Shown piece by piece: positions 1 to 31,370 of a stretch of 31,370 bases of DNA (position 1 is its first letter; every line of letters begins with the position of its first letter). This stretch comes from a virus. Taxonomy: Duplodnaviria; Caudoviricetes. The stretch lies in the IMG/VR virus record IMGVR_UViG_3300033076_000282, positions 1-31,370 of that record; one strand, 5' to 3'. The notes below the pieces were generated by a model, which saw only the letters and a list, made by a program, of their open reading frames with translations, was not told the origin of the DNA and did not search any database. Both the position numbers and the translations under genes were made by a program.

Positions 1-798
1 CAGTTCCGCGACATGACGATGAAGCAGCTGTCGCAGTTCAAGTGGATACCTCGGGACAACGCGACCGAGGTTGTCGCCGCAGCCATGCAGCCTAGCATCC
101 GCTTCGCTCGCGAGGATTGCATCGACCTACCACCGTGCATGTTCCAAACCCGGCAGGTTGAGATGTCGGTACCGCAGAAGAAAGCGTACCGTGAAATGCT
201 GACGCAGCTGTATGTTGAGTTGCAGTCAGGCGAAGTGCATGCAGTCAACGAAGCAGTCAAGCTACAGAAGCTGGTGCAGATTGCATCCGGCGTAGTCTAT
301 GCGAAGGACGGAACCCATGTCGAAATCCAAGCCCACGACCGCATCCAAGAGTGCCTCGACATCATCGAGCAAGCGGGCACCAAAGTCATCATCTTCGCCC
401 CGTTCAAAGGCAGCCTCGAATATATTGAGAAGGAAATCAGCAAGCATCATACGTGTGCCGTCATCTCAGGTGAAGTTGCCAAGGGCGCGCGGGACAAAAT
501 CTTCCACGACTTCCAAACCGGCAGAGAGCCGCACGTCCTGGTGGCGCAGCCTGCTGCAATGGCTCACGGGCTTACTCTCACGGCAGCCAGCACCATCATC
601 TGGTTCGCCCCCATCACCAGCCAAGAAATCTACACGCAAGCCAACGCGCGGATCACGCGGCCCGGCCAAAAGCACTCGCAGCTCATCGTCAACATCGAAG
701 GCAGTCCTGTGGAGCGAAGGCTCTATGATCGCCTCCGCCAAAAGCAAGCGGCCGAAGGGCTCCTGCTCGACATCATCCGCGACCAAGAAGATTGCTAG
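1..798 (+). CDS. SNF2-family (SF2) DNA helicase, C-terminal part; 5' end lies outside the window
   Basis: Frame is open from base 1 (CAG TTC CGC GAC ATG). Helicase C-terminal motifs: KVIIFAPF, VISGEV, QPAAMAHGLTLTAA (motif V) and QANARITRPGQ (motif VI); the DLPP and KLQKLVQIASG segments are typical of phage SNF2 helicases. Confidence 0.9.
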   Translation, partial: QFRDMTMKQLSQFKWIPRDNATEVVAAAMQPSIRFAREDCIDLPPCMFQTRQVEMSVPQKKAYREMLTQLYVELQSGEVHAVNEAVKLQKLVQIASGVVYAKDGTHVEIQAHDRIQECLDIIEQAGTKVIIFAPFKGSLEYIEKEISKHHTCAVISGEVAKGARDKIFHDFQTGREPHVLVAQPAAMAHGLTLTAASTIIWFAPITSQEIYTQANARITRPGQKHSQLIVNIEGSPVERRLYDRLRQKQAAEGLLLDIIRDQEDC

Positions 799-802
799 GT
801 AG

Positions 803-831
803 TTGCGTTAATGGTTTAACGGTGTTATACT
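803..831 (+). promoter_or_regulatory. sigma70-type promoter with extended -10
   Basis: TTGCGT (803-808), 17-nt spacer, TATACT (826-831), with TG at 823-824. Lies in an AT-rich intergenic gap upstream of RBS AGGAGA (849-854) and ATG 862. Confidence 0.7.
806..821. promoter_or_regulatory. Inverted repeat, operator-like site overlapping the -35/spacer
   Basis: CGTTAA-TGGT-TTAACG: perfect 6-bp arms with a 4-nt spacer. Confidence 0.5.
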
Positions 832-861
832 CTTTACATCATCGCAATAGGAGATCAAACG

Positions 862-1242
862 ATGAAGCTCGATGACCTCATCGAAAAGTACGTGGTAGCT
901 CGGGAGAAGAAGTCCGAACTCACCGCGGCCTACAAGGAGAAGGTTGCCAAGATCGACAACGTGCTGGAGAAGATCGAGGCAGTCATCCTGACACAGTTCA
1001 CCCAGATGGGTACGGACAGTGTGAAGACCCCCCACGGCACGGCGTACAAGTCTACCAAGACGAGCTACCAAGTTGCCGACTGGGATGCCACGTTGGACTT
1101 CATTAAGGCCAACGAACTCTGGCACATTCTGGAGCGCCGCGTCGCCAAGGCTGGCGTCGATGCGTACAAGGAAGAGAACGGGGACATCCTCCCCGGACTG
1201 AACGCCCGCACCGAAGTCACTATCAACATCAGAAGGTCTTAA
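862..1242 (+). CDS. Conserved phage replication-module protein (N-terminal coiled coil; loosely Gam/Gp157-like)
   Basis: 126 aa, strong RBS. Helical N-terminus followed by SVKTPHGTAY...VADWDATLDFI...LERRVAK...PGL, a pattern typical of small proteins next to phage SSB genes. Confidence 0.65.
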   Translation: MKLDDLIEKYVVAREKKSELTAAYKEKVAKIDNVLEKIEAVILTQFTQMGTDSVKTPHGTAYKSTKTSYQVADWDATLDFIKANELWHILERRVAKAGVDAYKEENGDILPGLNARTEVTINIRRS

Positions 1243-1246
1243 GCAT

Positions 1247-2260
1247 ATGTCGAACGCGATCATTCCCTTTAAGGACGACGGCCAGCTCCCCGCTCACTTG
1301 CGGGGCGGTGCGGTACAGAACGACGAACTTGCCGGTGGCGTCTCGTCGGGGTATCCAGTTCTCAGCTTCAAAGGCAAGACGTGGTCGCTCCGTGAGGGCG
1401 GCTCCAGCAGCATCATCATGAAGCCGGACGATGAGGACGAGGTGGCTACGTCGCTCGAAGTGGTCATCCTCAAGGCCAACCCGCACTTGTCAAAGGTGTA
1501 CTATGAGAGCGGCTACACAGAAGGATCGGACGCAAAGCCGACGTGCTATTCGCACAATGGTACGACGCCTGCGTCGGACGTTGAGAAGCCCCAGTGCACG
1601 ACGTGCGCGCTGTGTCCGCACAATGCCTGGGGTTCTCGAATTAGCGAGAACGGAAGCAAGGGTAAGGCTTGCTCTGACAGCAGGCGCGTTGCTGTTGCTG
1701 CTGCTGGGGATATTGCCCGTCCTATGCTTCTACGAATACCAGCGGCTACACTGAAAGACCTCGCTGGTTACGCGCAGATGCTGACCCAGCGCAACGCACC
1801 CTATCAGGCTGTCGTCACCAAGATCGGTTTCGATCCCACGGTGGCGCATCCGAAGCTCACGTTCAAGGCAACCCGCTGGCTGTCGGCCGACGAGTACGCC
1901 GAGGTGACGCAGGTGATGGAGACTGAGGTGGTGCGCCAGATCGTCGGTGCCGAGCCCACTGCTCGTGCCGTCGATGCGCTTGCCCATCTCCCGGCGAAGC
2001 CTGCCCACGTCGAGCCTGCGAAGCCCGAGCCCGCACCTGTGGCTGAGAAGCCCAAGGCTGCTGCGTTCGGCAAGAAGAAGGTCGAAGCCCCTGCCGCGGA
2101 ACCGGCAGAGGAACCGGCACCCAAGGCCAAGGCAACGAAGCTGGCAGCGGCGAAGCCCGCACCGGCGAAGGCCGAAGCCCCGAAGTCCAAGGCTGCCGAG
2201 AAGGTAGTCTCTGTGACGGAGGACCTTGACGCGGCGCTTGCAGAACTCGACGATATGTGA
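1247..2260 (+). CDS. Putative single-stranded DNA-binding/annealing protein with a Cys cluster
   Basis: 337 aa. Beta-rich N-domain with C-x16-CxxCxxC...KGKAC, a long Ala/Pro/Lys/Glu linker and an acidic C-terminal tip (ALAELDDM). Sits between the helicase and primase genes. Confidence 0.6.
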   Translation: MSNAIIPFKDDGQLPAHLRGGAVQNDELAGGVSSGYPVLSFKGKTWSLREGGSSSIIMKPDDEDEVATSLEVVILKANPHLSKVYYESGYTEGSDAKPTCYSHNGTTPASDVEKPQCTTCALCPHNAWGSRISENGSKGKACSDSRRVAVAAAGDIARPMLLRIPAATLKDLAGYAQMLTQRNAPYQAVVTKIGFDPTVAHPKLTFKATRWLSADEYAEVTQVMETEVVRQIVGAEPTARAVDALAHLPAKPAHVEPAKPEPAPVAEKPKAAAFGKKKVEAPAAEPAEEPAPKAKATKLAAAKPAPAKAEAPKSKAAEKVVSVTEDLDAALAELDDM

Positions 2261-2288
2261 GCGTCTATCAGGATACGTTAAGCCTAGT

Positions 2289-2310
2289 GGCGGCACCTTC
2301 GGGTGCCGCC
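2289..2310 (+). terminator. GC-rich stem-loop with cUUCGg tetraloop (weak terminator or mRNA-stabilising hairpin)
   Basis: GGCGGCACC-TTCG-GGTGCCGCC: perfect 9-bp stem 28 nt after the SSB-like stop codon; no U-tract follows. Confidence 0.55.
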
Positions 2311-2337
2311 CACATCTCGTGTCAAGGAAAATAAAAA

Positions 2338-2619
2338 ATGTTTGAAATCATCAAGACCGCGAAACTCACGCCTTCGAATGTCGCGAAGCTCTTGAACGTC
2401 AGCCGGGTTGCGGTTAGCCTTTGGGTCAATGGACACTCTGCACCCCACAAGCTGATCGAGCGCCGCGTGGAGCGGCTCCTGACTGCCGTTGAAGCGGCGG
2501 TCAATCGTGGTGATCTGCCTATCTCCGAAGATGTGCCGCGCAAGAACCGGCACGCCGAGATCGCGAAGATCATCCACCGTCATGCTGAGAAGTTGCAGCT
2601 GGGTTCCATCAGCGAATAA
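2338..2619 (+). CDS. Cro/XRE-type helix-turn-helix DNA-binding protein
   Basis: LTPSNVAKLLNVSRVAVSLWVNGHSAP fits the XRE HTH pattern; RBS AAGGA upstream; directly precedes the primase. Confidence 0.8.
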   Translation: MFEIIKTAKLTPSNVAKLLNVSRVAVSLWVNGHSAPHKLIERRVERLLTAVEAAVNRGDLPISEDVPRKNRHAEIAKIIHRHAEKLQLGSISE

Positions 2620-2643
2620 GACTTCGGTTCCTGCGAGGCTGCG

Positions 2644-5493
2644 ATGAACACCCAAGAGTTTCTTGACCGCGTCCTACCGGACAGCGGGCTCCGAGTAGTC
2701 GTCTCGATCACACCGAAGGGTGCGCGACAGAAGTTCTACCCGGACAATGCGGCAGCCGCTGCCGCTTTGATCGCCGCAGACAGCCAAGGCACTGATGTCT
2801 ACCACGGCTGCGCGACGTACACCGACAACAGTTCGAGGAAAGCAGACAATGCGCTTGCCGCGAAAGCCCTGTGGGTTGACCTCGACGTCGGACCATCCAA
2901 GCCCTACGCGTCTCAGGCGGATGCTGGTCGTGCTGCTGTACTGTTCGGCAAGACCGTTGGATTACCCCCACCACTTATCGTTAATTCCGGGCGGGGGCTT
3001 CATGTCTATTGGCTTCTGGAAACGGAAGTTTGCGCGGCTGATTGGCAGCGTGCTGCTGCCGCTCTCAAACTGGCTGCGAAGCACGCCGGGCTGGCCGCCG
3101 ACCCGTCACGAACTGCGGACGTTGCTAGTATCCTCCGCACCCCCGGAACCACAAACCATAAAGACCCCGATCGTCCGCTTGCCGTGGTGGCTGTCCGTGA
3201 TGGCAAACCAGCTCCCTACGACTTCATCCTCGGACGCCTCGAACAATACCTTGCCGACAACGACGTCGATGTCCTCGGTGCAGCGCCGAGCCACGTCACG
3301 GTAGACAACTCTGATCTTGAGGTGAAGTACGATGGCCCACCTCCAAGCGTGGTCCCTATCGTCGAGGGCTGTGCAATCATCCGCGAGTTCCGAGATAGCC
3401 AAGGCCAGATTGAGGAACCGCTGTGGCGTGCCTGCATGGGCGTGGTCCGGCATTGTGAGAACGGTGCCGAGCTGTGTCACGAGTGGTCGTCCGGTCATCC
3501 GCAGTACACCGCCGAAGAAACAGACGCCAAGCTGGCGGGGCTTGAGGGTACTGGCCCAACCACTTGTGAGGTACTTGGACATCACAGACCTGATGCGTGC
3601 GCGACGTGCCCGTTCTTCGGCAAGTGCCGATCTCCGATCTCGATTGCTTACAAGGCAATCCCTGTTGCAACGGTCGAGGACCCGGACAACCCCGAGGAAG
3701 AGGTAGGCACGCCCGATCTACCCGACGGCTTCGCGTGGACCAGCAAGGGACTGTACGGCCGCACGAAGGACAAGGATGGCGAGGTGATCGACGTGCGGCT
3801 GTCGTCGCTGCTGTTCTACCCGACGGGCTGGACGAAGGACGTTGAGGGCAAGCACGCCCTGATGGTGAACGTACACACTAGACCCGGACAGGTAGACAAG
3901 TTTACACTTGCGACCGGGCTCGTTGCCGAAGGCGGCTCCAAGCTGAACGCCCGCCTCGGTGAGCACATGATCATGATAGAGCGGAACCGCGGACCGATGG
4001 TACAGCATTATCTCCAAGAGTGGGCTGACGTACTGCGCCTGCGCAGCGCGCCCATCGCAACCTACAACCGCTTCGGTTGGTACGGTAAGGACTTCCTGAT
4101 TGGCGACGACATGTACTACGCCAACGGCACGCACCAGAAGGTCCTGCTGTCCGGCAGCGCGCAAGAGCAGCTGCACAGCTACACGCCGAAGGGCGACCTG
4201 CAAACGTGGGTCGAAACCGTCGAGCGAGCCTACAACCACCCCACCCTTGAACCGTTGCAGTTCGCGCTGCTCACTGGTCTGGCGTCTCCCCTGCTCAACA
4301 TGTTCGACGAGTTCGGTGGTGTGCTGGTTTACATGCACACGCAGGAAACAGGCGAGGGCAAGACCACCATCAGCCGCGCGGCGCTGTCCTGCTACAACGC
4401 ATGGAAAGATACTCAGATGTCTCAGGGCCAGTTCACGCTGAACGCCCTGTACGCCACGTTCGGTGTCGCCAATGCGATGCCGCTGGTGCTGGACGAGATG
4501 ACAGCGATCGAACCGGCACAGGCCGTGGACATGGTCCACTTGATTTCATCCGGCACGCCGAAGCGCCGGTGCGAGAAGTCAGGCGACCTGCGTCGCAACG
4601 ATCACCGGTGGTCCCTGCTGGCGATTGCCTCGGGCAACAACCTCTTCACCGAGAAGATCATGCAGAACCGTTCGCAGGCTGCGGCCGAAGCGGCGCGCGT
4701 GTTCGAGTACTCCATCCAAGACCTGAACACACCGATCCCCCGAGACGAGGCGGCACGCCTGTTTCCCAAGTTCGGGCAGAACTACGGATGGGCCGGGCGC
4801 GAGTTCATCAAATACGTGGTGCGTAACTATGACGCAGTCAAAGAGGCCCTGCTCAAGACGCAGGCAGCGGTCGGTCCGCTGTTCGGCATCCGACGCTCGG
4901 AGCGGTACTGGGGTGCATTGGTTGCGTGTGTACTGACAACCCACAAGATCGCTCAGAAGCTCGGACTCGTACAGTTTCCGCGGGCCGGGCTGGTGTCGTT
5001 CATTCAGATGGCGCTGGAGCAGAACCGCAGCGGCATGGCGCTGGCCAAGCCGGAAGCGGCAGACCAGATCGGGCGGCTCATTGCCGACTTGTGGGGCGGG
5101 GTGTTCGTCACCCACGGCAAGGGCGACGCCTACGCTCGCTGGGATGCGTTCGTAGCCAAGCACGCGAGCGGCAAGGTGACAGGCCGGTACATCATGCGGC
5201 GTCCGGGGCAGGCAGGCATCAACGACAAGCCCGTCATCTACCTAACGATGGCTGCCGTGAACGACTGGTGCGCGTCGAAGAACGTGTCAGTGCGGGATTT
5301 GATGCGCGAAGCCGCCGCCAAGGGTCTGATCCTGCCGCAGCCAAAGCAGGTCTATCTCGGGGAGGGCTCGGTCCAATACAGCGGCGTTGCATCCCACAGA
5401 TGTCTTGTCATCCGGGAAGATGCTCTGCCGCTAACGATGGCCCCCGGAACCCCGCAGCTGACCGTTGTTCAGGGTGGAGTTGCAACCCCATGA
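2644..5493 (+). CDS. Primase-helicase: AEP/RepB-like primase, PriCT-2-like region, Cys cluster, DUF927 and SF3-like ATPase
   Basis: 949 aa. AEP motifs LWVDLD, NSGRGLHVYW and ILRTPGTTNHK; EPLWRACMG...WSSGHPQY (PriCT-like); C..CATCPFFGKC cluster; FGW (DUF927-like); Walker A-like ETGEGKTT and Walker B-like PLVLDEMT. Confidence 0.85.
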   Translation: MNTQEFLDRVLPDSGLRVVVSITPKGARQKFYPDNAAAAAALIAADSQGTDVYHGCATYTDNSSRKADNALAAKALWVDLDVGPSKPYASQADAGRAAVLFGKTVGLPPPLIVNSGRGLHVYWLLETEVCAADWQRAAAALKLAAKHAGLAADPSRTADVASILRTPGTTNHKDPDRPLAVVAVRDGKPAPYDFILGRLEQYLADNDVDVLGAAPSHVTVDNSDLEVKYDGPPPSVVPIVEGCAIIREFRDSQGQIEEPLWRACMGVVRHCENGAELCHEWSSGHPQYTAEETDAKLAGLEGTGPTTCEVLGHHRPDACATCPFFGKCRSPISIAYKAIPVATVEDPDNPEEEVGTPDLPDGFAWTSKGLYGRTKDKDGEVIDVRLSSLLFYPTGWTKDVEGKHALMVNVHTRPGQVDKFTLATGLVAEGGSKLNARLGEHMIMIERNRGPMVQHYLQEWADVLRLRSAPIATYNRFGWYGKDFLIGDDMYYANGTHQKVLLSGSAQEQLHSYTPKGDLQTWVETVERAYNHPTLEPLQFALLTGLASPLLNMFDEFGGVLVYMHTQETGEGKTTISRAALSCYNAWKDTQMSQGQFTLNALYATFGVANAMPLVLDEMTAIEPAQAVDMVHLISSGTPKRRCEKSGDLRRNDHRWSLLAIASGNNLFTEKIMQNRSQAAAEAARVFEYSIQDLNTPIPRDEAARLFPKFGQNYGWAGREFIKYVVRNYDAVKEALLKTQAAVGPLFGIRRSERYWGALVACVLTTHKIAQKLGLVQFPRAGLVSFIQMALEQNRSGMALAKPEAADQIGRLIADLWGGVFVTHGKGDAYARWDAFVAKHASGKVTGRYIMRRPGQAGINDKPVIYLTMAAVNDWCASKNVSVRDLMREAAAKGLILPQPKQVYLGEGSVQYSGVASHRCLVIREDALPLTMAPGTPQLTVVQGGVATP

Positions 5494-5960
5494 AGACACA
5501 CGGCCGCCGCCCCGCCGGAAAGCGGAACCCGACATACAGCTCGTGGCGCGCAATGCGCGATCGGTGCCTGTGCCCCACCAACAAAGACTACCCCCGCTAC
5601 GGCGGGGCTGGCGTGACCGTAGACGCCCGTTGGGATGACTTCGCGGTCTTCCTAGCTGACATGGGCGAACGCCCGCCAGGGACGACGCTAGACCGTCTGG
5701 ACGGCACATTAGGGTACACCCCGCTGAACTGTCGTTGGGCAACGCCTGCCCAACAATCCGCCAACCGTCGCCACCTTGTCTGGTTGACCCACAACGGCGT
5801 CACGCTATGCTTGCGGGATTGGGCGCGCACCACCGGCATCTCGATGCACAAGTTGTACTACCGGCACAAACGCGGACTGCCCGTGCATGAGATTCTCAAG
5901 GAGATCGCGCGATGTGGGAAGTCCTCTTCGTCCTCTGCACCATCCACGGGTCTTGCATAG
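5490..5960 (+). CDS. HNH-family homing-type endonuclease with C-terminal DNA-binding segment
   Basis: Probable start is ATG 5490 (ATGA overlap with the primase stop), not 4926. Motifs TYSSWRAMRDRC...YPRYGGAGVTV...W..F..FLADMGERP...TLDRLD...GYTPLNCRWAT...Q..NRR are characteristic of this phage HNH family. Confidence 0.85.
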   Translation: MKTHGRRPAGKRNPTYSSWRAMRDRCLCPTNKDYPRYGGAGVTVDARWDDFAVFLADMGERPPGTTLDRLDGTLGYTPLNCRWATPAQQSANRRHLVWLTHNGVTLCLRDWARTTGISMHKLYYRHKRGLPVHEILKEIARCGKSSSSSAPSTGLA

Positions 5961-6109
5961 AGAGGCGGATACCAGTTGCACAGGATCAACCAATTAACAT
6001 ATACCAGTGTACGGTAATCGCGCAGGCTGAGATCGCCCTGGTCTGCGAACGATACCCTGGCTACGGCCTCAAGCGATGGTCCTGTGGGCGACCTTCAAAG
6101 GATACGTGA
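5912..6109 (+). CDS. Small Cys-rich protein, alphaproteobacterial-like, probably exported
   Basis: 65 aa, RBS AAGGAG at 5898-5903. Hydrophobic N-terminus (MWEVLFVLC) and pattern C-x5-C...C..AQ..IA...YPGY...RWSC. Confidence 0.6.
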   Translation: MWEVLFVLCTIHGSCIERRIPVAQDQPINIYQCTVIAQAEIALVCERYPGYGLKRWSCGRPSKDT

Positions 6110-6393
6110 TGAAGCCGATCGACTGGACGGTCCTGTTCTTTGTATGGCTGGTAATCTTGGCGCTACTGCTCTCGATTCTCCAACCGTCAGAGGCGCAGGC
6201 GGTTAGCTCGCGGACCCGTGCAGCATGCACGGGGAGCTACCTGAACTACTGCTCGCATACCACTCCCGGCACGCCTCAGTGTCGCGCATGTTTCAGGTTC
6301 AACTGGAAGAAGCTCGATGCCCAGTGCCAAGCAGCCATCCGCACCGACCCCAGCTACAAGCATAACTTCTCGGGTCGTCGTAAAACTTCCTAA
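6109..6393 (+). CDS. Secreted cysteine-rich-repeat protein (Cys-rich GLG1/FGFR-repeat-like)
   Basis: Start ATG 6109 (TGATG overlap; GTG 6106 also possible), RBS AAGGA. Signal peptide ending AQA, then AC..SY..YC....PG....RAC...N..KL...C..AI. Confidence 0.65.
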   Translation: MKPIDWTVLFFVWLVILALLLSILQPSEAQAVSSRTRAACTGSYLNYCSHTTPGTPQCRACFRFNWKKLDAQCQAAIRTDPSYKHNFSGRRKTS

Positions 6394-6628
6394 CGGGGAA
6401 ATCCTGAGCGTCGCTGACCTGCCGGACCCGCACGTCTGGTGGACGGTACGCAGGAAGTGGATTGTGGCGCAGGCCGTCTTGCACGGCCTGCTCCCATACG
6501 ACGAGGCGCTGCGGCGCTACTGGATGCACCCCGAGGAACTTGAGGACTGGATCGCCAAGGTCCGGTTCGGCGGCAAGCGTCGCTTAAAAGCTACTGTTCG
6601 AGAGCCTGCTCCACGAAGCGGCGGTTAG
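6317..6628 (+). CDS. sciP: SciP (small CtrA inhibitory protein)/DUF1153 homologue
   Basis: VKLPNGEILSVADLP...WTVRRKWIVAQAVLHGLLPYDEALRRY.MHPEELEDW...V..GG...LKAT is collinear with the DUF1153/SciP consensus as I recall it (V.lPdG..lt.ADLPp..t.RWv..RKa.VV.AV.gGLl...EA..RY.Ls.EEf..W...v..hG...Lr.T). Start codon uncertain; 6317 is the only in-frame ATG before the domain. Confidence 0.82.
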   Translation: MPSAKQPSAPTPATSITSRVVVKLPNGEILSVADLPDPHVWWTVRRKWIVAQAVLHGLLPYDEALRRYWMHPEELEDWIAKVRFGGKRRLKATVREPAPRSGG

Positions 6629-9600
6629 AGTCCCGCACCTGCACCCCACCAATGGTGTTCTTCTCGCGCTTCTTCTGCTCGGCGCGAGCGCGCAGCAGCT
6701 CCGACCGGCTGGTCTTCTTGAAGCCGTACTGGTCCTTGGTGGTCTGCAGCGCCTCCCACTGTGCCTCGATCTCCCGCATAGTACCGGTGTCACGAGACTC
6801 CTGCGCCTGCGCGTAGGCCCGCTTGAGCGACGCTGTGCGCTGCTTGAAGTGTTCCTCGTACACGACCTTCTGTGCGTTGATCCGCTGTGCGTTGAGCTTC
6901 ACCGTGGGCGCGAAGCCGAGAGCCTGCAGGAATACGTTGACCTCGCCCACTTCCTCGGGGGACAGCAGCATGTCGCCGTTCTTCTTCTCGTAGCCGCGTG
7001 TGGCCAGTTCGTAGGCGCGCACCGCGTTCGTAACACCAGACGGTAGTGCCTCACCCAGCGCCCGCAGATACTCGCCCTGCTGCACAGCCTCAAGCCCACG
7101 CTGTGCCTTGTCGGCCAGACCAGCCGACGGCCCGAGTACCGCGAACGTCGCATCCCGCAAGCCGTCGCGCGAGTCCAGCTCGGAGTAATTCAGGAACGGG
7201 AACGGGTTGTGCAGAGTGCCGAGGCCGAGGCCGTTGGCCAGCTCAACTCCGACCAGCGTGCCGATGCCGCGCGCCGCGACCCCGCCGCCCACCAGATCAG
7301 TCAGCCACTTCTCACCATCGAGCGGCTCGTCATCGTCCTTGAAGATCGCGGAACCGATGACACCGAACAGCTGCGCAGCCGGAAGACCGACGGCACCTGT
7401 GACCAGAGCCAGCTGCCCCGTCATGTATGCAAGAGCGCGACGTGCCTCGGGCGAAGTCTTGGAATCCTTGATCATGCCGAGCCACAGCGCCAGCTGGCCC
7501 AGCTGGTACTTGCGGAACTGAGTCACGACCTTCGGCAGCATGTTAAAGTAGCGCGGCTGGTTCCGGTTCGAGTAGTCGAACTGCGTGCGTGCCAGCACGT
7601 CCTCCATCGCCTCCACCTTCCCGCCCGACAGACGGTAGGCAGCCAGCGCCGACGAGACGCGGTTAATGTATTCAACCTGGCCCGACAGCGTGCGGAAGAC
7701 GTGGGTCGCCTCCGACATGAACCGGGCCGGACCATCGCTGGCTTCCCAGTATCCTTGGTCGTACTGCTGCCCAAGTTCGAGCAGACCCGTGAACTGCATC
7801 TTCTGCAGCGCCTCGATCTCGTCACGGCTCACACCCTTGAGCTTTGACAGATCGACCTTGCCCTTCCAGAACTCCGCAGACTTCATCTGCGGACCGATGG
7901 CTTTGTACGCATCATAGAGCGCACCGTAGGCCCGGCCGCCGTGCTTGCCCGCAAGGTACGGAGCCGACACCATCCACGGCTGCAACGAGTTCATGAGGTA
8001 ATACCGAGGCGACATCGCAAGATGGTACAGCGACGAGGCTGCCATCAGCTTGTCCTGGATCGGCGTCTCTTCGGCCATCATCTGCTGGTTGTGCCGCATA
8101 AGAACTTCACGCAGCACCCGCTTGCGCTCCTGATAGCCTTCGTCCCGGACGCTGGACTCCTTGTTGATCATGGTTTGCATGACCTGACCAATCTCGTAGC
8201 GATCCGTAATCTGTGCGAGGATGTGTGCGTCGGCACGCCCCTTCTGCGCAAACGACCGGAGCATGTCATCGTCGGCACCGTCGATGCCTTCACGATACTG
8301 GTCGTGTTGCCGAGCCGAAGTCTCTGCGAGCGTGCGGATGTAGAGGTCCTTCACCAAGTTCTCGATGTCGCGAGTCGTCTTGCGCCCGAGCTTGTCGGTC
8401 TCACCCAACTCCTTCACCATCAAATCCTTGAACCGCTGCATCTGCATGATCGGAGACTCTCCGATCTGCTCGAACGTCTCGCTGCGCAGCGCCGAGTACA
8501 GCTGCCCACCCTTGAACGCCGGGTTCTTCTGCAGCTTCTCCAGCAGTACAACGTCGGCATCGGCCTGCGAGTCACGGAAGAACACCGCGTAGTGGTTCGG
8601 GTCCACACGCAGGTTGCCCAGCTCGGCGCGTTCGGCCTTCGAGGCGTCGCCAGACTTGACCTTGTTTTCCAGCTCCACGAACCGCGCCGACTTGGCGACA
8701 GCAGCATACTTGCCGAACCGTGACAGCGGCGCGTAGGGTCCGTCGAGCTTGGGCACCATCTTGTTGAACAGCTTGAGTTCGCGCTGCTTGCGCTCCTCGA
8801 TCGACTGGCGCTCCTCGGCGGTCAGTGCGTTGGCGAGATCGCCCGCCGTCTCGTTCTCGATGTACTTAGTCACTGCCGTCTGCAGATCGGCGCGGGCCTT
8901 GTCCGAATACTGGAACATCGCATCCGCCACGGCAAACGCATCCGGGAACTCCGCGCGGAACTTATCCGTCAGCTCCTTCGCCTTCGGATCAATCTTGACC
9001 GGCTCCGTCTTCCACGTCGGCTGGTAGCCCCACTTACCTGAAATCGTTGCTGCCTTGATATACTTGTTCAGCGCGTCACGCTTGGGCGTCTTTCCGCGGA
9101 CAGACCCGGCAACGCTGTCGAGGTTCATCGCGTCCACAACCAGCTGGTCGAGGGTCTTTACGTATTCGTTGGTCTTCGCCATCACAGCCTGCTGGATGTC
9201 GAACAGTCGCTTGGCAGACGGCAAGCCCTTACGAACAGCCTCTTCCATGAGGTTACGACCGAGCAGCGTACCGAGCTTGATGTTGCTAAGAGTATCGCTG
9301 GCAACAACAGCGAGGTTGATCAGCGGCTCCGGCACGCCGCGTGCGGAGAGCGTCGAGCGAAGACCCATCGAGCGCGACTTTAGAATCTCAGGTGCGTTTG
9401 CGATCGAGCTGATCGGAGCATCTGCCCGCTGAAACGACGGAGCCGCAGGCTGTGCGGTGTTAGGCGATAACCGGCCAACACCCGTGCGGAACGTGCGAGC
9501 GCCATCGTCCGGCGCTCCCCGCTGAACTTTGGCGTGAGCAGCACGAAGTACTGCACGCACCTCCGAGTCGGTGAACCGTTCGGTCAAACCCATCCGACGT

Positions 9601-12600
9601 GCGAACCGCACGAGCCAGTCACGGATCGCCTCGTAGGCAGACTTGATGGCGCGGCTGTAATCCGCACCAGTTTCCGATACCTCGGCCAACGCCTCTTCGG
9701 TGAAGTACAGCTGCGGGTTCTTGACCTCGAACTGCCCGCGTGCGGCTTCGCGCAGCTGGTTCGCCAGCTCCCGGACCTTCGGGTTTCCGCGGTACATCTG
9801 CCGCAAGATATTATCCAGCTCCCCACGGAACGCGATTTCAAGTCCGTAGTGTCCCAGCACCTCGTGGAACACCAGACCCTTGATCGTGTCACGATCGGTC
9901 GCAAACTCCAGCGGGATCGCCACGACACGGGTGCCATCACGGTACGACTGATAGAGCGCCTTGTACGGTGGCTGTCCAAGACGGTCGGCTTCCCGATTGT
10001 AGCTGTTGGCCAGCACGGCTTCGCGCGGATTGCGCGGAGCGTCAGGATCAAAGACGAATACCTCGTCGGGCATGTTCGTCCAGTCCTTCGTGATCTCGTT
10101 GAGCCACGCCTCGGCCTGCGTCTGTGCGGGGTTCTCGGGAGGACGGCGACGCCCGGACGCAGGAGAGAACCGCTCGGCGGTATCTTCGTCGGGCTCCTGG
10201 AATACGGCGTTGTCGGCTTCCTCCTGCACGGGCGCGTCTGCACGAGTGGGCTGTGCGACGCTCTGGTTCAGCGGCATCCCTGCCAGCTCAAGCGTCGTAT
10301 CGACGAGAGCCTTGGCATCGTCGGGCGTCGTGTTCGGGTTGATGATCGTATCGACGACACCGTTGATGTCTCGGTTCGACACACCAGCTGCGCCAATAGC
10401 GCGTTCCAGCCTGCGGAGCTGGAGCTGTTTGATGTGCGCGTTTGCGTCACCCTTGGGCGGGCGCGTGGCCAGCTCGTCGATCCGATCACGAACCTGCGCG
10501 TTCGTCTCGTTGGCGGCAGCCTTGCGAACCTTGCCAGTCTCCGTGAAGAAATCCAGCTGCGCGTCTTCGGCTGCCGGGGTGGTCGGCTCAGGCGCAGCGG
10601 CAGCGGCGGGTTCCTTCGGAGCACGAGCGGCGATTGCAGCCTTGGCATCAGTACCCACAAACGAAAGCGGGAGCGCGCCCTGTGTACCAGGAGTCGCAGC
10701 CTTCTCGATGGCAGCGAGCGCGTCACGCACCTGCTTCACCTGCTTTAAGCGGTCGCCCACGTTGAGCTTCTGCATATTGCTGATGTTGTTGATCAGCGCG
10801 TCGAGCTGAGAGCCAAACGTATCGCCCAGCGTTTCGTTCAGAGCCTCGAACTTGGCCCCCAACTCTGCCATCATCGAGCGCAGCGCATCAGTGTCAGCCA
10901 TCGGCTTAAGAGCTTTGATGCGCCCCACACGATCGAGCTGTGCCTGCTGCTGCTTGTTCGCCGTGCCCGGTGCCGGGCGTGCCGGTTCCTCAACGAGCGC
11001 AGCCTGTGCAGGGTTTGCCTGCTCGAACTTCTCAGGCAGCGTAGAGGTCGGTGACTTCACACCCTCGGCTTTGCCAATGGACCGCGCGGTCTTGGCGAGT
11101 TTCTTCACTTCGGCATCCGTCGGTAGCGGGTTCTCCCCGAACACCTTGGCAGCCTTGAGCTTGCTCATGAACTTGACGACGCTGCCGCCAGCCGGGTCCG
11201 ACTGTACTTCGCGAAGCAGCGCCTCACGCGTCATCTGCAGCTGTGCCGGATCGTACTGCACAGGCTGCAAGTCAGCTTCCTGCTGCGCAACTTTGGCCTC
11301 TGCCACCGCTTGCTTGCGCGCATTGAGTTCGGCCTGCGGGACTGCGACCGGTTGAGTTGCCGCCTGCTGCGCCTGCATCTGTGCGACGTTGGCATCAACG
11401 ACAGCCTGTCCGAGCTGTGCACCTTCTTTGGCGATTGGGATGCCAGGACCAGCCATCGCATCCACAAGGCCGCTATCCTGCACAGGGGCGGGCGGGGATA
11501 GAACAGCCGCGAAGTCGTCGAGGACCGCGATACCGTTCATGTAAGCATCGGCTACCGAATTCTTGAGGTTTCCCCGAGCCAGCTCCAGAGTAAGCTGCTC
11601 ACGCAGCTGAGATACTGTACCCGGAAAATCCGGCTCGACCCGAACCGCATCCCGGATAAAATTGGCGAGCTTTGCGATCTTGTTGTTGGTGAACTTCCCG
11701 TCCACGGTAGGCGCGATTGCGTTGCGCAACAGACTCTCATCAGCAATTACCGGACGCTCCAGCTGCGGGTCCATGTGGAAAACGCCCAAGCTGCCGATCG
11801 TCGGCTGCGTGCGCGCAAGATCACGACGCAGGCGCGTCCTCTCAAATTCGTCCAGGACGTTCCGAGCGCGAACGATTGCAGGCTGCAGCGTGTCCAGCTC
11901 TCCGGCGGCAAGGCGACCTTCTCGTAGGACCGCACCCTCGTACTGGTCGATAAATGATCGCGCAGCAGCAACGTCACCCGTTTCGACCGCGCGCTGCACT
12001 TCACGCGCCAATTCCCGAACAGGCTTGGTGAGCGTACCATTACCGCGAACAGCGGCGATGATCCCAGCCTGTCCCTGCGCACGCGCCAGGACGATGTCAC
12101 CTTCCGGTGTCACCGTGAAAATTTCGCCATCGCTCGGAGCGCGTGACATCTTCGAGAGATCAGGCTGCACGGGCGACGGAGCCCGCGGGGCGGGCGGCGT
12201 CTCTGTCGTCGCCAGTTCGCCCTTCGCATCGGCTTCGGCCGTTACAGTAGGATCAGTGCCTGCCGCGTTCGGGTCTGCACTAGGCACAGGCGCAACTTCC
12301 CGACGCCGATTGCCTGCAGGCAGCGCGCCCCCTAACACACCACCAACCAAGCCGCCGGTGACGGCGCTTTCGACCACGCGCTTCTGCGCGGCAGCCATAT
12401 CAAACTCTTCACCTTCGGGCGTGACTTGAGAGCGGGCAGCCTCCTGCAAGACCTGCTGCGCACCTTCGGCAGCGAACTCTTCGCCCGCCGTACGGACCAT
12501 CTTGCGACCAAACCGATTGATCGCGCCGCGTGCGACCTGCTCCCCGACTTCCGTGACAGGCGCACGCAGACCACTGAGTACCCGACCGCCGACACCTGTA

Positions 12601-13211
12601 AAGGTATCAAGCCCAGCCTGCGCCAGACCAGCAGCGCCCGCCGACATGAGATCGACTTCGCCGCCTTCTTCGATCTGAGCATCGAGGTTGCCGCCCGTCT
12701 GCTGCGCAGCGTTGCTTGCAAACGCCGTACTGAGACCAGCAGTCCGTGCCGCTGTGATACCGGCACCCAATGCACGCGCGCCTGCGAACGCAGCCCCGCC
12801 CGGCACGGCCATACCAGCAATCGCAGGGATCGTGTTCAGCGTTGCCTTGGCGACGTAGCTCGCACCCGAGCCGATGCCATCGACTTCATCCCACGACTGC
12901 GTAAACCCGGACGCTTCGGAGAGGCCCTGTGCCTCGGCCGCGCGCTCGTCGGCATAATTCTTGGCACCTTGCCAGCCGGTGAACTCACCGACCGTGCGAG
13001 CGATCGACCCTTTGGTCTGCTCCCAGCCAGCCTCAAGCTCACGGCTCACGCCGCCCTGGTTACGATTACGTGCTTCGAGCTGGATGCTATCCAGCTCCAT
13101 GCCGCGCTCGATCTCATCGAACACCGAACCACCCGACCCGGTCGGCATCGCCTCATCTGGCAGCTGCAGGGTCTCAATGTCGTCGAAGACGGACCGTCTA
13201 ATCCCTGCCAT
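6591..13211 (-). CDS. Large internal virion/DNA-ejection polyvalent protein with zincin-like metallopeptidase and PLxRFG domains
   Basis: 2206 aa, last gene of the structural arm. N-terminal Gly/Ala-rich hydrophobic segments; FHEVLGHYGL (9849-9866) with downstream TEEALAE; YAPLSRFGKY (8712-8729); C-terminal TQFDYS...QFRKY and hydrophobic Gly-rich helices typical of podophage ejection proteins. Confidence 0.78.
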   Translation of the reverse strand: MAGIRRSVFDDIETLQLPDEAMPTGSGGSVFDEIERGMELDSIQLEARNRNQGGVSRELEAGWEQTKGSIARTVGEFTGWQGAKNYADERAAEAQGLSEASGFTQSWDEVDGIGSGASYVAKATLNTIPAIAGMAVPGGAAFAGARALGAGITAARTAGLSTAFASNAAQQTGGNLDAQIEEGGEVDLMSAGAAGLAQAGLDTFTGVGGRVLSGLRAPVTEVGEQVARGAINRFGRKMVRTAGEEFAAEGAQQVLQEAARSQVTPEGEEFDMAAAQKRVVESAVTGGLVGGVLGGALPAGNRRREVAPVPSADPNAAGTDPTVTAEADAKGELATTETPPAPRAPSPVQPDLSKMSRAPSDGEIFTVTPEGDIVLARAQGQAGIIAAVRGNGTLTKPVRELAREVQRAVETGDVAAARSFIDQYEGAVLREGRLAAGELDTLQPAIVRARNVLDEFERTRLRRDLARTQPTIGSLGVFHMDPQLERPVIADESLLRNAIAPTVDGKFTNNKIAKLANFIRDAVRVEPDFPGTVSQLREQLTLELARGNLKNSVADAYMNGIAVLDDFAAVLSPPAPVQDSGLVDAMAGPGIPIAKEGAQLGQAVVDANVAQMQAQQAATQPVAVPQAELNARKQAVAEAKVAQQEADLQPVQYDPAQLQMTREALLREVQSDPAGGSVVKFMSKLKAAKVFGENPLPTDAEVKKLAKTARSIGKAEGVKSPTSTLPEKFEQANPAQAALVEEPARPAPGTANKQQQAQLDRVGRIKALKPMADTDALRSMMAELGAKFEALNETLGDTFGSQLDALINNISNMQKLNVGDRLKQVKQVRDALAAIEKAATPGTQGALPLSFVGTDAKAAIAARAPKEPAAAAAPEPTTPAAEDAQLDFFTETGKVRKAAANETNAQVRDRIDELATRPPKGDANAHIKQLQLRRLERAIGAAGVSNRDINGVVDTIINPNTTPDDAKALVDTTLELAGMPLNQSVAQPTRADAPVQEEADNAVFQEPDEDTAERFSPASGRRRPPENPAQTQAEAWLNEITKDWTNMPDEVFVFDPDAPRNPREAVLANSYNREADRLGQPPYKALYQSYRDGTRVVAIPLEFATDRDTIKGLVFHEVLGHYGLEIAFRGELDNILRQMYRGNPKVRELANQLREAARGQFEVKNPQLYFTEEALAEVSETGADYSRAIKSAYEAIRDWLVRFARRMGLTERFTDSEVRAVLRAAHAKVQRGAPDDGARTFRTGVGRLSPNTAQPAAPSFQRADAPISSIANAPEILKSRSMGLRSTLSARGVPEPLINLAVVASDTLSNIKLGTLLGRNLMEEAVRKGLPSAKRLFDIQQAVMAKTNEYVKTLDQLVVDAMNLDSVAGSVRGKTPKRDALNKYIKAATISGKWGYQPTWKTEPVKIDPKAKELTDKFRAEFPDAFAVADAMFQYSDKARADLQTAVTKYIENETAGDLANALTAEERQSIEERKQRELKLFNKMVPKLDGPYAPLSRFGKYAAVAKSARFVELENKVKSGDASKAERAELGNLRVDPNHYAVFFRDSQADADVVLLEKLQKNPAFKGGQLYSALRSETFEQIGESPIMQMQRFKDLMVKELGETDKLGRKTTRDIENLVKDLYIRTLAETSARQHDQYREGIDGADDDMLRSFAQKGRADAHILAQITDRYEIGQVMQTMINKESSVRDEGYQERKRVLREVLMRHNQQMMAEETPIQDKLMAASSLYHLAMSPRYYLMNSLQPWMVSAPYLAGKHGGRAYGALYDAYKAIGPQMKSAEFWKGKVDLSKLKGVSRDEIEALQKMQFTGLLELGQQYDQGYWEASDGPARFMSEATHVFRTLSGQVEYINRVSSALAAYRLSGGKVEAMEDVLARTQFDYSNRNQPRYFNMLPKVVTQFRKYQLGQLALWLGMIKDSKTSPEARRALAYMTGQLALVTGAVGLPAAQLFGVIGSAIFKDDDEPLDGEKWLTDLVGGGVAARGIGTLVGVELANGLGLGTLHNPFPFLNYSELDSRDGLRDATFAVLGPSAGLADKAQRGLEAVQQGEYLRALGEALPSGVTNAVRAYELATRGYEKKNGDMLLSPEEVGEVNVFLQALGFAPTVKLNAQRINAQKVVYEEHFKQRTASLKRAYAQAQESRDTGTMREIEAQWEALQTTKDQYGFKKTSRSELLRARAEQKKREKNTIGGVQVRDSNRRFVEQALEQ

Positions 13212-13219
13212 GTGTCACC

Positions 13220-14911
13220 TTAGTTGTAGATTGGTTGTCCGCGTGCCGTCCGCATAGGCTGCCCCGTCGTCGGGTCGATTCGTGGGAGCCCTTGTGACGG
13301 GTTGCGTGGGTTTACCGGGCCGGTCCGTTGCGGCACAGCGTTCGTCGTGGGTGCGGGCGTTGCCGCCTGCTGGAGTGCGCCCGCCGTGGCCTGCTGTACT
13401 GCCTGCGCAGCGAGCCGTCCATACACCGCGGCAGTCTCGGGCGGGAAGCCGCGAGCTTCCATCTGTCCGGCGATGAGTGCCGGGACATTCTCGATTGAGC
13501 CTGCCTCGCGCAGCACCTCTTGAGGCTTGGCCGTAGCGACACGCACAAACGCATCGGCCGACAACCGACCCGTTGGGGACTTCGGTGCCTCGACCTCAGT
13601 GGCAGGCGTAGACAACTGCATCATCTTGAGGAAACGGTTCTCGCGCACGCGAACCTTCGTCTGCTTACCCGTCTCAGGATCAGTCTCGACCTTCTCAACA
13701 ACATCGTAAGCATCATCGCCAATCGTGTTGGCAAGGCGCAGAGCTTCGGCCTCCATCTGCTTCCGATACTCGGGGTCGGCCAGCTTCTCACGGTCAAGGA
13801 ACATCGGAAGTTTCTCGTTGGCTTCGAGCTTCGCTTCCTCAGTAATCATCTTCGACTTCGTGATGGTCGCGGCGAGCTTGTCACCCATCGTGCCAGCCAT
13901 GTACGTGCCGAAGTTCTCACCCTGCGACAGTACCCCAGTGATACGGCCAAAGTCACGGAGCTGTCCGACCGACGTAACGAGTTGCTTCGAGATGGGCTTG
14001 CCCGTCTCATCGTCGATCTCGACAACCTCGTAGCCGACCTTCGTCGGAGTAACCTGCACCGACTTGCCGTCCGGTGTCGCGGCGTGGAACCGTTTCAGAT
14101 CGTCGATAAGCGAATCGACCTGACCCTGCACCCGTCCATCCAAAAGCGGCGTAGCATCGTCGATGCCATCCAGGCTCTGAATCTTGGCGGTGATGCCGTT
14201 GTTGAGTTGCTTGAGCTTCTTCTCGGTCAGCGAGAACGTCGCCTCATCTAGCTGCGCAGTCGATGCGCGCCGCGAGACTTCGTTCGTCTTGAGGCGGTCG
14301 TCCAGCTCACGGGTCTTGATGCCCCGATTGAACTGCAGCTCCTCACGCTCTCGAATATCGCGTGCGATGGCAGGCGTGATCCGGCCCGTGTACGCAGGCA
14401 GGCCACCAGCACGGGGTGCAGGCTCCTCGTCCAACGTCTCGGGATTGTCGCCGTACTTGGCGCGGTTGTTTGCGCCGACGCGTGCGGGCGGTGCGGGCGT
14501 AAAGCCACGCTCGCGAGCCATCGTACCCTCGGACTGTTCGTCTAGTGCAGCTGCCTGTTCAGGGCTCTGCGGGACCGGCATGCCGTCTTCGACCGGACCT
14601 CCCAGTTTGTTCGGCGCAGGGAGCGCGCCAGCACGGGATCGCCCCCCGCTCCCACCAGTCGGTGCGGGTGCGGCAGCGGCAGCCTTCTCGGCCAGCCCGC
14701 CCTGTCCACCGAAGTACGCATCCTCGGCAGCGCGGTCGGCCTCCTCACGCGCGTAGCGTCCGGCGGCTCGGCCTTCTGCGGCCTGTGCTCGCTTCTCAGC
14801 GGCCTGCGCCAGCTCATCACGGCGAGCGTTCTCATCCGCACGCAGCACGATGTCGCCACCTGCGCGGAAGCCCGCGACGAAGTCTCGAGAAAATGCGCCC
14901 CAGTTTACCAC
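13220..14911 (-). CDS. Putative internal virion (ejection) protein
   Basis: 563 aa, GTG start with GGAG RBS. Amphipathic N-terminus (WGAFSRDFVAGFRAG), then charged coiled coil and low-complexity linkers; lies between two other ejection-type genes. Confidence 0.6.
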   Translation of the reverse strand: MVNWGAFSRDFVAGFRAGGDIVLRADENARRDELAQAAEKRAQAAEGRAAGRYAREEADRAAEDAYFGGQGGLAEKAAAAAPAPTGGSGGRSRAGALPAPNKLGGPVEDGMPVPQSPEQAAALDEQSEGTMARERGFTPAPPARVGANNRAKYGDNPETLDEEPAPRAGGLPAYTGRITPAIARDIREREELQFNRGIKTRELDDRLKTNEVSRRASTAQLDEATFSLTEKKLKQLNNGITAKIQSLDGIDDATPLLDGRVQGQVDSLIDDLKRFHAATPDGKSVQVTPTKVGYEVVEIDDETGKPISKQLVTSVGQLRDFGRITGVLSQGENFGTYMAGTMGDKLAATITKSKMITEEAKLEANEKLPMFLDREKLADPEYRKQMEAEALRLANTIGDDAYDVVEKVETDPETGKQTKVRVRENRFLKMMQLSTPATEVEAPKSPTGRLSADAFVRVATAKPQEVLREAGSIENVPALIAGQMEARGFPPETAAVYGRLAAQAVQQATAGALQQAATPAPTTNAVPQRTGPVNPRNPSQGLPRIDPTTGQPMRTARGQPIYN

Positions 14912-15960
14912 GGCAGATACTCCACCTTGCTGTAATCGACCATCTTGTACCCGCCGACATCGAATACGGCGTCAGGGTAGAGCCGCTCAACTTCATCAGC
15001 CATGTAGCCGACGTGCCGCGGACCACCCCACACGTATTCGAACGTGTAAACATTGATGCCGTCTGAGCGGGTGCCGACGACCGTGATGTCTTTCTTGATG
15101 CGGCGATCCGAGAACATCGGGAGCTTGGAGATGAGGCCACCGGCAACCGTGCCGATGATGCCGCCGAACCCGCCGTCGTTGGCTGCCGCCTGCGTAGCCG
15201 CGCTCTGTGCGCTGGCCGCTGCGGACTTGCTGCCCTGGTAGATGTTCGTCTGAATCCCAGCCGCGCCTTCCAGCCCGGCAAGCGGAATCCCTGCACCGGA
15301 CCGGAGAGCGCCGGTGCTCTGCGAAGCGATGTCGCCACCGATGACACCAGACTGGAGTGACTGACCCGCCATCGGAGCAGCCTGCTGCCCGAGCCCAGCA
15401 CCGAAGTTGGCGGCCTGAGTCTTGAGCTGCATGCCCTCGGCGTTCGTAAGGTTGCGGAGACGGTTCATCTCCTGCGCCTTGACCAGCGCAGCCTGCATAT
15501 CGTTGCGGCCCTGCGCTGCGATAGCCTGACCGGACGTCGGGTTCACACCACGAGCCTGCAATCCGCGAGCCGTCTGCGCCTGCGCGTTGGCCTGCTGCGC
15601 TGTGATGTCGCCCATGACACCGATGCCCCGACGCTGTGCTTCCTGCTCAGGGTTGTACTCATCGACCATCTTGAAGAAGTTGCCGATCGCAGGCTTACCC
15701 ATCGTCTGGTAGGTATTCTCACGATCGCGGAACAGGCCCTGCTGCTGCTCGAACACTTGGTCCGCGCGTGCGATACCCTTGGCCTGTTCGGTCTGGATGG
15801 TGCGGAGCTGCGGGACGATGTAGTCCTTGTAGAACTTGTCCGTGAAGCTGACCATCTCGTCGCCGTACTTCGTCGCCTTCTCGGCGGCAGCCTTGGCTTC
15901 CTTGGTGTTTGAGCGGGCAGCTGCGGCTGCGCCACCGTCTTTCGTCTTGCCCATACTCAT
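14905..15960 (-). CDS. Putative ejection/pilot protein with C-terminal peptidase S74 intramolecular chaperone domain
   Basis: 351 aa. Ala/Gln-rich helical body with ARGVNPTSG motif, Gly-zipper GGFGGIIGTVAGGLI, then FSDRRIKKDI...YTFEY...GYMADEVERLYPDAV...GYKMVDYSKV (S74 signature). Confidence 0.75.
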   Translation of the reverse strand: MSMGKTKDGGAAAAARSNTKEAKAAAEKATKYGDEMVSFTDKFYKDYIVPQLRTIQTEQAKGIARADQVFEQQQGLFRDRENTYQTMGKPAIGNFFKMVDEYNPEQEAQRRGIGVMGDITAQQANAQAQTARGLQARGVNPTSGQAIAAQGRNDMQAALVKAQEMNRLRNLTNAEGMQLKTQAANFGAGLGQQAAPMAGQSLQSGVIGGDIASQSTGALRSGAGIPLAGLEGAAGIQTNIYQGSKSAAASAQSAATQAAANDGGFGGIIGTVAGGLISKLPMFSDRRIKKDITVVGTRSDGINVYTFEYVWGGPRHVGYMADEVERLYPDAVFDVGGYKMVDYSKVEYLPW

Positions 15961-16433
15961 GTCGCGTCTCCTGACAGCCAGCTGTCGATGTCGTCCTGAT
16001 CTGCACCAAAGAAGGACCAGATGTCCTGGCTGACTTCCCTCAAACGATCAAACCCCTGAGTAATGAACACGATCGCCTGGACGATCTGGATGTCCATGTT
16101 CCGCAGGGTGTACGCCAACGCTCGCTGGCTCCGTGTCCCGTCAGATAACGCATTAGCATCTTTCCAGGAGTTTATGCTGGAGATCATCAGCGGGGTCAAG
16201 TAAGTGGCGTGCTTCTGGTAGAAGCCGTTAAGCGGTAAATAGATCAGCGCCGCCATCATGGCGTCGTCGATGTCCTTCTGCGTAATGGGTTTGTCCTTGT
16301 CGATCAGGTCGTCCCACAGCTCCGTGATGTCGCAGATCAGGTTGAGGAACTGGACAGCCTCCACGTCCCCCGCAAACCACTCCATCAACTTCGCGTCACG
16401 TACTTGACGCCACTCTGGGGAATCCCACTTCAT
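15957..16433 (-). CDS. DDxxD-motif helical protein, class I isoprenoid synthase/prenyltransferase-like (putative)
   Basis: Probable start ATG at 16433 (TAATG overlap with the upstream stop), 158 aa, helical-looking. ELWDDLIDKD at about 16293-16322. The CDS is secure; the enzymatic call is tentative. Confidence 0.5.
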   Translation of the reverse strand: MKWDSPEWRQVRDAKLMEWFAGDVEAVQFLNLICDITELWDDLIDKDKPITQKDIDDAMMAALIYLPLNGFYQKHATYLTPLMISSINSWKDANALSDGTRSQRALAYTLRNMDIQIVQAIVFITQGFDRLREVSQDIWSFFGADQDDIDSWLSGDAT

Positions 16434-16882
16434 TACTTGACCCTTGTCCACTCGATCTGCGTCGCGTCGAGGATGCGGATGATCCGCGCGAAATACTGCG
16501 AGCCTACGCCATGTGCGCCCCAGGCACCCGTCTCGGTATCGAACGCGTCGTCGGCGATGGCACCAGCTCCGACTCCCTCGACAACGCTTAGATAGATGAA
16601 GCACTCAACTCGCGGAATTGAGATCGTGAACGCGCCGACATTCGTGCAACGCTGCAGGAACCCGCGATTCGGGTCCGGTGTCAGAACTGATCCGGCAGGG
16701 ATGTTGCCGATGTCATGCACCGCCTCGGCCCCGTGGATCAGCGCATTCTGCAGACCTGCCTCCAGCGCGAGCGAGCGTCGGTCAAGCCGTAACAGCTCCT
16801 GCCGCATCGCGGTGAAGAACTGGTGCATTTCAGGCTCCAGCCCCGGCGGAACGGCCGGGATGCCGATACGGCGGATCGTCAT
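16433..16882 (-). CDS. Hypothetical virion-associated protein
   Basis: Probable start ATG 16882 (ATGA overlap with the nozzle stop), 149 aa. IPAVPPGLEPEMHQFFTAMRQEL N-terminus resembles small proteins that follow podophage nozzle genes. Confidence 0.55.
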   Translation of the reverse strand: MTIRRIGIPAVPPGLEPEMHQFFTAMRQELLRLDRRSLALEAGLQNALIHGAEAVHDIGNIPAGSVLTPDPNRGFLQRCTNVGAFTISIPRVECFIYLSVVEGVGAGAIADDAFDTETGAWGAHGVGSQYFARIIRILDATQIEWTRVK

Positions 16883-18690
16883 GCCATACTCCCACGGAGT
16901 TCTTCGTACGACGTGGTCAGCGTGATCGAGCGAACGCGCAGATTGCCGGACAGTTTGATCTTGAGTTCCCGCGAGCGGAACGCAGGGATACGAACAGGGG
17001 CCATGCTCGTGATGTTGAGCGAGGCCATGAGTTCTTCCTTCTCGCCCAGCAGCTGCACGACGGCAGTGACGGTCGAACCTTCCGGCGGAATCTCGTTGAG
17101 CAGCGAGCCGTTGAACGCGAAGCTGTTGATCTCCGATCCGTCGAAGTAACCTTCGGTGTTGGCGATCAGAGCGTTCTCGGCCAGCAACTCGGCAACCAGC
17201 TCTGCGTAGACATCGTTTTCCTCGATATCTTTTTCGGACAGGTCCAGACGCAAGATAGACCAAGAGATACTATGGTCGAACCGGAACCGCTTCGAAGTCC
17301 ACTCGTAGATGTACGGGTTCACCGCATCCACGTCGAACTGGTAGATCGTGTCGTTGTCGGGGTCGAGATAGTACAAGTTGCCTTGCTCGACGTCCGTGTA
17401 GAAATCAGCCGCGCGCTCAGACAAAAACGCCAGCGACGGGAAGTCATCGCGTGAGATGACCATCGTGCGGTTGCCGCGGATCGACGACGCGAACGTGGCG
17501 AAATACTTACCGTCGTAGATCGTACCGACCATCGTCGTCGGAGCGTATTCCTGCCACTCGTCACGACGGAAGAGAGAGTTCGTGATGACGCCGCGCTCTT
17601 TGGGGCCGATAGCCACGAGCCCGTTCGGGCTGGCGTACAGCGCGCCGTAGGCATCCGCCGCGATCGAGCGTTTCGAGATGCACGGCTCCGGGATCGGTAC
17701 CTTGTCAACGGTCAACTCGGATGGCGAGTTACCCACCATCAAGTAAGGTTGTCCCGTAGTCATGACGACGAGCGTGTTACCGTAAGACGCAAGCCCGACG
17801 ATTTTATCCGGCACCGACTGGCGATACTCGGCAGGCCATGCGTGGTGGAAGTACGGCTCACAGAAATACACGGAGTTGCCGACAAACCCCGCCATCATAC
17901 CGTTGGCCATCGAGGTCAAGCCCTGGAGATCATCCGGGGGTGTATCCCATTCCGTCGTAGAGAGCGCCTCGCCCAGTGCAGGTGCCAGCAGGTTGTCGAT
18001 GTAGCTCGTAGTGGCAACCGGTATCTCCGCCACAAACGCATACGTGCCGCCAGCCTGCTCGCCGGGCAGCGTTCGGTAGATGCGCCGGTGCGTGATGTTA
18101 TATGCGCCCGACGGCAGCGCCGCAAACCCGCTCACCGTCACGCGTCGCCCAGTGGCAATCGTCACAGATGCGGATACAGGAGATGGTGCGGATTCCTCAG
18201 TCAGTGTGCCGAAAGTCGAGACATGCGTATAGACATAGAACCGCGTCTCGGGGACAGCCGACGAGCCTGATGCAGTATCGGCCACAGTCGGTGCGGCGGA
18301 AGGAGCAGGCACGCCCATTTCGAGATAAGCGTCGGGATACACAGCGCCCACAGTATTTGACGCCAAGTCCCAGTTTGTTTTCTTCGGCGTACCGTCGCCG
18401 GTGTAGTAAAGCCGGAAATCCGTTGTGTCATCGAGCGACGACCTGCACACATCGACATCGGTCTGCCATGTCAGCCAGACTTCGTCGTCCAAGGTTGGAT
18501 TGTAGAAGCGGTAGATCGACAGCGGAGCCGTCATGAGTGGGGTGTACTCTAGCGCGCGCCCGCGCCATGTGCGCAGCTCGCCAGAGTAGAGCTTCACGTT
18601 CTCAGCGACCGTTGCCTCGGTAGGCTTAAGCATCGTGTCCGAGGTGCGCGGGACTTCGCCACCGAAATTTTCAATCTTCAATACCGGCAT
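16879..18690 (-). CDS. Tail nozzle/stabilisation protein (P22 gp10/T7 gp12 functional class)
   Basis: 603 aa, beta-rich. MPVLKIENFGGEVPR...L...A..AEN N-terminus; YVYTHVSTFG..EESAPSP; RRIYRT; VYFCEPYFHHAWP; CISKRSI; YASPNGLV; position upstream of ejection proteins. Confidence 0.72.
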   Translation of the reverse strand: MPVLKIENFGGEVPRTSDTMLKPTEATVAENVKLYSGELRTWRGRALEYTPLMTAPLSIYRFYNPTLDDEVWLTWQTDVDVCRSSLDDTTDFRLYYTGDGTPKKTNWDLASNTVGAVYPDAYLEMGVPAPSAAPTVADTASGSSAVPETRFYVYTHVSTFGTLTEESAPSPVSASVTIATGRRVTVSGFAALPSGAYNITHRRIYRTLPGEQAGGTYAFVAEIPVATTSYIDNLLAPALGEALSTTEWDTPPDDLQGLTSMANGMMAGFVGNSVYFCEPYFHHAWPAEYRQSVPDKIVGLASYGNTLVVMTTGQPYLMVGNSPSELTVDKVPIPEPCISKRSIAADAYGALYASPNGLVAIGPKERGVITNSLFRRDEWQEYAPTTMVGTIYDGKYFATFASSIRGNRTMVISRDDFPSLAFLSERAADFYTDVEQGNLYYLDPDNDTIYQFDVDAVNPYIYEWTSKRFRFDHSISWSILRLDLSEKDIEENDVYAELVAELLAENALIANTEGYFDGSEINSFAFNGSLLNEIPPEGSTVTAVVQLLGEKEELMASLNITSMAPVRIPAFRSRELKIKLSGNLRVRSITLTTSYEELRGSMA

Positions 18691-18937
18691 CGGGTGTCAC
18701 CTCAATAGCAGCTTTACGCGGGCGACCACCTCGCCGCTTTGGCGTAGGAGCAGATGACGTGGCAGCAGCTCGTGGAATAGAAACCGAGTTGGCCAGCTCC
18801 ATACCCGCAGGCGTCCACGCAAACACACCGTTGCGCATCTTGCCGAGCGAGACATGCTTCTTGTCGATGCGGACGATCGCCTCGCCACCGACAGTGTAGC
18901 CTTTGAAGTATTCCACCAGCTGCTGCCACGTCACCAT
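18671..18937 (-). CDS. Hypothetical protein with AT-hook-like basic tail
   Basis: 88 aa, purine-rich RBS (AAGGGAAAG) upstream; C-terminal PKRRGGRPRK. Confidence 0.55.
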   Translation of the reverse strand: MVTWQQLVEYFKGYTVGGEAIVRIDKKHVSLGKMRNGVFAWTPAGMELANSVSIPRAAATSSAPTPKRRGGRPRKAAIEVTPDAGIED

Positions 18938-18940
18938 AGT

Positions 18941-19039
18941 TTACTTTCCCTTCTTGGATTTGCCGGGCTTCATGGGTTTGCCCATGCTGCCTGCCGGAAC
19001 TTTACCGCCCGAAAACGGGGGCTTCATACCTTTGCCCAT
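18941..19039 (-). CDS. Very small Lys/Gly/Met/Pro-rich peptide (32 aa; absent from the ORF track)
   Basis: RBS GAGGAG upstream of ATG 19039. Translates to MGKGMKPPFSGGKVPAGSMGKPMKPGKSKKGK and fills the gap between its neighbours. Confidence 0.6.
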   Translation of the reverse strand: MGKGMKPPFSGGKVPAGSMGKPMKPGKSKKGK

Positions 19040-19057
19040 GTGGGTTCTCCTCGAAGG

Positions 19058-19249
19058 TTAGGCGGGCTTCTTACCGCCATACGGTCCATCGTGCATCGAC
19101 GCTTTGGGGCTCGCGCCCTTCGACGGCATGCACGACTTCCCGGCCGGGCCAGAATACATGTGCGGGGTGTATTCGCCTTTGTTCGGAACTTCCGACATCG
19201 GCTTCACCGGGCTCATGGCCTTAGCCTTGTAGGGGGAGTTGGTCTTCAT
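19058..19249 (-). CDS. Small basic, likely disordered protein (63 aa)
   Basis: RBS GGAGAGAG before ATG 19249; MKTNSPYKAKAMSPVKPM...GPYGGKKPA, rich in Lys/Pro/Met/Gly. Confidence 0.6.
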   Translation of the reverse strand: MKTNSPYKAKAMSPVKPMSEVPNKGEYTPHMYSGPAGKSCMPSKGASPKASMHDGPYGGKKPA

Positions 19250-19262
19250 AGTCTCTCTCCTA

Positions 19263-19691
19263 CTACCACAGACAGTACCAACATGGCCCTGTCTGATTCC
19301 GGTACTGCTTCGCACGCTGCTTTTTCTCAGCAGGGGTCAGCGGCACAAACTTATAGTTCTGGCGGAGGTCGCGCATCTGTGATGCCTTGGCCGCCTCGAC
19401 CTTCTTATCGCAGTTGGTCTTCGGGGACAGCAGCGACGCGCCCACAAAAATCGCAACGATGACAAACGTGATGCTCGCCCAGTTGTCGAGCATGTCCTTC
19501 ATGCCGACCCACAGGACATCGCGGAAGAACCAGACGATCCCCTCGCTGACCGCCTTGGCGATCGGAGACAGGAACTCACCCACCACACGCGCAAGCGCCG
19601 GTGCGAACAGCATCAGCAGGAGAAACCCAACGATGCCGCCGAGTCCGAGCCATGCGGCCCAGGACGAGATGCTTTGAAGGAGTTCGATCAT
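19263..19691 (-). CDS. Membrane protein of the lysis cassette (holin- or spanin-like)
   Basis: 142 aa, at least two hydrophobic segments and a basic C-terminal tail ending CWYCLW; coupled (ATGA) to the endolysin stop. Confidence 0.55.
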   Translation of the reverse strand: MIELLQSISSWAAWLGLGGIVGFLLLMLFAPALARVVGEFLSPIAKAVSEGIVWFFRDVLWVGMKDMLDNWASITFVIVAIFVGASLLSPKTNCDKKVEAAKASQMRDLRQNYKFVPLTPAEKKQRAKQYRNQTGPCWYCLW

Positions 19692-20425
19692 TTTGCGTAC
19701 CCTGACGGCAGATACCGTCCCTCTTGGTAATCGGCTTCGGATTCAGACTGCACCCACCGGGTGAGGAAGAACAGTGCCACAAGTGCACCGATCGCAATCC
19801 AGCCTGCATTCTCATCGACGAAGTGTGCTGCCTCGCCCCAGAACTCCATAACCGCCGCAGTCGAAATGCCGAGACCGGCGAGCCACTGGCGCAGGCGCTT
19901 GAGGAACGTGAGTTTCCGCGAGGCTTCCGGCACAGTCGGTGCGCGGCCCTCGGTTTCAAACAGCCGCTTCTCAGCTTGGCGACGGCGCGTCAGTCCGCGA
20001 ACCACGCGACCCCCGGCCTTGTTGTAAAGGAGGAACGCGTTCGCGGCCTTGTCCCAGTCCTCGTTGTTGACGTGCTTGATGAGCGTCTTGGCCTTGCCGA
20101 TGCCCATGTTGTATGACAGCGAGACAAGCGCATCGAACTGGTTCTGCGTGAGCGGTACGGTGACGACGTTCTCGACGGCGCGCTCGTGACGGGCAACCAT
20201 CTCACGGAGCTTCTTCTCCGCGTAGCGCCGCGTCCAGACTGTGCCCTCGGTAACCTCGGGTCCGGTGTTGCCCCAGCCGATTGTCCACAAACCCTTGTAG
20301 CCTTTCGACCACAGAGCCGGGCGCGGGAGCTTGTCGAGGTACGCCTTGCAGTCCCCGTTCGGGAGCCGCGTGTGATAGCCTTCGAACGACATAATGAGCC
20401 CGAGGCCCACATCACTGATCTGCAT
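19688..20425 (-). CDS. Endolysin, GH24 (T4/RrrD-like) lysozyme with C-terminal membrane segments
   Basis: IMSFEG (catalytic Glu), AYLD, WTIGWGNT, LTQNQFDALVSLSYNMG, YNKAGGRVVRGLTRRRQAEKRLF; C-terminal hydrophobic stretches. Confidence 0.9.
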   Translation of the reverse strand: MQISDVGLGLIMSFEGYHTRLPNGDCKAYLDKLPRPALWSKGYKGLWTIGWGNTGPEVTEGTVWTRRYAEKKLREMVARHERAVENVVTVPLTQNQFDALVSLSYNMGIGKAKTLIKHVNNEDWDKAANAFLLYNKAGGRVVRGLTRRRQAEKRLFETEGRAPTVPEASRKLTFLKRLRQWLAGLGISTAAVMEFWGEAAHFVDENAGWIAIGALVALFFLTRWVQSESEADYQEGRYLPSGYAK

Positions 20426-20804
20426 TGGAGCCTCCAGTAATCATAAGCTGCTGCGGCGGTGCGGTGGCAGCGATAGCCTCAGCTACCTTCTGCGTCGCGC
20501 GGATGCTGGCAGCGGTGTACTTCTTCGCCTCTTCGTGCTTGGCGTCCTGCTCCTTGCGGAGTTCGTTGACGGCACCCTCGACGAAGCGAGACTGCTGCGC
20601 GTTCTCGACCATCATGATCGGCAGCTGCGCTAGTGCACAGGACCAACGATCGACCTCAGCTCCGGTGTTTTGGTTCTTCCCGCGGATGTGCATCCACAGA
20701 GGACACAGGTGACAGACCTTGCTCATCTTCGACGGCCCGAGCGGGTTGGCCAAAGTGAGTGGGCAGTTCAGTCCTTCAGGTCCGCGCGGTATCGGGTTGT
20801 CCAT
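20412..20804 (-). CDS. Conserved Cys-containing phage protein downstream of a fibre gene (possible assembly chaperone)
   Basis: 130 aa. NCPL...CHLCPLWMHIRGKNQNTGAEVDRWSCALAQLPIMMVENAQQSR pattern followed by a coiled coil. Confidence 0.6.
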   Translation of the reverse strand: MDNPIPRGPEGLNCPLTLANPLGPSKMSKVCHLCPLWMHIRGKNQNTGAEVDRWSCALAQLPIMMVENAQQSRFVEGAVNELRKEQDAKHEEAKKYTAASIRATQKVAEAIAATAPPQQLMITGGSNADQ

Positions 20805-21769
20805 TACGCATCCTTGGTCGCGAGGTAGAAGTCGACGTAGTTCACGTCGAACGGGATAGTCGTCTGTGCGCCACCGCGCGCCGTGCTGCCAAACGCTGCC
20901 GTGATGCCGGTCGTTGCGACAGTGGATAACGGGCCTGCGTTATCTGTGCCCGTGCCGGTAGGAGACCACACGCTCTGCTGGTTTGAGTCGTCGCAGGCTT
21001 CCGTATCCATCTTGGTGCGATGCTGATGCCCAGGGTCCGTGATGGTGATGGTATGATCCGGCAAGTGCGTAGCGAGGATAGTACGCGCAGCGAGCAGCGT
21101 AGTGAACTCGTCGCCCGCGTCGGCCTTCTGCGACGGCGTGCCCGAGACGATGCGGATTGCAGCGTCGTTGTACGTTGTGCTCTTGGTCCAGCCGGTCGGA
21201 ACTGACGCCTGCCGAAACAGCACCCCGACGCCAGCGTTGAGCGCGTCGATCTTGCGCGAGGCCATGAGGCTTCCGTTGGCGCACGAGACGGTGCCCGTCA
21301 CGGTGAGGTTGCCGCCGATGGTCTCGTTACCCGTAAGCGCAAGGTCGCCGCCGATTGAAGCGTCATCCGTTACAACGAGGTCGTCGCCAACGGTGATGTC
21401 GCCCGAAGCTGTGATGTTGCCAGTAACCGTCTGATTGCCGACGAATGTATTGGCACCGTCGAGCTGTGCGAGGTTGTCGTAGACGGCCTTGATGAACCGA
21501 AGCTCAACAATATCGCTGGCAGCAAACGACTTTGCCGTCGTGCCGTCCTGCGCACGAACTACCGTAAGCGTATCAGTCGATCGAGCTGTAACCTTCATGA
21601 TCTCGCGGGCGCTATCCGAAACACGCACCACGGTGATAAAGAAGTGCTCCCCTGCACCGGGCGATGGGAAGAGCGCACCCTGTCCCGACCCAAGCGCCAG
21701 CGTGAGCACCGTATCGTTAATCGACGAAGCAAGCGCGCCGACCGCGTTATTGGCTATCAGGACTGCCAT
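20804..21769 (-). CDS. Short tail fibre/spike-like virion protein
   Basis: 321 aa. N-terminal ANNAVGALASSI...EIMKVTARSTDTLTVVRAQDGTTAKSF module, 6-residue beta repeats (TVTGNITASGDITVGDDLVV...) and collar-like LFRQASVPTGWTK. Confidence 0.68.
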   Translation of the reverse strand: MAVLIANNAVGALASSINDTVLTLALGSGQGALFPSPGAGEHFFITVVRVSDSAREIMKVTARSTDTLTVVRAQDGTTAKSFAASDIVELRFIKAVYDNLAQLDGANTFVGNQTVTGNITASGDITVGDDLVVTDDASIGGDLALTGNETIGGNLTVTGTVSCANGSLMASRKIDALNAGVGVLFRQASVPTGWTKSTTYNDAAIRIVSGTPSQKADAGDEFTTLLAARTILATHLPDHTITITDPGHQHRTKMDTEACDDSNQQSVWSPTGTGTDNAGPLSTVATTGITAAFGSTARGGAQTTIPFDVNYVDFYLATKDA

Positions 21770-21800
21770 GTTGTATCACCTACTTATCTCAAGTTGTCGC

Positions 21801-21819
21801 ACCCTAACATGTTGAGGGT
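21801..21819. repeat. Imperfect palindrome in an intergenic gap
   Basis: ACCCT-AACATGTT-G-AGGGT: dyad symmetry with one bulged base, immediately after the stop of the 21819-22283 gene. Confidence 0.4.
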
Positions 21820-22283
21820 TACTCTGCCACTGGCTTTGCCTTCTGGAGTTTCCGCTGGATGGAGTCCATCTCCCCCTCGACCGAGTCCAGCGTACCGCTC
21901 AGACTGTTGGTCGTCTCCGTCGATACCCCGTTGATGCTGGGGCACTTGAAGCCTTTATTCTGGTTCTCGGCTTGTGCACAGAACAGCCGGAAGTGCGTCG
22001 TGGTGAACCGGTCACTGACGCCATACTTGAGGCCCTCGGCCAGTTGCTGGATTGAAACGGCGAGTCGCTCAACCGACGACACGACGGTGTCGATGCGGTT
22101 GTCGATGCGAGAGCGTTCCTCCGCAATGAAATAGGTGAGCGTAACGCTCGACATGACGACGGCAATGACCGCCACCGACGGCAACGTGAGGCTACGCGCG
22201 TCGAGGGTTACCGGACGAGCCTGATCGTCGGTATCCATGTCAACGGTGTAGTGTCGCCGGGATGGCGGTCGCTGCTTGGTCAT
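21819..22283 (-). CDS. Single-TM plus coiled-coil membrane protein (holin- or i-spanin-like)
   Basis: Probable start ATG 22283 (AAGGA upstream). TM segment VAVIAVVMSSVTLTYFIA, coiled coil, and two Cys (FCAQ...FKCP). Confidence 0.5.
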   Translation of the reverse strand: MTKQRPPSRRHYTVDMDTDDQARPVTLDARSLTLPSVAVIAVVMSSVTLTYFIAEERSRIDNRIDTVVSSVERLAVSIQQLAEGLKYGVSDRFTTTHFRLFCAQAENQNKGFKCPSINGVSTETTNSLSGTLDSVEGEMDSIQRKLQKAKPVAE

Positions 22284-22284
22284 A

Positions 22285-22455
22285 TCACTCGTCCTTGGGT
22301 TCGTCCTCCGCCACCGGGGCCGGGACCTGGATGCTCTGCGCAATGAGCTGCTTCTGAATCGCCATCCATACCGGAGCAGCGACCTTCATCGGGAGTTCCT
22401 GCAACGCAGCGCCGATCACCTTTATCTGATCGGAGGTCAGTTCGAGCTTGGTCAT
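22285..22455 (-). CDS. Small phage protein (56 aa; absent from the ORF track), possible fibre-assembly factor
   Basis: RBS GAGGA before ATG 22455. MTKLELTSDQIKVIGAALQELPMKVAAPVWMAIQKQL... resembles the L..LP.K..A....I..Q small proteins seen beside phage fibre genes. Confidence 0.7.
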   Translation of the reverse strand: MTKLELTSDQIKVIGAALQELPMKVAAPVWMAIQKQLIAQSIQVPAPVAEDEPKDE

Positions 22456-22498
22456 ATTGTCCTCTACGTTAACGTCTTAGGGTGTAATGGTCATAACA

Positions 22499-22954
22499 CT
22501 ACTCGATCGTCGCCGCCACCCTAAAGAGGTCGTCGATCTGAGTTTCCGACAGGCCCAACGCAGGACCTAGCGTATTGATGAAGGGGCTGTGCCGCTGGAT
22601 AACCGTCGCATACTCCCACGCGATGCGGGCGGCGGCAGGAGTGCCGGGGTTAGCCATTAAGGTCTCGACTGCGTCAAGCAGCCCAGCATTTAGTAGGGCC
22701 ACGCGCGCCTGATAGGGCGAGACAACAGAGGGAATCTCAAGGGCAATCTCTTCCAGCACGGGGCGACGTACAATGAGGCCATCCTCCAGTGTATCGACCC
22801 GCGCCGTCTCACGGTATCGCGACGCATCATAGTCACCCAGCCGAACCTCCACGCGATACCACGGGGGATCAGGAAGATCAGCGTCAGGTGCATAGACCCG
22901 CTGCTCCACAATCTCCCCGTCCACCCAGTGCGCGTAAGTGATTGGCTTCTTCAT
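22499..22954 (-). CDS. Tail fibre assembly/chaperone-like protein
   Basis: Probable start ATG 22954 (ATGA overlap). C-terminal PSVVSPYQARVALLNAGLLDAVE...AWEYATVIQRHSPFI..LG.ALGLSETQIDDLFRVAA, a typical fibre-adjacent domain. Confidence 0.7.
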   Translation of the reverse strand: MKKPITYAHWVDGEIVEQRVYAPDADLPDPPWYRVEVRLGDYDASRYRETARVDTLEDGLIVRRPVLEEIALEIPSVVSPYQARVALLNAGLLDAVETLMANPGTPAAARIAWEYATVIQRHSPFINTLGPALGLSETQIDDLFRVAATIE

Positions 22955-23955
22955 GACCATGCTCCGTTCTGTGCGGCGGTGTTGCTGGCCATCGGCCAGC
23001 ATGCGAAGTAACTGTTGACCTCCATCTGCGCTGCGGCGGCGGTCTGGAGGGCGATCGAGGGTATGATCGTGCCTGCAGCGTTCACGCGGAAAATACCGCG
23101 GATAAACACATATGCGCCCGTCGCAGTTCCGGCCGGAACAACGTTCGATGACGACGCCGACGCCGCGACAACCTGACCGCCCTGCGCACCAACAGTGGCA
23201 ACCGCAGCATCACCGCCAGTACTGATATACTTCACACTTGTCAGCGTTGCAGTCCCACCACCGACAAGACTAAACTGAAAGTTGCCGGACGTGGCACTCA
23301 TGGCGCTGATGTGCAATAACGCCTCGAAAAAGTAGGTTGTTGAAGCACGAACTGTAAGCGTGTCGTCGGCCGCCGCAAAGATAGCCTGGACCGCCACCGA
23401 GTTTGTGAGCGCGCGGCTGGCCGTCAGCGACGTAAACTGTATTGGGGCCAGCTGCCCCTGCACCGAGTCGGGACAGTCGGGCAGCGAAATGAATGCGCCC
23501 TTGTTAGGCGAGCCTGACTCAAAGAAGCGCAGCTGGTTTCCAGCAACGTCAACCACGATGTCGCCGTTGATTGTCGTACCTGACGCCGGGACCTGGAGCC
23601 GCATCTCACCGCCTTCGAACCCGGAGGTGCGCAGGAACCGTGACGCATTCGGAAGGTCTACCGTACCACCCGCAAACGTCAGTACATCGTTTGCGTGCGT
23701 AATTGTCATGTCTCCGTTGAAGTCGATGACCGCACCACTGGCAAGGTGCAGGTCTGACCACTGCAGAGACGAAGTCCCTAACGCCGTACCATCATTCACC
23801 GCGGGCGAGAGCGCGGCGCTTGTGAGTGTCAGCTCCGTCGCATAGATGTCGAGAACCGTCGCCAGCTCCCATGCCGTACCGTTATACACCCACGTCCGAC
23901 CGTTGTAGGTGTACGTGTCGTTGAGCGCAGGCGCAGAGGGAAAGTTGATCGCCAT
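22951..23955 (-). CDS. Secondary tail fibre/receptor-binding protein
   Basis: 334 aa. N-terminal MAINFPSAP..NDTYTYNGRTWVYNGTAW module, a segment homologous to the long fibre, and a beta-rich C-terminal domain. Confidence 0.68.
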   Translation of the reverse strand: MAINFPSAPALNDTYTYNGRTWVYNGTAWELATVLDIYATELTLTSAALSPAVNDGTALGTSSLQWSDLHLASGAVIDFNGDMTITHANDVLTFAGGTVDLPNASRFLRTSGFEGGEMRLQVPASGTTINGDIVVDVAGNQLRFFESGSPNKGAFISLPDCPDSVQGQLAPIQFTSLTASRALTNSVAVQAIFAAADDTLTVRASTTYFFEALLHISAMSATSGNFQFSLVGGGTATLTSVKYISTGGDAAVATVGAQGGQVVAASASSSNVVPAGTATGAYVFIRGIFRVNAAGTIIPSIALQTAAAAQMEVNSYFACWPMASNTAAQNGAWS

Positions 23956-23956
23956 G

Positions 23957-26900
23957 TTATGCCATCCAGTCTACGACGAGCTGCGCACCGTCCTGGAACA
24001 CCGTGATCGGGTCCGTCGTCGATGACGCCTCAGTGGGAATGATGTAGTGAGCACCAAGTTGCGGCGCATACCGATGCTCGCAGTTGAGCGTAGTAATTGC
24101 AGCGAGCCCTTGTGGCCACAGATAGTTAGGGCTATCTCGTCCGCTGGTCGCGTCCATGATAACGCCAATGCCTGCGCGACCGAGAGTAGTCGGGTTATTT
24201 TGCATGCAGACTGAGTTTATAACGGCGACACCGTCGATGGCCAACCCTGACACAAACTGGACACGAGCGTTTGCTGACTGGTTGTTGCGCGCACGGTAGG
24301 TTGCCGCACCATAAGTATAGCTGGCGGTCGAGTCGCGAGACTGTGCACTGACCGGCATACGATGATAGGCATTCCAGACATGGACCGAGCACAGCATCGC
24401 GGTCGTCGTGCCAGTTGCGCTGAGTTTATAGTCGATCTGGTTAGACGCGTTTGAGCGGATCGTGCCGACATATGTCCCGCGGCGAGCGGCCGGACCGTTT
24501 GTGATTGCGTTCTTGTTGACCCAGATACCCTGAATCCGCTCCAGCTCAGTTGAGTCTGCACCGGACCCGCGTGCAGTATCGGAGCCCGCAACCGCACCAT
24601 CATTCCAGCGCGGGCCGCGCGTACAACGGAATGTTCCACCATCATTCCAGACAAACATGTCGTAGTTGGCGCTTGCTGAAACCGCTGCCGGACTCTTGGT
24701 TGTATCCGTCGTAGCCTGCGACAGCTCTCCGCCCACATCGTACGCAATGAACTCCGACCCGTTGTAGATCGGTACGTAACGGTGCAGGTACGGCGTATAG
24801 TACACCACCGTTGCCGCAGTCACGTTCGAAATGACCGGCGCATCCGACGTCAACGTCAGTCGCCCGCCAGGGATCGGCGGAATAGTAGACGACCATATCG
24901 TGCCAGAGCCGGACACGAGCGTAGACCCGTAGTTCCCGTCGCTAACGCGCAACGCAGCGGCAGCACCGATCGCCTCGATCCATTGTGAGGACGAGCCATC
25001 ATCCAACCACATGTAAAGGATGCCGTCGTCGGTATCGTACCAGAGCGCGCCCTGACTTGGTGAAGATGGAGCCGACGACGAAACAGTAACGCCGCCTCCA
25101 CCAGTACCGCCGATCATGCGCCACCGCGAAGTCGTACTGTCATACTGCAGCAGCGCGGACTGATCCGCCAACAAAGTCACAGCACCAGAAAGTGCAAAGC
25201 GGTTACCGGCGGTCGATCCTGCCGCCTCATCCCCCAGCACGATCGCATTCGCGCCGACGTTATGGATCACAATGATGCGCCCGTCGGACCCGCCTGCAAG
25301 TCCAGTAATTGTACGTGTAGCGTCCGTGGCAAGACGCAAGACGGTTGCAGTCGAGAGCCCTGACGGATTGTAGTTGTCCTGCGTAGCCGTGATCGTCGCC
25401 GGAGAAATGTCTCCGCTAAACGCGACTGACTGCTGCGCATCGACAAGGCCCGTAAAGTCTGGATCGCTTATCGTCGGCGCGGTCCCAAACACGAGAGAGC
25501 CGCTGCCCGTCTCGTCGGTAATGACGCCTGCCAGCTGCAGCGAACTGGTGGCAGCAAACTGTGAGAGGTTGCCTGAAGTGAGCGCGTCACCGCCACCAGG
25601 GATTGACTGGAACGTACCGTCTCCGCGCAAGAAGCGCGTGCTGTCACCCGCGACGGGGGCAGGGACAAGGCCCTTGGTGCCGCCCGAGCCACTGTCACCA
25701 ACGAACGCCGCAAGAAGTGCTGTCGCCTGTGCTACGGTCAAATCTTCGGGGTCGCCTGTACCAGCAGTCGTGCGGCCCTTAAAGGTCGCCGTTGCCATGT
25801 TCGCCAGCTTGGCGTTGGTTACGACATCGTTTGCGATGGTCGTCGCGCCATCCCCAACGGAGGTGACGTCGCCGGTGTGGTTGGGGTGCACGTAGTTGTT
25901 CGCGCCATCCGCGACGTTAATCAACGTGCGTACTTGCGCGGCGGTCAAGTCAGCTGGATCGGCGGTTGCGCCGGTGTTGTTTCCCTTGATTGTGTTCGCC
26001 GCCATGTTAGCAAGTTTGGCATTGGTCACCGCGTCGGCAGCGATAGTCGTAGCGCCGTCGCCCACCGATGTCACATCGCCGGTATGGTTCGGGTGCGCGT
26101 AGTTGTTGGCGTTTGTCGCGACGCCATCGAGCTTCGTCTTATCTGCAGACGACATGAACCCTGCAACGGATGTCGTTGCGTTGGCGTGAAGCGTACCTCC
26201 TGCGCGCGCACCATGCGCCGTATCATCGAAGCGAGCAGCGGGGAGCGTACCCGTGGTGAGGTCTGAGGCGCTGCCACTTGCGGCAACCGCTACAAGGCCG
26301 AGCGTGGTCCGACCTGCAGCGGCGTCAGCGTCGTCAACAAGCGAGCGGCCGAACGCCGTAAAAGTAGCAAGCGCCGCCGTGCCAGACCCAGTGAAATACG
26401 GCAGCCGATCGGCCGCGGACACAAGCCCTGCGATGGCGTTCAGCTCCGCGTCAAATGCCTGAAAGTCTACACCCGCCTCCAAGTTTACCGCCGCTTTGAA
26501 CGCCGCCTCGCTGGCGTTGTTCAGCAACGTTGCGGCATAGGAGCCGAACGTGAAGCTCACGCCCTGAATACTAGTTAAGTTAGCCAGCGTGTCGATGGCG
26601 GCTTCGATCGTCGATTCGGTCGTAGCGTCGAGCGCGTCCACGTTCTGCAGCGTCAGGACACCTGCGCTGTCTGAGAACGGGTTGGAACTGCCGACCTGCA
26701 GACCTGACGCCGGAAGCACCAGCGTACCACCGGCGAGCGTCAGCGTGTCCAGCGAGTGCGTCAACGTAACGTCACCCGCGTTCCAGTTTATTACGAAACC
26801 GGACGTGAGCAAGAGCGACGTAGTTAGTGTCGGGCTGGTGCCAAAGACATTCGCACCAGAACCCGTCTCATCGGTTAGAAGCGCCGCAAGGTTTGCCGAC

Positions 26901-28936
26901 GACGGCGTCGTCGCGAACGTATCAAACCCGACAGCGCGAGTCACGCCTGCCCACGACTGCAGGTCGGCGTCGAACGCTTGCACATCCGTACCGGGAACGA
27001 GCCCGAGCGTCGTCCGCATCGCAGCCTGTGTCGTGTCGTCAAGAAGCGTGCGCGCAAACGAGGTCAACGTAGTGACCGTCGCCGTGCCTGCACCCGTAAA
27101 ATAAGGGAGCGCGTCGGCGGCCGAAGTAAGGCCCGCCAGCGCCTGCAGCTCGGCATCCTGCGCCTGTACGTTGGTGCCGATCACCAGACCGAGCGTCGAG
27201 CGCATCGTCGCAGCATCTGCGTCGTCAATCAACGTACGGGCAAACGAAGTAAGCGTCGTGACCGCCGCAGTACCTGTACCTGTAAAGTACGGCAGCGCAT
27301 CGGCAGCAGACGTGAGTCCGGCCAGCGCGGTGAGCTCTGCGTCACCGACATTGAGTGTACCGCCCGAGAACGACAGCAAGCCGCCGATCGTGACCGGTGA
27401 CCACGTATCTGCCGCGGAACGATACGGGATAGTGTTGGTGCCCGTCAGAGCTTCCAATGATGCAAGGTCGTTCGCCAGTGCAAACGTCGGGTTGCCCGAC
27501 ACGCCGTCACTGTTCGAGATCGTGAAGCCCGCCGCGGGGGCCGTCAGCGTACGCTGCGCCCAAGTATTTGCGGCCGTGCGAACGGCGATGCCGGTCCCGG
27601 CGAGCGCAGCAAGCGCATCCAAGTCGGCGTCCCATGCCTGCACGCCGGACCCGATCGACACGCCAAGAGTCGCACGCGCAGTCGCAGCATCCACGTCGTC
27701 AAGGAGCGTGCGAGCGTATGCGGTGATAGTTCCCTCGGCCCAGGTGTCGATGGCCGTCGTAAACGCGTACCGGTCCGCCGCCGTGCCGAGCGCCGCGAGT
27801 GATTGGAGCGTCGCGTCCTGCGCCTGCACGTTAGTGCCAATAACCAGTCCGAGCGTCGCGCGTGCCGTAGCGGCGTCGGCATCGTCGGTAAGCGTCGCGC
27901 CAAACGTACTGATCGTCGTCGCGCCTGCGAGGGTAAAGTTTCCGCCGAGCGTAACAGTGCGCCCCTGAATAGATGTGAGGTTTGCGAGCGTGTCGATCGC
28001 GGCTTCGATCGTGGTCTCAGTGGTGGCGTCGAGCGCATCGACGTTTTGCAACGTGAGCGTACCTGCGCTGTCCGAGAACGGGTTCGAGCTGCCGACCTGC
28101 AAGCCCGATGCCGGGAGCACCAGCGTACCACCCGCGAGCGTGAGCGTGTCGGCGCTATGTGTGACTGTAATGTCGCCGTTGTTAAAGTTAATGACGCCGC
28201 CGCTCGCGAGGAACAGGTCACTCCACGCTGTACCGGAGATACCGAGCGACGCTCCATCGTTAGAGATTGGACGGATGTCAGTCGTGAAGCTAGGCGATGT
28301 TGCAAACACGAGCGAGCCCGTGCCAGTCTCATCAGTGACCAGCGTGCGCAAGTTAGCCGACGACGGCGTAACCATAAACGTTCCAAGCCCGGACGCATCG
28401 TCCGTCAAGAACGTCATGAGGTTCGCGACGCTTGGCGTGACCAGGAAGTTTGTAAAGCCTGCCGCCTCATTCGTCAAAAGCGCGGCAAGGTTGGCAACAG
28501 TGGGCGTCGTAGCGAACGTATCGAACCCAGCGGCGCGATTGACCGCAAGCCAACTCTGGAGATCGGGGTCATATGCCTGCACCGTGACGCCGATGTCGGA
28601 CGTCGCCAGAATGCCCGAGCCCGCGAACGTCGGGCGCGAGGAGAACTCCATCACGCCACCGGATACGGTCAGCAGGTTGGCGCTGTGCGCGATCGTGACA
28701 TCGTTACCGAAGATCAGATCGCCGCCTGACGTCAGGTACAGGTTGCCCCATCCAAGCAGAGGCGTACCAAGATCATCGCCGCCATCCGTGAACGGGTTGG
28801 GCAGGCCAGGAGGTCCAGGAGGACCGGCACCGATGACTTCGACAATCTGGAAGTCAACCTCACGCACGATGTTCGTCGGCGTGTTGTTATCGACAAGAAC
28901 CAAACCGTCATCCGTGACTTCGACAATATCCGTCAT
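23957..28936 (-). CDS. Long modular tail fibre protein
   Basis: 1659 aa, Ala/Thr/Gly-rich. Short GPPGPPG collagen-like stretch near the N-terminus, multiple internal repeat families, and a distinct C-terminal domain ([11 protein letters not shown]). Confidence 0.82.
25712..26107 (-). repeat. Tandem 69-aa (207-nt) repeat within the long fibre
   Basis: NNY[AV][42 protein letters not shown] occurs twice, starting at 26107 and 25900. Confidence 0.9.
26280..27900 (-). repeat. 62-aa (186-nt) period repeats within the long fibre
   Basis: DA.L.ALA.L..AAD.LPYFTG.GTA....T.FARTL.DD.....R.TLGL..GT.VQA units; anchor Asp codons at 27817, 27631, 27343, 27157, 26971 and 26452 (186-nt steps within each run). 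Confidence 0.85.
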
Positions 28937-29283
28937 CGCGTCACTTCCTTGCTGACCTCGACACCGCCTTCCACAAGACGCGTCACCACGCCCTGCGGAT
29001 CGACTAGCTCAAGATCGTACGCGCCCTTCGTAAAGTCGAACGCTGCTGTGTCTGCAGCCGGGATCAGCACGGCAACCGTGCCCGCCGTCTGTCCAAGCGT
29101 AATGCCACCGTTCTCTGTCGTGGCGCTGTGCTCGACCGTAGTCGCGGATTTCTTACGGCGAATCTGCATGCGCGCCGTGTAGCCGGTGATGTCCACCGGG
29201 TCTTCGTTGCTGTCTTTCCAGACGAATGTCTTCTGGAACGTAGCACCCTGCTCAATGAGCATGTCGTAATATGCTGCAGCCAT
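28933..29283 (-). CDS. Fibre-attachment/adaptor protein (BppU/LtfC-like beta-sandwich)
   Basis: Probable start ATG 29283 with GAGGA RBS, 116 aa. IEQGATF...W.D....[14 protein letters not shown]...[24 protein letters not shown]; coupled to the long fibre start. Confidence 0.75.
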
Positions 29284-29290
29284 GTCGTCC

Positions 29291-29938
29291 TCACACAAAT
29301 CGCGGAGGACGCACCACGAGCAGTCCGCGCCCACGTCCTCGGTTGGCCTGAATTTTTGCGTCGCCGTAGCCCGACTCGAACCACTTGCGAAACTTGAGAG
29401 CCGCGTCCTCGTTCGAGTACGGCTGGCCAGGAGTGTCGTGTAGGCGTGCGCGTGCGCCGAAGCCAATGATCTCGCCCCACCGCTCATACAGTTCCTTCGG
29501 CACGCGCGTCGAAGATTTGATCGGGCGGAGCGCAACATGAATCGTCAACGGGTCCGTCGGCACCACGTCCGGTACGAACGCCAAGCGAACGGTATCAAAG
29601 TCCCCGTCGTGGACAATGTACTGGACCGGGCCGGTGCGCGTGCGCCAGTCAGGGCCGACCGTCTGCACGAGAAACTCTTCCGCCTTCGGGTCCAGCGGAA
29701 TGCGGCCAATGTGTGCCGACATTATGGCAGCAATCGCGCTTCCGACCTCAACATCAAGATCGTACTCGCTCTGCCCGGCGACAAGGTCAATGTCGTCGAG
29801 CGTCTTGCGCCACCACGTTGAGCGTTCGCAGAACTCGATGCAGGCGTTACGGATCGCGTTAATGGCGACAAACTCAGGCACGTCCCGCACGTAAGGCAGG
29901 ACGTCCGGCAGGAACGCTGAGTAATCGACCTGACTCAT
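29291..29938 (-). CDS. Head-tail adaptor/tail tubular protein A-like
   Basis: 215 aa. FLPDVLPYV..VP......AIRNACIEFCERS..W, VALRP, I.FGARARL...PGQPYSN. Confidence 0.65.
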   Translation of the reverse strand: MSQVDYSAFLPDVLPYVRDVPEFVAINAIRNACIEFCERSTWWRKTLDDIDLVAGQSEYDLDVEVGSAIAAIMSAHIGRIPLDPKAEEFLVQTVGPDWRTRTGPVQYIVHDGDFDTVRLAFVPDVVPTDPLTIHVALRPIKSSTRVPKELYERWGEIIGFGARARLHDTPGQPYSNEDAALKFRKWFESGYGDAKIQANRGRGRGLLVVRPPRFV

Positions 29939-30615
29939 CGGGCGGTTCCCTTCATGGCCGGATCAAACGGCACGGTCTGGAGGTTGGGGTTCACTTCCTT
30001 GTCGGCGTCCGCGGTGACGAACGCTAGGAACGCCTGGAAGTGCATCTGCGCACGCTGCATACCGGCCGCAAAGTCCGAGTCCTTCTGGAGCGCGCGGAAC
30101 ATGACGTAGTCGGTGAGCGGCGTGATGTACATGTCATCGACATCCAGCTCCGTTGCCGTCGAGCTGATCTCGGGCGGAATGTAGCAGTAGCTGATCTCGA
30201 CGTGGCCGTTGCCGTTGGACGGCGGGTACACGAAGAACGCCTTGGAATCCGTCGGGTCGTAGATGTAGTTGTAAATGGCTGCGACCTTTGCGTCAGCATG
30301 CCACTGGGGATTCTGGTCGTCGATGATGTCCCGGCGGATAATCCGCACCGCGCGGCCCGGCGTCGTGCCGTTCACACCCATGTTGCGGGTGATGGTCAGC
30401 AGGCTCTCGCCGTCGGCGGGTAGGGACTGGCGCGTACCGTCAACCAGCTGCACCACCGCGACCTTCTGCACAGCGTCGGGATTGGCGCGGGCGATAGCCC
30501 TCTGGCCGTCGGAGAGGTGGCGGAGAAGCTCGGCATCCGTCCAGCGCGGGCTGGTCCCGGTATCGACAAGAAGCTCACGCACGCGCGTGATAACGCTGGC
30601 TGCGGTAAGAGACAT
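29935..30615 (-). CDS. Head-tail adaptor protein (DUF6682-like)
   Basis: 226 aa. VITRVRELLVD....RWTDAELL..LSDGQ..I....PDA, L..GTRQSLP, F.VYPP, L.DYVMFRAL.KD.DFA. Confidence 0.7.
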   Translation of the reverse strand: MSLTAASVITRVRELLVDTGTSPRWTDAELLRHLSDGQRAIARANPDAVQKVAVVQLVDGTRQSLPADGESLLTITRNMGVNGTTPGRAVRIIRRDIIDDQNPQWHADAKVAAIYNYIYDPTDSKAFFVYPPSNGNGHVEISYCYIPPEISSTATELDVDDMYITPLTDYVMFRALQKDSDFAAGMQRAQMHFQAFLAFVTADADKEVNPNLQTVPFDPAMKGTAR

Positions 30616-30668
30616 GGGGGCACCGTCCGTGGTTGATGCCCCTTAATATACTATCAGGAGAGATGGGT

Positions 30669-31370
30669 CTACACCCCGATTCCGTACACCTCTTGACTGT
30701 ACTTGGCGTAGGTATCGTAGGCCCGTGGGAGCTTCTCGGCAATGTACGGGTGCCAGGGTTTGTGGCTGCCTGCGAAGAAGCACACCCGCGCGTTGTCCGG
30801 CACGCTGCCCTTGAGAAGCGTGAAGTGGTAGGCCCCGTCTTTCTCGGTCCAGGTGCGCGCCTCTGGCATGCAGTAGCTCATCCACGCCTGATCGCTGCCG
30901 TACATCCGAACCTTTGTCGCCATCTCCCGACGCCGCACCAAGTCCTGCGCGTTGCAGCCAAACGTGTTCCACACCTGCGTCCGCGTACCCAGCGTATGCA
31001 AAAACATAGACCCGTTAAGCGGAGACGCCTTGCCCTGCATGATGCGGAAGTCATGGTCTGTCACCATCGGCGTGAGATCGTCAAAGATCACGCAGTCCAG
31101 ATCGATCGACAGGATGCGATCCGCATTGAAAATCTTCCGAGCCTCGCTCGAGAAAACCTTTAGGCGGCGGTAGCAGTTGGGCCGCTTGCCCTGCACCGTG
31201 ACCTCTGGGTCATTCCACAGCTTAATCGTCTCAGCCTGCACGCCGGTCGGATCGTCCGTCACGCACACGAAACGGTGTGGGATTTGGAGGTTCCTCTCGA
31301 CCATCAGTTTCAGTACGTTGACGTGGTGGGCCTTGTACATCTCCCCACGCCAGCCGACCCACTTCCAGCA
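30669..31370 (-). CDS. GT-A fold glycosyltransferase; 5' end lies outside the window
   Basis: Frame is open to the window edge (CWKWVGWRGEMYKAHHVNVL...). HRFVCVTDD, RRLKVF, DxD motif SIDLDCVI, LNGSMF, GSDQAWM and FFAGSHKPW. Confidence 0.8.
   Translation of the reverse strand, partial: CWKWVGWRGEMYKAHHVNVLKLMVERNLQIPHRFVCVTDDPTGVQAETIKLWNDPEVTVQGKRPNCYRRLKVFSSEARKIFNADRILSIDLDCVIFDDLTPMVTDHDFRIMQGKASPLNGSMFLHTLGTRTQVWNTFGCNAQDLVRRREMATKVRMYGSDQAWMSYCMPEARTWTEKDGAYHFTLLKGSVPDNARVCFFAGSHKPWHPYIAEKLPRAYDTYAKYSQEVYGIGV

What the first reader, a model, noticed from the sequence alone, without database searches (positions are those of the whole stretch)
6317..6628. Phage-encoded SciP homologue: candidate hijack of the CtrA cell-cycle circuit
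Seen: about 75 aa collinear with SciP/DUF1153 (ADLP, W..RRK..V..AV..GLL...EA..RY....EE...W, L..T). Known: in Caulobacter, SciP binds CtrA and blocks activation of CtrA-dependent flagellar and chemotaxis genes; CtrA also controls pili, replication initiation and gene transfer agents in alphaproteobacteria. The phage copy diverges at normally conserved positions (RW becomes WW, KA becomes KW) and lacks the usual IQ.YR end, which could alter its activity or turnover. Inference: the phage dampens or rewires the CtrA regulon, to hold the host in a favourable state or remove surface receptors, or it acts as a dominant-negative mimic. I know of reports of phage CtrA sites and homologues but cannot recall a characterised phage SciP; novelty needs a literature check.
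Basis: partly seen in the sequence, partly recalled or inferred. Interest (0 to 1): 0.85.

Follow-up and report, generated by a model that had tools for sequence, protein, structure and literature searches.

The report
Phage-remodelled copy of regulator SciP
A short-tailed phage carries a reshaped copy of SciP, the small bacterial protein that holds down the master regulator CtrA; the copy keeps the predicted fold but has swapped several residues that host SciP proteins conserve, and it likely lets the phage damp CtrA-driven genes such as motility in a probably Paracoccus-like host, which is untested.

Summary
ORF 6317-6628 matches Pfam DUF1153 (E 1.3e-18) and its model superposes on a solved Rhodobacter DUF1153 structure (Z 9.2), but it scores under NCBIfam's SciP cut-off (67 vs 100 bits). 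It is the last gene of the replication arm of a PBC5-like podovirus, overlapping an upstream Cys-rich gene and a convergent giant virion gene. A second contig has the same layout; a close relative has an empty site. The core is under purifying selection; both tails are by-products of the overlaps. It belongs to a small, distinct clade that shares R35 loss, A42W, V45A and mostly T/S65H, and is closest to Paracoccus-like SciP. Four other phage-borne copies found here stay near canonical. No CtrA boxes lie in the half genome held; the host is unproven, expression not shown, CtrA binding untested. Best reading (0.45): a host-takeover protein acting on CtrA by contact, affecting motility-type genes rather than the cell cycle. 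Eight literature searches found no phage SciP. This scan noted SciP genes before in large sphingomonad phages; I did not compare those sequences.

The parts
6317..6628 (+). SciP-like ORF, 103 aa; ATG 6317 is the only ATG/GTG/TTG in frame before the domain
   Evidence: next in-frame GTG is codon 50 (read)
6368..6598 (+). DUF1153 core: beta-hairpin (21-23, 29-31) plus three helices (44-55, 61-68, 72-89) in the predicted model
6317..6393 (+). 77-nt overlap with the upstream Cys-rich gene; the low-confidence Pro/Ser/Thr-rich residues 1-19 evolve in the other gene's frame
   Evidence: pS/pN 0.68/0.24 in the Cys frame, 0.37/0.32 in the SciP frame
6591..6628 (+). 38-nt convergent overlap with the 3' end of the giant virion gene; encodes residues 92-103 and replaces the QxYR end
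   Evidence: 42-nt overlap in L004; alternative allele from 6595 in runs X3 and X4
6109..6393 (+). 94-aa gene with a hydrophobic N-terminus (signal peptide inferred by eye) and four conserved Cys; Cys-rich-repeat-like (lead only)
   Evidence: present in L004 and L011
6591..13211 (-). 2206-aa giant virion protein (PHROG DarB-like match), last gene of the structural arm
5490..5960 (+). HNH endonuclease, variable; absent at this site in G003, alternative allele in runs X3, X4, X5, X7
2644..5493 (+). DUF927 primase/helicase of the replication arm that ends in the SciP-like gene
803..832 (+). candidate sigma70-type promoter with a TTAA half-site just after the -35 element, conserved in the SciP-less relative; might drive the arm ending in the SciP-like gene (inferred, spotted by eye, not listed by the promoter scan)

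Best explanation
This is an intact phage gene for a remodelled SciP, likely captured from a Paracoccus-like Rhodobacterales bacterium, that is predicted to be made with the replication genes and would likely damp CtrA-activated transcription by contacting CtrA, without the DNA anchoring and host timing of the original. Shown: family match, synteny in a second contig, empty site in a close relative, excess of synonymous change, clade-wide substitutions. Predicted: the SciP fold. Inferred: donor and host; co-expression and translational coupling to the upstream gene; that R35 (N-terminal arm) and T/S65 (start of helix 3) are DNA contacts whose loss weakens DNA binding; that the retained W36, R40, K41, E68, W72 and the new W48 and M-H-P face keep a protein contact; escape from host timing because no CtrA box precedes the gene. 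The expected effect is lower flagellar, chemotaxis and possibly gene-transfer-agent expression during infection, not cell-cycle arrest.
For: DUF1153 67.3 bits; model vs 2jrt Z 9.2, rmsd 2.2 A, 70 aligned, next hit Z 4.3. Same three-gene layout in L004. G003 has collinear orthologues of 18 of the 20 window genes between 13 and 22343 but no DUF1153, and its two flanking stop codons abut. Core pN 0.33 < pS 0.52 over 57 codons, 1.5% of bootstraps reverse it. Segment 6103-6591 has 0 differences in X3 and X4 while both flanks swap alleles. The window keeps 13 of 17 positions invariant in 56 host-type SciPs. The clade profile scores all 12 Rhodobacterales-type proteins (48.3-65.7 bits) above all 44 others (32.4-46.9). 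Its top six genomic hits lie in mnmA-sciP-ctrA loci and share SVADLP-like motifs and the short loop of named Paracoccus. SciP binds CtrA and its overexpression blocks motility (PMC4083442 passages). Phages already exploit CtrA (PMC9437464 passages).
Against: Below the SciP equivalog cut-off (67.4 vs 100; clade 38-67). R35 is lost in 8 of 8 clade rows that cover it, T/S65 is H in 8 of 9, R40 is D in 5 of 9, G80 is kept in 1 of 9; T65A is a hypomorphic allele in Caulobacter (PMC4083442). The four other phage copies keep 14-17 of 17 invariant positions, so phages that plausibly use canonical SciP do not need these changes. No TTAA-N7-TTAA site in G000 or G003, against 12 in G004. The tree joins the clade to Rhodobacterales with only 47/93 support, and AU tests do not reject grouping with Hyphomicrobiales-type (p 0.123) or sphingomonad (p 0.096) proteins. 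No host link: related prophage proteins are only 33-36% identical in both orders searched. Selection rests on one sequence pair and is weaker than in the Cys-rich gene.
Confidence: 0.45

Rival explanations
1. The SciP fold has been repurposed. The protein binds a different partner or DNA site (a phage promoter, RNA polymerase or another host protein) and no longer touches CtrA.
For: Long stem branch (1.95 changes per column, support 100/100). Clade members keep only 7-13 of the invariant positions yet share new near-fixed residues W48, A51, M70-H71-P72. The basic patch at 33-49 drops from mean +4.6 to +2.6. No CtrA boxes in the DNA held.
Against: The window itself keeps 13 of 17 invariant positions, including R40, K41, G80, L84 and T87. 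No other function is known for DUF1153 in the papers read. DUF1153 genes occur in several other phages, one rich in CtrA boxes, which ties phage SciP to CtrA in general.
Confidence: 0.27
2. It is a dominant-negative decoy. It occupies CtrA but cannot repress, displaces host SciP and so keeps CtrA-activated genes on.
For: Loses residues tied to function (T65: PMC4083442; R35 recalled from Gora 2010 and Tan 2010, which could not be read) while keeping the core. The conserved promoter at 803-832 has a TTAA half-site near -35, the position of activating half-sites in PMC4287350 (passage), so the phage might profit from active CtrA.
Against: The same half-site is present in the SciP-less relative. 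One TTAA is weak evidence (27 occur in the window against 21.7 expected). No full boxes.
Confidence: 0.18
3. It is a captured host gene drifting under relaxed selection, with little or no function.
For: Absent from a close relative. Rare: 3 hits by direct search and about ten clade proteins by profile. Weak ribosome-binding site. dN/dS about 0.47.
Against: The frame is open in all clade members despite 47-73% identity to the window. The same new residues are fixed across them. pN < pS. The segment is unchanged where flanks recombine.
Confidence: 0.1

Closest known systems
SciP of Alphaproteobacteria (Pfam DUF1153 PF06627; NCBIfam NF051866; PDB 2jrt, 2oa4)
   Same: Sequence family, predicted hairpin plus three-helix fold, 13 of 17 invariant residues; closest to Paracoccus-like proteins.
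   Different: Phage-borne; not in an mnmA-sciP(-ctrA) locus; no CtrA box upstream; R35W, V37T, A42W, V45A, T/S65H; no QxYR end; both termini dual-coded; 67 bits against a cut-off of 100.
CtrA-controlled Alphaproteobacteria phages (Delta, phiCbK, Cp1R7A-A1; PMC9437464, passages read)
   Same: Phage wired to the host CtrA system.
   Different: Those carry clusters of CtrA-binding sites and are regulated by CtrA. This phage has no full box in the 53% held and encodes a putative regulator of CtrA. The paper found no biased SciP sites and the passages read report no phage SciP gene.
Other phage-borne DUF1153 genes found here (G004 two copies, G005 provirus, G006) and noted earlier by this scan in large sphingomonad phages
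   Same: SciP-family gene among phage genes.
   Different: The four copies keep R35, R40, A42, T/S65, G80 and T87 and fall elsewhere in the best tree, though one common origin is not rejected (p-AU 0.098). One G004 copy has a full CtrA box about 55-70 nt upstream. The earlier-noted sequences were not compared.
PBC5 / Atu_ph08 / Itty13 / Burkholderia DC1-like podoviruses; Rhizobium phages RHph_TM27A group
   Same: Internal virion protein about 33% identical; replication genes 26-45% identical; similar 55-63 kb size class.
   Different: No tblastn match to either SciP query in 50,697 cultured-phage records.

Membership tests
Pfam DUF1153 (PF06627) | Score above the gathering threshold | tested here: met
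   67.3 bits vs 23.5, profile 5-82 of 87
SciP (NCBIfam NF051866 equivalog) | Score above the curated cut-off | tested here: not met
   67.4 vs 100; host-type controls 108-141
SciP | DUF1153 fold (hairpin plus helix-turn-helix) | tested here: met
   Predicted model (pLDDT 69, core blocks 72-85) vs 2jrt: Z 9.2, rmsd 2.2, 70 aligned; Foldseek E 2.3e-4
SciP | Invariant R35 of the RW motif | tested here: not met
   R in 56 of 56 host-type; W here; R in 0 of 8 clade rows
SciP | Invariant R40-K41, W36, E68, W72, G80, L84, T87 | tested here: met
   All kept in the window; R40 is D in 5 of 9 clade rows
SciP | T/S at position 65 (T65A hypomorphic in Caulobacter) | tested here: not met
   H71 here, H in 8 of 9 clade rows; allele per PMC4083442
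SciP | C-terminal QxY/F-R | tested here: not met
   R93 in 56 of 56 host-type; replaced by the antisense of the giant gene
SciP | Binds CtrA and inhibits CtrA-activated promoters | not testable with these tools
SciP | Expressed from a CtrA-activated promoter and turned over by Lon | tested here: inconclusive
   No TTAA-N7-TTAA with up to 1 mismatch in the window; promoter and turnover not testable; feature from 10.1101/739516
CtrA-regulated phages (PMC9437464) | Cluster of CtrA boxes in an intergenic or terminal region | tested here: inconclusive
   0 sites in G000 and G003, but each is only 52-53% complete; 12 in G004 as positive control

The most novel reading that the evidence does not exclude
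A new class of phage host-takeover protein: a SciP re-engineered by podoviruses into a DNA-independent, untimed CtrA effector with a new binding face (W48, M-H-P). It would be one of several separate phage captures of SciP, making the CtrA-SciP switch a recurrent phage target attacked in protein form and not only read through binding sites.
Probability: 0.4. Interest if true: 0.82.

Novelty: new variant of a known kind. Interest (0 to 1): 0.62.

Why it matters
Phages are known to read CtrA through binding sites; none of the papers searched describes a phage that encodes the CtrA inhibitor. If active, this small protein is a directly testable phage handle on the alphaproteobacterial master regulator. 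The clade also works as a natural mutagenesis of SciP: it keeps the core but drops R35, T/S65 and the C-terminus. That bears on the open dispute over whether SciP acts through CtrA alone or by binding DNA itself (both views are set out in PMC4083442 and PMC4287350). A sister phage with an empty site gives a ready comparison.

Tried and rejected
Cultured phages: no tblastn match for the window core or a host-type SciP in 50,697 records; no PHROG; no BFVD match under E 0.001. Viral-contig scans with the window protein gave two 27-residue hits, L001 and L002, rejected because neither record has DUF1153. The clade alignment found nothing further in viral contigs; primase and Cys-rich scans found only G003. 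Longer fused forms: none among 8000 candidates scored, weak evidence. Host: the genome scan gave only a 31% primase hit in a Polynucleobacter MAG; prophage searches hit 6 of 401 Rhodobacterales-side and 5 of 401 Rhizobiales-side genomes at 33-36%; endolysin and Cys-rich searches were uninformative. GANTC depletion (0.70) is no stronger than CCNGG (0.66) or CTAG (0.64). SciP motifs: TTAACCAT absent; GCGAC occurs 4.5 times per kb, so the copy near the promoter means little. RNA runs X18-X20 gave only scattered 120-230 nt contigs and X18 is probably DNA, so expression is neither shown nor excluded. X8 left the core uncovered, which proves nothing. Complex prediction with CtrA was not available, so there is no verdict. 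Frameshift fusion to the Cys-rich gene was considered and rejected: a hydrophobic N-terminus does not suit a cytoplasmic regulator, and P0002-P0004 start directly at the core. AU tests did not reject any alternative grouping, so independent captures are suggested, not shown. Dropped rows: L010 (cut by contig end), L005 and L072-L076 (weak or transposase-like), eight near-duplicate host rows. Gora 2010 and Tan 2010 were not held; statements on R35 and on a C-terminal Lon signal are recalled only. Supplements were not opened; those of PMC9437464 might list phage genes that bear on novelty.

Full report
Observation. The ORF at 6317-6628 (+) encodes 103 aa. Residues 18-94 match Pfam DUF1153 at 67.3 bits, E 1.3e-18, and the solved structures 2jrt and 2oa4 at E 4.5e-11 and 1.9e-9. 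An AlphaFold model from an 18-row alignment (mean pLDDT 69; core blocks 72-85; termini about 45-52) superposes on 2jrt at Z 9.2, rmsd 2.2 A over 70 residues, with the next chain at Z 4.3. It scores 67.4 bits on the NCBIfam SciP equivalog, under the cut-off of 100, while three host-type controls score 108-141. It is a DUF1153 protein but not a typical SciP.

The phage. The window is a linear virus record estimated 53% complete. A + strand arm (helicase, Cro-like HTH, DUF927 primase, HNH, two small genes, the SciP-like gene) meets a - strand structural arm (SU10-type adaptors, tail fibres, endolysin, internal virion proteins, a 2206-aa giant protein). The closest cultured phages are PBC5, Atu_ph08, Itty13 and Ralstonia/Burkholderia podoviruses at about 33%, and Rhizobium RHph_TM27A-type phages for replication genes at 26-45%. 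Tail-fibre pieces match 74 records, led by Pseudomonas (25) and Rhodobacter (24) phages, with Rhizobium and Bradyrhizobium phages on top. The host is not established.

Anatomy. The gene is the last of the + arm. Its first 77 nt overlap a 94-aa Cys-rich gene (6109-6393); its last 38 nt overlap the stop end of the convergent giant gene. The ATG is formed by the upstream gene's Asp-Ala codons, is the only common start codon before the domain, and has a weak ribosome-binding site. Metagenome contig L004 has the same three genes, the same ATG and a 42-nt convergent overlap. P0007, P0158 and P0159 begin with an equivalent extension, which implies the same layout (inferred, DNA not seen). P0002-P0004 start directly at the core, so the extension is dispensable. 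Between the window and L004, the extension evolves in the Cys gene's frame (pS/pN 0.68/0.24) and near-neutrally in the SciP frame (0.37/0.32). In runs X3 and X4 an alternative giant-gene end diverges at 6595, so the SciP tail differs within populations. The missing IQ.YR end is therefore tied to the overlap.

Empty site. Record G003 (L011) has collinear orthologues of 18 of the 20 window genes between 13 and 22343; its HNH genes sit elsewhere; the 7 genes tested beyond 22499 lie past its end. It has no DUF1153 match, its Cys-gene stop (8271-8273) abuts the giant-gene stop (8274), and it reads Asp-Pro, so no ATG. The gene is an accessory gain or loss at the junction of the two arms. G003 is 52% complete, so a copy elsewhere in it is not excluded.

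Selection. Over 57 non-overlapping core codons, pN is 0.33 and pS 0.52; 1.5% of 10,000 bootstraps reverse this; dN/dS is about 0.47. This is one pair, and weaker than in the Cys gene. The stretch is held by 20 of 24 listed runs from 15 studies, 7 with half the words or more; I laid 8. In X3 and X4 the segment 6103-6591 is one contig with 0 differences whose depth roughly equals the sum of the alternative flanks, and X5's listed differences all lie outside the ORF. The two listed changes in the overlaps (6363, 6621) are synonymous in the neighbouring gene and non-synonymous in SciP (my reading). RNA runs give no usable evidence.

A distinct clade. Profile and exhaustive searches return about ten close proteins. 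Eight of them form a clade with 100/100 support on a stem of 1.95 changes per column in a 38-row, 94-column tree (26 host-type or plasmid rows, 4 other phage copies). I compared them with 56 host-type SciPs (50 distinct): 50 of the 67 strong matches among 301 genomes plus 6 named or host-flank loci, a set biased to typical members. Seventeen positions are invariant. The window keeps 13 (loses R35, V37, V45, R93); other clade rows keep 7-11. Across 9 rows: R35 in 0 of the 8 that cover it, A42W 9 of 9, V45A 9 of 9, T/S65H 8 of 9, R40D 5 of 9 (not the window), G80 1 of 9. T65A is a hypomorphic allele and overexpressed SciP blocks motility in Caulobacter (PMC4083442, passages). Genomic context was seen only for the window and L004; phage origin of the other members is inferred.

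Donor. The clade profile scores all 12 Rhodobacterales-type proteins above all 44 others. Among 301 genomes of that order, the six best hits examined lie in mnmA-sciP-ctrA loci, carry SVADLP-like motifs and the one-residue-shorter loop, and have CtrA starts like that of named Paracoccus ferrooxidans. The tree agrees weakly (47/93) and does not reject other placements. A Paracoccus-like donor is likely; the present host may differ.

Other phages. A host-type profile found 5 viral loci. One is host flank next to mnmA (L006), one is cut by the contig end, and three are among phage genes: G004 (165 kb, terminal repeats, two copies), G005 (provirus) and G006. These four copies keep 14-17 of 17 invariant positions. 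G004 has 12 exact CtrA boxes against 0 in the control, one just upstream of a SciP copy; G000, G003 and G005 have 0 and G006 has 1 (control 1). Earlier notes of this scan report shortened SciP genes in large sphingomonad phages (unchecked AI notes); no look-alike of this sequence was noted. Phage-borne SciP is thus recurrent, and this clade is the remodelled form.

Mechanism. SciP binds CtrA and impairs RNA polymerase recruitment; whether it also binds DNA is disputed (PMC4083442; PMC4287350; passages). It is timed by a CtrA-activated promoter and Lon (10.1101/739516, passages). I infer that the phage protein is made with the replication genes, has lost likely DNA contacts (R35 arm, T/S65; role of R35 recalled, not read), keeps the core and R40-K41, and damps CtrA-activated genes by contact (0.45). 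In a Rhodobacterales host this would mean motility and chemotaxis (PMC9437464, passage) and, from recall, gene transfer agents, not the cell cycle. Receptor removal is weakly supported: SciP does not prefer the pilA promoter in vivo. Rivals are repurposing (0.27), a decoy that relieves host SciP (0.18) and drift (0.10).

Novelty. Eight searches (listings and abstract starts seen) returned no paper on a phage-encoded SciP. Four papers were read in passages only; the two founding SciP papers were not held; the library lacks most subscription journals; supplements were not opened. No match exists in 50,697 cultured phage records or PHROGs. Verdict: a real, apparently undescribed variant of a known regulator, with function inferred only. 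Interest 0.62.

Noticed in passing
G004 (L008 7986-8252; L071 2995-3297): A complete 165-kb phage with two near-canonical SciP genes and 12 exact CtrA boxes clustered at 64.8-91.1 kb, one just upstream of a SciP copy; a TadG/TadE-like gene (label recalled) lies next to it. A stronger case of CtrA wiring than the window's phage.
   Followed up: partly
window 6109-6393: Small Cys-rich gene with a hydrophobic N-terminus, conserved in three related phage contigs (66% identity); Atlas neighbours are unnamed or 'cysteine rich repeat' proteins of Pseudomonadota. It could be a periplasmic exclusion or host-interaction protein.
   Followed up: partly
window 6595-7302 and 5495-6103: Within single runs, alternative alleles of the giant virion gene's 3' end and of the HNH region flank an invariant Cys-gene plus SciP block.
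   Followed up: partly
window 803-832; L011 2675-2710: Conserved strong-looking promoter with a TTAA just after the -35 element, upstream of the replication arm in both phages.
   Followed up: partly
G005 (L007 8001-8282) and G006 (L009 7980-8252): A provirus and a 69-kb virus record each carry a SciP-family gene among phage-type genes; the G005 copy keeps all 17 invariant residues.
   Followed up: partly
L018 and L020; hits H54-H56: SciP genes on 190-260 kb Novosphingobium, Sphingomonas and Paracoccus plasmids, outside the mnmA locus in the two opened, so SciP also travels on plasmids.
   Followed up: no
P0020, P0023, P0059, P0074, P0119: Proteins of 408-1290 aa with 3-9 repeated matches to the SciP helix-turn-helix part.
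   Followed up: no
window 30669-31340 (-): Phage glycosyltransferase (PHROG 1962) next to the structural genes.
   Followed up: no
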